From: a virus
Lineage: Duplodnaviria; Caudoviricetes
Direction: 5' to 3' (one strand)
DNA length: 64,000 nt
IMG/VR virus record: IMGVR_UViG_3300031813_000004
Span: 64,001-128,000 of that record
Part shown: in pieces, positions 1 through 64,000 of the stretch
Layout: each line of letters begins with the position of its first letter
How positions within the stretch are numbered: position 1 is the stretch's first letter
Position numbers and translations under genes: made by a program
Notes under the pieces: model-generated
The model's database searches: none
What the model was told of the DNA's origin: nothing
Seen by the model: the letters and a program-made list of their open reading frames with translations, nothing else

Positions 1-101
1 TATGATGGTGAATATTCTGATGTATTGAAAGTAGGTGCTTTTATAGAATTAAAGAAATCTATACAAGAAATATCAGAAAAGTATAGAATTGGAGAATTTT
101 T

Positions 102-578
102 ATGAATGATATTAAGATTAAAAATAAAACAATAGTTATAGATTCAGAATATAAGTCAGAAAATCTTTATAAAGAAATTAAGGTATCTTTAGATAATAGT
201 ATAGTAAAAAAAATTAATTTTGATGATAAATATATATTAGAATATATGGAAAAATTATGGGGAGTTAATAGTAATTTATTAGAGGCTAAAATAAATTTAA
301 GTGATAATAAAGTTAATATAGATTTTAGTAACGGCTTTGTTTATACTAAACCTAGTAATAAAGATAAATTAAAAAAATTATCATCAAAAGATTATATTGA
401 TTTAACATTAAATTTTCTATCAGAATTAGTTAAATTTACTGAACAAGGCATAGATGTATTTAATGAAGTATTTAAAGCTGAATTGGAAGAAAAGTTAAAT
501 GAATCAATGATAAAATTTAAAATTGGTGAAGGGAGGGAGCTAAATGAACAATCGACAAGTATTGGATGTATATTGTAA
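102..578 (+). CDS. hypothetical protein
   Basis: 158 aa ORF, GGAG RBS upstream, overlaps next gene. Confidence 0.7.
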   Translation: MNDIKIKNKTIVIDSEYKSENLYKEIKVSLDNSIVKKINFDDKYILEYMEKLWGVNSNLLEAKINLSDNKVNIDFSNGFVYTKPSNKDKLKKLSSKDYIDLTLNFLSELVKFTEQGIDVFNEVFKAELEEKLNESMIKFKIGEGRELNEQSTSIGCIL

Positions 579-894
579 AGAAAGGGAATATCAGAATACA
601 GTTTTTGGAGCTAATAAAAGTTTTAATGTTGCATCATTTTTGCAATTTTTAGAGATTTATTTAACTAAAGCTAAAAAAGGTTATGTTGAAAAATGGAGTA
701 GAGACTTACCAAATTGGTTAGAATCTTGTAAAGAATCAGATGAACAAAGTACAGCACCCATTGTTACATACGAACAACTAATAAAAATAATGGCTCTAGC
801 GGGCCAAGCATTAGAAAGATTTACAGAAATCAATGCAGAGGAATGGAGAAGTGATGGAATAAAAGACAAGTGGAGGGATGTTAATGAAAAGTAA
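544..894 (+). CDS. hypothetical protein (possibly MazG/dUTPase-like all-alpha fold)
   Basis: 116 aa, GGAG RBS; EREYQ and 'LIKIMALAGQALE' helices loosely recall MazG-like proteins. Confidence 0.55.
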   Translation: MNNRQVLDVYCKEREYQNTVFGANKSFNVASFLQFLEIYLTKAKKGYVEKWSRDLPNWLESCKESDEQSTAPIVTYEQLIKIMALAGQALERFTEINAEEWRSDGIKDKWRDVNEK

Positions 895-1027
895 AAAGAA
901 TGAAGGAAAGAAACCCTTGCCAAAAATTGGAACTAAATTTATGGTCAACGGCCAGGAATATGAAGTTAAATTTATTAATGAGGGTCAACATAGATTCTCA
1001 GCAGAGCCGTGTGAAGCTGCATATTAG
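884..1027 (+). CDS. small hypothetical protein (47 aa, not in ORF track)
   Basis: MKSKKNEGKKPLPKIGTKFMVNGQEYEVKF... read by hand, GGAGG RBS; fills the gap better than the track's 900 start. Confidence 0.55.
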   Translation: MKSKKNEGKKPLPKIGTKFMVNGQEYEVKFINEGQHRFSAEPCEAAY

Positions 1028-1031
1028 TAAA

Positions 1032-1220
1032 ATGTCTAAAAATATTTATACAAAATATTGTAGTTATAATCTTATCTTTTGCCATCAATGTATACATTTA
1101 TTTAGGGATGAACTAATTCATGTTAATTGGTGTAAAAATGAACATGAACCTTTTTCTACTAAATGTAAAAAGGATAGAAAAGAAACAGAAAATTATTTAC
1201 AATGGAAAAGGAGACAATAA
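1032..1220 (+). CDS. 4-Cys 'DEL' microprotein family, satellite copy (x5 subfamily)
   Basis: CHQC-IHLFR-DEL-IHVNW-C...C; start re-assigned to ATG 1032. Confidence 0.65.
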   Translation: MSKNIYTKYCSYNLIFCHQCIHLFRDELIHVNWCKNEHEPFSTKCKKDRKETENYLQWKRRQ

Positions 1221-1432
1221 TGTGTTCCAGCTATGGTCCTAGTGTAATGAGAAAAGAAACATTAATAGAAATTATTAACCATATGAAAAAAGAAACTGGA
1301 TCATATTATAGAGTTGATAAAACATTTTCGATTTCTGATTTAAAAGTTATTGCCTCGAATACAAAGAAATCAAAATTATATAATATGACATGGAGAGAAA
1401 TCTCTGATGAAATGAAAAAAACTAAACTCTAA
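1202..1432 (+). CDS. hypothetical protein
   Basis: ORF; probable start ATG 1220 after AGGAG. Confidence 0.55.
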   Translation: MEKETIMCSSYGPSVMRKETLIEIINHMKKETGSYYRVDKTFSISDLKVIASNTKKSKLYNMTWREISDEMKKTKL

Positions 1433-1443
1433 AGGAGAAAATT

Positions 1444-1728
1444 ATGTTTAAAAGTTGGTTTAAGAAAAAAGATGAAAATGATCAAACAATTGAATTAGGG
1501 CAAGAATGTGTAGATTCTATCACAGGTTTTAAAGGAATTGCAACTGGAGAATGTAAATATATCAGTGGTTGTGACCAAATACTTTTATCACCAAGAGTTG
1601 GTGATGACGGAGTTTTTAAAGAAGCACATTGGTTTGATAGACAAAGAATATTTGGTGTTAGTAATGAAGTTATTAAACTTGATAATAGTGAAACTCCGGG
1701 TTTTGATACGCCTGCTCCTAAACGATAA
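1444..1728 (+). CDS. conserved phage hypothetical protein (SH3-like barrel)
   Basis: LG..VDSITGFKGIATG...ISGCDQ..L.P...HWFD pattern recurrent in phages; AGGAG RBS. Confidence 0.65.
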   Translation: MFKSWFKKKDENDQTIELGQECVDSITGFKGIATGECKYISGCDQILLSPRVGDDGVFKEAHWFDRQRIFGVSNEVIKLDNSETPGFDTPAPKR

Positions 1729-1758
1729 CAATTAACCTCAACCAAAAAGGAGAAGAAA

Positions 1759-2532
1759 ATGACTGAGAATCTTGCTGAAATGATTAAGAACATGGAAAAT
1801 ACAACAACTATCGAAGAACAGAACCATGTTAGCGAAGCAGTGAATACTGAAAATGAAACACAACCAGAAGAAAATAATGATACTACATCAACTCCAACAG
1901 TTTCACTTAAAATAGCGACTAAACCTTTTATTGATTGGTTTGAAGATAACAGGCAAACCATTACAAATGTGTCATTTACAAGGTTGACTTTACGAGGTAT
2001 TAATAGTAGAGATGTTATGGCATTTACAGTACCCATTGATTCAAATGAAGAAGTAAGAGATTTATTTGTATTTAAAGATGCATCGACTAGAAATATTATT
2101 AATCTTCCTGCTGAAAGAATGAATGTATTTTTTCATGATATTATCAAGATTGTATATAAAGCTCCTGAAACATTTGGGAATATTTATATTAAATCATACG
2201 TAGCTAAACCTGGTCTTATTAATGTTTTCTGTTTTGAATATAATAATGGCGAAGAAAGTCTGTTAATTCCTTATGCAAAAAATAAATCTAAAAAGACTGA
2301 TACAGAAATTGAAGTAATTCTTCCTGATGTTGATAAACTTATTGGGAAACTATCATTACCCGCAGCAACTGAAGATGCTCAAGTTTTGTATAAACAAATT
2401 CAGAAATATGTTTCAACTCTTACAACAAATTTAGATCTTCTAAAATGGTTTATTGGTAGAGAAGTTGGGGTTATTGATATTAATCATCTTCTTGTTATAG
2501 ATGATACGTTGATTCATATTTTCAATCAGTAA
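1759..2532 (+). CDS. hypothetical protein with acidic disordered N-terminus
   Basis: 257 aa, AGGAG RBS. Confidence 0.75.
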   Translation: MTENLAEMIKNMENTTTIEEQNHVSEAVNTENETQPEENNDTTSTPTVSLKIATKPFIDWFEDNRQTITNVSFTRLTLRGINSRDVMAFTVPIDSNEEVRDLFVFKDASTRNIINLPAERMNVFFHDIIKIVYKAPETFGNIYIKSYVAKPGLINVFCFEYNNGEESLLIPYAKNKSKKTDTEIEVILPDVDKLIGKLSLPAATEDAQVLYKQIQKYVSTLTTNLDLLKWFIGREVGVIDINHLLVIDDTLIHIFNQ

Positions 2533-2542
2533 ATAACTAATG

Positions 2543-2578
2543 GATTGGGAGAGGTACCATTATATACCTCTCCCAATC
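2543..2578 (+). terminator. 14-bp GC-rich stem-loop (terminator or processing hairpin)
   Basis: gattgggagaggta / tacctctcccaatc perfect inverted repeat just after a stop; weak U-tract. Confidence 0.55.
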
Positions 2579-2593
2579 TTAAGGGGGAATAGT

Positions 2594-2671
2594 ATGAGTA
2601 TAACTATATTATGGATATTGGTTATTATAGTTTGTATTGTGTGGGTACTATTAAACATATATGGAGAATAA
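2594..2671 (+). CDS. single-TM micropeptide (25 aa)
   Basis: MSITILWILVIIVCIVWVLLNIYGE, AAGGGGG RBS. Confidence 0.5.
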   Translation: MSITILWILVIIVCIVWVLLNIYGE

Positions 2672-2746
2672 ATGGAACAGATTTTCTTTTGGTTATTTGT
2701 AGCTTTATTCATTTCAATTTTAGTAGTAATTGGATTTGATGAATAA
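2672..2746 (+). CDS. single-TM micropeptide (24 aa)
   Basis: MEQIFFWLFVALFISILVVIGFDE, GGAG RBS, TAA-ATG coupling. Confidence 0.5.
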   Translation: MEQIFFWLFVALFISILVVIGFDE

Positions 2747-2759
2747 CGGAGGTTAAAAA

Positions 2760-2822
2760 ATGGATACTGATATGGTTATTATTATAATTTTAGTTATAAT
2801 ATTTCTAAACATTGATTATTAA
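2760..2822 (+). CDS. single-TM micropeptide (20 aa)
   Basis: MDTDMVIIIILVIIFLNIDY, GGAGG RBS. Confidence 0.45.
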   Translation: MDTDMVIIIILVIIFLNIDY

Positions 2823-2825
2823 ATT

Positions 2826-3548
2826 ATGGAAATTAATAAATATTGTAAATTGTTTTTAAATCAAGTATACTCATATGATATCTCGCATTGTCATTATTCC
2901 ATTTTAAAAAATTTAGGATTTAATTTATCTAATATAAATGAAAGTAATAAAGAAGAAAGAAATAAACAAATTGGTATAATGATGAGGGATAATTCAAAAA
3001 TAACAAGTGTATTGAGAGATATAACTAATTCAATAATTAATAACTATATAACATTAAATGAAATTTCAGATGATGATTTGATTATTAGGCAATACGATGG
3101 TTTTATTACTAAAAAATTTTTAAAGAAAACAGATTTATATTTACCATTAGAACTGCGAAATATATTTGAAGTTTTTATCTCTTCAATTGAAAGGAATAAA
3201 TTTATAGCAAAAGATAAAAATGAATATTCTATTAAGGGTATATCACATAAATATGAAGAAATGAATAATATTTATAAGAAAATTTTAAATATAAATTACA
3301 TGGATAAAGTTTCTATATTTAAAAGTTTACAAAGAATAAAAGAAGAAATTTTAGAATCAGATAATGTTTTGTTATTTTGTATACCAACTGAAGATGAAAA
3401 ATATAATGTTTTTTTAAAAGATCTTGGTGAGATAGAAATATCACATACCACAGCAAACATTTTAAACATGGACGATATTGATAAATTGAAATATTTTAAC
3501 TATTACATTAGACCATTCACTGAAAGTATAGTACTGGAGTTTGTATGA
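2826..3548 (+). CDS. divergent DNA-polymerase palm-like protein
   Basis: motif A-like YSYDIS and motif C-like RQYDGF in a 240 aa protein. Confidence 0.4.
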   Translation: MEINKYCKLFLNQVYSYDISHCHYSILKNLGFNLSNINESNKEERNKQIGIMMRDNSKITSVLRDITNSIINNYITLNEISDDDLIIRQYDGFITKKFLKKTDLYLPLELRNIFEVFISSIERNKFIAKDKNEYSIKGISHKYEEMNNIYKKILNINYMDKVSIFKSLQRIKEEILESDNVLLFCIPTEDEKYNVFLKDLGEIEISHTTANILNMDDIDKLKYFNYYIRPFTESIVLEFV

Positions 3549-3829
3549 AAAGACATTTAGAAATATTAGCTAAAAAATATAATTTAGATTCTGTAAAAAT
3601 TAAAGAAGAAGTTATTGTAACTTTCAATGGAGATCTTGATCATATAGAAAAGTTTAAAAAAGAATTAGAACAAGAAGAAATTAATATGAATAAATCTATA
3701 AGAGAACAAAACCAAAAATTTAAAGTTAGATTTGTAACATCTGTGAATTCTGAATTTATAGAAATTGAAAAGGAGAATAAAGATGTCGGAAGAGATGACG
3801 AACCAAGAAGAATCGACACAACAGTCTAA
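3545..3829 (+). CDS. hypothetical protein
   Basis: 94 aa, GGAG RBS, ATGA overlap. Confidence 0.55.
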   Translation: MKRHLEILAKKYNLDSVKIKEEVIVTFNGDLDHIEKFKKELEQEEINMNKSIREQNQKFKVRFVTSVNSEFIEIEKENKDVGRDDEPRRIDTTV

Positions 3830-4820
3830 TATATCTAGAGTAGAAGAAATAATTAATTCTTTACAAAATGAAGCACAAATTTTAACTGAAGCTCCAGAAG
3901 AATCTAAAAGACCTAAAAAATTTAATGAAACGTATCTTGAAATGGGTCTAACATTAATTAGACCTGGTGTTTATACATACTCAGATATGTTTGGACAAGT
4001 TTTTTATAAAGAAACTAAAACAATTGATAATGATGAAATTCCATATTTAGGAATGTATACTAGAAGATTACCTAGACTGGAAGAAGAATCTGGAGAGCCA
4101 AAATATATTTGTATAGTTTCAAATAGTTATCAATTTACTGGAAACCAAGTTTTAAATGATAAAATAAGAGAAATGGTTTCTGAAATTAGAACTCCAATTT
4201 TTAGAGAAAATACTTTAATTTCATCATCATTAGACTCAATGTATCATGAAATGATAATTCAGAATTCTACTAATATTCCTCAAGTTGGAGATGTATATCC
4301 AGAAGTAATTATTACAAATAGTTATAATGGTAAAAGAGCTATAACTATATCATTTGGATTTGTAATTTTAGATGGTCAACAAAATAAAACATTAGCATTT
4401 GGATTTAGAACTAAATTGAGTTCAATCAAGCAAGTCCATTTAACTTCTGCAAGGAGTAGTCTATCTGCTGCAGTTGGTAATTACGTAGATGTATTTTCAC
4501 AGAATGCATTAAGTTTAATTGAAACTAATTTTAATACAACAATTACTGATGAAGATTTATTGAAAGTAATGGATCTAGTAGAAAAAGCAGGAAAGAGAAA
4601 AAGAGCAGAATTATCAACTCATTTAGCAAATGTTACAACTGAAAATCAAGCATTATCATCATGGGCTCTTTTTAATGCAATTTGTAAATTTTCAACAATT
4701 GAAAAAAATATTAATACAAAACTTTTATTAGAAGATATTGCTGAGAGAGTATTAGTTATACCTGCTCAAATATCTGAAGCTCTTGTAGTGTTAAATGAAA
4801 GGAGCGAAAATAATGAATGA
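3783..4820 (+). CDS. DUF932-like protein
   Basis: PEVIITNSYNG..AITISFG and C-terminal 'SWALFNAI' resemble DUF932; ATG 3783 after AGGAG. Confidence 0.45.
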   Translation: MSEEMTNQEESTQQSNISRVEEIINSLQNEAQILTEAPEESKRPKKFNETYLEMGLTLIRPGVYTYSDMFGQVFYKETKTIDNDEIPYLGMYTRRLPRLEEESGEPKYICIVSNSYQFTGNQVLNDKIREMVSEIRTPIFRENTLISSSLDSMYHEMIIQNSTNIPQVGDVYPEVIITNSYNGKRAITISFGFVILDGQQNKTLAFGFRTKLSSIKQVHLTSARSSLSAAVGNYVDVFSQNALSLIETNFNTTITDEDLLKVMDLVEKAGKRKRAELSTHLANVTTENQALSSWALFNAICKFSTIEKNINTKLLLEDIAERVLVIPAQISEALVVLNERSENNE

Positions 4821-5052
4821 TGAAACTAGTGCTAGAATTAATGATTTAAAACATGAATTGGATATTATTACAAAAGAAAAGAATTTATATAAAGAACTAT
4901 TTGAATTAATATCTAATCATAGAAATGATTTTAAAACGCAATTACACATAGCTAGATTCAGGAATAAAATCTTAAAGAAAGATTTAGAAGAAATGACTTC
5001 TAAATATGTAGATGCTTATTCAAATTGTGTAAATATGGATAAAGGACGTTAA
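4813..5052 (+). CDS. coiled-coil hypothetical protein
   Basis: ORF with AGGAG RBS before ATG 4813. Confidence 0.55.
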   Translation: MNDETSARINDLKHELDIITKEKNLYKELFELISNHRNDFKTQLHIARFRNKILKKDLEEMTSKYVDAYSNCVNMDKGR

Positions 5053-5271
5053 ATGAAAAATAAACCAAGAACTTTTTAAGAATTTCCAGACCACGCCATA
5101 TGTCCTGTTTGTGGAACTAATGATAAAGGTGAATGTATACTTGCTTCAATTGATGGAACAGAAGATGAAGATAATAAAATATGTGAAGCATCACCTACAC
5201 ATTTATGGTGTGCAATATCTACCAATTTTAATAAAGATATTGGAGTAATGTATATAAAAGTTAAAGAATAA
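5053..5271 (+). pseudogene. small Zn-binding protein gene with in-frame TAA at codon 9
   Basis: MKNKPRTF*EFPDHAICPVCGTNDKGECIL...HLWC; frame stays open 63 codons past TAA 5077-5079; AGGA RBS. Confidence 0.55.
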
Positions 5272-5277
5272 AAAATT

Positions 5278-5306
5278 AAAAGAGATCTTAACTGGTCTCT
5301 TTTTTT
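5278..5306 (+). terminator. rho-independent terminator
   Basis: aaaagagatc-ttaact-ggtctctttt followed by T-run. Confidence 0.65.
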
Positions 5307-5322
5307 GCATAGATTATATTTT

Positions 5323-5338
5323 AGAACAAATAATAAAG
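5323..5338 (+). promoter_or_regulatory. putative late promoter motif (AGAACA-W-rich)
   Basis: AGAACAAATAATAAAG upstream of structural gene; recurs before every structural block. Confidence 0.55.
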
Positions 5339-5362
5339 ATTGCTTCAAAGGAGTTATATTTT

Positions 5363-6598
5363 ATGGCAGATTCTTCTTACCAACCAGCGACTTTTGATAG
5401 AGTACAATATACAATAAGTTTAAAAATTAAAGGTGTAGACTATTCCGCTGATGTAAATAATGTAAGAATCGTATCATCAATTACAACACCATATCAAATT
5501 ATAACTCTAGATTTATTTTCTAGCATTAATGATATTATATTAACTAAATTATTTGGAATAGATCCAATTAAATTATCAATAAAATTAAATAAACAACAAT
5601 CAACTGTAAGTGAACAAACTGATTTTGAATTAATGATGATTAATTCAAATTATAATATTCCTATTAGAAATAATATGACTCAGCAGTCTCAAAATGAAAG
5701 AACACCTTTTAGTATTATTACAATACCAAGACCATCATTTAAAACTATAACTACTCATGTAAATAATGTTTATATTAACCAAACTTTGAGACAAATAATT
5801 ACAGATCTAACTTCAACAACTGGAGCTTCTTTAACATATGATAGTGAAAGTGAAAATAAACAAGTTATAGACCAAGTTATTATTCCACCAACGACAGTAT
5901 ATAAAGCTATTAAATATTTAGATGAAAGATTCGGTTTATATACTGGACCTAATATTATATTTTGTGATTATTTAAATAATTTATACATTAAAAATATAGC
6001 TGCTAAAATTAATAAAAGTCAAACATTTACAATATATCAATTAGCTTTAGATGATTCTGATACATCAAAAACTATTGACTTATGTAATGATGGAAAGAAT
6101 TTCTATACATATTCAACAATACAAAATAAATATATAGGCAATCAAAAGTTTTCAGTTATATCAAAGAATACAAGATTTATTGCTAAACCTACTGATAGCT
6201 TATATCATGTTTTAGAAAATGATTTATCTGATATATGCCAAAATTATGGTATCATATCAAAAAATAAAAATATTGATTTTGACCCACAATTGAATAATAG
6301 AACTACATATGTAATAGATGATACTGGATATGGTACATCTAACACTCCAATTATAGCAGATATATCAAAAAAAATATCAAACTTATCAACAATAACTTTA
6401 GCTATTGAAAGAAATTTACCTATTATGAATTTAATGAATGTTGGAGAATCTATAAAATTAAATACTAAGACAGTTGAAAATTCAAATTTATCTGGAAAAT
6501 ATATTTTAAAATCAAGTGACATTATATTTCAAAGACAAAGTGGAAGCTGGCAAAATCTTTGTAATATCAATTTAATACGTACAAATCAATCAAGTTAA
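5363..6598 (+). CDS. putative baseplate hub (gpD/gp27-like) protein
   Basis: 411 aa; 'LRQIITDL...VIIPP..YKAIKYL' and C-terminal 'NVGESIKL...LSGKYILKS' architecture. Confidence 0.5.
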   Translation: MADSSYQPATFDRVQYTISLKIKGVDYSADVNNVRIVSSITTPYQIITLDLFSSINDIILTKLFGIDPIKLSIKLNKQQSTVSEQTDFELMMINSNYNIPIRNNMTQQSQNERTPFSIITIPRPSFKTITTHVNNVYINQTLRQIITDLTSTTGASLTYDSESENKQVIDQVIIPPTTVYKAIKYLDERFGLYTGPNIIFCDYLNNLYIKNIAAKINKSQTFTIYQLALDDSDTSKTIDLCNDGKNFYTYSTIQNKYIGNQKFSVISKNTRFIAKPTDSLYHVLENDLSDICQNYGIISKNKNIDFDPQLNNRTTYVIDDTGYGTSNTPIIADISKKISNLSTITLAIERNLPIMNLMNVGESIKLNTKTVENSNLSGKYILKSSDIIFQRQSGSWQNLCNINLIRTNQSS

Positions 6599-6614
6599 GC
6601 AAAAAAAATAAAAC

Positions 6615-6651
6615 CAAAAAATGTGTTACATAGAATAAATCTATGTAACTC
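6615..6651 (-). terminator. terminator of the short minus-strand unit
   Basis: gttacataga/tctatgtaac 10-bp stem (6625-6649) followed by T-run on minus strand. Confidence 0.55.
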
Positions 6652-6768
6652 AATTTATAAATAATTAAAATATTCATTATATTTTAAATCCTCCGTTTCT
6701 TTTAAATAATGCATGTCATTTACTCCCATTATAATCGTTAAATAAAACAGACAATTCCATTCTATTAG

Positions 6769-6803
6769 TAATTAATATATATAGTTTTTCAGAGAATCCT
6801 TAA
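6769..6803 (-). promoter_or_regulatory. bipartite early-type promoter, copy A
   Basis: rc = TTAAGGATTC-TCTGAAAAA-CTATATATATTAATTA. Confidence 0.7.
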
Positions 6804-6820
6804 AAATATTATTTTAGATT

Positions 6821-6836
6821 AGAACATATTATAAAG
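6821..6836 (+). promoter_or_regulatory. putative late promoter motif
   Basis: AGAACATATTATAAAG upstream of terminase. Confidence 0.55.
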
Positions 6837-6873
6837 AATCATCGAAAGGAGTTATGAATTTAAAAAATAAAAT

Positions 6874-8535
6874 ATGGCAGTTAAAAAATTAAAACTTAAG
6901 ACTAAGGCTCAATATGTACAAGAATATTTAAAATGTAAAAATTCTTTTAATTATTTTTGCTCAAATTATATTTATCTAGAGTTACCCGGTGGAGATAAAT
7001 ATATTACGTTGTACAAACCACAATCTGAATTAATAGAAACTATAAATAAACATAAACATGTATTAGTTTTAAAGTCTAGGCAAATAGGAATATCAACTGT
7101 AATTCAAGCATATGGTGTTTGGTTACAAGTATTTTATAAAAACGTTGTTATTGGTGTTTTGTCTAAAGATGGTCCAGAAGCAACAAGTTTTGTTAGATAT
7201 ATGAGAGGAATGCTTGATAAATTACCAACATGGTTGAAGCCTGGATATGAAAAAGAATCAGAACAATCTTATATCTTAAAAAATGGGTGTAAAACATTTG
7301 CTTCAACTATAAATCCATCTAAACCTGAAAATACACTTCGTGGTAAAGCTATAACATTTTTAATTGTAGACGAAGGTGCATTTATTAAATACATGGATGA
7401 GGCTTGGACAGGAATGATTCCAGCATTAGCAACAAATCAGAGACAGGCTAAAGCTGCTGGTGTTCCTTATGGAACTGTAATTTTATCAACTCCAAATAAA
7501 ATGATTGGAACTGGTAAATGGTTTTATGAAAGATATTGTTCTGCTGAATCTGGAACTGATATATTTGTTTCTCGTGTAATACATTGGAAAATGATTAAAG
7601 AATTAGCAGATGATCCAGAATGGTATGAAACACAAAGACGATTAGCAGGAAATGATGAAAAGAAAATTATGCAAGAACTTGACCTAAAATTCTTAGCAGG
7701 TTCAGGTTCATTCTTTGGTGAAAAAACAATTATTGCATTACAAGATATTAAAGATGAACCAATTGAAAAATCTAAGATATTTGGTGGGGAAATATGGGTA
7801 TTTCAAAAACCAATACAAGGTAAATTTTATTTAATTGGAGTTGACACTGCGTCTGAATATGGTAGTGACTTTTCTGCTATAACTGTTTGGGACTATGAAA
7901 CATTAGAACAAGTATGGGAATATCATACAAAATGTAAAGTTCAAGATTTTTCTAAAATTGTTAAATTAGCGTGTTGTCAATATCCTGGTTGTTGTGTTGT
8001 TGAAACTTCTTGTGGTTATGGAAATAACGTAGCTGAAGAAGTTGATAATAGTGAATTTATGTTAATGTTATATAAAGAAAAACAAAAGGGAGTTTCTAAC
8101 CCTAATATATCATTTACAAAAAATGGTGGAAATAATGGTATGAGAAGAGGTCTTAGTAATAATAGTAAAACAAGACCTTTAATGATTGATTCATTATATT
8201 CTTATATTACTGAATTTCCGGAGATAGTTAAATCAAGAAGATTAGCATTAGAATTAATAGGTTTAACTGAAAAAAGTGGTAGAGTTGAAGCAGACGTTGG
8301 TAGTAAAGACGACTTAGCTTTAGCTACTGCTTGTGCTTTTTATGTTAGAAAATGGGACCCACCAATGGTTATAGATCATTCATTAGAATATCAAAGTACA
8401 TTCTCAGATATTTTAAATATGAATGAAGAAAATGATACAACAAGAGATAATACACAATTATTAAAAGATATAAAAGAGCATCTAGATGAAAATCAAGGTT
8501 ATGTTGATATCTTAGGGATGTACTCGCGGGAGTAA
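6874..8535 (+). CDS. terL: terminase large subunit (T4 gp17-like)
   Basis: Walker A KSRQIGIST, Walker B LIVDEGAF, coupling motif STPN, nuclease IGVDTA and KDDLALA. Confidence 0.95.
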   Translation: MAVKKLKLKTKAQYVQEYLKCKNSFNYFCSNYIYLELPGGDKYITLYKPQSELIETINKHKHVLVLKSRQIGISTVIQAYGVWLQVFYKNVVIGVLSKDGPEATSFVRYMRGMLDKLPTWLKPGYEKESEQSYILKNGCKTFASTINPSKPENTLRGKAITFLIVDEGAFIKYMDEAWTGMIPALATNQRQAKAAGVPYGTVILSTPNKMIGTGKWFYERYCSAESGTDIFVSRVIHWKMIKELADDPEWYETQRRLAGNDEKKIMQELDLKFLAGSGSFFGEKTIIALQDIKDEPIEKSKIFGGEIWVFQKPIQGKFYLIGVDTASEYGSDFSAITVWDYETLEQVWEYHTKCKVQDFSKIVKLACCQYPGCCVVETSCGYGNNVAEEVDNSEFMLMLYKEKQKGVSNPNISFTKNGGNNGMRRGLSNNSKTRPLMIDSLYSYITEFPEIVKSRRLALELIGLTEKSGRVEADVGSKDDLALATACAFYVRKWDPPMVIDHSLEYQSTFSDILNMNEENDTTRDNTQLLKDIKEHLDENQGYVDILGMYSRE

Positions 8536-8537
8536 AT

Positions 8538-9443
8538 ATGGAAAATATAAACGAATTAGCATTAGATTTTAGTCTTAAAAAAGTCTATACTATAGACGGG
8601 CATCCATTATATACTTCAAATAAGATGGAAAAAAGATTTTTACAAATATTAAAAAATACTCCAAAGGCTAGATCTAATTTTAATAACTATATTAAATTAA
8701 TTAATTTAAATAAACTAGTTCCATGTTATTATACTAAAGTATTTTTAAGAGTATTTGAATTAGAACTTAAAAATTTACCAGAAGAAGCAAGAAAAATATT
8801 TGGTTTATATTCTTCTTCTAATAAAAAAGCATTTATTTTATTAGATCAAAATTTAAATCCTAATAAAAATATGCCTTTTATTATTGATACTATAAATCAT
8901 GAATTAGTTCATATGTTTGCTAATGAACATTCAAAAGAATTTATGGATTTATTTAGTATTCAATTAGTAAAATTTTATTCAACTTTATTTACTAAAATTT
9001 TTAAATTAAAAGATGTTCCTGATGATAAAGTTAAAGAAGTAGTCGAATTATTTTTTGATATGTTTGAAATTGAAGGGTATATTAATTTTAGGCATGTTTA
9101 TGATTTTATGTATGAAAATTTTTATAAATATTGCATAGAGATTAAAAAAGATGATAATAATGAAACAAATTTTTTATCAGAAATATTAAATAGATATTTA
9201 ACAGTTATTTATATTATGGCTAAACATGGTTTTAGTGAAGTTAGACGTGCAAGAGATAAATTTAAAGATATATTAGATCCTATAGCTGAAACATATAAAG
9301 AAGTATTTAAAATGTCATCAAATAGTTTTTATATTCAAGAATTAATAGTACCATCAGAAGTTATTTGTATATATTCAGAAAGACCAAAATCTTTAGTTAT
9401 TGATAAAATGATAAATAGATTGGTCAATTCAAGGAAATTATAA
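8538..9443 (+). CDS. putative zincin metallopeptidase-like protein
   Basis: HELVH (HExxH) plus downstream QEL..PSE. Confidence 0.5.
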   Translation: MENINELALDFSLKKVYTIDGHPLYTSNKMEKRFLQILKNTPKARSNFNNYIKLINLNKLVPCYYTKVFLRVFELELKNLPEEARKIFGLYSSSNKKAFILLDQNLNPNKNMPFIIDTINHELVHMFANEHSKEFMDLFSIQLVKFYSTLFTKIFKLKDVPDDKVKEVVELFFDMFEIEGYINFRHVYDFMYENFYKYCIEIKKDDNNETNFLSEILNRYLTVIYIMAKHGFSEVRRARDKFKDILDPIAETYKEVFKMSSNSFYIQELIVPSEVICIYSERPKSLVIDKMINRLVNSRKL

Positions 9444-9445
9444 AA

Positions 9446-12400
9446 ATGGCAATTAAAAAAGATAATAAACCATATCGTCCAACTAGAGCTGAATTAGATG
9501 AATTAAGATCTATAAATTCAGTTGGCACATCCATTAGTAAAATGAATATGGAAACTAGAAAATCCATTGATTCAACTATGGGATCTAGTTATAAATCATT
9601 AAATAAATATGGTGATAAGAATGTTAGAGAAATAACATCATCCGTTAGCAAAATATTAAATAAATTTAGTTTAACAATTGATGCTTTATCTAGAGGCGTT
9701 ACAAGAATTACATTGAATACAGCTAAAGCTACAAAAGATACATTAACTCAATATGGTAAAGCTGTTGGACAAGATTTTAATATTAATAAACAAAATGCAG
9801 TAGCTATGGCTTTATCTCAATCAAGTCCTATCTTTGGATATTTTGCAGCTAAATTTGTGGAGACAGATATATTTCAAAATGCAGTTGAAAGAATGAAAGA
9901 ACATATAGGAAAATCATTATCTTCTATTGGTTATTATTTAAGATTTGGTTGGGAAAAATTTAAATCTAAAATTGGTATTAAACCAAAAAGAAATAATGAC
10001 GAAGGAGATGATTTTTTTGACTCCCCATCTAAAGCTTCATACAGAGTTAAGAATATTCCAAAATTAAAGAAAGGTGGATTAATTTCTAAATCAGGTATTG
10101 TATATGTACACGCTGGAGAAGTTGTATCACCTGTAGATAAAGTATTAGGTAATTCAAAATATTCAATTGGACAATTATTTAATAGTGGAAAAAGTTTAAA
10201 TAAAGACGGATGGCTTTATAAAATATATGATATATTATTAGAATTAAGAGTTTCAATGACTGGTATAGGTTATGACTTTAAAACTAATCTATATAAAAAA
10301 ATAATGGGTAACCCAGTATTTAAAAAAATGGCAATGGCTTTTAGTTTATTTAAAGCCACTACTAAATTTTTATTCAAAGTTAGAAATAGATATGAAAGAG
10401 AATTACCAAGATCTACAAATCTTCAAGCTAATATTGCTGATACTTTAGGTTTAACATATATTAGAAGTATGGAAAAGTATGACCAAATGCTTTTCTATTT
10501 AAGAAGATTGAGTGCTAAAATTACAGGCGAAGATGTTACACCTCCTGGTAATCCATCATACACAAATTATAAAGCAATTAAAGCTTTTATATCTGGAATA
10601 AAAAACAGAGGTGTTAAACAAACTTTTTCAGATATTTACCAAGCTATAAGTGGCAGAGTCAAATCATTAACTGGTAATACTCATAGTACATTATTGTTAC
10701 CAGATGGAACTGTATCTATAATTCCTAATGGTTCAAGTTCTAGTGGTAATTCTATATTTGGGTCCATTAAAGGAAAAACATCTGGAGTTTTTAATTATTT
10801 TAGAGGAGCTGGAGTTGCAGCTATTAGAAATAGAGAAGGAAAAAAATGGAAGCACGGAACTTTAGACCATCGTAACGGAGTTATAGATTATAGGTTTAAT
10901 TTAAATGAACATGATTTAGCTGCTGAAGAATATTATAATAGTTTTAACCACGCTACTGCTGGTGGGTTATTTAATAAAGGAAAACATTTTTTATCATCTA
11001 GTTTCCATAATTTAAAAAATAAACTTTCTTTACAACATTTAAGAGAAAAGTTTGGTCCTAATACTAAAGAAGATAGAATAGAAAAAAGATTAAGACTTAT
11101 ACAAGAAAATACTAGTGATTTAAAGGATGAAACTAAAAAAACCAATAAAAAGAATAAAGGTTTCTTTAGTACATTAGGCATGGTTGCTATGGGAATATAT
11201 TCTGCTATTAGAAATTTTGTAGGAACTATTCCACTTATAGGTAAACCATTGCAATGGATGATGTCATTTTTTAAATTTAAAATATGGGATCTTCCAAATA
11301 TGATTTGGGGAGTTATTAGTAAAGGTTTAGGTTTAGCTTGGAAAGGGGCAAAGTTAGGTGGTAGAGGATTAATGGGTTTAGGAAGAGGATTAGGTGGATT
11401 ATTCAAAGGTGGGAGCAAAGGAATATTAGGCAGAGGATTAGGAATTTTTGGTGTTGTAGATTCTGTTATAGATATGTTTAAAAGCGAAGGTAATGCTGAT
11501 AAAATGTTTGGTGGTCATGCTTCATTAATGCAAAAAGGATTTGCTGGAGTTGGTGGATTATTAGGTGGCGAAGACCAAGGTCAATCATCTGGTGGTTTAT
11601 CAGGTATTTGGGGTATGATGAAAGGTGCATTTTTTGGAGCAATCCGAGGTGCAACAATAGGTAGTTTATTTTCTCCAGGTATTGGTACTGCTGTAGGTGC
11701 TGCTGTAGGTGGTGTTTGTGGAATGATTGGACCAGATAGAATTGCAAGATGGTTGAATAAAGCATCCAATGGAATAGGATCAGTATTATCAAGTATTGGT
11801 GATATTATAAGTCATCCAATAGAATCAGTAGAAAGTGCTGCAAAAAATGGTTGGAGTTGGATGTCTAATGGGAATAATAAATTTTCACATATGATTGCTG
11901 GTGCTGCAATGGGTGGATTAGCAACAGGTGGTAATCCATTCGGTATAATAGGTGGAGCCATTATGGGTTGGTATGGTTCTGATGCTATTAAGAGAGTAGG
12001 TGAATGGTGGGGTAAAATGGGTATTGGATCTGATGCATTACCGCAAGGCCAATATAAAGATAGTTCTGGAAAAGCTTTACCTATGAGTATTCCTAATTAT
12101 TTAGAAGATGCTCAAAATAAAGCTAAAATAAGAGGAAAAACATTAAAAAATATATTTGGAAACGCTCAATATGATGATATTATTAATAAAGCTGCAAAGG
12201 ATTATGGAGTTGATCCTAAATTAATTAAGGGAATTATTAATACAGAAAGCGAATTTAATCCTAATGCAAAAGGACCCATGACACATTGGGGAAGAGCAAA
12301 AGGATTAATGCAAATTATAGATGACACATCTAGAGGGTTGGGAATAAAAAATTCCCTTAATCCAGAAGAAAACATCAGAGGCGGCACAAAATATTTTGCA

Positions 12401-12796
12401 AGTTTAGTTAAACAATATGGGGGAAATGTTCGTAAAGCGCTTGCGGTATATGGCGGGCATATTCATACAGATCCTACAAATTATATTAAAAAGGTTCTTG
12501 AATATTCTGATCCAAAAATTAATGAAAATAGGCAAACTATAGCTGAAAGGCACGTTGCTGATAAAACTAGAAATTTAGAAGAATTAAAAGAATTATATAA
12601 AAAACAATCAGCAGAATCATCTAAACAATCAGATGAAGCAATTAAAGCTATGGAAAAGAATTTTACAAATTTTGGTCAACATATTACTACAGCAGTTACA
12701 AATAATACCAGTTCAAATGTTAATAATAATAATCAAAGTGGAAGTAATCATTTTGACCCATATTTAAATGCAGTTGTTACTGGAGATGTACATTAA
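9446..12796 (+). CDS. tape measure protein with C-terminal lytic transglycosylase (SLT) domain
   Basis: 1116 aa; KGG...VHAGEVVSP motif, Gly-rich hydrophobic repeats, SLT motifs IINTESEFNPNA / AKGLMQI / ENIRGGTKY. Confidence 0.85.
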   Translation: MAIKKDNKPYRPTRAELDELRSINSVGTSISKMNMETRKSIDSTMGSSYKSLNKYGDKNVREITSSVSKILNKFSLTIDALSRGVTRITLNTAKATKDTLTQYGKAVGQDFNINKQNAVAMALSQSSPIFGYFAAKFVETDIFQNAVERMKEHIGKSLSSIGYYLRFGWEKFKSKIGIKPKRNNDEGDDFFDSPSKASYRVKNIPKLKKGGLISKSGIVYVHAGEVVSPVDKVLGNSKYSIGQLFNSGKSLNKDGWLYKIYDILLELRVSMTGIGYDFKTNLYKKIMGNPVFKKMAMAFSLFKATTKFLFKVRNRYERELPRSTNLQANIADTLGLTYIRSMEKYDQMLFYLRRLSAKITGEDVTPPGNPSYTNYKAIKAFISGIKNRGVKQTFSDIYQAISGRVKSLTGNTHSTLLLPDGTVSIIPNGSSSSGNSIFGSIKGKTSGVFNYFRGAGVAAIRNREGKKWKHGTLDHRNGVIDYRFNLNEHDLAAEEYYNSFNHATAGGLFNKGKHFLSSSFHNLKNKLSLQHLREKFGPNTKEDRIEKRLRLIQENTSDLKDETKKTNKKNKGFFSTLGMVAMGIYSAIRNFVGTIPLIGKPLQWMMSFFKFKIWDLPNMIWGVISKGLGLAWKGAKLGGRGLMGLGRGLGGLFKGGSKGILGRGLGIFGVVDSVIDMFKSEGNADKMFGGHASLMQKGFAGVGGLLGGEDQGQSSGGLSGIWGMMKGAFFGAIRGATIGSLFSPGIGTAVGAAVGGVCGMIGPDRIARWLNKASNGIGSVLSSIGDIISHPIESVESAAKNGWSWMSNGNNKFSHMIAGAAMGGLATGGNPFGIIGGAIMGWYGSDAIKRVGEWWGKMGIGSDALPQGQYKDSSGKALPMSIPNYLEDAQNKAKIRGKTLKNIFGNAQYDDIINKAAKDYGVDPKLIKGIINTESEFNPNAKGPMTHWGRAKGLMQIIDDTSRGLGIKNSLNPEENIRGGTKYFASLVKQYGGNVRKALAVYGGHIHTDPTNYIKKVLEYSDPKINENRQTIAERHVADKTRNLEELKELYKKQSAESSKQSDEAIKAMEKNFTNFGQHITTAVTNNTSSNVNNNNQSGSNHFDPYLNAVVTGDVH

Positions 12797-12813
12797 TTTT
12801 GGAGATTTAAAAA

Positions 12814-14340
12814 ATGGCAAATCCACCAAGTCAAGGTACTAAAGTTGGAAAAGTGTATAACAGTTCAGTATCAGGAAAACAAGGTCCGTTAATAAGTATC
12901 CCTTCTATTATTGGGCTTCCTCCTAGTTCAACATTTTCTGATAATATGATAACAAATTCAATGCCTATATTACAAATAACACCATGTATTCCTAATTTTA
13001 CAAAAGGGTTAACTCTTTTTAATTTAAATGAAGCCAAAGATCAATATGCAAATACGTTAGCTGAATTAAATTATAGTGCATCTCTGCCATTAAGTGTTGC
13101 ATTTATAGCAGATAATTTTCCATCATTATCATTTAGTAATGAGTGGGGAGAAGGATTATTACAAGGTGCAACAAATATTGGATCAGATCTCGGTGGGCAA
13201 TTAGCATTTATGCTTGGGCAATCTACTGCGTCTGGATCTGCCAATATTATTAAAAATGCAATTAATAATATGGCTAGAGATCCAAAAACTGGAAAAGCTA
13301 AAACTGGAGCTGGTGCAGATTTTGCAAGAATGACAGGGGCAGCAGTAATGGGAGCTGAAAATTTAATAAATGATTTAACACAATCAACTGGAATGACTAA
13401 TGGAATTAATATTTTAGATAAATTAGCCGGTGGAAGTAGAATAGATTTTCCACATGTTTGGAAGGGGAGTAGTTTTAGTCCATCTTTTTCTATTACTGTT
13501 AGACTACATACTGTTACAACACAAAATGACAAAGATTATCATACGAATATATTAGGACCATTAGCCGCATTATTATGTTTAGGATTACCAATTCAAAAAG
13601 ATGAAAATAATATTTATAATTTTCCATTTTTATGTAAAATTAAATGCCCTGGATTATTTATGATGAATCCAGCTGCTATATCTTCAATATCAGTTCATTT
13701 AGGTGGAGATGTTGGTCTTATTGGATATAATCAAAGACCTAGTATGATAGATGTAAAAATAGATTTTCAAAGTTTATATACAAGTATGGTGACAGGCAAT
13801 GCTTCTGATAGACCAAGTATTGGTCAATTATTAGATGTATTAAAAGATAAAGCTACTATTGAAAATGAAACTCCAACATCAGAACTTGATAAAATGCCTG
13901 TTAATATTGTAGATATAGAAACACTTAATCCTACAGTTTCATTTGATGCATCTAATCCTACAGCAGTATCACCTGTTGCTGCTTTAAGAAGTCAAGCTAA
14001 AGTACCAGGTAATACATTAGCAGATTTAAAAAAGAGTTTTACAGCAGGGATCAATTCAATAAAAGCAACTGTATCTAATATACAAGCTAAAGTTGCAAAT
14101 GCTCAATCACAAGTTGCAAATGTACAAAGAACTATTATGTCAAATGTTAATCAAGTCGAATCTACTATTAAGGAAATACAAAGTGTAACTCATGTAGTTG
14201 ATACAGCTATTTCTTCAGTTAATTCAATTACAGCTTTTCCTAAATTATTAACTAATCAAGTCAGCGGATTTAGTAGCGCTCAAAAAACTGATTTGAGCGC
14301 TACTATTAGTAAGGTACAGAATTTTAAACCAAGATTCTAA
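12814..14340 (+). CDS. putative tail tube initiator / baseplate (gp48/54-like) protein
   Basis: follows tape measure; 'FPHVWKGSSF.PSFSITVRL...FPFLCKIKCPGLF...AAISSISV' tube-like fold pattern. Confidence 0.5.
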   Translation: MANPPSQGTKVGKVYNSSVSGKQGPLISIPSIIGLPPSSTFSDNMITNSMPILQITPCIPNFTKGLTLFNLNEAKDQYANTLAELNYSASLPLSVAFIADNFPSLSFSNEWGEGLLQGATNIGSDLGGQLAFMLGQSTASGSANIIKNAINNMARDPKTGKAKTGAGADFARMTGAAVMGAENLINDLTQSTGMTNGINILDKLAGGSRIDFPHVWKGSSFSPSFSITVRLHTVTTQNDKDYHTNILGPLAALLCLGLPIQKDENNIYNFPFLCKIKCPGLFMMNPAAISSISVHLGGDVGLIGYNQRPSMIDVKIDFQSLYTSMVTGNASDRPSIGQLLDVLKDKATIENETPTSELDKMPVNIVDIETLNPTVSFDASNPTAVSPVAALRSQAKVPGNTLADLKKSFTAGINSIKATVSNIQAKVANAQSQVANVQRTIMSNVNQVESTIKEIQSVTHVVDTAISSVNSITAFPKLLTNQVSGFSSAQKTDLSATISKVQNFKPRF

Positions 14341-15443
14341 CAAACAAAATTTCTAAAAACAATAGTTATATATAACGCTAAAAATGTTGCTACAAAGAAT
14401 TGTGTTTGTGGTGATAATTTTTTGTAATTTTCTAAATAATTTAAACTACCCAATATCTTTTCTAATAAACTAAATATTTGTTGTTTAAAGAAAACTTTTT
14501 GAATTGTCTTTTTAACTGACATTAAAGTTCTAACGTAATTATAGAATTCTTTACTACATATCGAACCAACATCTTTTAAATCTTTAATAAATAATTCTAG
14601 AGATAATTTAACATCATCATTATATTTCATATTGGATAATTCATTTACAATCATTGTAGCTAAAGATTGTTTAATTTTACTTATTTTTTTAGCATCATTT
14701 ATTGCTTTAATATCAACTTCTTTATACATTGTTATTTTTTTAACTACCCTATCTATTAATTCCCCACTTCTATCAACAGTTTTTTGATAATCAGATTCTT
14801 CATCAGGAGATTTAAAAGATAAACCTTTTTCTTTTGTTTCATAATATAATTCTCTAAAACTTTGAACACTTTGAGATATTCTTTTTCTGCATTCTCTTAT
14901 GAATTTACTTACCAACATTGGATCATCCATACCTTCAAATGTTAAAGTATGTCTTCTTTGCATTTCTCTAGCAATATGAAATAAAGCTCCAGAAATACTT
15001 TTTTCTCTGATGAATAAATGAGTTTTATTTAAATGTTCCAAAGTATATCTAAAAATATCAGGATTACAATATCTTAAATGTATACTCATTAAGTTTGTAT
15101 ATTGGGTTATAGTATAATATATAACTGTTGTGTTATAACCCACTTGATCTTTTTCAAGTAAAAAATAATTCATCAAAACTATCAATAAATTTGAATATGG
15201 ATTCTGCTCTAATAACCACTTCCCTTCTCCTGCCATTGATCCTTTATAAAACCTTTCTACGTATTCTTTTACATCATTATCATTAATTCCACATAAATAT
15301 AATAATTGAGAATAATGAACTTTAACCTTAGGAATATAACAAGGTTCTGATAAATTAGTTAAATCATTACTTGTAATATCAATAAGATATGATTTAAGTT
15401 TTCTTTCGTCTATGTTAAGTTTATTGGCTATAATATCATCCAT
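14337..15443 (-). CDS. hypothetical protein (last gene of minus-strand late block)
   Basis: 368 aa, GGGAG RBS. Confidence 0.75.
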   Translation of the reverse strand: MDDIIANKLNIDERKLKSYLIDITSNDLTNLSEPCYIPKVKVHYSQLLYLCGINDNDVKEYVERFYKGSMAGEGKWLLEQNPYSNLLIVLMNYFLLEKDQVGYNTTVIYYTITQYTNLMSIHLRYCNPDIFRYTLEHLNKTHLFIREKSISGALFHIAREMQRRHTLTFEGMDDPMLVSKFIRECRKRISQSVQSFRELYYETKEKGLSFKSPDEESDYQKTVDRSGELIDRVVKKITMYKEVDIKAINDAKKISKIKQSLATMIVNELSNMKYNDDVKLSLELFIKDLKDVGSICSKEFYNYVRTLMSVKKTIQKVFFKQQIFSLLEKILGSLNYLENYKKLSPQTQFFVATFLALYITIVFRNFVC

Positions 15444-15455
15444 AGTATTTCTCCC

Positions 15456-17993
15456 CTATTTAAGTATATTGGCCGAAATACTAGACGCCTTAAAATAAAT
15501 ATACTCTGGAGTATAAGTTAATAATTGTGATTGGGTAAAATTATCAATATTAAAATTAAAGAAAATACTTGAAGAAGGCTTAATTAATCTACAATGATTA
15601 ACACCAATAATACTTTGTACAACTGATTCAATTTCAGATCTATACATTTCAATATTAGAACCAAATCTTGAAGAAAATGCAGTTACTAAAGTTGTTTGAA
15701 TAGTATTTAATAAATCATCATTAGACCCAGAATATGTTGGATCTTTAAAAATTTCTAAATAAATTTGTAATGGTATTTGATAATTTGGAATAACCCAAAA
15801 TCCTTCGCTATAAATAAACTTAGTATTTTTATTTGTAACATACACAATATCATCAGTAGATGGGGTTATAAAAGCCCAACCAGTTGGGTACTGTCCTGTT
15901 ACTCCTACATATTGAGCAATATTTCCATATTGATTAGCCCAAACTCCACTCTCAGCTCCACTAACAATATATCTATCTCCTAAAAATGTTAGAGTTGGAA
16001 CTGCTGTTAAATAAATATCTTTAACATCTGGTTGAGTTGATGCATTCAATTGCATATTTAACATAGTACCAGTTGTATTTGTAAATTTAACATTTGTAAA
16101 ATCAGTCATCATTCTATAATTAACTAAATTAAAAGAAGATAACATAGATTGTAAAACATTTAATTCAAAATCTTGTTTAGATGTAAGATTTAAATAATAA
16201 TTATAATCAATTGTAGGGATGTCATATATAATTACATTAGTTCCATCGCTAAATGTATTAGATAACATAAATGGACTTAGATCTTGTCTAACAATTACAT
16301 TAGTTGAATATTGTGAAATTGTAAATGAAAGATTACTAGTAGAGTCATCATAAGCAATTGTAAAATTTAAATCTAAATTTCCAGCTGGTAATGATAAATA
16401 AGGAATAGTGCATAAATATTGTTGATTAACATAATCATTAATCATTTCATAAATTGCACTTCCTGTTTGTTGAATAGTCATCTGGCAATAAGTATTATTA
16501 AAATCACTTTGAGTTGTTTGATATGTTAAAGCAAATGTAATATTAGATGTTGTATCTGAAACTATTAATTGATTTGCAATAACATTATAATTACTCCAGC
16601 TATATAACAATGTTAAATTAGTTGCAATTTGATTAATTGTATAATTAAAATTTGTTGAGTTATTTATTAAATCAATATTCATATCAAACAATGTAATATA
16701 TTGAGTTCCATCTGTATCTGTAATAATTAAATTTTTAGAAATTGGTGCAACTTGACTTAATGGTAATTTATAAGTCAAATTCCTAGTTGGTACTATATCA
16801 TTATTATAATTTAATACTGAATATAATTGAATTTCATTTACATTTATATCTGATCTTTTCAATACAGGATAAGGATTTGATATTGGAGCAGTACCTAAAA
16901 CAACATCAGCAAAAGAATAGTCAACTTGAGAAACAAGACGATTCATAGTTGATAAATTAGCAATTGCATTATTTTTAGTTTGGTCTATTGATTCTTCATC
17001 TGTTCCACCAGTAGCAGAACTAGTATTTGTAACTGTATAAGTTACCAATTCAGTTCCATTACTTGAATTACAATATAATCTATCACCACTAGTTATAGAT
17101 CCTGCTATAACATTTCCAGCAGAACCTAAAGTGATTAATAATGTAACATTAATACTTGAAGAAGGTGGCGGTTGATAACCAATTAATCCATTACCAAATT
17201 GTAATGTAATTCCAGTTGTGGTTCTTTTAATAACATATCCTGTATCAGTATTAGACATTAGATATAAACTATTAAATTGAGTATATGTAACTGGACTATT
17301 ACTATTAGGCGGTGTTATTGTAACAGTTATTCCTGATATTTCTCCAGTAAATGTTACATCTTGTTCTATAAATTGATATATTTGAATATCAGAATCAACT
17401 TGAAATTCTTGATTTAATGTTTGATATTGATTAACTTGTAACATAAAAGATAATAGTTCAGCAGTACTATCAACATATGATGGTAAATTAAATATTCTAT
17501 TATCATTACTGCCAATAATACTTTGAGTTGAAACAATTGAAACATTTGAATTATTAGTAATTACAATTTGAGAATCAAAATAAGTTTGAAATATTACACT
17601 TCCAGCATAAAAATTAAAACCTGTAGGGATATCAATTGTAATATAATCACTATCAAAAGTTAATGGCATTGTAACTAGTATTTCGCATGTAGAGAAGGTT
17701 GCAATTGAAGGAGTATATCCTATAAAGGATGAAAGATTAAGTACCGATGTAGGTAATTGTGCTTGAGTTAAAAAGAATTCTCTAAATACACTTGATTGAT
17801 AAAAGAATAAATTAGATGTTAAAGTTGATAATGTATTTATGATAAAAGATAAAAAGGATGTTTGAGTTAAATCAACATCATTTAAATCAAGGTATGTTTG
17901 AGCTAATGAAATTATTTGATTACGGATGTTATCTCTAGATAAGTATATCTGGTTAGATAAACTATTCTGAGTATCAACTGTATTATTAGCCAT
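15456..17993 (-). CDS. baseplate wedge subunit (T4 gp6 / gpJ-like) with DUF2793-like insert
   Basis: REFFLTQAQ..SVLNLS, FGNGLIGYQPP, GGTDEESIDQ..NNA; GDRYIV...GVW...GNIAQY...GWAFITP insert. Confidence 0.85.
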   Translation of the reverse strand: MANNTVDTQNSLSNQIYLSRDNIRNQIISLAQTYLDLNDVDLTQTSFLSFIINTLSTLTSNLFFYQSSVFREFFLTQAQLPTSVLNLSSFIGYTPSIATFSTCEILVTMPLTFDSDYITIDIPTGFNFYAGSVIFQTYFDSQIVITNNSNVSIVSTQSIIGSNDNRIFNLPSYVDSTAELLSFMLQVNQYQTLNQEFQVDSDIQIYQFIEQDVTFTGEISGITVTITPPNSNSPVTYTQFNSLYLMSNTDTGYVIKRTTTGITLQFGNGLIGYQPPPSSSINVTLLITLGSAGNVIAGSITSGDRLYCNSSNGTELVTYTVTNTSSATGGTDEESIDQTKNNAIANLSTMNRLVSQVDYSFADVVLGTAPISNPYPVLKRSDINVNEIQLYSVLNYNNDIVPTRNLTYKLPLSQVAPISKNLIITDTDGTQYITLFDMNIDLINNSTNFNYTINQIATNLTLLYSWSNYNVIANQLIVSDTTSNITFALTYQTTQSDFNNTYCQMTIQQTGSAIYEMINDYVNQQYLCTIPYLSLPAGNLDLNFTIAYDDSTSNLSFTISQYSTNVIVRQDLSPFMLSNTFSDGTNVIIYDIPTIDYNYYLNLTSKQDFELNVLQSMLSSFNLVNYRMMTDFTNVKFTNTTGTMLNMQLNASTQPDVKDIYLTAVPTLTFLGDRYIVSGAESGVWANQYGNIAQYVGVTGQYPTGWAFITPSTDDIVYVTNKNTKFIYSEGFWVIPNYQIPLQIYLEIFKDPTYSGSNDDLLNTIQTTLVTAFSSRFGSNIEMYRSEIESVVQSIIGVNHCRLIKPSSSIFFNFNIDNFTQSQLLTYTPEYIYFKASSISANILK

Positions 17994-18009
17994 TTTAATT
18001 CAGTATCCT

Positions 18010-18663
18010 TTAAAGAAAATAAAATCCAGTGTTTTTGTCATACATGTTTTTTAGATTACTAGCTACAGTTTGGCTTTTAGATAATATTTTAGTCATGAAG
18101 GCTGCATCATCTAATGTATAAATATTTTTAGTATAATCATAAAATGTATAAGTTTCAGATGTTTGTAAATCCATATCATCAGTAGTTCTTGTCTGTTCCA
18201 ATGTCATATGTAATTTAATAAAAGTTTTATCACCAAATGTAGATTTAGTTGTATTAGTACAAGTCCATAAAGGATCTTTAGAGTCAATTGAATTAGTGTT
18301 AATAAATGATTGGTCAAATTTTATAACATCATTAGGATATGGAACTATACCATATGAATCAGGTATCACTATTTGAGTTTCAGCACTACTAGAAATATAA
18401 CCTCTTTCTTCTGCGTCAAATGTATTAGTAAATGCTTCAACAAAGAATACCGGGAGTAATAATATCTTATTCCATTTTACCCCTGATAATTCACCAATCC
18501 TCTCGTAATAGCCACCCATCAAATTTTTATCATCCCATACAGTTGTTGATAAATCAAGATGATAATAAGTAGTTAAATATGAAACTACATTCTTACTATA
18601 AACATCATAGAGTAATTTTTCGTAGTCATAGATATAATCATATATAGTTTTGTATAGTTGCAT
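18010..18663 (-). CDS. putative neck/head-completion virion protein
   Basis: 217 aa in structural operon; 'IVPYPNDVIKF' recalls gp14-like neck proteins. Confidence 0.4.
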   Translation of the reverse strand: MQLYKTIYDYIYDYEKLLYDVYSKNVVSYLTTYYHLDLSTTVWDDKNLMGGYYERIGELSGVKWNKILLLPVFFVEAFTNTFDAEERGYISSSAETQIVIPDSYGIVPYPNDVIKFDQSFINTNSIDSKDPLWTCTNTTKSTFGDKTFIKLHMTLEQTRTTDDMDLQTSETYTFYDYTKNIYTLDDAAFMTKILSKSQTVASNLKNMYDKNTGFYFL

Positions 18664-18669
18664 ATATGA

Positions 18670-19221
18670 TTATCTCCTTAATCTAAGATTTATAATATTT
18701 TGAGTGTGGTCCATTTTAATTTTAGATTCTACTTCTCTTTGTTTCCATTTTATTAATAAAGAAGTCATCTTTTTAAAACATTTATTTCTATTTTTTTCTA
18801 TTGGTTCATATTTACATTTCTTAAAAGAATTTTCTAATATTTTAGAAACTTTTTTAGTTGCTTCATAGTTACAAACTTTATAACAAAAACTTGAAGAATC
18901 AGGATGTTTCTTACAATCTTTAATACATTCATAACTAATACCATCTTCAAGATATTTAGCAGTTGCAAATAATAATTCACCTATAAATGGAATTGGCATT
19001 ACAATACATGCAGTAGCAAAACCAATCCTAAGAATTTTTTCATATATTGGCTTTTCTTTTGTAGGATCTCTATACTCTAAAAGTTTAATTAATTCTTCTT
19101 CTTTAATTACGGAAACCCATTGATACAATTTTAGATGTTCCTTTAGAGGTAGTTTCTTTCGCAATACTTTGCTATTAGAAACTACCTCTAAAATAAAGTT
19201 TTTAAATTCAATATTAGCCAT
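18670..19221 (-). CDS. TM + Cys-hairpin paralog 6 (subfamily B)
   Basis: EHLKLYQW N-domain, hydrophobic segment, 6-Cys C-terminal domain. Confidence 0.7.
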   Translation of the reverse strand: MANIEFKNFILEVVSNSKVLRKKLPLKEHLKLYQWVSVIKEEELIKLLEYRDPTKEKPIYEKILRIGFATACIVMPIPFIGELLFATAKYLEDGISYECIKDCKKHPDSSSFCYKVCNYEATKKVSKILENSFKKCKYEPIEKNRNKCFKKMTSLLIKWKQREVESKIKMDHTQNIINLRLRR

Positions 19222-20020
19222 TTGCTTTTGCTTTAGCCAGTTTAGCTAATTGTTCTTGATGTTTCTTAGCCCATTTAATTTCTTGTTTGGCTAATTGCTT
19301 TAAACATTTTTCTGGGTTATTAGTTTGGTTGCATTTACCTTTTTGAGATCTAAGACTTGATAGAACTTGAGCAGCTGCAGTTGCTTGGCATTGATACCTG
19401 CATACTTTACCTTTATTCCCAACCTGTTTAATGCATTGTCTTACACAAGGATCCATAAACTTTCTAAATAAATAATAACCAAGAACAGCAATCCCAGCCC
19501 CAGCAATAACTTTACCAGGATGAGCAGTAACAGCACCACCAACAGCAGACATAGCTTTTCTTGCTATACCTGTAGTATGTTTAGGAACATTTTGTGCAGC
19601 TTTATTCCAAGCTACTGAATCCCTGCTTGCTCCATTAGCTGCATAATCTACAGCCCTTTGCCAATCAGCATGTCTAGATGCACCAAGTTTCTTTACTGCA
19701 TTATAAGCACTTTTACCTCTTACTGCTGCGGCTCCTGCTGCGGCTGCTGCTCCATATTTTAATCTTTTCTTAGTTTTACTTTCAAAATCTCTAACTTTAC
19801 CAACTTGTTCAGTTGTTAATTCTTTAGAATAACTTTCACCAATATAAATGAGAACTGATTGTTCATAAGTTAAATTAGAAGTCCATTCACAGAGTTTAAC
19901 ATGCTCTTGAAAAGACATATGTTCTCTAAGAAATTTACTAGAAGAAGTAGCTTCTAACATAACTTTCTTTATAGCCCATTCAAGAGCTTTTTTATCAAGG
20001 ATAATTTCTTGTTCTGCCAT
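19214..20020 (-). CDS. TM + Cys-hairpin paralog 5 (subfamily B)
   Basis: EHVKLCEW..NLTY N-domain, Ala/Lys linker, TM, C..TNNPEKC. Confidence 0.75.
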   Translation of the reverse strand: MAEQEIILDKKALEWAIKKVMLEATSSSKFLREHMSFQEHVKLCEWTSNLTYEQSVLIYIGESYSKELTTEQVGKVRDFESKTKKRLKYGAAAAAGAAAVRGKSAYNAVKKLGASRHADWQRAVDYAANGASRDSVAWNKAAQNVPKHTTGIARKAMSAVGGAVTAHPGKVIAGAGIAVLGYYLFRKFMDPCVRQCIKQVGNKGKVCRYQCQATAAAQVLSSLRSQKGKCNQTNNPEKCLKQLAKQEIKWAKKHQEQLAKLAKAKANG

Positions 20021-20042
20021 TTTGTTTAATCCTCCTTTATAT

Positions 20043-20546
20043 TTACTTCTTAACTCTAAATTTATTAGAAGTTACTGCTAACTTTTTATAAGCATCAATC
20101 TTAAGAGTTGAATCTAAACCAACATCTTCTGTATTTAAATTAAGTTTACCTTTAATAATATAAATTTTTTTAGAACTAGAACTTAATTTAGAATTAAATG
20201 TTATTTCTAAATCAGATAAAATATATTTACTTTTACCTTCTAATTCTATATCATATATACCAATTTGTTCACAAGAAAATCTGACATTAAGTTCTTCAAT
20301 TAATTCAAATCTATTACCAAAATGATCATGTTCACCCTCAATTAAAGAGTCAATTATATCATCTGGTATTCTTGATATTAAAACACATGCATATGTATTT
20401 TCTTCATCTACAATATTACCTAATAAAGCTAAATATAGATAATCATCTTCAGTTCTAGGAATTAAAAATATATGAGAATTACCCACAAATTTTTTCTTAA
20501 AGATTCCTCTATAATTTTTTAATACAAAATAGTATAATGGTTTCAT
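20043..20546 (-). CDS. hypothetical protein
   Basis: 167 aa in structural operon. Confidence 0.65.
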   Translation of the reverse strand: MKPLYYFVLKNYRGIFKKKFVGNSHIFLIPRTEDDYLYLALLGNIVDEENTYACVLISRIPDDIIDSLIEGEHDHFGNRFELIEELNVRFSCEQIGIYDIELEGKSKYILSDLEITFNSKLSSSSKKIYIIKGKLNLNTEDVGLDSTLKIDAYKKLAVTSNKFRVKK

Positions 20547-20547
20547 C

Positions 20548-20979
20548 TTAGGAATTACTCAAGAAATTAAAATAATTAGCTTCATTCATAGGTATTCCCA
20601 AATTCCCAGTTGAACCTTGGTAACTAGCTGTTATATTTACACTAAAACCTTTTTTATTAGTCATGTATAATACAGATACATCTTGAATCGTGGCTCTATT
20701 TTCTTGAGATAATCTAAGTCTAACCTCATCTTTAATATCATTCATTGTATCATCATCGTATGGTTCCCAAATAAATTTATATAATTTAGAACCAAAATCA
20801 GGATTGTATGATACAGATCTTAAAGGAGTTATTAATATTGTATTCCATGAGGCTAAGATAACATTAATATCATAAATTCTTGTAAAATCACCGGAAGGAC
20901 TGATTATAGGTAAATAATCAGTTGTCCTTCCATGTGATCCTATTGAATTATTTATGAATTTAGTTAGAGCTGTAGCCAT
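20548..20979 (-). CDS. baseplate wedge / sheath initiator (gp25/gpW-like)
   Basis: ILITPLRSVSYNPDFGSKLYKFIWEPYD, E.R motif. Confidence 0.85.
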   Translation of the reverse strand: MATALTKFINNSIGSHGRTTDYLPIISPSGDFTRIYDINVILASWNTILITPLRSVSYNPDFGSKLYKFIWEPYDDDTMNDIKDEVRLRLSQENRATIQDVSVLYMTNKKGFSVNITASYQGSTGNLGIPMNEANYFNFLSNS

Positions 20980-20982
20980 TAT

Positions 20983-21174
20983 TTACCCCTTCATTTTATC
21001 ATCCATAATACGCTGCTTATCTTTTTCTAAACTAGACTTCCATTTAATAAGTCTATAAAATCTTTCTACTGGCATACTCATAATTTCTAAATAACTTGAA
21101 CCAGTTAATTCTTTACAAGTAAAAATATTTTCTTCTAAATCTTTTTTATATTGATCTATTTTATCATCCTGCAT
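20983..21174 (-). CDS. tail/baseplate assembly chaperone C-terminal module (gp51/GT-like)
   Basis: SYLEIMSMPVERFYRLIKW; overlaps upstream chaperone, no obvious RBS. Confidence 0.6.
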   Translation of the reverse strand: MQDDKIDQYKKDLEENIFTCKELTGSSYLEIMSMPVERFYRLIKWKSSLEKDKQRIMDDKMKG

Positions 21175-21958
21175 ATACCATACGAAAAAAGTTTTCCACT
21201 AAGTCCACATTAATCATTTCATCATGACCGCAATGTTTGCAAGAAGACCTCATCCTCAAGTTAACACAATATTTTCCAAAATATTCCGAATATTGTTTAT
21301 TAATTTCTTTCCTATCTTTAGCAGGAAGACTTCTATATGCGTCAATAATATCATTTCGGTCATCATATATAATAGATTCAGATTTGGCATTTGTTTCCTG
21401 TTCAAATCTATCAATGATTAAAGTTGAAGTTAATAAATCTATATTAGCTGAAGCCATAGCTGAATAATTTTTCAATGCTGAAACTTCATCAAATAATGTA
21501 GGTTGTTTAATATAAGCAAAAACACCTTTTGACCAAGGTAAAGCAACTTTAACTCTTTTTTCAATTATATTATCTTCACTAGGATAAACTTCATAACTAA
21601 ACATTTCTGAAGCTTTAACTGTGATTTGATATTCTTTTTTACAAGACTCACAGTTAACTTCATAATTTCTAATATCTTCATATGTTATATGATACAATCC
21701 ATATAACAAAGCTTCTCTATCTTTAATTGTAACTTTTTCTAAAAAGGATTTAAAATCAGTAATATCTTCTGGTTTTTTAATTGTTAATTCATAAATACAT
21801 TGATTCAAATGTTCTGTCACTTTTAGGGGAGTTAACATACTCCCTTTCATAGCTTCTTCTTCACTTACATTTAAAGAACGTAAAGTGAAAGACCTCTTGG
21901 TTTGAGGAGTGATTACTTCGTATTCTGGATACTTGAGATTGAATCCTTTGAATGGCAT
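21164..21958 (-). CDS. baseplate hub assembly protein / tail chaperone (T4 gp26-like)
   Basis: YPEYEVITP...LRSLNVSEE, two CxxC pairs, ends ENFF. Confidence 0.8.
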   Translation of the reverse strand: MPFKGFNLKYPEYEVITPQTKRSFTLRSLNVSEEEAMKGSMLTPLKVTEHLNQCIYELTIKKPEDITDFKSFLEKVTIKDREALLYGLYHITYEDIRNYEVNCESCKKEYQITVKASEMFSYEVYPSEDNIIEKRVKVALPWSKGVFAYIKQPTLFDEVSALKNYSAMASANIDLLTSTLIIDRFEQETNAKSESIIYDDRNDIIDAYRSLPAKDRKEINKQYSEYFGKYCVNLRMRSSCKHCGHDEMINVDLVENFFRMVYAG

Positions 21959-21984
21959 TTTTATTTCCTTTCTCTTTTCGAGGG

Positions 21985-22662
21985 TTACCTGCTAGAATTC
22001 ATTGCTTTTTCTAATTTAAGTATTCTTTTTCTAATTTTTTCTTTACACGACACAGGATTATTTGTTTTATTACAATCATTATAATGACTTTTTAATTGAG
22101 TAATTTGTAATTTAGCAGCGTTAATTTTAAATTGTTTTAAACATTTTTCTCTTTCAATTCCAGTTTTACCTTTACAAGCTTTAGCAGCTTTTGAAAAATA
22201 ATTTTTATAAATTCTATATGCTGCATATAATGCTGCTGCAACTACAACACCAACGGCTATACCTTTTTCTACATTAGATATTTTATGTTTAACTTTTGCA
22301 TTAATAGGTGCATCAATTATTTTATGAGGTCTTGCTTTGGTTGGAGGATCAACATTCATTATATCTGGTCGTTTTACAGTATATGTAGCATCAACAGCGT
22401 TAGCTTTACTTTTTGAATAATTATTTTTTTGATATTTCTCACCGTTTGCTTCTATTAAATTTTCATATATCATAATTTGTTTATTAGATATATTTAAATT
22501 AGATTCAAAAAATAAAGATATAGTTTGTTTATAATCTAGATTTTTAATCCATTCTCTAAATTCTTTTCTTTCTTCTAATGTGGTAACTTCTTTAAAATTT
22601 TTATTGAATGATTCATCAATAAGGTATTGTTTACATACAATTTCTAAATCAAATTTTTCCAT
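21985..22662 (-). CDS. TM + Cys-hairpin paralog 4 (subfamily B N-domain)
   Basis: EERKEFREWIKNLDY; TM; CKGKTGIEREKC...CNKTNNPVSC. Confidence 0.75.
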   Translation of the reverse strand: MEKFDLEIVCKQYLIDESFNKNFKEVTTLEERKEFREWIKNLDYKQTISLFFESNLNISNKQIMIYENLIEANGEKYQKNNYSKSKANAVDATYTVKRPDIMNVDPPTKARPHKIIDAPINAKVKHKISNVEKGIAVGVVVAAALYAAYRIYKNYFSKAAKACKGKTGIEREKCLKQFKINAAKLQITQLKSHYNDCNKTNNPVSCKEKIRKRILKLEKAMNSSR

Positions 22663-22677
22663 TATTGATTCCTCATT

Positions 22678-23550
22678 CTATATTTTATTTTGTAATTTAT
22701 TAATTTTCTTAATAATATTCTGTTTACATTTATTAGGATCTTTGACTGAGTTACAGGAACTCATTCCTGATTTTAATTGACCTATTTGAGATTGTATAGC
22801 AGCCCTTTTAAAATTATACATGCATTGTTTCTTTTCTGGTCCTGAGAATTTAGAACAAGACCTAGCTGCTTTACTTAATTTATCTCTATATATTTTAGTA
22901 GCTGCTAATGCAATTAAAGATACAATAACAGCAGCACCTAATCCTTTTCCTAATGGAGTTCTAACAAATCTATTAACAGATGCAACTCCATTCATCGCAG
23001 CAGTTCTTCCTGCTTTTAATGAAGCCATTACTTTTCCTGGAGCTGCTTTAATTTGCCCAGGTATATCTTTAACAGTTTGTACATAACCTTTAGCTGGTCT
23101 CATCATATGAGCAGTTATAGCCATATTACCAACTTTAGCTGCTGCACCTAAAGCTTTACTTCCAGCACTTTCTTCATCATCTTCATAATCATTATATCTA
23201 CCACGTTCTACAATATAACTCATTGTAGAAGCTGAAGATGATAACCCAATTTCATTTAAGGATCCAACTTCAACAATACATTGTTTAATCTCTTTATCAA
23301 TATTTTTATCTAAATTAATAGATTCTTTTAATGATTTAAAAAGTTTTATTTGATTATCATGATTATATCTAGTTTCAGGAAATTTACCTTCCTGTAAAAT
23401 AGATATTATTTCATAATCTGAAGCCTCAATCATGATATATTTTTCAGCTAGAGATTTATCAGTTTTATTTAAATTAGATTCATTATGGATCATTTCATTA
23501 ATTGTTTGTCTAGCAAATAAAAGAAATAAAACTGAGTCTTTAATATTCAT
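22678..23550 (-). CDS. TM + Cys-hairpin paralog 3 (subfamily A)
   Basis: EASDYE N-domain; TM; CSKFSGPEKKQC...CNSVKDPNKC. Confidence 0.8.
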   Translation of the reverse strand: MNIKDSVLFLLFARQTINEMIHNESNLNKTDKSLAEKYIMIEASDYEIISILQEGKFPETRYNHDNQIKLFKSLKESINLDKNIDKEIKQCIVEVGSLNEIGLSSSASTMSYIVERGRYNDYEDDEESAGSKALGAAAKVGNMAITAHMMRPAKGYVQTVKDIPGQIKAAPGKVMASLKAGRTAAMNGVASVNRFVRTPLGKGLGAAVIVSLIALAATKIYRDKLSKAARSCSKFSGPEKKQCMYNFKRAAIQSQIGQLKSGMSSCNSVKDPNKCKQNIIKKINKLQNKI

Positions 23551-23554
23551 TATA

Positions 23555-24361
23555 TTACCTCATCTCACTGAGTTTATTTTCTAATTTAAGAATTTTAACT
23601 TTAATTACATTTTCACATTTTTGTTTATTTTCTTTACTAGAACAAGTAATCATACCTTGTCTTAAAGTTTGAATTTGTTTTTGAATCGCATTAATCTTAA
23701 ATTTTTTAATACAATTTATTTTTTCCGGACCTTTAAATTTGCCACATTGTTTTGATACTTCAGCAAAATTCTTTTCATAAACAACTATTGCTGCATATAT
23801 TACTAAAGCCGCAGTTAAAGCTGCACCTATTTTTTTTCCATTTGGTGTTTTAAGATATGACCCTAAATTAGATAAACCTTTTTGCGCATATAACTTACCT
23901 GTAGTATATAAATCTTTTCCTGCTGTAGATGCAGCTCCACCTACAATACCACCAGCAACCATAAGTCCATATTTCTTTTTATAATTTTCAGGTTTTTTAT
24001 CTTTCTTTTCATTTAAAAATATTTTTAATAAATCATTTGATGATTCTTTTAAAACATGTACTTCTTGTATAACACTTACTAATGTTTCTTTTCCTAAATA
24101 TTTATATAAGTTATCAAAGTCTTCTATAATTAATGATTTAAATGATTTTAAAAGTTCTACTTCCTTCAAGGAGTTATACTTTTCTATAGGATAATTTCCG
24201 GTTAAAGCCAGAGTTAGAAGTTCATAATCGGATGCCTCAGAAAGTATATAGTCGATGGACAATTTTTTAGCTTGGTCATTTAAATGACTCGTATTGAGAA
24301 ACTCTGAGAGTGTTCTCCTTAATGCTAAAAAGAATGTCAAAGAATTTTTAATATTTTTCAT
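23555..24361 (-). CDS. TM + Cys-hairpin paralog 2 (subfamily A)
   Basis: start re-assigned to MKNIKNS (AAGGAG upstream; aligns with paralogs); EASDYE; CGKFKGPEKINC...CSSKENKQKC. Confidence 0.8.
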   Translation of the reverse strand: MKNIKNSLTFFLALRRTLSEFLNTSHLNDQAKKLSIDYILSEASDYELLTLALTGNYPIEKYNSLKEVELLKSFKSLIIEDFDNLYKYLGKETLVSVIQEVHVLKESSNDLLKIFLNEKKDKKPENYKKKYGLMVAGGIVGGAASTAGKDLYTTGKLYAQKGLSNLGSYLKTPNGKKIGAALTAALVIYAAIVVYEKNFAEVSKQCGKFKGPEKINCIKKFKINAIQKQIQTLRQGMITCSSKENKQKCENVIKVKILKLENKLSEMR

Positions 24362-24395
24362 CGAAAAGTATAACTCCTTGAATCTGTATAATTTA

Positions 24396-25418
24396 TTAAA
24401 TTTTAGCTTGAAGCTTAGAAATCTTAGCTTGAATAGAAGCTTTGCATTTAGCAGGATCCTTGGTAGAAGCACAACCAGAGAACCCAGCCCTTAACTGAGC
24501 AATCTGAGCCTGGATTGCAGCCTTCTTAAACTTGTTAAGGCAGTCTTGTCTTTCTGGACCAGTCTTACCTTTGCAAGCTTTTGCACCTGCACTGAATTTT
24601 GCTTTATAAACTTTATAAGCTGCATATGCAACAAGCGAAGCTAAAAGAGCGCCACCAATATAACGACCTTTTTTAGAATTAGCGAATGCAACAACTGCAG
24701 ATGCACCATTCTGAGCAGCAGCTTTACCACTAGCAACAGTGTTACCTGCTTTCATTCTTAATTTTTCACCACTAACAGTTGCAGAAGAAACATTATGTGC
24801 AGTTTCTGGATTTCTAGTACTAGCAGTTCCAAAAACACCTTTACCAAAATCTTTAGCTTTACCAGGTGCACTTCTAACAGCAGATGCTGCAGATTTAGCT
24901 TTACCAGGAATACTTCTAATAGCACCACCAACATGAGCAGGTGCATTCTTAACTGCTTTACCAGCATAACCAGCTCTAGCTTTCATTCTATTACCAAAGT
25001 TAGCAGCAGTGTGCCCTTTTAATTTTCCAGCTGGAACTAAGTCATACGGAAGTTCTAACAGGAAATTAGCAATAGGAGCTGCCGAAGAAAGACCATATTC
25101 ACTAAGAGCAGTAATATCACTAACAAAGTCAGTGGTAACATCTTCAGAAAGATATTGGCTGAAAGTGTCAAAGTTTTCAATAATGCAAGTTCTAACATCT
25201 TCAAAAAGAGCAGCTTCTTTTTCACTATTGTACTTCTCATCAGGAAGTTCACCTTCAACAGCAAGACTCATAACTTCATAATCTGAAGCCTCATTCATAA
25301 TGAAGTTTTTGTTTTGGATTTTTTCAATCTTAGTAGACTCTTCATTCAGGTCAACGAATTCACACATAGTCTTTCTAAGTGTGGTTAAGAAAATTAAAGA
25401 ATCAGATACATTACTCAT
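24396..25418 (-). CDS. TM + Cys-hairpin paralog 1 (subfamily A)
   Basis: AGGAGG RBS; EASDYE; long Ala/Gly/Lys linker; CKGKTGPERQDC...CASTKDPAKC. Confidence 0.8.
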   Translation of the reverse strand: MSNVSDSLIFLTTLRKTMCEFVDLNEESTKIEKIQNKNFIMNEASDYEVMSLAVEGELPDEKYNSEKEAALFEDVRTCIIENFDTFSQYLSEDVTTDFVSDITALSEYGLSSAAPIANFLLELPYDLVPAGKLKGHTAANFGNRMKARAGYAGKAVKNAPAHVGGAIRSIPGKAKSAASAVRSAPGKAKDFGKGVFGTASTRNPETAHNVSSATVSGEKLRMKAGNTVASGKAAAQNGASAVVAFANSKKGRYIGGALLASLVAYAAYKVYKAKFSAGAKACKGKTGPERQDCLNKFKKAAIQAQIAQLRAGFSGCASTKDPAKCKASIQAKISKLQAKI

Positions 25419-25477
25419 ATTGTTATTCCTCCTAGGTTTATTTGCTTCACTCCATTTATGTATGTGAAGGTTTAATG

Positions 25478-26200
25478 TTATTTTGGTTCTTGATAATTTT
25501 GAACAGTATTCTTAGCAGCAGCAAACAGTGAAGCATAATTTTGGCAATTTGCTAACACCCAAGGTTCATGCCAAATATAGTCAACATTGAATTCAATTTC
25601 AACATCTAATTTTGCAACAGATTCAACATCTCCATGATATAAATCTTGTGGATCTTTAGTCGGGAAAACACCATCATAACATGCAAAATATTCTACTCTT
25701 TGTGCATCAGGAGCAGTAGTCCAGTAATATAAAGTACCTGCATAATCTTTCTTAGTGTATCCACCACCATCTGTAGTAGCAGCTAAATTAGTAGTACCGG
25801 TTCTGTAGTCACGAATCATTTTAACCCAACCATGCATAATATCAAGGATAGGTTCACTCCAGAATTCAATGAATTTTAATGATACAGAGTTCTGGTAATC
25901 AATGTTACCAGGTACTGCCCATTTAACTCCACCAAGCCCAGTATATTCAACTTTCTGTAAAGTACCACCGGGAGGAGTTACAGAAGTACATGTTGCAGCT
26001 AATACATTTTGAATGTCTGCTGTAGATGAAAGACCACTATTTCCCAATTTACTGTAATTTACTATCTGTGGGGGTAGATAAGAAAACCAGCAAAAGTGAT
26101 ACCCAGAGAGGTATGGTTCCGCAGTTCCTACATTAGTTCCACCGAATTTTCTTGTTAATATATTTTCTTGTAATGCTGCAAACGAAGTCTTCATACCCAT
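25478..26200 (-). CDS. tail tube protein (T4 gp19-like)
   Basis: V.PPG.TL..VEY..G....VPG.IDY..VSLKF.E...W..MI.D..TG...KDY...YDGVFPT...EIEFNVD. Confidence 0.8.
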   Translation of the reverse strand: MGMKTSFAALQENILTRKFGGTNVGTAEPYLSGYHFCWFSYLPPQIVNYSKLGNSGLSSTADIQNVLAATCTSVTPPGGTLQKVEYTGLGGVKWAVPGNIDYQNSVSLKFIEFWSEPILDIMHGWVKMIRDYRTGTTNLAATTDGGGYTKKDYAGTLYYWTTAPDAQRVEYFACYDGVFPTKDPQDLYHGDVESVAKLDVEIEFNVDYIWHEPWVLANCQNYASLFAAAKNTVQNYQEPK

Positions 26201-26201
26201 C

Positions 26202-27731
26202 TTATTTATCCTCCAATAACTTATTTATCATACTAAATTTAATACTTCCACAATCCCATATAATAAAGTATCCTTCTTGTCTTCTAATAATATGTTCGGG
26301 TATTTCTTTAGGATCTAGTTCTGTTTTTCGTAATGAAAATCTATGTATTCTTTTATATCCTTTATTATACCAATAATTAATAGAAGTATTATGTTTAAAT
26401 TCAAAACCTAATTTATAATATAAATCACCATCAGACCATCTTCTGTCAGCATAACTAAATATTTCAGACCAAATATAATTTTTTTTAAAATAACTAAGAA
26501 ATTTACTAGCTATACCAGGAATTTGATAATTAGAATTAGAACAAAATCTATTTAATTCCCATATATCATCTTTATGTTTAGATCCTTTAGAAATATTACC
26601 ATGACCAAAAGTCATAACTGAAATCAATTCTTCATTATAAAAAGCTCCTAATTTAATAACAGAGCTATCTTTACCTTGAATATGAAATTTATCCAAAAAT
26701 TCATTTTTAATTGTTGGAGAAATTTCTTTAATAATACATTTTCTTGCATAAATTTTTAATTGATTATTCGATTTAAATATTTGTCTTAATCTACTTTTAA
26801 CAATATCTTTTTTAAATAACCATTCATCTTCAAATATATGTATTAATCTAATATTTTGATCATTACAACTAATAGTTTTATCTAAATGATAATGAGGATT
26901 TTTAGATGGATCTGAATCAGTTTCATCCGAGTGTCTATAAAAACCATCAAATTCTATAGCTATATTTTTATCTGGGATATAAATATCAATTTCTCTAGGA
27001 GATATAATTTTTCTGTTTCTCCTAATAATATTTGATATACCCAATTCAGTTAAAAATTCAACAATTTCATCTTCAGGTTTGGATTGAGTATTACTAGGAA
27101 AACAAATTGGACATTTTTTCCATTGTTGAACATAATTCCAAATTGATTTAAATTCATTATTACAAATTAAACATCTAAAAGTAGCTTCTTCAGTTGCATC
27201 TTTATATTCAGAAATCATTTCTAAATTTTTATTTTTTAATATATCAAATACAACATTATTTATATGATTTTTTTGCCTAGTATCATGTCTTTTTTTTATA
27301 GCACTTTCAGTTTGCCCAGGATTATAAACACCATTTTTTTCAAAGCATTTATCTCTAGATTTTTGTTTGATTTTATCTGTTGCATTAGCATTTTCATTAC
27401 CATGTCTTTCTAAATTAGTTTTAGCTCTTTTTTGTTTAACTAAATTCTCATCACATTTAGATCTAGTTTCTTTAAACTTAACAATTCTTTCTTCACTACC
27501 TTGTGAACATTTTGCTCCACAATGTTTTTGATAACCTAAATAAACACCAAGAAAAGGTGTTGGTTCATTGCATAAAGGGCATATCTCTTCATCAGGTTTC
27601 TTTAAATATTTATCATAATAATCTTTAGCACTTATTTTATGAGCTAAAGTAACATGACAAAAACCTTTAGTTGACTTTATTTCTTTACCACAAATTTCAC
27701 ATTTAATATTCAATTCGTTAGACCCGTTCAT
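26202..27731 (-). mobile_element. free-standing Hef-like / Vsr-DUF559 homing endonuclease with C-terminal GNAT-like domain
   Basis: multiple Zn fingers, SKPEDEI...EIDIYIPDKNIAIEFDGFYRH, IHIFEDEW, IYARKC, SYADRRWS.G.LY. Confidence 0.75.
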
Positions 27732-27761
27732 TTAAATATCCTTTTTATAAAAATAAACCTC

Positions 27762-27777
27762 ATTTTAATTTTGTTCT
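27762..27777 (-). promoter_or_regulatory. putative late promoter motif
   Basis: rc AGAACAAAATTAAAAT heading the 13-kb minus-strand structural block. Confidence 0.55.
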
Positions 27778-27803
27778 TAATTATCTTAAAGATGACTAAG
27801 AAT

Positions 27804-27838
27804 TTAAGGATTCATTCCCTTGCTATATATATTAATTA
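27804..27838 (+). promoter_or_regulatory. bipartite early-type promoter, copy B
   Basis: TTAAGGATTC-ATTCCCTTG-CTATATATATTAATTA. Confidence 0.7.
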
Positions 27839-27880
27839 ATAAGATATTAATTCAATTAAATTTTATAAGGGGGATTTAAT

Positions 27881-28159
27881 ATGAAACATATGTTGAAAAA
27901 TATCACAGGAGAGAAAAAAGAAATGATTGATAACATTATCAAGAAAAATAACAACCCTCATATCATTAATGAATATGTAAAATTTAACAAATTTAATGAT
28001 GAAATGGTAGTTACGATAGATGGTTGTTTTAATAGTACTGACCTTCGTTGTATTGCAGATATAATGGATGTACTCAATAAAGAAAATACAAAGGAGATAA
28101 GCAATGAAAAGACTACTTTTAATAGCATACGTAATCTTAACAGCATTAATCTTTTATAG
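27881..28159 (+). CDS. hypothetical protein
   Basis: first ORF after promoter B, AAGGGGG RBS. Confidence 0.5.
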   Translation: MKHMLKNITGEKKEMIDNIIKKNNNPHIINEYVKFNKFNDEMVVTIDGCFNSTDLRCIADIMDVLNKENTKEISNEKTTFNSIRNLNSINLL

Positions 28160-28334
28160 TGCTAAACTTGTAATCGAACCTTTAGCAGTAACCCACGACA
28201 TTTATGAAACTCTTAACATTCAAATGTGGGTGACTCTAATAATCATATTCTCAATCGTAACAATCTGGAATCGTTTGGGGGTATTAATAAATGATCAAAA
28301 ATGTCAAAAACATAATAGTTATAGAGATTACTAA
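28104..28334 (+). CDS. small two-TM membrane protein
   Basis: two hydrophobic segments, AGGAG RBS. Confidence 0.6.
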   Translation: MKRLLLIAYVILTALIFYSAKLVIEPLAVTHDIYETLNIQMWVTLIIIFSIVTIWNRLGVLINDQKCQKHNSYRDY

Positions 28335-28425
28335 AAAATTAAAAACAATTGCCATTACTTGATGAAATAAAAATACCAATTTTAATTACAATGGAAGAAT
28401 GGTTGAATCAGGGTGGGGAATAAAT

Positions 28426-28455
28426 AAAAATTGAGGCTTATATAGCTCAATTTTT
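28426..28455 (+). other. conserved hairpin, copy 1
   Basis: aaaaattgag-gcttatatag-ctcaattttt; near-identical copy at 58181. Confidence 0.55.
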
Positions 28456-28481
28456 TTAAACTTAATAGATAAAGGATAATT

Positions 28482-29198
28482 ATGAAAGAACAAAATACTC
28501 TAACTGACCAATTTAGAATTGTATGGGAAGATCTGTTAAATGAAATGGAACAAGAAAAAATTTTTGATGGAGATTTTTTTAATCGAGCCGCTGCCTGGGA
28601 AATGTATAATATGTTAGTAATGTTTTACAATGGTCCTAAAAGATATTATCATACATTAAAACATATATTAGATATGATTAAAAATTATTATCAATATTAT
28701 AAATCTAATTCAGTATATAATCATAGTATTATAATTTTTTCAATTATTTTTCATGATGCTATTTATACTGAACATATAAATTCAGAACAGGCAAGTGCTT
28801 TATTATTATTTCAGTGTTGTGATATATTAGGATTAGCAAAAAGTTTCAAAGAACTAGTATTTAGAATTATATTAAATACCAAACATTCTGGATATAATAA
28901 ATTAAAACAAGATTTAGATAGAAGAATTGTAGATTTAGATTTAATGGTATTAGCATCAGATAAAGATGAGTATAATGAATATTGTAAATTAATTAAAATG
29001 GAATATATTCATTTAGGCGAATACATGTATTTAAAAGGTAGAAAAAAATTTTTAGAAAAAATGTTAAATAGAGAAAGAATATTTTATAATGATATGTTTA
29101 CTAATTTAGAAATAAAAGCTAAAAATAATATGAATGAAGAATTAAAATTAATAATTGGAGAATTTGTAGATTATTCATTAAAAAATGCATTAAAATAA
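28482..29198 (+). CDS. HD-superfamily phosphohydrolase (COG4339-like)
   Basis: RYYHTLKHI, FHDAIY, SEQASA, TKH, DLDL, GRKKFL. Confidence 0.8.
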   Translation: MKEQNTLTDQFRIVWEDLLNEMEQEKIFDGDFFNRAAAWEMYNMLVMFYNGPKRYYHTLKHILDMIKNYYQYYKSNSVYNHSIIIFSIIFHDAIYTEHINSEQASALLLFQCCDILGLAKSFKELVFRIILNTKHSGYNKLKQDLDRRIVDLDLMVLASDKDEYNEYCKLIKMEYIHLGEYMYLKGRKKFLEKMLNRERIFYNDMFTNLEIKAKNNMNEELKLIIGEFVDYSLKNALK

Positions 29199-29210
29199 GG
29201 AGGTTAGATT

Positions 29211-30584
29211 TTGGATGCAATAGAAATTATTAAAACTTTACAAGAACAAGGGTATGAAGCATATTTAGTTGGTGGATGTGTTAGAGATATGTTATTAGGA
29301 ATTCCTGAAAAAGATAAAGATGTGGTTACATCAGCAACTCCAGATCAAATTATGGAATTGTTTAAAAGAGATGAAAAAAATAAAGTTAAGGAATGTGGAG
29401 AAAATTTTGCAGTTATTTTAGTTAATAAAATTGAAGTTGCATCATATAGAACTGATGTATATACAGGATTTAATGATAAAAGTGTAAAAGTAACATTAGC
29501 TAAAACTTTGGTTGAAGATGTTTATCGTAGAGATTTAAGTGTGAACGGAATTGCATTCAATCCAATTAATAATAAACTTATAGATTATTGTAATGGCCAA
29601 GAAGATTTAAAAAATAAATTGATAAGATTTATAGGAGATCCAAAACATAGAATATTTGAAGACCCAAATAGAATTATTAGAGCTTGTAGATTTAAAGCTA
29701 AAATTGATGGAATATTTGATGATCTTACATTAGAACATTTAAAGTTAATGACTCCCATAGCTTTTCCTCATATTAAAAAAGAAAGAATTAGATTAGAAAT
29801 ATTAAAAGCAATGGAAATAGAAAAAGCATCAATATTTTTTGAAGCATTACATGAAATTGGCATGTTAAAATATATTTTTCCAACATTAGATTTATGTTAT
29901 GGTCATGCTCATGGCCCACATCATAATGAAGATATTTTTACTCATATGATGTTAAGTGGAGATTCTGCATCTACTAAATATCCTTTAATTAAATTAGCAG
30001 CTTATTTACATGATATTGGAAAACCATTAACATGTAAAATTAATCCTAAAACTAATGACTTTTTCTTTTTAGACCACGCTCATGTTGGGGCTAAAATATT
30101 ACAAACAGAATTATTAAATTTAAGATTTAGTAAAGAAGAAATAAATTTAATAACTGGTGTAACTGATTTACATATGAGAATAATACCTGCTGAAAAAATA
30201 ACACCAAAATGTGTTAGAAGAATATTATCAATTTTAAATGAAAGAAATATTCAATATAAAGATTTATTAAGATTAAGTTTTTATGATGGAATGGGAAGAA
30301 TCAGATATGATGTTAATAAAAAAGTAACATTTGAATATTATAAAAAAAGAAGTAAAATGTTTTATTATGAAACACATAGACCAAATCCTGTTCATTACCT
30401 TAGTAATTTAGCTTTAAAAGGGAATGATATAATTGAAATATTAAATATCAAACCTGGAGTAATTGTTGGAGAAATCCTCAATTATTTATATGAAGAAGTT
30501 TTAGATAATCCTGATTTAAATAATAAAGAAGAATTAACTAAATTAGTAATAGAATATTGTGGGGATAAAGATAATGAGTTATGA
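29211..30584 (+). CDS. cca: CCA tRNA nucleotidyltransferase with HD domain
   Basis: VGGCVRD..LG...KDKD, RRDLSVN, EDPNRIIRACRF, ERI, YLHDIGK. Confidence 0.9.
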   Translation: MDAIEIIKTLQEQGYEAYLVGGCVRDMLLGIPEKDKDVVTSATPDQIMELFKRDEKNKVKECGENFAVILVNKIEVASYRTDVYTGFNDKSVKVTLAKTLVEDVYRRDLSVNGIAFNPINNKLIDYCNGQEDLKNKLIRFIGDPKHRIFEDPNRIIRACRFKAKIDGIFDDLTLEHLKLMTPIAFPHIKKERIRLEILKAMEIEKASIFFEALHEIGMLKYIFPTLDLCYGHAHGPHHNEDIFTHMMLSGDSASTKYPLIKLAAYLHDIGKPLTCKINPKTNDFFFLDHAHVGAKILQTELLNLRFSKEEINLITGVTDLHMRIIPAEKITPKCVRRILSILNERNIQYKDLLRLSFYDGMGRIRYDVNKKVTFEYYKKRSKMFYYETHRPNPVHYLSNLALKGNDIIEILNIKPGVIVGEILNYLYEEVLDNPDLNNKEELTKLVIEYCGDKDNEL

Positions 30585-30723
30585 TTTTATAGAAACTTCT
30601 GTTGTTTGGGGAACTGTATGTTTTTCGTTTTTCTGGAGAATTAAATTTATTAGAGATTACACAGGTACTTTATTATTTAGTTTAGGTTATTATCTATTTG
30701 TTTTATACAATCTATTTAGATAA
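30574..30723 (+). CDS. small membrane protein (49 aa, not in track)
   Basis: MSYDFIETSVVWGTVCFSFFWRIK...GYYLFVLYNLFR. Confidence 0.4.
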   Translation: MSYDFIETSVVWGTVCFSFFWRIKFIRDYTGTLLFSLGYYLFVLYNLFR

Positions 30724-30779
30724 ATTTAAAATAATATTTGTATAGAATAATTCTATACATTAACAAAAAGGAGATAAAA

Positions 30780-31541
30780 ATGTTTAGAAAACTGGTAATT
30801 TTGATGGGATTAACTTTCATGTTAAGTGGTATTAGTTATGGTGGTCAAACAGCTTGTCCTCAACATTTTGCTGATGGGCAAGCTCAGGATTTAATTTCAT
30901 CTCTTTTACCAAGAACTAAAGAATTATGTTTTTCTGAATTTGCTGTTAAACATTCAGGAGTTACAAGAACTGCACTTTATGCCTCTGAACATTTAACTAA
31001 AGACCGTTTGGTTAAAGCTAAATCAGTGCCGAGGCATGATGCATTTCATCCTGAGCAAAAACTTCTTTTAAATGAGAGAGCTGAATTAAGAGATTATACA
31101 AGATCAGGATATGATCGTGGTCATGTTGCACCTGACGCAGATTTTTCAACTCCTGAATTTCAACTTGAATGTTTTAGTTTAGCAAATATGGTACCTCAAA
31201 ATCCAACCAATAACAGAGGGGTTTGGTCAAAGATTGAAGCAGCAGTTAGAAATTATACCAAGAGTACCAACAATAGTGTCTATGTTGTAACTGGTTCAAT
31301 CTATGATGCAAATCCAAAGAAAATAGGAAATGTATCAGTTCCTACTAAATTATTTAAAGCTATGTATGATGAAAATCGCAAAATGGCCGGTGCTTATTTA
31401 GTTGATAATGCATCTAAAACAGAAGTACAACAAATTTCACTTTATACATTAAAACAAATGAGTGGTATTGATGTATTCCCATCTCTACCTGATGTAATTA
31501 AAAATACATGTATGAGACTTCCAACCCCGCATGGTAATTAA
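30780..31541 (+). CDS. secreted DNA/RNA non-specific endonuclease (NucA/EndoG family)
   Basis: signal peptide MFRKLVILMGLTFML; YDRGHVAP, NMVPQ...NNRG.W..IE. Confidence 0.9.
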   Translation: MFRKLVILMGLTFMLSGISYGGQTACPQHFADGQAQDLISSLLPRTKELCFSEFAVKHSGVTRTALYASEHLTKDRLVKAKSVPRHDAFHPEQKLLLNERAELRDYTRSGYDRGHVAPDADFSTPEFQLECFSLANMVPQNPTNNRGVWSKIEAAVRNYTKSTNNSVYVVTGSIYDANPKKIGNVSVPTKLFKAMYDENRKMAGAYLVDNASKTEVQQISLYTLKQMSGIDVFPSLPDVIKNTCMRLPTPHGN

Positions 31542-31547
31542 AAACTA

Positions 31548-31596
31548 AAATTTAGGGAGAGTTAATAATAATAAAAAATTAACTCTCCCTAAATTT
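31548..31596 (+). terminator. 19-bp stem-loop after nuclease gene
   Basis: aaatttagggagagttaat / attaactctccctaaattt. Confidence 0.55.
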
Positions 31597-31610
31597 ATAA
31601 GGAGAAGTAA

Positions 31611-31862
31611 GTGAAAAAATATATCATTATATTATTTTTATTTTTAACAAGTTGTAATCAAGCAAATTATACAAATCAAATAATACAAGAAATTAGAAAC
31701 CAATATCCATCATGTGATATTAGTAGTGCATCGGTAATAAATAATGAGATATCATATCATTATATTATTAGAACAATTGACGGAACAGTATTGTATATAA
31801 TAGGAAACAGTAATAATCCAAAAATTATAACAAGTATTAGATTAATAGGACCTAATAGATAA
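31611..31862 (+). CDS. putative lipoprotein
   Basis: MKKYIIILFLFLTSC lipobox. Confidence 0.65.
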   Translation: MKKYIIILFLFLTSCNQANYTNQIIQEIRNQYPSCDISSASVINNEISYHYIIRTIDGTVLYIIGNSNNPKIITSIRLIGPNR

Positions 31863-31874
31863 AAGGAGAATTAA

Positions 31875-32237
31875 ATGTCTATCCAATCTAATAAAGAAGA
31901 AAATATTTATATTACAGAAGAACAATTAAACTTAATAATAAAAAAATTATTTAGTTTTAATTACACTATAATAGAAATTAGATTTTGTGGAACATTACCA
32001 GGAATTGAATGTGGAGGTTTAACTTCTAAAGTTAATAAACCTATTAATAATATTTTAAATGATCTTATTGATATAGGAATTAAAGCTTATACACCTGAAG
32101 AAAAAGATGGTTGTTATTCAGATAGACATATAATATATTTTGAGTTAAATCAAGAAAAAAGAAAAAAAGATTTATCGCCTGAAGAAAGAAGTCCAATTCC
32201 TTTTAAAACATATTTCAATATTTCAAAGGAAAATTAA
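31875..32237 (+). CDS. hypothetical protein
   Basis: 120 aa, AGGAG RBS. Confidence 0.6.
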   Translation: MSIQSNKEENIYITEEQLNLIIKKLFSFNYTIIEIRFCGTLPGIECGGLTSKVNKPINNILNDLIDIGIKAYTPEEKDGCYSDRHIIYFELNQEKRKKDLSPEERSPIPFKTYFNISKEN

Positions 32238-32504
32238 ATGATAACATATGAAGTAAATGATGAAACAAAATGTTTATTAGGACCAGAATTTTCTAATACT
32301 CCGATTGGGCGTGGTGTGGAATGTTGTTGTATATGTAAAAGTCAATTAAAAGTTAATTCCCATCCATTAGTAGATGAACAAAAAATGATTAAAGAAACAG
32401 GATTTTTTGTTTGTATTTTATTTTATTTAATGGAAAATAGTAATCATTGTGTTATATCTCATAAACATGGTGGATGCGAAATGTTTGAAAAAAGGAGTGA
32501 ATAA
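32238..32504 (+). CDS. Cys-rich hypothetical protein
   Basis: 88 aa, CCCIC...C...HGGCE. Confidence 0.6.
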   Translation: MITYEVNDETKCLLGPEFSNTPIGRGVECCCICKSQLKVNSHPLVDEQKMIKETGFFVCILFYLMENSNHCVISHKHGGCEMFEKRSE

Positions 32505-32505
32505 A

Positions 32506-33534
32506 GTGAACCTAATTGTTAAAATGTATCATGGTAGTACATTATTTGGTACCAGAACACCAGAGAGTGATGTTGATTATAAAGGTGTTTCCTTTCCATT
32601 AGTTAGAGATATTATTTTAAATAAATTACCAAGATTTACTGAAAAACATTCGACAGGAAACCAATATAGTCGAAATACATCTAAAGATAAAGATATAGAA
32701 ATTTTAAGTTTGTATACGTTTATAGAAGAATCTCTCGCTGGTCAGTCAGGAGCATTTGATATGCTTCATACTCCAAAAGATAAAATTATTCAAGGTTCAT
32801 TATTATGGAATACAATTGTTACAAATAGAGAAAAATTTTATAGCAAACAAGTAGTTTCTTTTGTTGGTTTTGCTCAATCACAAGCATCTAAATATTCAGT
32901 TAAAGGAGATCGACTTAATACCATAGTTGAAGTAATTGAATGGTTTAAAAAACAGATTGAAGAACATAAAGCAACTAAAGATAATAAAATTAAAATTAAA
33001 GAATGTGATTTATCTACATTCCCTACAGGTGAATGGATACAATTTATACCAGCTGATCAAATACCAAAGAATCATCCAGACCAACCCACATTTGATACAT
33101 ATGAAATTTGTGGTTGCCAATTTCAAGTTACAGTTCAATTAACATTTGCATTAGAAATATTGGAAAATAAATTACAGAGATATGGAGATAGAGCTAAGAA
33201 AGCTGCTAAAATGGAAGGAGCAGATTGGAAGGCAATATCACATGCATTTAGAGCAGCATATCAAGCTAAAGAATTATTTACCAATTACACAATTACATTT
33301 CCAAGACCTGAATCTAAGTTTCTAACTGATATTAAACTTGGAGTTTATAAATATACTGATTTAGAAACTCAACTTGAAGAATTGATTTTAGAAACTAGAG
33401 AAACCATGGATAAAAGTGATATACCAGAACATCCTGATTATAAATTTTGGGAAGAATTTACTTATGATGTTATTTTAAATCATATTAAATCTGAAATATG
33501 TTTAGATTGTTCAAATTTACCAAGTATGGTTTAA
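32506..33534 (+). CDS. Pol-beta-family nucleotidyltransferase (RlaP / Nuc-transf type)
   Basis: GSTLFGTRTPESDVDYKG, DWKAISHAFR, I.FPRP; GTG start after AGGAG. Confidence 0.8.
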   Translation: MNLIVKMYHGSTLFGTRTPESDVDYKGVSFPLVRDIILNKLPRFTEKHSTGNQYSRNTSKDKDIEILSLYTFIEESLAGQSGAFDMLHTPKDKIIQGSLLWNTIVTNREKFYSKQVVSFVGFAQSQASKYSVKGDRLNTIVEVIEWFKKQIEEHKATKDNKIKIKECDLSTFPTGEWIQFIPADQIPKNHPDQPTFDTYEICGCQFQVTVQLTFALEILENKLQRYGDRAKKAAKMEGADWKAISHAFRAAYQAKELFTNYTITFPRPESKFLTDIKLGVYKYTDLETQLEELILETRETMDKSDIPEHPDYKFWEEFTYDVILNHIKSEICLDCSNLPSMV

Positions 33535-33547
33535 ATAAGGAATAATT

Positions 33548-33913
33548 ATGGCAATTAAACATGTAGTTTATGTTAGAAAACCACATATTCAATCACTAGC
33601 TGCTTTAATTAAACTTAAACGTGATTATCAAGAACAAAGTGTAAAAGAATGGTTAGATTTTAGATTAAAATATTTAACTAAATTTAGATTAATTCATGGT
33701 GATTTATTCTGTTATAAATGTGGAAAAACTGGATTACTTGAAGAAGTTGAAGATAATAATTTACAAAATCAAATACTTGCTACAGTTGAGCATATTATAC
33801 CTATTTCAATAGGTGGTGATAAATATGACGAATCAAATTTAACAGTATCTTGTTATAAGTGTAATCAAAGAGATGATAATAAAATTAAATCAAGTAAATT
33901 AAAAAGGAAATAA
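33548..33913 (+). CDS. HNH endonuclease
   Basis: CYKC...ATVEHIIPISIGG....NLTVSCYKCN. Confidence 0.85.
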   Translation: MAIKHVVYVRKPHIQSLAALIKLKRDYQEQSVKEWLDFRLKYLTKFRLIHGDLFCYKCGKTGLLEEVEDNNLQNQILATVEHIIPISIGGDKYDESNLTVSCYKCNQRDDNKIKSSKLKRK

Positions 33914-33915
33914 TA

Positions 33916-34221
33916 GTGAGTGAAATTTTTGAAGAAACTATAAAATTTAAAGATGGAACTTTTTGTAACTATCGAGAGTATAAATGGGAAGGAGCTTATA
34001 TACCTTCATCAAGACATTGGTGCCCTTTATGTAATGAAGAAATAGAAAAAAATGATATAACATATTTAGCTATTAATAATTTTAAACTTTTTCCAAATGC
34101 AGTAATACATAAATCATGTATTGGTGATAAATCATTAGAAGGTTTAACAATAGATTTAAAAGATAAATATGAAAAATATAAAAAATTCATATCAAATAAT
34201 TTAGCATGGATAAATGATTGA
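33916..34221 (+). CDS. Zn-binding hypothetical protein
   Basis: CPLC...IHKSC. Confidence 0.55.
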   Translation: MSEIFEETIKFKDGTFCNYREYKWEGAYIPSSRHWCPLCNEEIEKNDITYLAINNFKLFPNAVIHKSCIGDKSLEGLTIDLKDKYEKYKKFISNNLAWIND

Positions 34222-34393
34222 AAAATATAAAAAATTTCTTTTATATATTATTATTTGGTAAATGGTCTTGTGGTTATGAATATTGGAATGGAAAACCTAA
34301 ATTAGAATTTGTAAAAGAATATTATGATGGTTGGCATTATGTATTACATATTGGTTCATTATGGATTGAAATAGATTATTAAGGAGAATAAAA

Positions 34394-34624
34394 ATGAAAT
34401 GTCAAAGATGTGATTCAGATAGAATATTATCAGTAAGTGGAAAATCAAATGATATGAATGATTTTGAATTTAAAAATAAAAAACGAAATGATTATGTTCC
34501 TTCTGGATTAAATATTGGGGCTGGTGATTATATTCATTTTAAAACTTGTTTAGAATGTGGTCAAATACAAGGTAATTTCCCAGTTAAGAATCCATCTTTT
34601 TATGAAGAACAAAAGGGAGAATAA
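34394..34624 (+). CDS. Zn-ribbon hypothetical protein
   Basis: CQRC...CLECGQIQG.FP; AGGAG RBS. Confidence 0.65.
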   Translation: MKCQRCDSDRILSVSGKSNDMNDFEFKNKKRNDYVPSGLNIGAGDYIHFKTCLECGQIQGNFPVKNPSFYEEQKGE

Positions 34625-35038
34625 GTGAATAATTATAAAACTAAAATGGTAATAGTTTGGAGAAATGATTTAAAAGTTAGAAAAGGAAAATTCGGGAGTC
34701 AGATCGGGCATGCTGTATTAGGAATATTTACTAAAAATATGGAATTGTATTCATTTGATACAAGTAGTGGTAGAGTTGGAACTATGTCAATGGATGTAAA
34801 TCAAGATATGATTGAATGGTTTGAAAACTCATTTGCTAAAATTTGTTTGAGTTGTGACAGCGAAGAAGAACTATTAGAATTATACAAAAAAGCAGAAGAA
34901 GCTAAATTACCTTGTATATTAATAACTGATAATGGGACTACTGAATTTCATGGAGTTAAAACAAATACATGTATAGGAATAGGTCCAGCTAAAAGTGAAG
35001 AAATAGATAAAATTACTGGTCACCTTAAGTTGGTGTAA
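34625..35038 (+). CDS. pth2: peptidyl-tRNA hydrolase Pth2
   Basis: KMVIV.RNDLK.RKGK..SQ.GHA, KI.L, I.DNG.TEF.G..T.TC.GIGP...IDKITGHLKL. Confidence 0.92.
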   Translation: MNNYKTKMVIVWRNDLKVRKGKFGSQIGHAVLGIFTKNMELYSFDTSSGRVGTMSMDVNQDMIEWFENSFAKICLSCDSEEELLELYKKAEEAKLPCILITDNGTTEFHGVKTNTCIGIGPAKSEEIDKITGHLKLV

Positions 35039-35053
35039 TTTGGAGGTTAAATT

Positions 35054-35515
35054 ATGGATAAGATTGATTTAGTAAAAATGGATATAAAAGAACATCAAGA
35101 AATGGTAAAACAATTTGCAGGAAAAATTATTGCTCTTTTGGAGGAAAGAGTTAAGTATCATGATATGAGTAAACTAATGCCACCAGAAGTTGAAATATTT
35201 GCAGATGCACCAAAAAGAAATGCAATTGAATATCAATCAGAAGAATATAAAGATAATATAAAAGTAAAATTAGAGGTAGCTCTTAAACATCATTATGCGA
35301 GAAATAGACACCATCCTGAACATTTTGAAAATGGTATAAGTGATATGAATTTAATTGATTTATTAGAATTAGTTTGTGATTGGAAAGCTAGTTCATTGGG
35401 GCAAGATGATGGAAATGTATTAACACAAATGACAAAGAATAAAGAAAGATTTAAATTAGATGAACAATTATATCACTTAATTAAAAATACAATGGAACTA
35501 TTTGAGTTAATTTAA
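35054..35515 (+). CDS. DUF5662-like HD-related protein
   Basis: HDMSKL, HHYARNRHHPEHF, DL.E..CDW.A. Confidence 0.7.
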   Translation: MDKIDLVKMDIKEHQEMVKQFAGKIIALLEERVKYHDMSKLMPPEVEIFADAPKRNAIEYQSEEYKDNIKVKLEVALKHHYARNRHHPEHFENGISDMNLIDLLELVCDWKASSLGQDDGNVLTQMTKNKERFKLDEQLYHLIKNTMELFELI

Positions 35516-35529
35516 AAAGGAGAAACATA

Positions 35530-35760
35530 ATGAAAAGCGAATTAGTAAAAAAAGAAACAAAACAACAATACCCATGTTTAATGAAATTTAAAGATAATGA
35601 TAGAAAAGGAACTTTTATAGTTTTATTTAATGTTTATGGTAGTGGAGTCATAGTTTATACAGAAAGAAATGACAATTCAAGTGTTGGTTCTTATTATAGT
35701 GCTTGGGATATGAACAATTTTACTTTAACTAATGACAAAATTATTTTATCAAATGAATGA
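35530..35760 (+). CDS. hypothetical protein
   Basis: YPCLM...IVLF...G...W...F....I.LSN small phage family pattern. Confidence 0.6.
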   Translation: MKSELVKKETKQQYPCLMKFKDNDRKGTFIVLFNVYGSGVIVYTERNDNSSVGSYYSAWDMNNFTLTNDKIILSNE

Positions 35761-35930
35761 AACAAAAATATATTTTAGATTATGAAATAAATCAACCTTC
35801 AACATGTTATGATTGTAAATATAGATTTTGGGATGAATTATTAAATTATTGTTTTTGTCAAATTAACCAAAGACCTTATTTAAAAGATGTTAATAAAATG
35901 TGGGAATGTGATGGATATTATGAAAACTAA
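35757..35930 (+). CDS. 4-Cys 'DEL' microprotein, satellite copy (57 aa, not in track)
   Basis: CYDC-KYRFW-DEL-LNYCF-C...RPY...ECDGY. Confidence 0.7.
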   Translation: MKQKYILDYEINQPSTCYDCKYRFWDELLNYCFCQINQRPYLKDVNKMWECDGYYEN

Positions 35931-36108
35931 AAAACTACCAATGGATTTTTCATACCCAGTAAAATGTGTTGATTGCAAACATAGATTTGAAGATGAATTA
36001 TTAAAGTATTGTTTTTGCAAAATAGAACAAAGACCATATTATCAAAAAATTGGATATGATGCTACAACAAGAGAGTGTGATGGGTATGAAAAAGAAAATA
36101 TATTCTAG
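35920..36108 (+). CDS. 4-Cys 'DEL' microprotein, satellite copy
   Basis: CVDC-KHRFE-DEL-LKYCF-C...RPY...ECDGY. Confidence 0.7.
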   Translation: MKTKKLPMDFSYPVKCVDCKHRFEDELLKYCFCKIEQRPYYQKIGYDATTRECDGYEKENIF

Positions 36109-36268
36109 TTGTATTTTTCCAGGCTTCTTTTGTAAAAGATGTAAATATTTATTTTATGATGAATTAGTTCATTGGAATATATGTATGATGAATAAAACTC
36201 CATATCAAGAGGAAAGTGATAGATATTCAAAATATCACTGCGAGTTTAGAATAATACAGGAGGGTTGA
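36086..36268 (+). CDS. 4-Cys 'DEL' microprotein, satellite copy
   Basis: CKRC-KYLFY-DEL-VHWNI-C...TPY...C. Confidence 0.7.
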   Translation: MKKKIYSSCIFPGFFCKRCKYLFYDELVHWNICMMNKTPYQEESDRYSKYHCEFRIIQEG

Positions 36269-36513
36269 TTATGCAAAAATCAAAAGCTCCATGGTCGCAT
36301 GAAGAAGTTGCAAATTTAAAGAAAAGACAAACAATTGGAATTATGCATGAGTATACATGTGGTTGTGGAAGGTCTTTAATACCAACAATTGAAGGTTGGA
36401 AATGTGTATGTAAACCTGGAGTAATTCAAAATTGGGCTGAACAAGCAGATGCTGATGGAAGGTTTATAGAATTTGCAAATGATATAAAAAATAAATTTGA
36501 GGGATTAAAATGA
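36265..36513 (+). CDS. conserved phage hypothetical protein
   Basis: APWS.EEV.NL..RQ....MHEYTC...L.PT..GW.C.....QNWA. Confidence 0.65.
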   Translation: MIMQKSKAPWSHEEVANLKKRQTIGIMHEYTCGCGRSLIPTIEGWKCVCKPGVIQNWAEQADADGRFIEFANDIKNKFEGLK

Positions 36514-36758
36514 GATCTCTTATTAAAATAATTAAGGAATGTATTTGGGAATATTTTCATCCTATTTCTTGTTTTAAACAAATGTTGGAAGAATCTAAAA
36601 ATAAAAAGGAGAATAAGTAAATGGAAGCTTTATGTAAAGAATGTTGTAATTGTAAGATGTTTAAAGAAGGTAAATGTTCATTAGGTTTAAATGAATCTGC
36701 TATTAATTGTGGTAGTTGGACGAATAAACTTCAACTTTTACAGGAATAATGATAACGG

Positions 36759-36803
36759 AAAAATGTACCACTCAATTTTTTATATTGAGTGGTACATTTT
36801 TTT
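36759..36803. terminator. bidirectional terminator between convergent blocks
   Basis: aaaaatgtaccactcaat / attgagtggtacattttt 18-bp stem. Confidence 0.8.
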
Positions 36804-36812
36804 GTTTAAATT

Positions 36813-38738
36813 TTATTGAATATAAAAATTGTTCATAATGATTTCTAAAGGTGTATCAGGATTCAAGATTATAGTCGAATGGCATCTCTTAGTCTTTAGC
36901 TCGTAATCAGTTGCAGAGACTTCAACACTAAAAGAATTCAAACCTCTCCGTTTTTGAATGTCATTCAAAAATGAAACTATCTCACCATTAATTTTACTCC
37001 AAGTAATTGCATCATTCTGCTCAAAAATATATGCTCGACAGAATTGAGCCAATGCTCTCTTAATGAACATATACATTCTAACTACGCTTAAATTTTGCAT
37101 TTTTGAAGATTGAGTCTGGCTAGTAAGATTACCCCAAACTGTATATCCTTCATTGAACTTAACAATAGGATTTAATTGAGCAAGATAGAATTGATCCCTA
37201 TCACCTAACTTTGGATTATATCTTAATTGTTTAATTGTATCTATTGATCCTCTATTGAATCCTGCTGCAGCAAACCACAATTCTGCAACATTATCATTTC
37301 TAGGAAGAATATAAGCCATATGATAAACAGGTGAAACCCAGATATCTTGACCAGTAAAAATATCATAAACTTGATTGTATTCTTCATAAAGTGCAGTATG
37401 AAAATCATTAAATACATTTACATTCTGTCTCGTTGTTAATGCAGCAGATACATTTGCATTATCACCATTATCAAGAATTGCAACACAATCATCTCTAACT
37501 TGAGCTAATGTTGCAATTTGAGTTTTAACATCATTAGGATAACCACCATCAAACACCATTGAGAAATAAATATTTTCAGTGTCTAATACTGAATCATCAA
37601 GCAAACCAGCATAACCATCTGCTAATATCTGAGTTGCAGTTACAGTATTTAATGTTCCATTACTAGTCACTAATCCACCATCTGAACCAAATTTCATAGC
37701 TGTTGGAATATTAGAAGTAAATGCAAAAGAAATATCTAAATTGAAAGTTTTAACTTGGTATGTAACAACAGTATTTACATTAAAAGAAGTTGTGTCGCCT
37801 GACCAACCAAGAGTGGTTAACCCAGAATTTGAATAAACATTAACTTCAGTTCCGTTATTGGTTGGGGTATTCCCAAGATAACCATAAATTTTGTTGCCCC
37901 AAGAATCTATAGCAATAACTTTATAACCAGCCCATTGTGTAAAATTTTGTTTGTCATCACTAATATTAGCAGGAGTTAAATTAACAGAAACGCTACCTAC
38001 ATTATTAGCATAAACTTTAATAGTTTTGTAATAACCAGAAGTGTAATCTCCACCATCTGATACATTCATTAAAGCTCTTAATATTGAAGAATAAGTATTA
38101 AGTACATAAACAATCCAAGTAGAATCACCAGATAAATCTGTAGAATTAGGATCAAATGAAACTTGGAAAGATTCAACAATAACTTCTGACCCATTTGATT
38201 GAACTTGATAAATATCTAAAATATAAAGGCCTGATACTAAAGGATTTGAATATTTAGTAAATCTAACACCCAATGAATTATAAAAATCACCTCTACCAAC
38301 TGGATATAAAATACAAAGGGGAAAAACAGAAGTTCCATCAGTTGCATTTAATGCAGTATAAATCGAATCCATTGTATTTAATGAGTTATTATATTTAACT
38401 TGAATAGCAGGAACATTCCCAACATCTGTAACATTAATCTGTAAGTTAGAATATGCAGCATCAGTAGGCATGCATCTCATAAAATAAAATGAGCCAGATT
38501 CATTTAAATAATTATAAGCCATATATGGAGCTTGCCCATAATTTTTACCATAAGTATTGATATTTGGTTGACCAAATTGAGAAGTTAATGAAGTATTAGA
38601 ACTTAGATAAGTTAAAATATTATCTGGTCCTTGTTTAGTTAAACCTGAAATAAACCCTATTGTTCCAGGAACAACTCCAACATAATTACTTAAATCAGTA
38701 AGTGTGGAATATACGCCTGGGGATATTGGAGTTGCCAT
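36813..38738 (-). CDS. tail sheath protein
   Basis: SPGVYS, FGQP, RDDCVAILD, WFAAAGFNRG, LNPIVKF, WGN.T, VVRM, YIFEQND. Confidence 0.95.
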   Translation of the reverse strand: MATPISPGVYSTLTDLSNYVGVVPGTIGFISGLTKQGPDNILTYLSSNTSLTSQFGQPNINTYGKNYGQAPYMAYNYLNESGSFYFMRCMPTDAAYSNLQINVTDVGNVPAIQVKYNNSLNTMDSIYTALNATDGTSVFPLCILYPVGRGDFYNSLGVRFTKYSNPLVSGLYILDIYQVQSNGSEVIVESFQVSFDPNSTDLSGDSTWIVYVLNTYSSILRALMNVSDGGDYTSGYYKTIKVYANNVGSVSVNLTPANISDDKQNFTQWAGYKVIAIDSWGNKIYGYLGNTPTNNGTEVNVYSNSGLTTLGWSGDTTSFNVNTVVTYQVKTFNLDISFAFTSNIPTAMKFGSDGGLVTSNGTLNTVTATQILADGYAGLLDDSVLDTENIYFSMVFDGGYPNDVKTQIATLAQVRDDCVAILDNGDNANVSAALTTRQNVNVFNDFHTALYEEYNQVYDIFTGQDIWVSPVYHMAYILPRNDNVAELWFAAAGFNRGSIDTIKQLRYNPKLGDRDQFYLAQLNPIVKFNEGYTVWGNLTSQTQSSKMQNLSVVRMYMFIKRALAQFCRAYIFEQNDAITWSKINGEIVSFLNDIQKRRGLNSFSVEVSATDYELKTKRCHSTIILNPDTPLEIIMNNFYIQ

Positions 38739-38775
38739 CTGTTTTCTCCTCCTATGTTACTATTTATTTTATACG

Positions 38776-39447
38776 TTATACGTAGATGTACCACACAAAT
38801 AATAATGGTCTTGTTGAATCTTTAACTAATGTAGGGAATGTAACTCTGGCAAATAAATGAAATGGACCTGTATAATTTCCAGAATTACTAGCAGCGGTAT
38901 ATAAACCAGCTTCATTTATTTGACTACCATTTGCATCATTAGTTCCGATAGATGTAATAACTCTACAAATTAAATATGCATTATTGTTTGAAGAATCTTG
39001 TTCAAAATCTACAGAATCAAATGGATGTTTTGTATATCCTCCCAATATTGAACTAAATCCAGAACATGTTGCATCAGTTGGGTTTATCATGATTTTAGAT
39101 TGTAAGTCAGTATCAGTACTATTTGCAACATATGGTACAAAAGGATTTTGAGAAGGTGCTCCACCATTACCTAAACCTAACCAGCATATGAATTCATTTT
39201 GAACTGCAGTAGAATCAGATATTGCTGCTAAATTAGGCATATTGAACATTCTACAAGCTACAATACTTCTTCCTTGATACACTACTAAATTTGATTTTTG
39301 AATTAATTTTTTTTGTCCTTCTTCATCAACTTCAAATATATGGACCATACCTAAAGGTTTTCTTTCTGTTCTATCAGGACACATTGAATCATTAAAGCAA
39401 TGTTCACCATAATGATCATCTATCTTTATAACTTTAGTTTTTTCCAT
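38776..39447 (-). CDS. virion structural protein (tail collar / fibre-attachment gpH-N-like)
   Basis: NLVVYQGR, GLGNGG, NEAGLY, LFARVTFP...K....L.FVW.IY. Confidence 0.7.
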   Translation of the reverse strand: MEKTKVIKIDDHYGEHCFNDSMCPDRTERKPLGMVHIFEVDEEGQKKLIQKSNLVVYQGRSIVACRMFNMPNLAAISDSTAVQNEFICWLGLGNGGAPSQNPFVPYVANSTDTDLQSKIMINPTDATCSGFSSILGGYTKHPFDSVDFEQDSSNNNAYLICRVITSIGTNDANGSQINEAGLYTAASNSGNYTGPFHLFARVTFPTLVKDSTRPLLFVWYIYV

Positions 39448-39486
39448 ATTTTATATTATTCCTTTATATTTTTTATGTGAACTCAT

Positions 39487-39502
39487 TTCTTAAATTTGTT
39501 CT
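39487..39502 (-). promoter_or_regulatory. putative late promoter motif
   Basis: rc AGAACAAATTTAAGAA upstream of sheath operon. Confidence 0.55.
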
Positions 39503-39531
39503 TATTTATTTCTAATATCAGTTCTAAATTT

Positions 39532-39566
39532 TTAAGAATTCTTTATTATGCTATATATATTAATTA
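39532..39566 (+). promoter_or_regulatory. bipartite early-type promoter, copy C
   Basis: TTAAGAATTC-TTTATTATG-CTATATATATTAATTA. Confidence 0.7.
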
Positions 39567-39621
39567 CTAAGAAGAAGTATTTTGGGTGTTTTTAGAATAC
39601 CCACAAATTACAAAAGGAGAT

Positions 39622-40110
39622 ATGAAAATGTCAAATGTATTTAAAGAAAATGTCGTGTTCTCCGCCTACAGCAAGTTCTTTGGGGAACTAAAAGATCGGG
39701 CAACAACGGCGGGAAGCTCAACGAAGAAAAGAATTCATGACAGCATCAAAGAAGCATTTCCCGGCCTGGACAGTGACGTAAAAGAGGCAGCGAAAAAGAT
39801 CGATGCCTCAATGACCGAGGTATCTGAAATCAAAATGATGATACTCGGTCTGGAAAAGAAGTTGGAAAAGGTCCAGGAAGAAGTAGCAACAAACCAGAAG
39901 GAAATAAAAAAGGGATTGACCATCCTGACTGAAGCCATCCAGATGGCTCAGAAAGGCCCGGCTGAAACCTCAGCAGAACTGGTCAAACTGACCAACGCAG
40001 TCGACGACACCAATAAGATCGTAATAAATCTCATGGGAGGAAACAGCAGGATAATCCCAACCATCAAAAAACAGCTGGCAGGAAAAAAAGATCCGACGGT
40101 TTCGGGTTGA
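39622..40110 (+). CDS. coiled-coil protein with anomalous base composition
   Basis: AAAGGAG RBS before ATG 39622/39628; hand count 39661-40080: about 46% GC, 15% T. Confidence 0.75.
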   Translation: MKMSNVFKENVVFSAYSKFFGELKDRATTAGSSTKKRIHDSIKEAFPGLDSDVKEAAKKIDASMTEVSEIKMMILGLEKKLEKVQEEVATNQKEIKKGLTILTEAIQMAQKGPAETSAELVKLTNAVDDTNKIVINLMGGNSRIIPTIKKQLAGKKDPTVSG

Positions 40111-40114
40111 TTTA

Positions 40115-40156
40115 GAAAAACAAAATTGGGGTAGTATTTCCCAATTTTGTTTTTTG
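40115..40156 (+). terminator. rho-independent terminator
   Basis: aaaaacaaaattggg / cccaattttgttttt + T-run directly after stop. Confidence 0.75.
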
Positions 40157-40198
40157 TAGCTTTATTTTCTCTTTTAAACAATATTTTTATTTTGTTAC

Positions 40199-40248
40199 AA
40201 CCAGAACATCTGTGAACCCTTCTCACATAAGGGTTTACTGTTCTGGTT
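40199..40248. other. long bulged hairpin upstream of phosphoesterase/array operon
   Basis: aaccagaaca-tct-gtgaaccctt / aagggtttac-tgttctggtt. Confidence 0.5.
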
Positions 40249-40302
40249 ATATGAACAAAATACTGAAGGTAAATTACATTGTTTATATGGGAGAAAAATA
40301 CA

Positions 40303-41493
40303 ATGAGTAATCAACCAGCTTCAAAATTAACAATTTTTATGAAAGAAAATTTTAAAAAATCAAATAAAGAGTTATTAGATATTGCTATAAAAGATTTTAA
40401 TTATTCTTATGGTCCTGGTTCATTTTCAACTTATATTAATAGACTTAGAAAAAAATTTAAAAATATAGAAGTAAAAGAAGTACAACCACAACAAGACTTT
40501 ATTAAATTAATTCAATCTAGAAAAATAATATCTCTATTTGAATTAACAAAAATATTACATTGTGATGGAACAGAATTAATTAAATTAATTGATGATTATA
40601 AAACTCAAGGTTATCATATAATTATTGATAATGATATATTACATTATGGAGCTTATAATATTAATACTGGAATTATAAAACCTAATCAATTAGAAGAAAA
40701 AGAAATAATTTTTGCTGCAGCTTCTGATTTACATTTTGGGTCTAAAGCATGCCAAATAACTGCATTAAATGAATTTTGTAATGAATGTAGAAAACAAGGA
40801 GTTAAACATATTTTTTCACCTGGAGATGTTACGGCTGGAAGACATGTATATCCAGGTCAAGAATTTGACTTATATGAATTATCTGCACAAGGGCAAACTG
40901 ACTCATTATTAGCAAATTTACAAACTGGATTTGATTGGTGGATATTGGGTGGTAATCATGACTATTCTCATATTAAAAATGGTAGTTATAATCCATTAAA
41001 TGTAATGTCAAGTAAAAGACATGATTTACATAACTTAGGTTATGATGAATGTGTTGTTCCTATTTTAAATGGAATTGATTTACAAATGTGGCATCCTTCT
41101 GGTGGAGTTCCTTATTCAATTTCTTATAGATTACAAAAAGGTGTTGAACAATTAGCATTCTCTGAATTATTATCAGTATCTAGAGGACTGAAAGAAAAAC
41201 CATCTATTAAGTTTGTATTATGTGGTCACTTACATATTCAAATGCAAGCATTATTTGGAAGTATTTTTGGAATGCAATGTGGAGCATTTGAGGGAGTTAC
41301 AAACTACTTAAAAAGAAAAGGATTAGTTCCGGCTATTGGTGGATATATTGTTAAAGCTAATATTAAAAATAATGGAATATTAAACTTTGAAGCTAAATTT
41401 TATTTATACCCAGAAATTATAGATGATTGGAAAAATTATTCACATTCATACAATGAAGAGAAGATTCAACTTAAACCAATTTTAGAAGGATAA
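40303..41493 (+). CDS. calcineurin-like metallophosphoesterase with N-terminal HTH-like region
   Basis: SDLHFG, PGDVT, GGNHD, WHP, CGHLH; ATG 40303 after GGGAG. Confidence 0.85.
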   Translation: MSNQPASKLTIFMKENFKKSNKELLDIAIKDFNYSYGPGSFSTYINRLRKKFKNIEVKEVQPQQDFIKLIQSRKIISLFELTKILHCDGTELIKLIDDYKTQGYHIIIDNDILHYGAYNINTGIIKPNQLEEKEIIFAAASDLHFGSKACQITALNEFCNECRKQGVKHIFSPGDVTAGRHVYPGQEFDLYELSAQGQTDSLLANLQTGFDWWILGGNHDYSHIKNGSYNPLNVMSSKRHDLHNLGYDECVVPILNGIDLQMWHPSGGVPYSISYRLQKGVEQLAFSELLSVSRGLKEKPSIKFVLCGHLHIQMQALFGSIFGMQCGAFEGVTNYLKRKGLVPAIGGYIVKANIKNNGILNFEAKFYLYPEIIDDWKNYSHSYNEEKIQLKPILEG

Positions 41494-41496
41494 AAT

Positions 41497-41700
41497 ATGG
41501 GTTCCATAAAATTCTTTGATGAAGAATTAGAAATTACTACTAATGAATATGTTGAAGAATATTGTAGTTGTTGTAAACATTTAGAATATTTAGATAAATT
41601 AGTTTATTTTGTTATATGTAAGTTACCTTATTCAGAATCAATATGGGATAATCGTAAAGATATTAATATGTGTTATGATTTTAAAAGAAAGGATGAATAA
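41497..41700 (+). CDS. 4-Cys DEL microprotein 1
   Basis: CSCCKHLEYLDKLVYFVIC. Confidence 0.75.
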   Translation: MGSIKFFDEELEITTNEYVEEYCSCCKHLEYLDKLVYFVICKLPYSESIWDNRKDINMCYDFKRKDE

Positions 41701-41900
41701 TGTCATCAATACAATTTAATGATAATAATATTAGTATAGTTAATGATAGATTATTAATTAGATGTTTTAAATGTAAATTCATTGAGTATCAAGATGAATT
41801 ATTAGACCATATTGTTTGTAATAAGATATTACCTACAACTTTAGAATGGTATAAAAGAGTTAATTATTGGGGGTCTTGTTGCTTTTTTATGGAGAAATAA
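41700..41900 (+). CDS. 4-Cys DEL microprotein 2
   Basis: CFKCKFIEYQDELLDHIVC. Confidence 0.75.
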   Translation: MSSIQFNDNNISIVNDRLLIRCFKCKFIEYQDELLDHIVCNKILPTTLEWYKRVNYWGSCCFFMEK

Positions 41901-42110
41901 ATGCCTAATATTAATTTTATAAAAAATGAAAATATTTATTTTACAGATAATTATAATATTTTAATGTGTAAAGACTGTATATATTTAATATTTCTAGACG
42001 AATTAACTAATTATGCTATATGTAATATGGATTATTTAAAACATTATCTTATGCTTTTTCCAGATGGTTGTACAAGACATATAAAGGAAAAATTAAATGG
42101 CAACAGTTGA
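41901..42110 (+). CDS. 4-Cys DEL microprotein 3
   Basis: CKDCIYLIFLDELTNYAIC. Confidence 0.75.
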   Translation: MPNINFIKNENIYFTDNYNILMCKDCIYLIFLDELTNYAICNMDYLKHYLMLFPDGCTRHIKEKLNGNS

Positions 42111-42294
42111 ATTTTTATTTTTAAAATTAACTAGATCAACTAGATTTTATAACATAATAAATTGTAAAACATGTGAATGGTTAGTATTCTTAGATGAATT
42201 AATAGAACATTCTATTTGTAATTATTCTAATTTAAAAGAACATGATCATTATCTTTATGTATCTGGTTGTTCTCGTTATAAAAATAAGGAGTGA
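42097..42294 (+). CDS. 4-Cys DEL microprotein 4
   Basis: CKTCEWLVFLDELIEHSIC. Confidence 0.75.
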   Translation: MATVEFLFLKLTRSTRFYNIINCKTCEWLVFLDELIEHSICNYSNLKEHDHYLYVSGCSRYKNKE

Positions 42295-42297
42295 TAT

Positions 42298-42534
42298 ATG
42301 GATAATTATATTATCATATACGAAAAACATAATAAAGAAACAAAAACATCTTTACTATATATTGAATATAATTGTGAAAATTGTAAATATTTCAAATTTT
42401 TAGATAAGTTAACTAGATTTTTGATTTGTGGTAACTCAGATGTAAAAGCTTTAGGAGAAGAATGTTTAATTAGAAAGGATTCATTATTATTAAATATGAA
42501 ATTGAATTTAAAGAACACCCAGTTCAGAATATGA
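42298..42534 (+). CDS. 4-Cys DEL microprotein 5
   Basis: CENCKYFKFLDKLTRFLIC. Confidence 0.75.
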   Translation: MDNYIIIYEKHNKETKTSLLYIEYNCENCKYFKFLDKLTRFLICGNSDVKALGEECLIRKDSLLLNMKLNLKNTQFRI

Positions 42535-42674
42535 CAGCTCCAGTTTCTTATATTAATGTGAATTGTAAAAACTGTAAACATTTAAAATTTTTAGACGAAT
42601 TACTTTATTTTGTAATTTGTGGGTGTGTATCATCAAAATGCTATGTAAGTTTTAATTGTTTAGAAAGGAAATAA
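42531..42674 (+). CDS. 4-Cys DEL microprotein 6 (not in track; frame open upstream to ATT codons 42483-42491)
   Basis: CKNCKHLKFLDELLYFVIC. Confidence 0.7.
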   Translation: MTAPVSYINVNCKNCKHLKFLDELLYFVICGCVSSKCYVSFNCLERK

Positions 42675-42677
42675 TTA

Positions 42678-42884
42678 ATGATAATATATAATATTAAAAC
42701 AAATGATAATAAATTAAGTGAATTAACTGAAGAATACTATGAAGAATTTTGTAAAAATTGTATTAATATAAAAATGATTGATAATCTAACTCGTTATTTG
42801 GAATGTAAAAAATATGAACATACCACATTAGTACGAAAAGATTGTATGGTTATTTGTGCTGATTTTAAATTAAAGGATAAATAA
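42678..42884 (+). CDS. 4-Cys DEL microprotein 7
   Basis: CKNCINIKMIDNLTRYLEC. Confidence 0.75.
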   Translation: MIIYNIKTNDNKLSELTEEYYEEFCKNCINIKMIDNLTRYLECKKYEHTTLVRKDCMVICADFKLKDK

Positions 42885-43090
42885 TGGATATTATTACTAT
42901 AGAAATAAACAAAAGAATAGTTACATATTCTGTATTAAAAAATATTGATTTTATTTTAAATTGTTGTGAAACATGTCCTAATTGTATATTCGTAGACAAG
43001 CTTTTAAATCACATCTCCTGCAAATGTAAACACTCTCCTATATTTTATCCCAGATGTTCTAATCGCTTTCCTAGGAAAGATTCATGGTAA
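42884..43090 (+). CDS. 4-Cys DEL microprotein 8
   Basis: CETCPNCIFVDKLLNHISC. Confidence 0.75.
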   Translation: MDIITIEINKRIVTYSVLKNIDFILNCCETCPNCIFVDKLLNHISCKCKHSPIFYPRCSNRFPRKDSW

Positions 43091-43290
43091 ATTTTACGAT
43101 ATATTTTACGGTCCCATGTATATTAATCCACTATAGACAATCTAAAATTATATGTGGAGATTGTAAGCATTATTTATTTATTGATGAATTAACAAACCAT
43201 ATTATTTGTAATCATGATAATCTTGCTCATTTTTATACAGGGTGGACAGATAATACAACATGTGGTAATATTAATAGGAACCCTATATGA
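43084..43290 (+). CDS. 4-Cys DEL microprotein 9
   Basis: CGDCKHYLFIDELTNHIIC. Confidence 0.75.
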   Translation: MVNFTIYFTVPCILIHYRQSKIICGDCKHYLFIDELTNHIICNHDNLAHFYTGWTDNTTCGNINRNPI

Positions 43291-43454
43291 CTTGTAAAAA
43301 TATAACAAAAATAAAATATTTAGGAAAAGTCAGAAGTGATAATAATATGTTACATAATTATCAATGTTCATCTTGTAAAAAGATTGGAATATTGAGTTGT
43401 TACGAAGATGAATTAGAAACTGAAAAACAACTAAAAAGAATACATGAGAGTTAA
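43287..43454 (+). CDS. small Zn-ribbon-like ORF interrupting the array (55 aa, not in track)
   Basis: MTCKNITKIKYLGK...YQCSSCKKIGILSCYEDEL; lacks family spacing. Confidence 0.5.
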   Translation: MTCKNITKIKYLGKVRSDNNMLHNYQCSSCKKIGILSCYEDELETEKQLKRIHES

Positions 43455-43456
43455 CT

Positions 43457-43690
43457 ATGGTAACAATAGAAGATATTAATAATAAAATACAAGATATAGG
43501 AACTATTGATTATACATTTTTAAATTCTGATGTTTTTAATTTATGTGGAAATTGTATTTATTGTTCACATATTGATGAACTAATAAATTATGTTAAATGC
43601 AACCATAAAAAGGGTAGTAGATTTTATAATTTTTATAAAAAAGATTTAAAATGCTGGTATTATAGTGAGGTGGTAATTGGTGACTATTGA
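43457..43690 (+). CDS. 4-Cys DEL microprotein 10
   Basis: CGNCIYCSHIDELINYVKC. Confidence 0.75.
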   Translation: MVTIEDINNKIQDIGTIDYTFLNSDVFNLCGNCIYCSHIDELINYVKCNHKKGSRFYNFYKKDLKCWYYSEVVIGDY

Positions 43691-43904
43691 ATATACCAAA
43701 CTAAACTTAGTAGAAAATTTTAGTTCTATAAATTACCATGACGATGATATATTAGATATATGTAAAACTTGTAAAAACTTAGTATATATGGATGAGCTAA
43801 TAAAACATATTAAATGTAGATCACAAGGACCAGTTCAATTTAGAAAATTTTTTGAAATGAAAGTTAAATGTATGAATAAACCAAGAGGAATAAGATATGA
43901 TTGA
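43677..43904 (+). CDS. 4-Cys DEL microprotein 11
   Basis: CKTCKNLVYMDELIKHIKC. Confidence 0.75.
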   Translation: MVTIEYTKLNLVENFSSINYHDDDILDICKTCKNLVYMDELIKHIKCRSQGPVQFRKFFEMKVKCMNKPRGIRYD

Positions 43905-44100
43905 ATATCCTAAATTTGATAATAAATTATCTGCAGATGGCGGAAATCAAACTACAAATTTATGTAAGATATGTCCTAATTGTTTATATATAGATGAATT
44001 AATGAACTATATTAAATGTAATGCAGATAGAATTTCTTTCTTTTATTATATCAAAGAAAATTTAATATGTATAAATAGACCAAAATGCATAAAATTATGA
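43897..44100 (+). CDS. 4-Cys DEL microprotein 12
   Basis: CKICPNCLYIDELMNYIKC. Confidence 0.75.
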   Translation: MIEYPKFDNKLSADGGNQTTNLCKICPNCLYIDELMNYIKCNADRISFFYYIKENLICINRPKCIKL

Positions 44101-44303
44101 TAACTATTCAATTTTGTAATAATAAACAGATATATTTACATTTTAATAAAGTTTATGATAATATTGGTCTTACACTTTGTGAAGAATGTAATAAGAAAAT
44201 ATTTATTGATAAACTTACAAATTTTATTTTATGTGATATGCCAAGAATATCTTTTGATTATAATAAAGAATGTAAATTATATCAATTACAAAAATCAATC
44301 TAA
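44097..44303 (+). CDS. 4-Cys DEL microprotein 13
   Basis: CEECNKKIFIDKLTNFILC. Confidence 0.75.
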   Translation: MITIQFCNNKQIYLHFNKVYDNIGLTLCEECNKKIFIDKLTNFILCDMPRISFDYNKECKLYQLQKSI

Positions 44304-44312
44304 GGAGTATAT

Positions 44313-44633
44313 ATGGAAGAAATTACAATTCAATTTAATTACTTAAATCTTAAAAGAATTGAATCTCATAATTTTTATAGTAGTAATATAAATGACCCAG
44401 ATAAGATTTTTGATTATAAATGTTGTGAACAATGTAAAGATCATGTTTTAGTTGATGTACTTTTAAGATATGTTGAATGTAATTCTGATAGAATGTTAAA
44501 TGGATCTTCTTATTATCAAGATAATGGAACAGGTAAAAATTGGTGTGCATTTGGTCCTAGAATAAAATATGGAAGTTCTAATTTAACAGATTCTGATGCC
44601 ATTATAAAAAATAAAGAGGTAGTTAAAAAATGA
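44313..44633 (+). CDS. 4-Cys DEL microprotein 14
   Basis: CEQCKDHVLVDVLLRYVEC. Confidence 0.75.
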   Translation: MEEITIQFNYLNLKRIESHNFYSSNINDPDKIFDYKCCEQCKDHVLVDVLLRYVECNSDRMLNGSSYYQDNGTGKNWCAFGPRIKYGSSNLTDSDAIIKNKEVVKK

Positions 44634-44854
44634 TATCTATAGATTTTCCTAATTGTAAAAGAAAAAAATTATGTAGTTATCATACTGATGATGAAGATTC
44701 AAGAATCATAGATAAATGTGATAAATGTATAAAACATATTTATATTGATAAACTTATTAATCATGTTATTTGTAATGCAAAAGAAACACCTACTTTTTCT
44801 TTTAATTTAGATTATAATGGTTCTATATATTGTACTATGGAAAAGGAGAAATAA
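44630..44854 (+). CDS. 4-Cys DEL microprotein 15
   Basis: CDKCIKHIYIDKLINHVIC. Confidence 0.75.
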   Translation: MISIDFPNCKRKKLCSYHTDDEDSRIIDKCDKCIKHIYIDKLINHVICNAKETPTFSFNLDYNGSIYCTMEKEK

Positions 44855-45102
44855 TGATAGTATCTTTTCAATTTCCAAATCATATAGATTCAAATAAAAT
44901 TTACAAAGATATAAATTTTATGGGTATAGATGTATTTGATTTTGAAAATTGTAAAAAATGTAAATATTATAACTATGTTGATGAATTATTAAATATCATC
45001 ATATGTCTTAGAATAATAGATAATGAAAATGGATTTTGTAAATTGAGTGTATATGACAACCAAATGTTTTGTTGTTATGGACAAGAGTATTTTAGAGGTT
45101 AA
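44854..45102 (+). CDS. 4-Cys DEL microprotein 16
   Basis: CKKCKYYNYVDELLNIIIC; ATG 44854 after AGGAG. Confidence 0.75.
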   Translation: MIVSFQFPNHIDSNKIYKDINFMGIDVFDFENCKKCKYYNYVDELLNIIICLRIIDNENGFCKLSVYDNQMFCCYGQEYFRG

Positions 45103-45104
45103 TT

Positions 45105-45323
45105 ATGAAAATAGAAATTAATATTCATCTACCACTATCAATTAATAGAAATTATAGAATTTCATTAGATAATATGATATTTGATTTTAATAGATGTAAA
45201 CATTGTTATCTTAATATTTTTGTAGATGAATTATTATATTATGTCGAATGCAAACATAACGATACCTTAAAATTTTCAGAAGATAATACCGAGTGTTCAT
45301 GTATTAATGGAATTGAAATATGA
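45105..45323 (+). CDS. 4-Cys DEL microprotein 17
   Basis: CKHCYLNIFVDELLYYVEC. Confidence 0.75.
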   Translation: MKIEINIHLPLSINRNYRISLDNMIFDFNRCKHCYLNIFVDELLYYVECKHNDTLKFSEDNTECSCINGIEI

Positions 45324-45562
45324 TTGAGATAACATTCTATTTACCAAACATGCACCCAGTAAATGATAGTCTTAATTTATATCAAATAGGAGATACATTT
45401 AATTTTAATATTTGTAAAAAATGTAGTTTTAATATTTCAACAGATGAATTATTAAGGCATATTGAATGTAAAAGGAAATATATGGGAGTTTTTTCATATG
45501 ATGATAAAACAAATTTAGTTTATTGTAACCTTGGATTAGAAAATGAAAGGAGAGATAAATGA
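45320..45562 (+). CDS. 4-Cys DEL microprotein 18
   Basis: CKKCSFNISTDELLRHIEC. Confidence 0.75.
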   Translation: MIEITFYLPNMHPVNDSLNLYQIGDTFNFNICKKCSFNISTDELLRHIECKRKYMGVFSYDDKTNLVYCNLGLENERRDK

Positions 45563-45786
45563 TAATATCATTTTATTTTCCTAATAATGATAGAATGAAA
45601 AAAGATATGGAATTTAAATTTAGTAAATTAGATATAATAGAAAGAATAATATATGACTTTAGTATTTGTGAAAATTGTAAATATAATATATCAGTTGATA
45701 AAATTATGAATCATATTATTTGTAGTAAAATAAATTCATTTAATGTCAACCTTGACTATGATAATAAAAGATATTATTGTTACTGA
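45559..45786 (+). CDS. 4-Cys DEL microprotein 19
   Basis: CENCKYNISVDKIMNHIIC. Confidence 0.75.
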   Translation: MIISFYFPNNDRMKKDMEFKFSKLDIIERIIYDFSICENCKYNISVDKIMNHIICSKINSFNVNLDYDNKRYYCY

Positions 45787-45797
45787 GATAAAAATTA

Positions 45798-46073
45798 ATG
45801 AAAGAAATTAAAAATATAATTACTTTTCTATTTTCAAAAATTGATAAACCAAGATGTGAAAAATTTAACTTTGTATCAGATTATACAGACGAAACTTGGG
45901 ATTCAAAAAGGACTTTTGATTTTGAAATATGTAGAAATTGTATTAAAAATATTTTTGTTGATGAATTACTTAATCATATTGAATGTTCTTATTTAGGATA
46001 TTCTATATACTATGATGTTGAGGCTCACAAATATTATTGTTATTTTGGATCACAAAACCAAAGGAGTAAATAA
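45798..46073 (+). CDS. 4-Cys DEL microprotein 20
   Basis: CRNCIKNIFVDELLNHIEC. Confidence 0.75.
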   Translation: MKEIKNIITFLFSKIDKPRCEKFNFVSDYTDETWDSKRTFDFEICRNCIKNIFVDELLNHIECSYLGYSIYYDVEAHKYYCYFGSQNQRSK

Positions 46074-46421
46074 ATGATTATATTACACAATGAGAAATGT
46101 TATTTCTGTCATGGACAGTTAGTTGAAATCAAAAATATGGTATTAAATTGTAGCCCAATTGAAGTTAGATATGGTGGTTCTAATCCAATGAAAGAAACTT
46201 CCACTGGGTTATTTTGTAGAGAATGTGGTTTAAGATACGCATTTAAACCGAGTGAAGTAAAAGAATACGTTGCTAAATGTATTGAAAGTGATTTAAGAGA
46301 AGAAGCTAAAGAGACAGAACATATGAATAAAATTTTTGAAGGAATGAGAAAGAATACTAAAGTTAAAACATTAGACGAACTTAAAAAAGATAGTGTTGAT
46401 ATGTTTATAAAAAGGAGATAA
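46074..46421 (+). CDS. Zn-ribbon hypothetical protein
   Basis: CYFC...CRECG; AGGAG RBS. Confidence 0.65.
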   Translation: MIILHNEKCYFCHGQLVEIKNMVLNCSPIEVRYGGSNPMKETSTGLFCRECGLRYAFKPSEVKEYVAKCIESDLREEAKETEHMNKIFEGMRKNTKVKTLDELKKDSVDMFIKRR

Positions 46422-46576
46422 ATGAAAAATAAAATAAATCAAACAAAGATTGTTAAAAGACAATCTAGAGAAATGTTTAAAGGAATTTTACCTAGAGGTA
46501 AAATTATGGAAAAGAAAAAGAAAGATATATCACAAGAAGAAATTACTAATGGAATTAATGAGTATAAGGAGAATTA

Positions 46577-46906
46577 ATGAAAATATTATTTAATAGAATT
46601 GATGATTTAGAAAAAGCTAATCAAAGACTTAATACAGTATTAGAATCTTTTTGTAGAGAAAATACTAGATTATTAGAAGAAGTACTTGATTTAAAGAAAA
46701 AATTATATTTTCCAGAAACAACAGAATCCAAAATTAATGATGAAGGAATAATAGCATTAAAAGAACAAATGCAAGATAGAATTAAAATTTATGAATGGTC
46801 TGTAAATAATTATAAAAACGAAGAAGTTAACTTAAAAAAGAAAATTGACCTATTGGAATATCAACTAGAAATTGCTAATGAAAGGATAAAAGCCAATGGA
46901 GAATAA
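46577..46906 (+). CDS. coiled-coil hypothetical protein
   Basis: heptad-rich 109 aa, AGGAG RBS. Confidence 0.6.
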   Translation: MKILFNRIDDLEKANQRLNTVLESFCRENTRLLEEVLDLKKKLYFPETTESKINDEGIIALKEQMQDRIKIYEWSVNNYKNEEVNLKKKIDLLEYQLEIANERIKANGE

Positions 46907-47312
46907 AGATAGAATATGTAAACTATTAGAAGAATTACATAATCTTGCATTTGATAAAGACTCCAATTTAATATTAGGTCAATCTCAATATTTTGCATCA
47001 TTATCTCAAAATATTTATGCAGCATATTTATTTGGGGATTTAGAAAATTTAGCTAAATCAATCAATGAATATATGAATAAACATAGAGATAAAAAAGAAA
47101 TTAAAAAAAAAGGATTTTACCCGTGGTTTGATTCTCTTCCTGATAATAAAAAATTTATTATATTTATGATGTTGGTATGTCCATTTATTATTCCTTTCGG
47201 ATATTCTATATTTACTAAAAATAGTATATTTTCATTAATATTTTCTGTATTATGGTTATTTGGATTAATAACTACAAGACTTATTTATCTAGCTAAAAAA
47301 GAATTAGAATAA
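46896..47312 (+). CDS. membrane protein (two C-terminal TM helices)
   Basis: hydrophobic segments FIIFMMLVCPFIIPFGY and IFSLIFSVLWLFGLI. Confidence 0.6.
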   Translation: MENKDRICKLLEELHNLAFDKDSNLILGQSQYFASLSQNIYAAYLFGDLENLAKSINEYMNKHRDKKEIKKKGFYPWFDSLPDNKKFIIFMMLVCPFIIPFGYSIFTKNSIFSLIFSVLWLFGLITTRLIYLAKKELE

Positions 47313-47322
47313 GGAGTTCATA

Positions 47323-47568
47323 GTGAGTAAAAAATATATAGTAGCTAATTTTTTAAGTTTTAGTAAAGGAAGAAAATATCAAGCAGGCACAGAATTAATA
47401 TCATTAGACGAAAATGATGAATATGTTATTGAAAATAAAGGAATTAAAACATATGACGGAGATAAATTTTTTAGAATTGGAGATCATAAATTTATATTAA
47501 TGAAAGAGGAATACAAAGTTAAAAAAATTAAAAAAGGAGATAATGATGAATCTAAAAAAAGCAATTGA
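47323..47568 (+). CDS. hypothetical protein
   Basis: GTG start with AGGAG RBS. Confidence 0.55.
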   Translation: MSKKYIVANFLSFSKGRKYQAGTELISLDENDEYVIENKGIKTYDGDKFFRIGDHKFILMKEEYKVKKIKKGDNDESKKSN

Positions 47569-48247
47569 ATATTTAGAATCATTTTCAGACCTTTGTAAAA
47601 TTTATAGCTTAACTAGAGCTATAAAAATTGTTTTAGTTAATTTAAAAAAATTACAATCACAAGACAAAGAAATATCTGAATTAAAAGAAAAAGTTAAATA
47701 TGTGGAATCTATGGGTTTACAATTTGGGATAATGAAAACTAGCAATAAACCAGAAGGATTTCTTGCTCATGTTTGGAGTGAAACTTCAGACTATCAAAGA
47801 ATGAGCAGAGATTGGATGGATTCAATGCATTTTGAAATTGAAAATAAAAAATTACATGATAGAATAACTGAATTAGAATTTGATACAGCGCATCAAAAAT
47901 CTAAAATAGATTTATTAAATAAAGATATTGATGGTTTAATAAAAGATCAAGAAATAGAAATTAATAATTGGGTTGAAAGAAATAAAAAATTATCAAAACA
48001 AATAAATAACATTAAAGATATACATAAAAAAGAGATCGAAGATATAGAAGAACATACAAGTCAAATAGCTATTAATGAATCTTTAGAATTAGAAATTAAC
48101 CTTAAAGATATTGAGATTAAAAAACTTAGAAAAGCTCTTATTGAAACAGGTTGTAATAATTTATTTTGTCAAGAAGTTAATAGAATATGTGGGAATTGTC
48201 CTGCAAGAATGAATAAAAAAATTAAATTATTTGAGGATAATTTATGA
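47543..48247 (+). CDS. coiled-coil hypothetical protein
   Basis: 234 aa, AGGAG RBS, C-terminal Cys cluster. Confidence 0.6.
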   Translation: MMNLKKAIEYLESFSDLCKIYSLTRAIKIVLVNLKKLQSQDKEISELKEKVKYVESMGLQFGIMKTSNKPEGFLAHVWSETSDYQRMSRDWMDSMHFEIENKKLHDRITELEFDTAHQKSKIDLLNKDIDGLIKDQEIEINNWVERNKKLSKQINNIKDIHKKEIEDIEEHTSQIAINESLELEINLKDIEIKKLRKALIETGCNNLFCQEVNRICGNCPARMNKKIKLFEDNL

Positions 48248-48645
48248 TTAATATAACACCTGAAAATATAACATCTTTAAAAGAAAATGAAATATTCGTA
48301 TTTGGTTCTAATTATGCAGGAAGACATGGTAAAGGTGCAGCATTATTAGCAATGAAAAAATTTGGAGCTAAATCCGGTCAAGGTACTGGATTTATGGGCA
48401 ATTGCTATGGAATAGCTACAAAAGATAGTAAACTTAAAGTTTTACCTCTTAATAGAATAGAATGGCAAATTCATACTTTTTTAGAGTTTGCCAATGAAAA
48501 TCAACATTTACACTTTTTAGTCACTAAGATAGGATGTGGACTTGCAGGGTATAAACCAAAAGATATAGCTCCATTATTCTTTAAATATGATATTCCTTCT
48601 AACATAAGTTTACCTGAATGTTTCTTGAAATATAAGGAAAAATAA
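48244..48645 (+). CDS. A1S_2505-family (macrodomain-like) phage protein
   Basis: TPENITSL..NEIFVFGSN.AGRHGKGAA, G..G..YGI.T, F.VTKIGCGLAGY. Confidence 0.8.
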   Translation: MINITPENITSLKENEIFVFGSNYAGRHGKGAALLAMKKFGAKSGQGTGFMGNCYGIATKDSKLKVLPLNRIEWQIHTFLEFANENQHLHFLVTKIGCGLAGYKPKDIAPLFFKYDIPSNISLPECFLKYKEK

Positions 48646-48935
48646 TGAAAACTTTAATTTTAACTATTTTATTCATTTTGTTTAGTATTAATTCATTTGC
48701 ATCAGTTAGTTCAAAAACTAAAAAAACTATTGATGATTCAATGGATAGAGTTGCTATTGCTTATTTTAATAAAGGAATGGATGAAGGTGTTATTTGTGGG
48801 ATGGAAATAGTATTACAAATTAATGAATATTCTAAAAAAGGAATTAAAACACCAGAAGATGTTATATTAGATTTAATAGAAAATTGTAAAGAAAAAGCTG
48901 AAAATAATATTTTATATTTATTAAGAAAGAAATAA
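48645..48935 (+). CDS. secreted hypothetical protein
   Basis: signal peptide MKTLILTILFILFSINSFA. Confidence 0.6.
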   Translation: MKTLILTILFILFSINSFASVSSKTKKTIDDSMDRVAIAYFNKGMDEGVICGMEIVLQINEYSKKGIKTPEDVILDLIENCKEKAENNILYLLRKK

Positions 48936-48949
48936 GGAGGAAATAAAAC

Positions 48950-49354
48950 TTGAAGTCTAAGAATACTGATAAGACAATTGGGTTAAATGTAAATTATGAA
49001 GAAAAATTTAGAGACATAAGACATAGAGCAAAAGATGAAGAAATTAATTTAAGAAAAAATAAAAGAGATAAACAAGAACATGAACCAAGATTTAAAATTG
49101 AAGAATTAGTAGTCATTACAAATACTGGTTATAAATCTCAAGATAAAGTTTATCAGTTAGTTGAAGTGTTAGATATTGTTGAGAGATATAAAGATAATTT
49201 TGAATATTTTGCAATAGTAAGAAAAACAACTGAGAAAAATTCTTTTCATAGTATTGGAAGATTAACAATGTTTTCTGAACAACCTTTTCATTTAAAGTTT
49301 TATCCCGCTAATATTAATCCTGAAGATATCAAATGGATAGAAAAGGAGAATTAA
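48950..49354 (+). CDS. hypothetical protein
   Basis: TTG start, AGGAGG RBS. Confidence 0.6.
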   Translation: MKSKNTDKTIGLNVNYEEKFRDIRHRAKDEEINLRKNKRDKQEHEPRFKIEELVVITNTGYKSQDKVYQLVEVLDIVERYKDNFEYFAIVRKTTEKNSFHSIGRLTMFSEQPFHLKFYPANINPEDIKWIEKEN

Positions 49355-49567
49355 ATGAGAATAAAAGGATTTCATAATGTTATTGGAGAAGTTTTCTTTA
49401 CTGACCAATGTCTTGTTATGCAAAAAAGAAGTCCTAGTAAAGAATCAATATTTGTAGAACATGGAAATGATATAACAATAGTTACAAGAAGGAGATGTTC
49501 GTTTAAAAAATCAAATGGGGAAATAGCAAGATATGATGACTTAGTTGAAGGAAAAATAAAAGAGTAA
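49355..49567 (+). CDS. hypothetical protein
   Basis: AGGAG RBS. Confidence 0.55.
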   Translation: MRIKGFHNVIGEVFFTDQCLVMQKRSPSKESIFVEHGNDITIVTRRRCSFKKSNGEIARYDDLVEGKIKE

Positions 49568-49670
49568 TTACTTAGAATGTATAGGTAACAAAGCAATTAA
49601 ACTAGGATATTAAACTAGGATATTAATAAAAATAAAGTACTAATATAAGTGATTTATGGAGTTATAAATT

Positions 49671-49958
49671 ATGAATGATAATTATCATTATAGCGAAATA
49701 TCTGAAAATAGAAATGAAGATGTTGCTAGATGGTTAAATAATTGGATAACACAAGGTAGTACGTATCATAGACTACATGTAACAAGATTATTAGAATTAA
49801 TAGTTGAAAAAGGATTTTATAATTTTGAGATAACATTTGATTTTATTTTGAAATGTTATAAATTTAAACTAACACCAGAAAACATTCAATTTTCAAGTGA
49901 ACTACAACATGCAATATACAATTCTATAGTTTATGAAATTGATAATCCATCAAGATAA
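49671..49958 (+). CDS. hypothetical protein
   Basis: GGAG RBS, last gene before terminator. Confidence 0.55.
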   Translation: MNDNYHYSEISENRNEDVARWLNNWITQGSTYHRLHVTRLLELIVEKGFYNFEITFDFILKCYKFKLTPENIQFSSELQHAIYNSIVYEIDNPSR

Positions 49959-49959
49959 C

Positions 49960-49997
49960 AAAAATGGGATAAGGTATTTCACTTATCCCATTTTTTT
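49960..49997. terminator. bidirectional terminator
   Basis: aaaaatgggataag / cttatcccattttt between convergent blocks. Confidence 0.8.
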
Positions 49998-50005
49998 GTA
50001 AAAAT

Positions 50006-50170
50006 TTATTTTTTATCTAATTCATGTTTTATCTCAACTACTCTATCCAAAGCTTCTTCCAATAATTTTATTATTCTCCTGCCTGCTTTTCTCAATTCTG
50101 GATCATCAGATTCCTGTAATAAAATACAAAGGTTTGCTGACTCTGAAATGCAATTTATTATTTTTAACAT
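50006..50170 (-). CDS. small hypothetical protein (54 aa, not in track)
   Basis: MLKIINCISESANLCILLQESDDPELRKAG..., AGGAGG RBS. Confidence 0.55.
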   Translation of the reverse strand: MLKIINCISESANLCILLQESDDPELRKAGRRIIKLLEEALDRVVEIKHELDKK

Positions 50171-50197
50171 AATCAACAAACCTCCTTTTTGAATTTT

Positions 50198-53100
50198 TTA
50201 ATAACTACCGGTAGTATATAAAAAGTGCCAATAAGTTCCATCTGCTACATAAAAACCTGGGCCACCATAACTAGACCCAGTATAGCATGCCACATCACCT
50301 AAACCTCTTGTAGTTGGAAGTGTATTTCTACAAGTGAGTTTTAAAGGTGCTGATGTAGCATTACCAGTAAATTTACCACCGTATCCTGTTCCTTCCGCGT
50401 TACCTGTAACTGCATAGCCTGCACCACTAGTGACTCCTAATATGGCATAACCATCTCCTGTTATAATATTTGAAAATATTCCATTAGTTGCAGCCATATT
50501 ATTTTGTGAAAACAACAAAACATTACCATTTCCACCCACAGTATCTAAATATATAGTTCCTCCAGGTCCAACAGAACCCATAGTATTAGATACACTATCT
50601 ATAAAATTTGATGGTGATGTTGTACTTACTATTAAACAATTAATTGGCGCAGTTCCGCCACCATTTTGAACTCCTGTAAAAGTATTACTTGTAATACCTG
50701 TATATGTTGCATAAGCCCCAGAGCTAACAAATAGAAGGTTTCCAGATGTTGGGAATCCAGCAGTAGATGTAACATTTATTGTAGTTTGATTAGATGCCAT
50801 TGGAGAAGTTAATTGGCAACCTTGTGTTGAAATAGTAGAACCTACTAATGTCCCAGCTGTTATATTGCTTGCAGAAATCTTACCACTAACATATAAATTT
50901 CCACCACTTACAGTAAATGGAGCTAATTTTGTTGAAGGGGTACTAGGATCAACGATACTAAATTCATTTGCTACGATATTAAAACCACTAGTTGAACCGT
51001 CATTCCATGCTTTATAACCGCTTATATTTCCATTTGTATCTAATGTTACAGTTGCGGTAGAACTCATTTTTCCTGATAAATCTGAAGTTGTTTCATAACT
51101 CCCTAATGCTGAAGCCATACCTGAACTTGTAACTAAATTTGCATTTGTAATAGCAGATGCTATTGTATTAGTTAAAGTAGACGAAGTACTATAATTTGTT
51201 ATAGCTGAAGATATACTAGTTATATCTTGAAACTGAAACTCATCTACCAAGAATGTACCTGTTCCGTTAGGGTAGTTTCCGAATGCTATGGGTTGTGCGG
51301 ATACAGTGCCTGTCGGGAATTGGCCAGACCCTGTTCCAGTAACGGTTCCAGTATATGTTTGCCATCCTCCTGCCACTGTTAAGATACTACTACCTGTTAT
51401 GTAGCAATACCCACCATTTGATCCTGTTGTTGCACCATTTTTATCTCTTGATATATACCCAATATAGAGTAAATTATTTCCTGATGAAGAATCTATAGTC
51501 TGCTTTGCTCGAAATGTTATCTGATAAGTATGAGTGGTGTCTATAGCAACAGGTGTTCCATATTCAATAGTAGCCTGTGGACCAGTAAGTTGTAATGCAT
51601 TTCCTCCAGTGCTGCCTCCACCAGATAATAGAGTTCCTCCTCCACTCCAATATTGTGTTCCTAGAGAAAATGTTGAGTTCATTAATCCTGCATTTGCTAA
51701 TGTATTTGTTACCCCTGTTACTGCAGTTGCAATTGCACTATTCATTCCTGTAGTAGTTGTATAAGAAGATAAAGACGTAGCCGTATTATTTCCAGACTGT
51801 GATACAGCACTTGTAATAGCATTAGCTATTGCAGTATTCATATTTGTAGTAGTTGTATAATATGATAAAGATGTTGCAAGACTTGAACTACTAACTAATG
51901 AACTTGTAGCAGCAGTTATAGCACTTGATATTGCATTATTCATTCCAGTTGTTGTTGTATAACTGCTAAGTGATGTAGATGTATTAGTTCCAGATTGTGA
52001 TACAGAACTTGTTATAGCATTAGATATTGCAGTATTCATATTAGTTGTAGTTGTATATGAAGATAAAGATGTTGCTAAACTTGAATTGGTAACTAGAGAA
52101 CTTGTAGCACTTGTTATTGCACTTGATATTGCACTATTCATTCCAATTGTTGTTGTATAAGATGATAATGCATTTGCTGTTTGTGTAATATCAACAAAAC
52201 TAAATTCATCTATTTGTGTGGTTCCTGTTCCATGTAAATCATTAACTAAGAAAACTGGTTTGATATAAATAGTTCCTGGTGTAAATTGTGTAATACCAGT
52301 TCCAGACCCTGTCATATTAATTGTAAATGTTTGCCAACCTTGAGCTACAGTTATTGGAATAGCATTTGCAACTGAATATGTATATGCCCCTCCACCATTT
52401 CCAGTTATGGTATTATAATTTGAATCTAAGTTTACCACACCTACATATATATTTCTTGCTCCTGAAACTGAATCAATAGTTTGTTTAACTCTAAAAGTTA
52501 TTTGATATGTATGAGTAGCATTAATGGGAATAGCTGTAGCATAAATACCATAATTATTACCAACTACTTGTAAAACGTCTCCACCAGTACTACCAGCTCC
52601 AGTAACTATTGTTCCAGGCGCAGCACCACTAGAAATTTGTCCAGTTGGTGTTGATGACCAATATTGAGTTCCAGATGCAAAAAATGGATTTACGTCGGAT
52701 AAGCCACCACCTTGAGCACCAATAATTGCAGTTGCAATAGCTGAATTCATATTAGTCGTGGTCGTATAAGAAGATAGAGCTGTTGATGTATTAGCTCCAG
52801 CTTGAGATACTGCACTTGTGATTGCAGTTGCAATAGCGGAGTTCATTCCAGTTGTAGTTGTATAAGATGATAAAGAATTTGCTAAACTTGAGTTACTAAC
52901 TAAAGAACTTGTAGCAGCAGTTATAGCTGTAGATGTTGCACTATCTGCTGCAGTCTTTGTATAATAACTCGAAAGAGAAGTTGCAAGACTACTATTACTA
53001 ACTAAAGAACTTGTAGCACCAGTTATAGCTGTTGATATTGCACTATTCATATTAACAGTTGTTGAATATGATGAAAGTGATGTTGCCAAACTTGAATTAG

Positions 53101-54088
53101 AAACCAAAGAACTTGTTGCACCAGTTACAGCAGTTGAAATAGCAGAGTTCATTCCTGTCGTTGTTGTATACGAAGATAATGATGTTGCCAAACTTGCATT
53201 TGTTACAAATGAACTTGTTGCACCAGTTATTGCAGTTGAAGTTGCACTATCAGCAGCAGCCTTTGTATAATAATTACTAAGTGAAGTTGCCAAACTTGTA
53301 TTAGAAACCATAGAACTAGTTGCACCAGTTACAGCAGTTGATATTGCACTATTCATATTTGTAGTTGTTGAATATGCTGAAAGAGATGTTGCTAAACTAG
53401 TTCCAGTTATAAATGAACTTGTAGCAGCAGTTATAGCCGATGAAGTTGCACTGTCAGCAGCAGTTTTTGTATAATAACTTGATAATGATGTTGCCAAACT
53501 TGTATTTGTTACAAATGAACTTGTTGCACCAGTAATTGCAGTTGCAATAGCTGAGTTCATATTTGTAGTTGTTGAATATGCTGAAAGTGAACTTGCTAAA
53601 CTTGTATTGCTAACTAATGAACTTGTTGCTGTTGATATAGCAGAATTCATTGCTGAAATTGTAGAATAACTTAATAGAGAACTTGATAAACTTGAGTTAC
53701 TAACTAAAGAACTTGTCGCGTTAGCTATAGCTGTATTCATACTAGCAGATGTTGCATAAGAAGCTAATGAATTTGTAAGATTTGTATTACTAACTAATGT
53801 ACTTGTTGCATTAGCTATAGCAGTATTAAGTTGACTATTAGTAGTATAAGTATTATTTAACAATTTATGAGTAGTTGTATAATTAGAAAAAATTTGTGTA
53901 ACTGGGATATTATTAACTAAAGTTTGGGTCCATCTTCCTGACTGGTATACTGGTATAATTTCCACGCCAGATAATGGAACCGTAGTTGTTGGAAAGTAAA
54001 TAGGATTTATGTCACTAGCTAATGACGTTCCAGTTAAAATCAATATAAACATCATTGTAATTAAATATTTAAACTTTTGTATTTTCAT
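50198..54088 (-). CDS. long tail fibre / adhesin-like protein (33-aa repeats, two CBM-like domains, DUF1983-like domain)
   Basis: S.YTTTT.MNSAI.TA.T.ATSS.V.N.SLATSL repeats; duplicated F..GTQYWS...GSTGG..LQ...HTYQITFR.KQTIDS...DEF.F.DIT domain; LDTNGNISGY...FNIVANEFSIVDP...PFTVSGG. Confidence 0.85.
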   Translation of the reverse strand: MKIQKFKYLITMMFILILTGTSLASDINPIYFPTTTVPLSGVEIIPVYQSGRWTQTLVNNIPVTQIFSNYTTTHKLLNNTYTTNSQLNTAIANATSTLVSNTNLTNSLASYATSASMNTAIANATSSLVSNSSLSSSLLSYSTISAMNSAISTATSSLVSNTSLASSLSAYSTTTNMNSAIATAITGATSSFVTNTSLATSLSSYYTKTAADSATSSAITAATSSFITGTSLATSLSAYSTTTNMNSAISTAVTGATSSMVSNTSLATSLSNYYTKAAADSATSTAITGATSSFVTNASLATSLSSYTTTTGMNSAISTAVTGATSSLVSNSSLATSLSSYSTTVNMNSAISTAITGATSSLVSNSSLATSLSSYYTKTAADSATSTAITAATSSLVSNSSLANSLSSYTTTTGMNSAIATAITSAVSQAGANTSTALSSYTTTTNMNSAIATAIIGAQGGGLSDVNPFFASGTQYWSSTPTGQISSGAAPGTIVTGAGSTGGDVLQVVGNNYGIYATAIPINATHTYQITFRVKQTIDSVSGARNIYVGVVNLDSNYNTITGNGGGAYTYSVANAIPITVAQGWQTFTINMTGSGTGITQFTPGTIYIKPVFLVNDLHGTGTTQIDEFSFVDITQTANALSSYTTTIGMNSAISSAITSATSSLVTNSSLATSLSSYTTTTNMNTAISNAITSSVSQSGTNTSTSLSSYTTTTGMNNAISSAITAATSSLVSSSSLATSLSYYTTTTNMNTAIANAITSAVSQSGNNTATSLSSYTTTTGMNSAIATAVTGVTNTLANAGLMNSTFSLGTQYWSGGGTLLSGGGSTGGNALQLTGPQATIEYGTPVAIDTTHTYQITFRAKQTIDSSSGNNLLYIGYISRDKNGATTGSNGGYCYITGSSILTVAGGWQTYTGTVTGTGSGQFPTGTVSAQPIAFGNYPNGTGTFLVDEFQFQDITSISSAITNYSTSSTLTNTIASAITNANLVTSSGMASALGSYETTSDLSGKMSSTATVTLDTNGNISGYKAWNDGSTSGFNIVANEFSIVDPSTPSTKLAPFTVSGGNLYVSGKISASNITAGTLVGSTISTQGCQLTSPMASNQTTINVTSTAGFPTSGNLLFVSSGAYATYTGITSNTFTGVQNGGGTAPINCLIVSTTSPSNFIDSVSNTMGSVGPGGTIYLDTVGGNGNVLLFSQNNMAATNGIFSNIITGDGYAILGVTSGAGYAVTGNAEGTGYGGKFTGNATSAPLKLTCRNTLPTTRGLGDVACYTGSSYGGPGFYVADGTYWHFLYTTGSY
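51700..53870 (-). repeat. 99-bp (33-aa) intragenic tandem repeats in two blocks
   Basis: seen in translation and DNA (recurring gaacttgtagcagcagttatagc-like segments); blocks separated by first CBM-like domain; boundaries approximate. Confidence 0.8.
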
Positions 54089-54100
54089 TATTTTTCTCCT

Positions 54101-55912
54101 TTAGTTCCAAACTATTTCATTTCCATTTGTGTCTGACCATACGTTTCCATTTTGATCTAAAAATCTGAAAGTTTCCCCATCAAGTTGACTAACATATATT
54201 TGTAAATAATCAGATCCAAATTCATTATCAAAACTATTACCAGAATCAAAATCCTGTAACCCACCACAACATAATGTATAATCTAAATTTCCTGTTGAAT
54301 CTGTTGCATAATATAATTCAGTATAAGCATTTGAATTATGATTATTTAAATTATTATTAATATTTTGTGTGATAGTTATATTTAAGGGCAATACATCATC
54401 CATAATACCATTATCAAATAATGAAAATTCATTATCAAAAGTAGATCTAGAATAATCTGAAATATCTCCATAAATATTTTTAACACTATCTGCACTTGTA
54501 AAATCAAATACATTTTGTGTTATAGAAATACCTAAATTATCATTAACATCTAAATAATCAAACGCTGGATTATTAATTTTAAGAAAATAAGTCAAATCTA
54601 AAAATCTAGATCTATATGGTTTAAATAAATTAATCATTTTATTAATATCAGTAATATATGCTTCAATTCCATAAATATAGCTAGTCAATCCTGGGAAATT
54701 TAAACTCCTTCCAATATCTGTATTAAAATAATTAGATTCCAACCATAAAGAAAAATCTTGCAACATAGAGATTAATAAACCTTGTTGTAATTCAGTTGGT
54801 GTAGTTTGGATAGTTTGATATAAAATTGGATTTATTGAATTTAATAATATTCCGATATTATTATGATCTAAAAAATTAATATTAGAAATAACATCTACAG
54901 ATAAAACATTTAATAAATTCTCTAAATTTGAATCTGCTGCTCCTTGTAGGTTTTGTCTAACACTTGAATTTTTATAAAATGTTGTAAAACTTTCAAAATT
55001 ATATTCATCATTTGTTTCAATATCATTATATATAAAAATTTTATCATTTTGATTTTCAACATCTAAAGATATTAACCCATTATATAATGATATTATAGCT
55101 AAATAACATTCTAATGCCGAAACTTTTATATTTAAATTAGTAAGTTTGATTTCTGAAGGAAGATTAGTCAAATTATTATATTCATCATTAATAACTTTAG
55201 AAATCCATGATAATATCATTGTCATTTGATATAAATCAAATGTAACAAAAACACTAAAATATGGAGTTTTAACTGGAAGAGAAGTATTTCCATTATTAAC
55301 AATTGTATTAACTTGACTTTCAGTAATAAACCAATGAGGATCAACAGAAGTCATTTCAGAAAAACTTTTATCGAATACTGGGAAATAATCAATATTAATT
55401 ATTGGTAAAGTTCTAAAAACTAATTCACTCTGTAAATTTTTAATTAAAAGATATTCAGTAATAGTAATATTATTCAAACCATAATAATTAAAACATTTTT
55501 CTAAAGCCAATCCTGTTCCTTTAATTTTATAAATATTAACTAAATCTAAAAAGAAATTCATTCTATTATTAGAAGAAATAATTTCTAACCCATATGAATA
55601 ACCAAAACTTAAAATTAATTCATTTAATTGATCTGATGTTAAAACTCTAGGATCAGAAACTTGTTGTTGAATGGATGTTAAAGTTCTTAATGCTGCATAC
55701 CAATCTATTAATAAATTTCTTATTCTCTGATAATCTGGAGTATTAAAAGCTAATTGGTCAATTGTATTTGTAAATAATGCAGTGGCTTTAGTTTGTTCAG
55801 AAAGAGCAATTTTAAACGCAGGATCTAGATTTGAAGGTAAATCAGTATTTCCAGTTTGTTCTACTTGCTGAAAATAACTAATTAGATTCCAAACGTCTTC
55901 TATCTTAAACAT
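54101..55912 (-). CDS. baseplate wedge protein (P2 gpI / T4 gp7-like)
   Basis: LNELILSFGY...FFLDLVNIYKIKGT..AL; INLFKPYRSR. Confidence 0.65.
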   Translation of the reverse strand: MFKIEDVWNLISYFQQVEQTGNTDLPSNLDPAFKIALSEQTKATALFTNTIDQLAFNTPDYQRIRNLLIDWYAALRTLTSIQQQVSDPRVLTSDQLNELILSFGYSYGLEIISSNNRMNFFLDLVNIYKIKGTGLALEKCFNYYGLNNITITEYLLIKNLQSELVFRTLPIINIDYFPVFDKSFSEMTSVDPHWFITESQVNTIVNNGNTSLPVKTPYFSVFVTFDLYQMTMILSWISKVINDEYNNLTNLPSEIKLTNLNIKVSALECYLAIISLYNGLISLDVENQNDKIFIYNDIETNDEYNFESFTTFYKNSSVRQNLQGAADSNLENLLNVLSVDVISNINFLDHNNIGILLNSINPILYQTIQTTPTELQQGLLISMLQDFSLWLESNYFNTDIGRSLNFPGLTSYIYGIEAYITDINKMINLFKPYRSRFLDLTYFLKINNPAFDYLDVNDNLGISITQNVFDFTSADSVKNIYGDISDYSRSTFDNEFSLFDNGIMDDVLPLNITITQNINNNLNNHNSNAYTELYYATDSTGNLDYTLCCGGLQDFDSGNSFDNEFGSDYLQIYVSQLDGETFRFLDQNGNVWSDTNGNEIVWN

Positions 55913-55929
55913 TTAATTTTCCCCTTTCA

Positions 55930-56694
55930 TTATGCAATAATTTCAGATTGTAATTGACTTAAATCAATATTTCTATTTTGGACTACATTAAACATACTCT
56001 CAGTTAAATAAATTTCATATGAAGATTCTAAAACACTATTAGGATTTGATAGTGTTTGAGTATCGTCATAAAAACTAATGTCATTATTTAATTTTACAGC
56101 TAAATATAAATAGATCATTTTTGAAAGGTTTGTTGATAATATATTAAAATCAATATCACCAATATAAGCTTGAGGGGTATTAGTTGACCAATCTATATGA
56201 TTTGTTTGATCGCCCCATTCATTTCCGTCTTGATCTACCCATATACCATTATTAAAAATCCACACAACTCCATTATTATCAGTCCAAGTTGTTTGATTTA
56301 CAGATGGTGGTAATATAGTAGTTCTATAAGTTAATAGTCTATTTAATAAATTTATATCATCGCTTTGTAAATTGAAAAGATTTAAATTACAAATATTTAC
56401 ATCAGTGGAATCACATAAATAATATGTAGATGATATTGGATATATCATCAATCTTGTTAATATTGGTCTAGGCCAAACATTTTTATCAGTTACTTGTCTA
56501 TACATATAATTATAATTATCAAAATTAACAGGCCAACAATCATCAAATAATAATCTAATAAATGAGTTGGTATTAAATATATCAGAATTTATTACGGAAA
56601 CAGGTTTTGGTATGTTATAAAAATTCATATATCTAGACATTAAAACTTTACTAAAATAATGTTGTAATTCTGGAACTAGATTAGTGCTGTTCAT
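55930..56694 (-). CDS. putative virion structural protein
   Basis: in late operon; contains W.D.NG repeats shared with downstream gene's C-terminus. Confidence 0.55.
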   Translation of the reverse strand: MNSTNLVPELQHYFSKVLMSRYMNFYNIPKPVSVINSDIFNTNSFIRLLFDDCWPVNFDNYNYMYRQVTDKNVWPRPILTRLMIYPISSTYYLCDSTDVNICNLNLFNLQSDDINLLNRLLTYRTTILPPSVNQTTWTDNNGVVWIFNNGIWVDQDGNEWGDQTNHIDWSTNTPQAYIGDIDFNILSTNLSKMIYLYLAVKLNNDISFYDDTQTLSNPNSVLESSYEIYLTESMFNVVQNRNIDLSQLQSEIIA

Positions 56695-57271
56695 TTTTAG
56701 GATGCTCCATTTTAACTTTTAGTAAATCTCTTGAACTTAACATATCTAACATATGAACAAACATAGTCTTAGGATCTAGATTCTTAAATGAGAAATCTTT
56801 TTTTGCATCAGTACTCCATCTACCAGAATGAAATCTAACAATTTCTTCTAATAATACAACTTCTTCTTCATCGAATATTTTTTTAAAAAAATTTTTATTT
56901 TCATGAATTATATCGGCTGATAATTTATCATGCTCTTTGTATGTGTGAAAACTGTTATATTCAGCATCATCCCGAGAACCGTACTTAAATGCGTCATGAA
57001 GAGTTATTGCTAATAATATCACATCTGCTTCATTAGTTTTAACTTTAATATCTAACATTGATAATAATGGAACTGCTGCATATAACATTTCATATGTATG
57101 CTCTGCTGTAGAAGGAACAAAGCCGTTACTCTTACGATGGTATTTTCCAGTACTACTTGTTCGTTTAGCCCAACAGTTTGGAATATTTTTTAACATCATT
57201 ATAGCAAGCTTATTTCCATTTTCTGTTAAATTAATCTCTAACAATTCTTTTATTGAATTTAAATAGTCCAC
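56681..57271 (-). CDS. HD-domain phosphohydrolase
   Basis: SSTGKYH, EHT, LHDAFKYG, H, RFHSGRW, VHMLDMLSSR. Confidence 0.8.
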   Translation of the reverse strand: MDYLNSIKELLEINLTENGNKLAIMMLKNIPNCWAKRTSSTGKYHRKSNGFVPSTAEHTYEMLYAAVPLLSMLDIKVKTNEADVILLAITLHDAFKYGSRDDAEYNSFHTYKEHDKLSADIIHENKNFFKKIFDEEEVVLLEEIVRFHSGRWSTDAKKDFSFKNLDPKTMFVHMLDMLSSRDLLKVKMEHPKNEQH

Positions 57272-57273
57272 AA

Positions 57274-57624
57274 TTATATCCTTTCATTAGATAGAGTTTC
57301 AACTACAAATTTAGCTTTATCTTTACTAATTATTTTTTTAGTTCCAGTTTTAACATTTTCATATTTATCAATTAGAAGACCATTAGAATTAAAAAAGTAT
57401 ATATTGATTGGAAATTTCATTTTCAATGTGTGAAATATTCTAACAGATTCTTCACTAAATTCAAAAACAAAGGCCACGTCTGAAGGTATATTATCATATC
57501 TTAACAACCCAATTTTATGATCTCTATTTGTAGTGAATCTTATAACTTTTTTAAAGGATGATAAAAATGAACTTAAGAACTCTTCTTGATTTAAGTATTC
57601 CAAATAAAATTGTAAGTTATTCAA
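57274..57624 (-). CDS. DUF192-family protein
   Basis: GLL.YDNIP...AFVFEF......FHT..MKFPINIYF...AKFVVET. Confidence 0.7.
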   Translation of the reverse strand: MNNLQFYLEYLNQEEFLSSFLSSFKKVIRFTTNRDHKIGLLRYDNIPSDVAFVFEFSEESVRIFHTLKMKFPINIYFFNSNGLLIDKYENVKTGTKKIISKDKAKFVVETLSNERI

Positions 57625-57652
57625 TGAAAAGTTCTCCTTTCTTTTGTACTTC

Positions 57653-57668
57653 TCTTTAATTTTGTTCT
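57653..57668 (-). promoter_or_regulatory. putative late promoter motif
   Basis: rc AGAACAAAATTAAAGA heading fibre/baseplate block. Confidence 0.55.
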
Positions 57669-57675
57669 TTATTTA

Positions 57676-57710
57676 TTAAGGATACTAGTAAGTTCTATAT
57701 ATATTAATTA
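57676..57710 (+). promoter_or_regulatory. bipartite early-type promoter, copy D
   Basis: TTAAGGATAC-TAGTAAGTT-CTATATATATTAATTA. Confidence 0.7.
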
Positions 57711-57745
57711 TTAGAAAAGAACTTTATTTGAAAAAGGAGTTTCAT

Positions 57746-57955
57746 ATGATGAATGAGACTTTTCAAGAAATGGATAAAAGAATTAAAAAATTAACAAATG
57801 AAGATCTTAAAACTGTTTGGAGTTGCATTGAATATTGTGATGACGAAAGATGGGCTGAAATAGTTTATAGCGAATTAGGTATTAGAGGAATATGTGCCAT
57901 AACTATTCCCAATTACAAACCAAATGATTTAGGAGAATTAAATTATGGATTTTAA
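57746..57955 (+). CDS. hypothetical protein
   Basis: ATG after AAGGAG; first gene after promoter D. Confidence 0.55.
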   Translation: MMNETFQEMDKRIKKLTNEDLKTVWSCIEYCDDERWAEIVYSELGIRGICAITIPNYKPNDLGELNYGF

Positions 57956-58178
57956 TTCAAAAGAAACAGTAATTTCAGCTGAAGTTGTAATTCCTACTAA
58001 ATGGGGTGAAATGGCTAAAGTAGAAGCCATCTTTGCAAACACTCCAGAAAAAGTTAAGGTATTCGACTTCTTTCATGATGAACTTAGTTTTAGTTCTAAT
58101 GAGTTCATTGGGAAAACTTATTCTGAATGTAAAGGCATGTTTCACTCAAAAGATGTAGCTTATCTTTTGAGCTTATAA
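57945..58178 (+). CDS. conserved phage hypothetical protein
   Basis: VFDFFHDELSFS..EFIGKT......FH.KD.AYL.S. Confidence 0.65.
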   Translation: MDFNSKETVISAEVVIPTKWGEMAKVEAIFANTPEKVKVFDFFHDELSFSSNEFIGKTYSECKGMFHSKDVAYLLSL

Positions 58179-58180
58179 AT

Positions 58181-58208
58181 AAAATTGAGGCTAACATAGC
58201 TCAATTTT
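58181..58208 (+). other. conserved hairpin, copy 2
   Basis: aaaattgag-gctaacatag-ctcaatttt. Confidence 0.55.
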
Positions 58209-58231
58209 AAACCAAAATAAAAGGAGATATT

Positions 58232-58753
58232 ATGTGTAAATTTAAATCAGCTATTTTACTTAAAGACCGAGTTTATATTTCTAAAATTTCAGAATCGCAT
58301 ACCACAATGTTAGAAGAATTAAAAATTGAAGATAATAAAAGAAATACAGAAATTAAATTTGTAAGAGTTTAATTAATCCCGTTTGAAGATGATTATTTCT
58401 CAAATATAGATTCTTGGATTTTTGTTGTAGATCAAGATATACTACCTGAATGGTTTGTTAAAGAATATGATGAAATTAGAATGAAAGACGCTGTTAAACT
58501 TTGGGGTAAAACCCATATATTTATTGATGTTGATAATTTAAAATTACAAAAAGATAATTATTATTTTAAAAATTGTAAAAATATTGAAGTGGAAAATTCT
58601 ACCGTAACTGCTTGGGAAAATTCTATAATATGTTTACCTAATAATTCAAGTAATAAAAAAGAAAATATTATTTTAATGGAAAATAGTACTCTTAAAGATT
58701 GTAAAACAAAAACTATTTACCAATCAGGTAATTGGAAATTAATAACAATTTAA
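58232..58753 (+). pseudogene. phage protein gene interrupted by in-frame TAA (58370-58372)
   Basis: MCKFKSAILLKDRV...FVRV*LIPFEDD...VDQDILPEWF continues in frame into track ORF 58481; AAGGAG RBS at true start. Confidence 0.65.
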
Positions 58754-58755
58754 AA

Positions 58756-58803
58756 AATTAAGGTATTTAATACAATTTTAAAATTGTATTAAATACCTTA
58801 ATT
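58756..58803. repeat. perfect 48-bp palindrome with no spacer
   Basis: aattaaggtatttaatacaatttt|aaaattgtattaaataccttaatt. Confidence 0.9.
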
Positions 58804-58825
58804 AAAAATAAAAGGAGATATTAAA

Positions 58826-59044
58826 ATGAAATATGTTAAAACTATTAGAATTATATTCGATTCAGTGGATGACACATTTGCAAGAAAAACAGATGAAGAA
58901 ATATCAAAACATTTATCAATTGAAATATTAAAATTAGCAGCAACAATTAAAGGATTTAGAGTAGTTGAAAAATTACAACAAATAGAAGATAAGAAACCAC
59001 CCAGACATGTTCATACTAAAAACGAAGGAGAAAAAAATGTTTAA
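58826..59044 (+). CDS. hypothetical protein
   Basis: AAGGAG RBS. Confidence 0.55.
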   Translation: MKYVKTIRIIFDSVDDTFARKTDEEISKHLSIEILKLAATIKGFRVVEKLQQIEDKKPPRHVHTKNEGEKNV

Positions 59045-59129
59045 CAAATTATTAATCCTTATTTTTGCTTTAGCTGTATTTGGTATATCTACATATGCTA
59101 TAATTGACTCATTATATCCTGGAGATTAA
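59037..59129 (+). CDS. single-TM micropeptide (30 aa, not in track)
   Basis: MFNKLLILIFALAVFGISTYAIIDSLYPGD, AAGGAG RBS. Confidence 0.5.
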   Translation: MFNKLLILIFALAVFGISTYAIIDSLYPGD

Positions 59130-59130
59130 C

Positions 59131-59325
59131 ATGGCTGGAATACATAGGAAGACTACTATTTTAACAAACCTTTCTAAAATAATGTTAGAGAAAAATATTA
59201 AATGTTATGAATTAGTAAGTAAATCAGGACTTAATAAATGTACAATATCAAGAGCATTAAAAGGTAAAAGTTTATTAAAAAGGACAGCTGAAATAATCTT
59301 ACAAACAATCGAAGAAAGATTTTAA
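59131..59325 (+). CDS. XRE/Cro-type HTH protein
   Basis: LSKIMLEKNI..YELVSKSGLNKCTISRALKG; ATG 59131 after GGAG. Confidence 0.75.
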   Translation: MAGIHRKTTILTNLSKIMLEKNIKCYELVSKSGLNKCTISRALKGKSLLKRTAEIILQTIEERF

Positions 59326-59340
59326 AAAGGAGAAATAAAA

Positions 59341-59751
59341 ATGAAAAATCTTGATGCGAAAATTATAAATTCTAATGATGAAGAAATTGTTGCACATAGA
59401 TATTTATTAAATGATGGAAGAAGATGCACTGCTTTTTATAAGTGCGGTAATAAAGATATTGCGGAAACCTTAACTAAATTTTTAAATTCAATTAATTCTG
59501 AAAGATTTGATATGACTAGAATACCTCTCCCACTATTACAAGAGATTGTTAATAATCCTAATCAAGAAATTTTTATATATGAAACTGAGGGTGGAAATAT
59601 AATAGCTGCTAAAAAAGTTGATTGGTTTAAAAAAGAAGATCCAATTACTCATAATATAAAAGTTAGTTATGATTTTATAATAAATCCACAAGATAATATG
59701 ACAAAAAATGAACAAGATGAATTTTTTAAATTAGAGATGGTTAAAATATAA
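59341..59751 (+). CDS. hypothetical protein
   Basis: AGGAG RBS. Confidence 0.6.
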   Translation: MKNLDAKIINSNDEEIVAHRYLLNDGRRCTAFYKCGNKDIAETLTKFLNSINSERFDMTRIPLPLLQEIVNNPNQEIFIYETEGGNIIAAKKVDWFKKEDPITHNIKVSYDFIINPQDNMTKNEQDEFFKLEMVKI

Positions 59752-59984
59752 TGGCAAGAAATATTAAAAAAGATTTACAAAAAGTTAATGAAAGAATTAG
59801 CAAAGAAATTAAAAACTTATCAGGGGGTGAACATACCGGACCAGGCCCAAACTATAGAGCTGGAATTGCAAATGAAGGATATGTTGGAGGGTATCAATCA
59901 GCTATAAATGATGTAATTTTAGCTCTTAATAATGTTAAACCACATGATAGATACTATTTTTGGCAAGATTTTGAGGAGAAATAA
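59751..59984 (+). CDS. hypothetical protein
   Basis: TAATG coupling. Confidence 0.6.
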   Translation: MARNIKKDLQKVNERISKEIKNLSGGEHTGPGPNYRAGIANEGYVGGYQSAINDVILALNNVKPHDRYYFWQDFEEK

Positions 59985-60175
59985 AATGGAAGAAAAATTT
60001 GATCACATAAAATGGACTCCTGAAAAAGTTGCTAAATTAGTTAAAGCTGTAAGATCATGTAGAAACTTAGCATATAGCAAGTGTGAATGTTCAAGTCATG
60101 ATTCAGCATATGGATATGAATGTGGCTATTGTAAAATATATTCTGAATTAAATTCAATCTTAAAGGAGAAATAAA

Positions 60176-60433
60176 ATGGCTAATACAATAAAAGACAAAG
60201 CAATTGAATTAGTAAATGAAAAACCAGGTATTAAAATGGTTAAATTAGTTTTAGAATTAACTGAATATAATTTTAAAAATAAATTAGATGCAGATGTTTT
60301 AAGTACAATAGAAAAATTAATTGAAGATGGTGAAATAGTTGAATTAGAATATATTTTATTATCAATGGAATATAGATGTAAATCTCTTTTATTTCCTAAA
60401 GGAACTAGATTCTTAAGAAAGGAGCCAAAATGA
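60176..60433 (+). CDS. winged-helix-like hypothetical protein
   Basis: PGIKM..L...IEKLIEDGEIVELEY; AGGAG RBS. Confidence 0.55.
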   Translation: MANTIKDKAIELVNEKPGIKMVKLVLELTEYNFKNKLDADVLSTIEKLIEDGEIVELEYILLSMEYRCKSLLFPKGTRFLRKEPK

Positions 60434-60921
60434 ATTTTTTTAAGAAAACTATAAATTCAATTGAATCTTTATATTATAATATTAATAATGGTCTTAAAAA
60501 TTTAATTGAATGGTTTCCTGTTGTATGGAAAGATCGAGATTGGGATTCATATTATATTTATAAAGTTATGATATTTAAAATTAAAAAACAAATGAATTCA
60601 ATGGATAAATATGGAATGCATTTATATAAAGATAGAGATTTAAAATATATGAGAATATGTATAGCTTTATTAGAAAGAATCGTAGCTGAAAATTATTTAC
60701 ATGAGAATTATTGGGCTAAGAAAATAGATGAAAGATTTGGAGAATTTAGAATAATTAAAGGAAGAGGTTTTTGTCATGAAAGATGCATAACCGATGAAGA
60801 TAAAAAGTTAGAAAAATATTGGAGTACAAAATCATACAAATTAGCTGACTATTTATTAAAACAAGATTTTGAATTATTTGGTAAAATCTTTGCAAGACAA
60901 TCTAAAAATTGGTGGGACTAA
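60430..60921 (+). CDS. conserved phage hypothetical protein
   Basis: WFPVVWKDRDWD...WWD pattern. Confidence 0.7.
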   Translation: MNFFKKTINSIESLYYNINNGLKNLIEWFPVVWKDRDWDSYYIYKVMIFKIKKQMNSMDKYGMHLYKDRDLKYMRICIALLERIVAENYLHENYWAKKIDERFGEFRIIKGRGFCHERCITDEDKKLEKYWSTKSYKLADYLLKQDFELFGKIFARQSKNWWD

Positions 60922-61133
60922 TATGAAAAGAAGATTTGGAATTAAAAATGGATGTGTTATAGATTTACAAAAGAAAATATCATACCCAATTATTCATTAT
61001 CATTTTTATTGTTACCCAGATTCAAGATTAGATTTAGGAATGTATTTTAATAGAACACCAAATTTTTACATTATAACAAAGAAACAAACATTTCTTAGAG
61101 AAGGTTTGTACATTTGGTAAAAAAGGAGACAAA

Positions 61134-61592
61134 ATGAAATTCAAAGAATTACTCTATTCATTTACACTTGATGAAATTAAAAAAAGAGTTGTTGAATTAT
61201 ATCCTAAAGAATATAAAAATTTACATGGTTATGAACATGTTTATATGATTCTTAAAGATCTAATTCCTTTAGAAACTCAAACTAAAATTTATTTAGAAGA
61301 AGCTTTTGATACATATGATAAAACTTTAAAATATATTAGAGTTTTAGGAAAAGAAAGTCCAAGTGAAGAAGTTCCTGATGGGTTATGGGCTTTAGGATTT
61401 ACTGAATGGAATGAATGGTTAGGAATGGAAATCGAAGGTACAACTCTTGGAATGTTCCCTAAATTAGATATAGTATGTCATTCTTTATGGGAAATGACAT
61501 TTTATTCTTGGTCTGATAAAGGAATTGTAAATGAAAGAATTAAATTTCTTGAAAATCATAATGAATTAAAAGGAGATGAAAATGAAATTTAA
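61134..61592 (+). CDS. DUF6557-like hypothetical protein
   Basis: WAL.F..W.EWLGM.I...IVCH.LWEMTFY. Confidence 0.55.
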   Translation: MKFKELLYSFTLDEIKKRVVELYPKEYKNLHGYEHVYMILKDLIPLETQTKIYLEEAFDTYDKTLKYIRVLGKESPSEEVPDGLWALGFTEWNEWLGMEIEGTTLGMFPKLDIVCHSLWEMTFYSWSDKGIVNERIKFLENHNELKGDENEI

Positions 61593-61998
61593 ATTAATGA
61601 TTGGCTTATTATTAGTATCGAATATTGCATCAGCAGAACCTTTTTGTGGGTTTGAAATAGTTAATGATAATTATTGTAATGGAATTTATAGACAAAAACA
61701 ATGCCCACAAACTGAATTAATTAAATACTATAAAAATTTACAAGGTTGTGTTACACAAGAAGAATTTAGATTTATTAGTAAACCAATTGAAGATTATAAA
61801 CAAGGATCTAATTTAATAACTTCTGATGATTATCGAAAAGAAGCTAACAAAATAGATGCTAAAGAACTAAATGATACTAAAATTAATAATATATTTCATA
61901 GATTTAACCAGGAAGGAGTTTGTGATCCAGAACAACAATATAAAGGAAATTTAATATTTATTAATATTTCAACTTCTGGGTGGAGGGTAAAAAAATGA
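61576..61998 (+). CDS. secreted hypothetical protein
   Basis: signal peptide MKFKLMIGLLLVSNIASA. Confidence 0.6.
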   Translation: MKMKFKLMIGLLLVSNIASAEPFCGFEIVNDNYCNGIYRQKQCPQTELIKYYKNLQGCVTQEEFRFISKPIEDYKQGSNLITSDDYRKEANKIDAKELNDTKINNIFHRFNQEGVCDPEQQYKGNLIFINISTSGWRVKK

Positions 61999-63848
61999 CA
62001 TTGCTGCCTGAGAAGTTAGAAATAATTAGAAAACATAATCAATTATATAGAGATGGTATTCCAGAAATATCAGATGAAGAATATGATAATATGTTATATG
62101 GTGTTGAAAAAGAAATGACTAAAGAATCATTTATACAATTTAAAAATAGTTTAGCTGAAAAACCTGGAGATGTTAAATTAAATTATATTGTAGGATCATT
62201 AGATAAATTAAAATATGAAGAACCAGATAAATTTTTTAAATGGTTAATAAGAGAAAAAATAAAAGAATTATTTATATCAGCTAAAATAGATGGTTGTTCT
62301 TTTGTAGCTTCTTATTTTAATCATTTATTAATATCATGTTCATCTAAAGGTGATGGAGATGAAGGAACTGATTGGTTAGATAAAGCAAGACATATATTAC
62401 CAAATAGAATCGTTTATGAAGGGCCATTGGATATTAGAGGAGAATTTACTTTAACAGAAGATTCTCATGAAGAATTAGGATTTAAAAATAGAAGAAATGG
62501 AACTGTAGGTATAATGAATCGAGATACAATAGATGATAGTATTAACCATGTTAAAGCTTATACATATCAAGTATTGAATTATAATTGGAATATTTATGAT
62601 CAATTTAATTTTTTAAAAAAATATTTTCAAGTTGCTGCTTGGTTTAATCCTATGGTAAAAGCTACAGATAAATCTCTAGTTGAAATTTTAAAAAATATCT
62701 ATATTGACATGAAAGTGAATTTACCATATGATATAGATGGTTTAGTTATGTCAGCCCCAGATTGGAAAAATGAAAACGATCAATTTTGTCCTAAAGGTAA
62801 AATATCTTTTAAAGTTAATTCAGAAGGGTATGAATCAATAGTTTTACAAATGGAAGATAATGTTGGAAAACAAAGAAACATAACTCCAGTAGCTATAATA
62901 CAACCTATAGAAATAGATGGGTCAACTGTATCAAGAGTTTCATGTTATAATTATAAAGAAGTTGTTACAAGAGGTATAGGTATAGGTGCTAAAGTTTTAG
63001 TTATAAAAAGTGGTGCAATCATACCAAAAATAATTAAAGTCGTAGAACGAGTTAATGCAATTACTCCAACTGTATGCCCAGAATGTGGGTCTAGAATTGA
63101 ATGGGATGAAAATCAAGTTCAATTAATGTGTATTAATGAACTATGTGGAGAATTAAAAAGAGTTACTTATTTTATTAAAACAATTGGAATTGAATTTGTT
63201 TCTGACAAACGTCTTAAAGAATGGGGTATTAATACCTTTGATAATTTACTTAAGTTTTATCCTGACTCTAAATACAAAAGTCAAATCGACTTTTACAATA
63301 GCTTATTAGATAAAGTTTTTAGAAATAATAAAATAAATATAATTAGAAGTTTTTCTTGTAAAAATTTAGGTACTACAAATTTTGATAAATTATTAGAATA
63401 TCATAATGGAGATTTACCAAGTGTAATGGCTATGTTTCATTCATTATATTATAGTCCAGTTAATTTTGATGAAAGAAAATTACCTCAAGGTATAGGAATA
63501 TTAACACTTCTAAATGCAACAAATGATTGGTTTAATAATATGGAAATCTTTAGAATGATAATGGAAGATGAAAGATATAGAGAACCAAAACAAGAAATTA
63601 AAATAGTTAAAGAATTATCTTCTAATAAATTAAAAGGAACCTTTTTATTAACTGGAACTTTATCACAATCAAGAAAATACTTTGAAGAATTAATTAAAGA
63701 TAACGGAGGTGAAATTATAAGTTCAGTTTCTAAAAATTTAAATTATTTATTAGTAGGAATTGATGCAGGTAGTAAATTAGATAAAGCTAAAAAGATATCA
63801 TCTATTAAAATAATTAATGAAAAACAGTTTATGGATATGATAAATTAA
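61995..63848 (+). CDS. ligA: NAD-dependent DNA ligase
   Basis: ISD.EYD, KIDG, IRGE, N.RN, YDIDGLV, Zn finger CPECG..C..C, C-terminal BRCT (TGTL..SR..., GSKLDKA). Confidence 0.95.
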   Translation: MTLLPEKLEIIRKHNQLYRDGIPEISDEEYDNMLYGVEKEMTKESFIQFKNSLAEKPGDVKLNYIVGSLDKLKYEEPDKFFKWLIREKIKELFISAKIDGCSFVASYFNHLLISCSSKGDGDEGTDWLDKARHILPNRIVYEGPLDIRGEFTLTEDSHEELGFKNRRNGTVGIMNRDTIDDSINHVKAYTYQVLNYNWNIYDQFNFLKKYFQVAAWFNPMVKATDKSLVEILKNIYIDMKVNLPYDIDGLVMSAPDWKNENDQFCPKGKISFKVNSEGYESIVLQMEDNVGKQRNITPVAIIQPIEIDGSTVSRVSCYNYKEVVTRGIGIGAKVLVIKSGAIIPKIIKVVERVNAITPTVCPECGSRIEWDENQVQLMCINELCGELKRVTYFIKTIGIEFVSDKRLKEWGINTFDNLLKFYPDSKYKSQIDFYNSLLDKVFRNNKINIIRSFSCKNLGTTNFDKLLEYHNGDLPSVMAMFHSLYYSPVNFDERKLPQGIGILTLLNATNDWFNNMEIFRMIMEDERYREPKQEIKIVKELSSNKLKGTFLLTGTLSQSRKYFEELIKDNGGEIISSVSKNLNYLLVGIDAGSKLDKAKKISSIKIINEKQFMDMIN

Positions 63849-64000
63849 CTATGGTTTAGTGTTTTGTATTTACTATGGTTTAGTGTAGATAATATTTATT
63901 AACTATATTTTTGAGGTGCACTATGCCTAGAGATTATGATACTCCGTTTGGGGGTATGTCACTTGCTAAAGTGGCTCAAGAAATGGGAATTAAGAAGTCT

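Follow-up and report, generated by a model that had tools for sequence, protein, structure and literature searches.

A tandem array of 20 diverged four-cysteine small proteins in the genome of an uncultivated jumbo myophage

The array and its members

The genome analysed here belongs to an uncultivated AT-rich jumbo myophage, of which a 150-kb half-genome is known (GC 27.6%), and it contains a lineage-specific tandem expansion of an undescribed small-protein family. In the window, which is the whole 64,000-nt stretch analysed, 20 co-oriented and tightly packed ORFs of 47-106 aa occupy positions 41497-46073 of the + strand, just as the original prediction had described. They have in common the motif C-x2-C-x6-D-x-L-x5-C followed by a distal Cys, at an overall identity of about 25%, and a search of the entire 150-kb record with the pattern C..C.{6}D.[LIVM].{5}C returned exactly these 20 ORFs.

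Each copy is documented by its ORF, by the MAFFT alignment and by the family profile (E 1e-18 for copy 1), with the addition of the tree for copies 5, 17 and 19, and with the tree in place of the profile for copy 14. The array begins with copies 1 (41497-41700, 67 aa), 2 (41700-41900, 66 aa), 3 (41901-42110, 69 aa) and 4 (42097-42294, 65 aa). Copy 5 (42298-42534, 78 aa) is the tree partner of copy 6 (42531-42674), which with 47 aa represents a minimal form without the N-terminal strand. Copies 7 (42678-42884), 8 (42884-43090) and 9 (43084-43290) have 68 aa each, and are followed by copies 10 (43457-43690, 77 aa), 11 (43677-43904, 75 aa, listed with a TTG start), 12 (43897-44100, 67 aa) and 13 (44085-44303, 72 aa, starting at 44097 in its database form). 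The remaining members are copies 14 (44313-44633, 106 aa), 15 (44630-44854, 74 aa), 16 (44830-45102, 90 aa from a TTG, the database form beginning at 44854), 17 (45105-45323, 72 aa), its tree partner 18 (45320-45562, 80 aa), 19 (45559-45786, 75 aa), which groups in the tree with copies 16 and 20, and 20 (45798-46073, 91 aa). Directly 3' of the array, a + strand ORF (46074-46421) encodes a 115-aa protein with two CxxC pairs which, according to Pfam and the family profile, is not a member.

The translational coupling that had been proposed agrees with the gene spacing, as 12 of the 19 junctions between the listed copies overlap by 1-25 nt and six have gaps of 0-11 nt. The remaining junction, between copies 9 and 10, is a 166-nt gap occupied by an extra + strand ORF of 55 aa (43287-43454), a possible degenerate 21st copy in which CxxC and DEL are present, the spacing is altered and the third Cys is missing; it was not recognised by the family profile (E 9.8) and had no Pfam match. 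An AGGAG-like site, read as a ribosome-binding site, precedes most array starts. Pattern matching alone gave putative terminator-like hairpins before the upstream phosphoesterase gene (40212-40238, + strand) and at the convergent end of the + strand gene block (49960-49995, - strand), and found none inside the array, which fits a single transcription unit spanning roughly positions 40279-49958.

The family profile also confirmed the predicted number of 24 copies in the window, the other four being satellites of the array. Three of them (35757-35930, 35887-36108 and 36050-36268, + strand), of an x5-spacing subtype, adjoin the tail-sheath gene and are orthologous to a trio in a sister phage. The fourth is a 106-aa ORF (900-1220, + strand) with the family domain in its C-terminal half, which scored E 0.002 with the 20-copy profile and E<=0.001 with a profile of 60 sequences. 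The same profile search located six extra copies outside the window, upstream of the topoisomerase II gene (positions 23083-24649 of the record), and together with the 24 in the window these bring the half-genome to about 30.

Conservation of the motif

The array DNA has only 21-23% GC, a composition at which stop codons are frequent, and yet none of the 20 frames is interrupted. On the + strand, 99.6% of the segment is covered by ORFs of 47 aa or more, whereas 300 Markov shuffles gave a mean of 4% and a maximum of 16%. Third codon positions have 12% GC (GC3) and first positions 28% (GC1). In the alignment M1, the first three Cys, the Asp and the distal Cys are invariant at a mean column identity of 23%. 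The Leu is found in 19 of the 20 copies, and the middle residue of D-x-L, first given as E or K, is E in 12, K in 6, N in one and V in one. The N-terminal strand that had been noted as usual was recovered with its Ile in 15 and its Phe in 12 of 19 copies.

The conserved residues are written with different synonymous codons (Leu as TTA 12, CTT 4 and CTA 3 times; Asp as GAT 17 and GAC 3 times; the third Cys as TGT 17 and TGC 3 times), so that the Cys, Asp and Leu codons are kept at the protein level, and the columns flanking them have an entropy of 2-3.6 bits. Judged by these sequences, the family is real, protein-coding and kept by selection, and it diverges fast everywhere except at four Cys, one Asp, one Leu and a few hydrophobic positions. 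Against a four-Cys metal site, some relatives lack a putative ligand: the orthologue of copy 4 has Gly at the distal Cys and one foreign relative (P0034) has Tyr at the third.

Origin by duplication

Neighbouring copies resemble each other most, as had been suggested, with 31% identity between adjacent copies vs about 24% at an array distance of 7-9, a difference reached in 0 of 10,000 permutations. The tree shows the local groups 5+6, 17+18 and 16+19+20, and the sub-motifs described for copies 10-12 and for copies 14 and 16-20 can be read in the ORFs and the alignment. Direct DNA repeats are confined to a 60-80-nt core of 60-74% identity, in keeping with the reported absence of long repeats. 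These data uphold the proposed serial duplication and divergence: the copies go back to old tandem duplications and turn over rapidly, by birth-and-death.

The original prediction also spoke of a gene accordion. Gene accordions are recent, near-identical segmental amplifications under selection, as in the case of poxvirus K3L. The array is like them in that the copy number of a small gene, there one of host interaction, shifts by tandem duplication. Accordion copies are near-identical, however, whereas those of the array have about 25% protein identity and 60-74% DNA identity over the 60-80-nt core. We therefore rejected an active accordion, given repeats limited to a diverged core, in favour of an old birth-and-death family.

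Distribution of the family

No match to the family was found in Pfam-A, PHROGs v4, NCBIfam 20, PADLOC 2.0, the PDB sequences or 50,697 GenBank phages; in the curated libraries no family was matched by more than two members and none reached its cut-off. PHROGs, Pfam and the PDB sequences hold many anti-defence proteins, and the family was unmatched there as well. The claim that it is undescribed stands for every library searched. A search of 1.84 billion protein representatives turned up just some 20 foreign relatives, and a few related metagenomic phages account for all of them.

The sister phage has a collinear genome and carries at least 18 copies, three to five per cluster. Its array slot holds 4(+1) copies vs 20 here, and there are about 200 bp at the site where six copies precede topoisomerase II in our phage. 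Reciprocal best hits in the sister phage were obtained for only 3 of the 26 called copies (36-42% identity), in comparison with 84 other genes common to both phages, whose median identity is 58%. Such hits exist for only 16 of 101 other small accessory genes of the phage; fast turnover is thus common to them and is not specific evidence for an arms race. Family clusters lie beside topoisomerase II, tail sheath, baseplate and putative RNA-polymerase genes. Between collinear core genes, the family expands by tandem duplication and contracts by loss of copies.

The dN/dS analysis rests on one close comparison of two short genes and gave uneven rates. The C-terminal 48 codons of copy 3 have an orthologue (in L014/L015) with 92% amino acid identity and an omega of 0.25, and copy 4 has one in the same place with 56% identity and an omega of 0.86; these adjacent orthologues thus differ ten-fold in dN (0.034 vs 0.333), with the core motif kept in both. 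Copy 14 groups with proteins of other phages (P0018 and P0027; SH-aLRT 95), with which it has its C-terminal tail in common, and from this grouping it seems that individual copies can be long-lived.

Predicted structure and comparison with known zinc proteins

The structure predictions proposed as a check agree with each other. AF2 models of copy 3 (m834c3fe560ff) and copy 15 (m9939163a2e2e), made from different alignments, have the same topology with a zinc-knuckle and beta-hairpin core, at a pLDDT of 67-71 overall and 80-85 over the CxxC-hairpin core and a pTM of 0.47-0.49; the segment of the fourth Cys is the least confident part. With models of this pLDDT, Foldseek against the PDB gave no match at E<=0.001 and the best Z of VIA-align wide was 3.1; neither program recovered a known fold or a zinc-ribbon structure. 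None of the zinc-finger models of Pfam reached its threshold in the family.

The array proteins resemble canonical Cys4 zinc ribbons and knuckles (rubredoxin-like knuckle pairs) in their small size, in a CxxC knuckle followed by a beta-hairpin and in that, the Asp aside, no polar residue but the four Cys is invariant. Canonical ribbons, however, have two CxxC/CPxC knuckles and two beta-hairpins, whereas the second ligand pair of the array family is no knuckle: the third and fourth Cys stand alone, separated by 11-21 residues. A canonical zinc ribbon by motif was rejected for this reason, only the first pair being CxxC. The four invariant Cys and the agreement of the two models are still explained most simply by a metal-stabilised mini-scaffold with variable surfaces, as first proposed.

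The nearest published parallel is the zinc ribbon of Bacillus phage G, present in about 35 copies and called 'unprecedented' by Iyer et al. (2021, Viruses 13:63, PMC7824862), although it is unrelated in sequence. Both are jumbo phages with dozens of small, strongly diverged and partly tandem Cys4 metal-finger proteins. Those of phage G (for example YP_009015343.1) have about 92-118 aa, the pattern CPxC ... Cx2-3C and a conserved C-terminal helix, WKENDRYL; the array family differs from them in its single CxxC, its two isolated Cys separated by 11-21 residues and its D-x-L hairpin. The 60-member family profile had 0 matches in the 497-kb phage G genome (NC_023719) at E<=0.01, and hhalign of the family with gp32/34/35/37/46-type proteins gave a probability of 0.1%.

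Possible roles

We hypothesize, with about even confidence and from genomic context, that the copies are diversified non-enzymatic intracellular binders which act in host takeover or counter-defence on an undescribed scaffold; no enzyme, membrane or secretion signature was found in the family. From the sequences and the two medium-confidence models, the constant residues would form the scaffold, in which the CxxC knuckle, the beta-hairpin ended by D-x-L, the third Cys at the hairpin end and the distal Cys are predicted to bind a single metal ion, most likely Zn(II). An aromatic-rich variable hairpin of 11-21 residues would be stapled by the distal Cys and, together with the variable N-terminal linker (11-44 aa), may provide the specificity surfaces. 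It is possible, though we hold this more tentatively, that the scaffold is a previously unknown metal-stapled 'hairpin display' which gives one jumbo-phage clade a birth-and-death repertoire of dozens of binders.

An alternative is that the copies serve the phage as sequence-specific transcription factors or as structural zinc proteins which bind DNA or RNA, directing its own RNA polymerases to different promoters or coating nucleic acid. Iyer et al. proposed a transcription-factor or nucleic-acid-binding role for the phage G zinc ribbon (PMC7824862), and the small Cys4 zinc-knuckle architecture would suit such a role here. The phage lineage encodes a multisubunit RNA polymerase, one sister-phage cluster adjoins a 780-aa gene read from its sequence as a putative RNA polymerase beta-prime-like protein, and one cluster here adjoins topoisomerase II. 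On the other hand, the pI ranges from 4.7 to 9.5 with roughly half of the copies acidic or neutral, so that they are probably not uniformly nucleic-acid binding; a conserved basic patch was looked for in the alignment and not found, the Asp being the sole conserved polar residue besides Cys. In addition, although the sister phages conserve their core genes and presumably their promoters, copies with a 1:1 orthologue are almost absent, and the phage G family shows no homology to that of the array. We consider this role unlikely.

The gene directly upstream (40279-41493, + strand) encodes a 404-aa metallophosphoesterase (Pfam Metallophos, 25.2 bits, residues 145-320; PHROG 7339, 'DNA repair exonuclease'). 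It had been described as an HTH-metallophosphoesterase; the second part of this name was verified and the N-terminal HTH was not, since Pfam sees only Metallophos. The idea that a constant DEL surface docks all copies on this enzyme, with the variable surfaces bringing targets, draws on the 3 nt between the end of its gene and the array, on the same adjacency in the sister phage, where the enzyme is 68% identical, and on a third lineage, in which a 233-aa Metallophos gene has three copies no more than about 400 bp away. However, a homologue of the phosphoesterase was found at 59 other loci, and only that of the sister phage has copies, the family being absent from the other 58 (three from IMG/VR and 55 from metagenomes, 37-63% identity), and family clusters occur at four or more other genomic sites. 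The link is local, and a functional linkage is not supported. Nor did the constant DEL surface hold up, as its middle residue varies and both models place D and L where the core beta-hairpin ends or turns, because of which a structural role for them is at least as likely as a partner-binding one. We regard docking on the phosphoesterase as very improbable.

It is equally hard to believe that selfish duplication left the ORFs behind as remnants which drift neutrally and are for the most part without function. One relative (in L006/L007) looks decayed and lacks the motif beyond the hairpin, the 55-aa array ORF is distorted and the copy 4 orthologue has a high omega, but the intact frames at so low a GC, the six invariant columns with their varied synonymous codons, the kept ribosome-binding sites and the conservation of copy 14 across phage lineages argue against drift. 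Least credible of all is that the copies are diversified substrate adaptors, E3-like zinc fingers or substrates for putative ubiquitin-like conjugation genes of the phage. In favour of this, several genes of the record region in which such a set would lie (44-58 kb) are matched by reciprocal best hits in the sister phage, and weak BTB/T1-type adaptor folds recurred in four fold searches (BFVD, E 0.36 and TM 0.48; atlas, TM 0.40; PDB, E 8.3; VIA, Z 2.0). Against it, all fold matches lie below a meaningful threshold (best E-value 0.36, TM <=0.48, Z <=3.1), the copies are not adjacent to those genes and a single Cys4 site is no RING or U-box.

Overall, the array as first observed is confirmed and its first interpretation partly supported. 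If the copies are binders, the context suggests that they are co-transcribed with other small accessory genes, that each may be tuned to a separate host, defence-system or rival-phage target, and that the size of the repertoire may track an arms race. If the hairpin-display reading is true, the phage would encode an inhibitor library against host defence and housekeeping targets, with a copy number that differs five-fold between sister phages at the same locus.

Genome and array organization

The record has a length of 150,156 bp, of which the window is bases 64001-128000. The CheckV completeness estimate (48%), the GC content (27.6%) and a tail sheath about 30% identical to the sheaths of AR9/PBS1-type and staphylococcal jumbo phages identify it as part of the genome of an uncultivated, AT-rich jumbo myophage.

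The 20 ORFs described in the original prediction are all present on the + strand at window positions 41497-46073. In a MAFFT alignment of these copies Met1, the CxxC pair, the Asp, the third Cys and the distal Cys are invariant and the Leu is kept in 19 of 20, and identity averages 23% per column. At the middle position of D-x-L, 12 copies have E, six have K, and one each has N and V. When the whole record was scanned, the pattern C..C.{6}D.[LIVM].{5}C matched exactly the 20 array ORFs. These ORFs are far from chance. In 300 shuffles, plus-strand ORFs of 47 aa or more covered on average 4% of the sequence, compared with 99.6% in the actual segment; the GC content is 12% at third positions and 28% at first positions.

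Among the 19 copy-copy junctions, 12 are overlaps of 1-25 nt and six are gaps of 0-11 nt, and an AGGAG-like site precedes most starts. The 166-nt gap from copy 9 to copy 10 is occupied by a 55-aa ORF (43287-43454, +) which keeps CxxC and DEL at altered spacing, lacks the third Cys and was not recognized by the family profile; it is possibly a degenerate 21st copy.

The array is preceded by a gene for a metallophosphoesterase of 404 aa (40279-41493, +; matching Pfam Metallophos and PHROG 7339), in which the HTH part that had been proposed was not confirmed. By pattern matching, a terminator-like hairpin precedes this gene and none occurs inside the array, suggesting that the genes from ~40279 to ~49958 may form one unit. 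Sigma-70-like promoters were not enriched (92 found, 97 expected), and the sole signal recovered by an intergenic k-mer screen was the ribosome-binding site. Immediately 3' of the array, positions 46074-46421 encode a 115-aa protein with two CxxC pairs, which does not belong to the family and lacks a reciprocal match in the collinear sister phage (G001). Further downstream (48244-48645), a 133-aa protein matching PHROG 2072 (unknown function; E 1e-41) is 59% conserved in the sister phage, being one of the few conserved anchors in the accessory block around the array.

Extent of the family

A search of the record with a 20-copy profile recovered three satellite copies at window positions 35757-36268 and one at 900-1220, so that the predicted number of 24 copies in the window is correct. 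Six more lie outside the window at record positions 23083-24649 (locus L005:3083-4649), immediately before a GyrB-type topoisomerase II gene; together with a 107-aa ORF they are inserted between a 438-aa gene and this topoisomerase gene. In the satellites five residues, not six, separate CxxC from the Asp. Altogether the half-genome holds about 30 family copies.

An exhaustive profile search of 1.84 billion protein representatives (E<=0.001) returned 40 proteins, about half of them the window's own. One match, the 1701-aa P0025, was rejected as a chance repeat match, as it is a sortilin/Por-tail protein without the motif. Searches of Pfam, PHROG, NCBIfam, PADLOC and PDB sequences matched no family, in agreement with the earlier view that no characterized family has this motif. 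Sub-threshold matches of one member each to Pfam DUF5390 (E 0.004), PADLOC AriB and NCBIfam rad14 were treated as chance. In 50,697 GenBank phages no match was obtained by whole-locus blastn or by tblastn of two members. The family is new, narrowly distributed and solidly real.

Relatives in other phages

All foreign relatives belong to a small number of metagenomic phages. In the sister phage (143 kb), whose phosphoesterase is 68% identical, the profile had 18 matches, grouped into five clusters of 3-5. One of these clusters is shared by a contig of the same sample, which has five more copies adjoining baseplate and PAAR genes. In a third lineage, a 233-aa Metallophos gene comes after three family copies. 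Of 56 stretches obtained from IMG/VR with a degenerate DNA pattern, the profile confirmed only those of the sister contig and one borderline singleton, the rest being chance. This singleton (L135:57-287; IMGVR_UViG_3300033064_001798), a lone 76-aa ORF on an unrelated viral contig, has the C-x2-C-x6-DEL-x5-C core but lacks the distal Cys; its profile E-value was 4e-5 in a small search, and it may be a singleton relative or chance.

Copies 3-4 have 84%-identical orthologues on short contigs, the 84% identity of contigs L014 and L015 to the window being at the nucleotide level across both copies. The GC content of these two contigs is 35-37%, compared with 22% for the array. In place of the 5' part of copy 3 they carry a GC-rich ORF of ~115 aa (L015:71-418, L014:5-304; orthologous to window 41959-42309), whose sequence reads like a Vsr/DUF559-type endonuclease, with no Pfam match, and which possibly represents a mobile endonuclease that has entered the array.

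Between its family copies the sister phage encodes a 66-aa protein (L016:11952-12152) that in the third lineage forms the C-terminal part of a family member (P0032, 147 aa; L010:4643-5086). No other domain fusion was seen in the family, and the 66-aa part has no Pfam match. Just after the family copies, both the sister phage (L016:12393-13091) and the third lineage (L010:5464-6165) have a second, short Metallophos gene (232-233 aa); the window is without a counterpart, the space being taken by the 20-copy array and the 115-aa protein. Moreover, a 161-aa relative just after baseplate and PAAR genes (L006:8322-8807) has a glycine-rich, collagen-like N-terminal stretch ahead of the family domain, which hints that at least one family member could be virion-associated.

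Predicted structure

Two AF2 runs that differed in query member and in alignment (30 and 60 sequences) gave the same topology (pLDDT 70.7 and 67.2): an N-terminal beta-hairpin and then a short helix leading into CxxC. In the core beta-hairpin (pLDDT 80-85) the first strand ends at D-x-L and the second at the third Cys; the segment up to the distal Cys (11-21 residues) is aromatic-rich and of lower confidence. From these models we infer one Cys4 metal site that would staple a variable Cys3-Cys4 hairpin, with the D and L of D-x-L as probable structural residues. No significant solved or predicted fold was found by PDB Foldseek, VIA-align wide, BFVD and atlas fold searches, in which BTB/T1 rows recurred weakly, below any threshold. 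ESM Atlas look-alikes reached at best a feature score of 0.88 (lead level 0.9) and a structure TM of <=0.45. A homodimer prediction for copy 3 (60-row alignment, two chains and two Zn) scored 0.00, which is no verdict either way.

Function and evolution

No enzymatic, membrane or secretion indications were found for the family. Our best reading, at about even odds, is that it is a repertoire of small metal-stabilized binders with two variable surfaces, serving host takeover or counter-defence and shaped by birth-and-death evolution.

The nearest published parallel is Bacillus phage G, whose zinc ribbon of ~35 copies was described as unprecedented and for which a role as transcription factor or DNA binder was proposed (Iyer et al., PMC7824862). 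Both are many-copy expansions of small proteins, although the present family is unrelated in sequence: its profile had no match in the phage G genome. That the copies likewise act as transcription factors or DNA binders is possible but unlikely, since family pI values range from 4.7 to 9.5 and therefore disfavour a uniform nucleic-acid-binding role.

The original prediction had also linked the array to the phosphoesterase, with the copies as its adaptors. This was not borne out: homologues of the 404-aa gene (37-63% identity) were located at 3 IMG/VR and 55 metagenome loci, most with several kb of flank, and none of these 58 loci has a family member. The family and the 404-aa gene are thus neighbours only in this phage and its sister, which makes the adaptor model very improbable. 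Other family neighbours are sheath, baseplate and topoisomerase genes and a 780-aa gene whose sequence reads like RNA polymerase beta-prime. The family is located in plastic gaps between core modules.

Adjacent copies share 31% identity, against ~24% at an array distance of 7-9, a value reached by none of 10,000 permutations. In the poorly resolved tree neighbours pair as 5+6, 17+18 and 16+19+20, the six topoisomerase-side copies form one group (SH-aLRT 94) and the sheath-side trio groups with its sister-phage counterpart. Similarity between copies at the DNA level is restricted to a core of 60-80 nt at 60-74%, so the duplications are old. Reciprocal best hits with the sister phage have a median identity of 58% for 84 non-family proteins; of the 26 called family copies, only three have one, at 36-42%. 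Behind the phosphoesterase gene there are 20 copies in this phage and 4(+1) in its sister; ahead of topoisomerase II there are six copies versus ~200 bp. Copy 14 falls into one group (SH-aLRT 95) with P0018 and P0027, both from other phages, and has a C-terminal tail like that of P0027, suggesting that individual copies can be long-lived.

Conservation acts at the protein level. The invariant Leu is encoded by TTA (12), CTT (4) and CTA (3), the Asp and the third Cys by two codons each, and columns beside the invariant residues have an entropy of 2-3.6 bits. Synonymous sites are saturated among the paralogs at their ~25% protein identity. The only close comparison is with the orthologues of copies 3 and 4 and, these being two short genes, is indicative only: omega is 0.25 over the last 48 codons of copy 3 (92% identity) and 0.86 for the adjoining copy 4 (56% identity), whose orthologue keeps the core and has the distal Cys changed to Gly. 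Neutral decay of the array is, in our opinion, hardly probable, and a link to the putative ubiquitin-like genes of the phage still less so.

To our knowledge, large shares of jumbo-phage genomes are given over to arrays encoding tiny, fast-evolving proteins that databases leave unexplained. The present array is an unusually clean case, with a simple invariant scaffold signature and two well-delimited variable segments; its minimal form of 47 aa is easily synthesized, and in the sister genome the same slot has 4-5 copies versus 20. Should the copies be specific binders, they would offer a compact natural scaffold for inhibitor discovery and a readout of the host systems fought by this phage lineage. 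If they are not, the family would be a second, independent case of zinc-finger expansion besides that of phage G, meaning that such expansions recur in jumbo phages.
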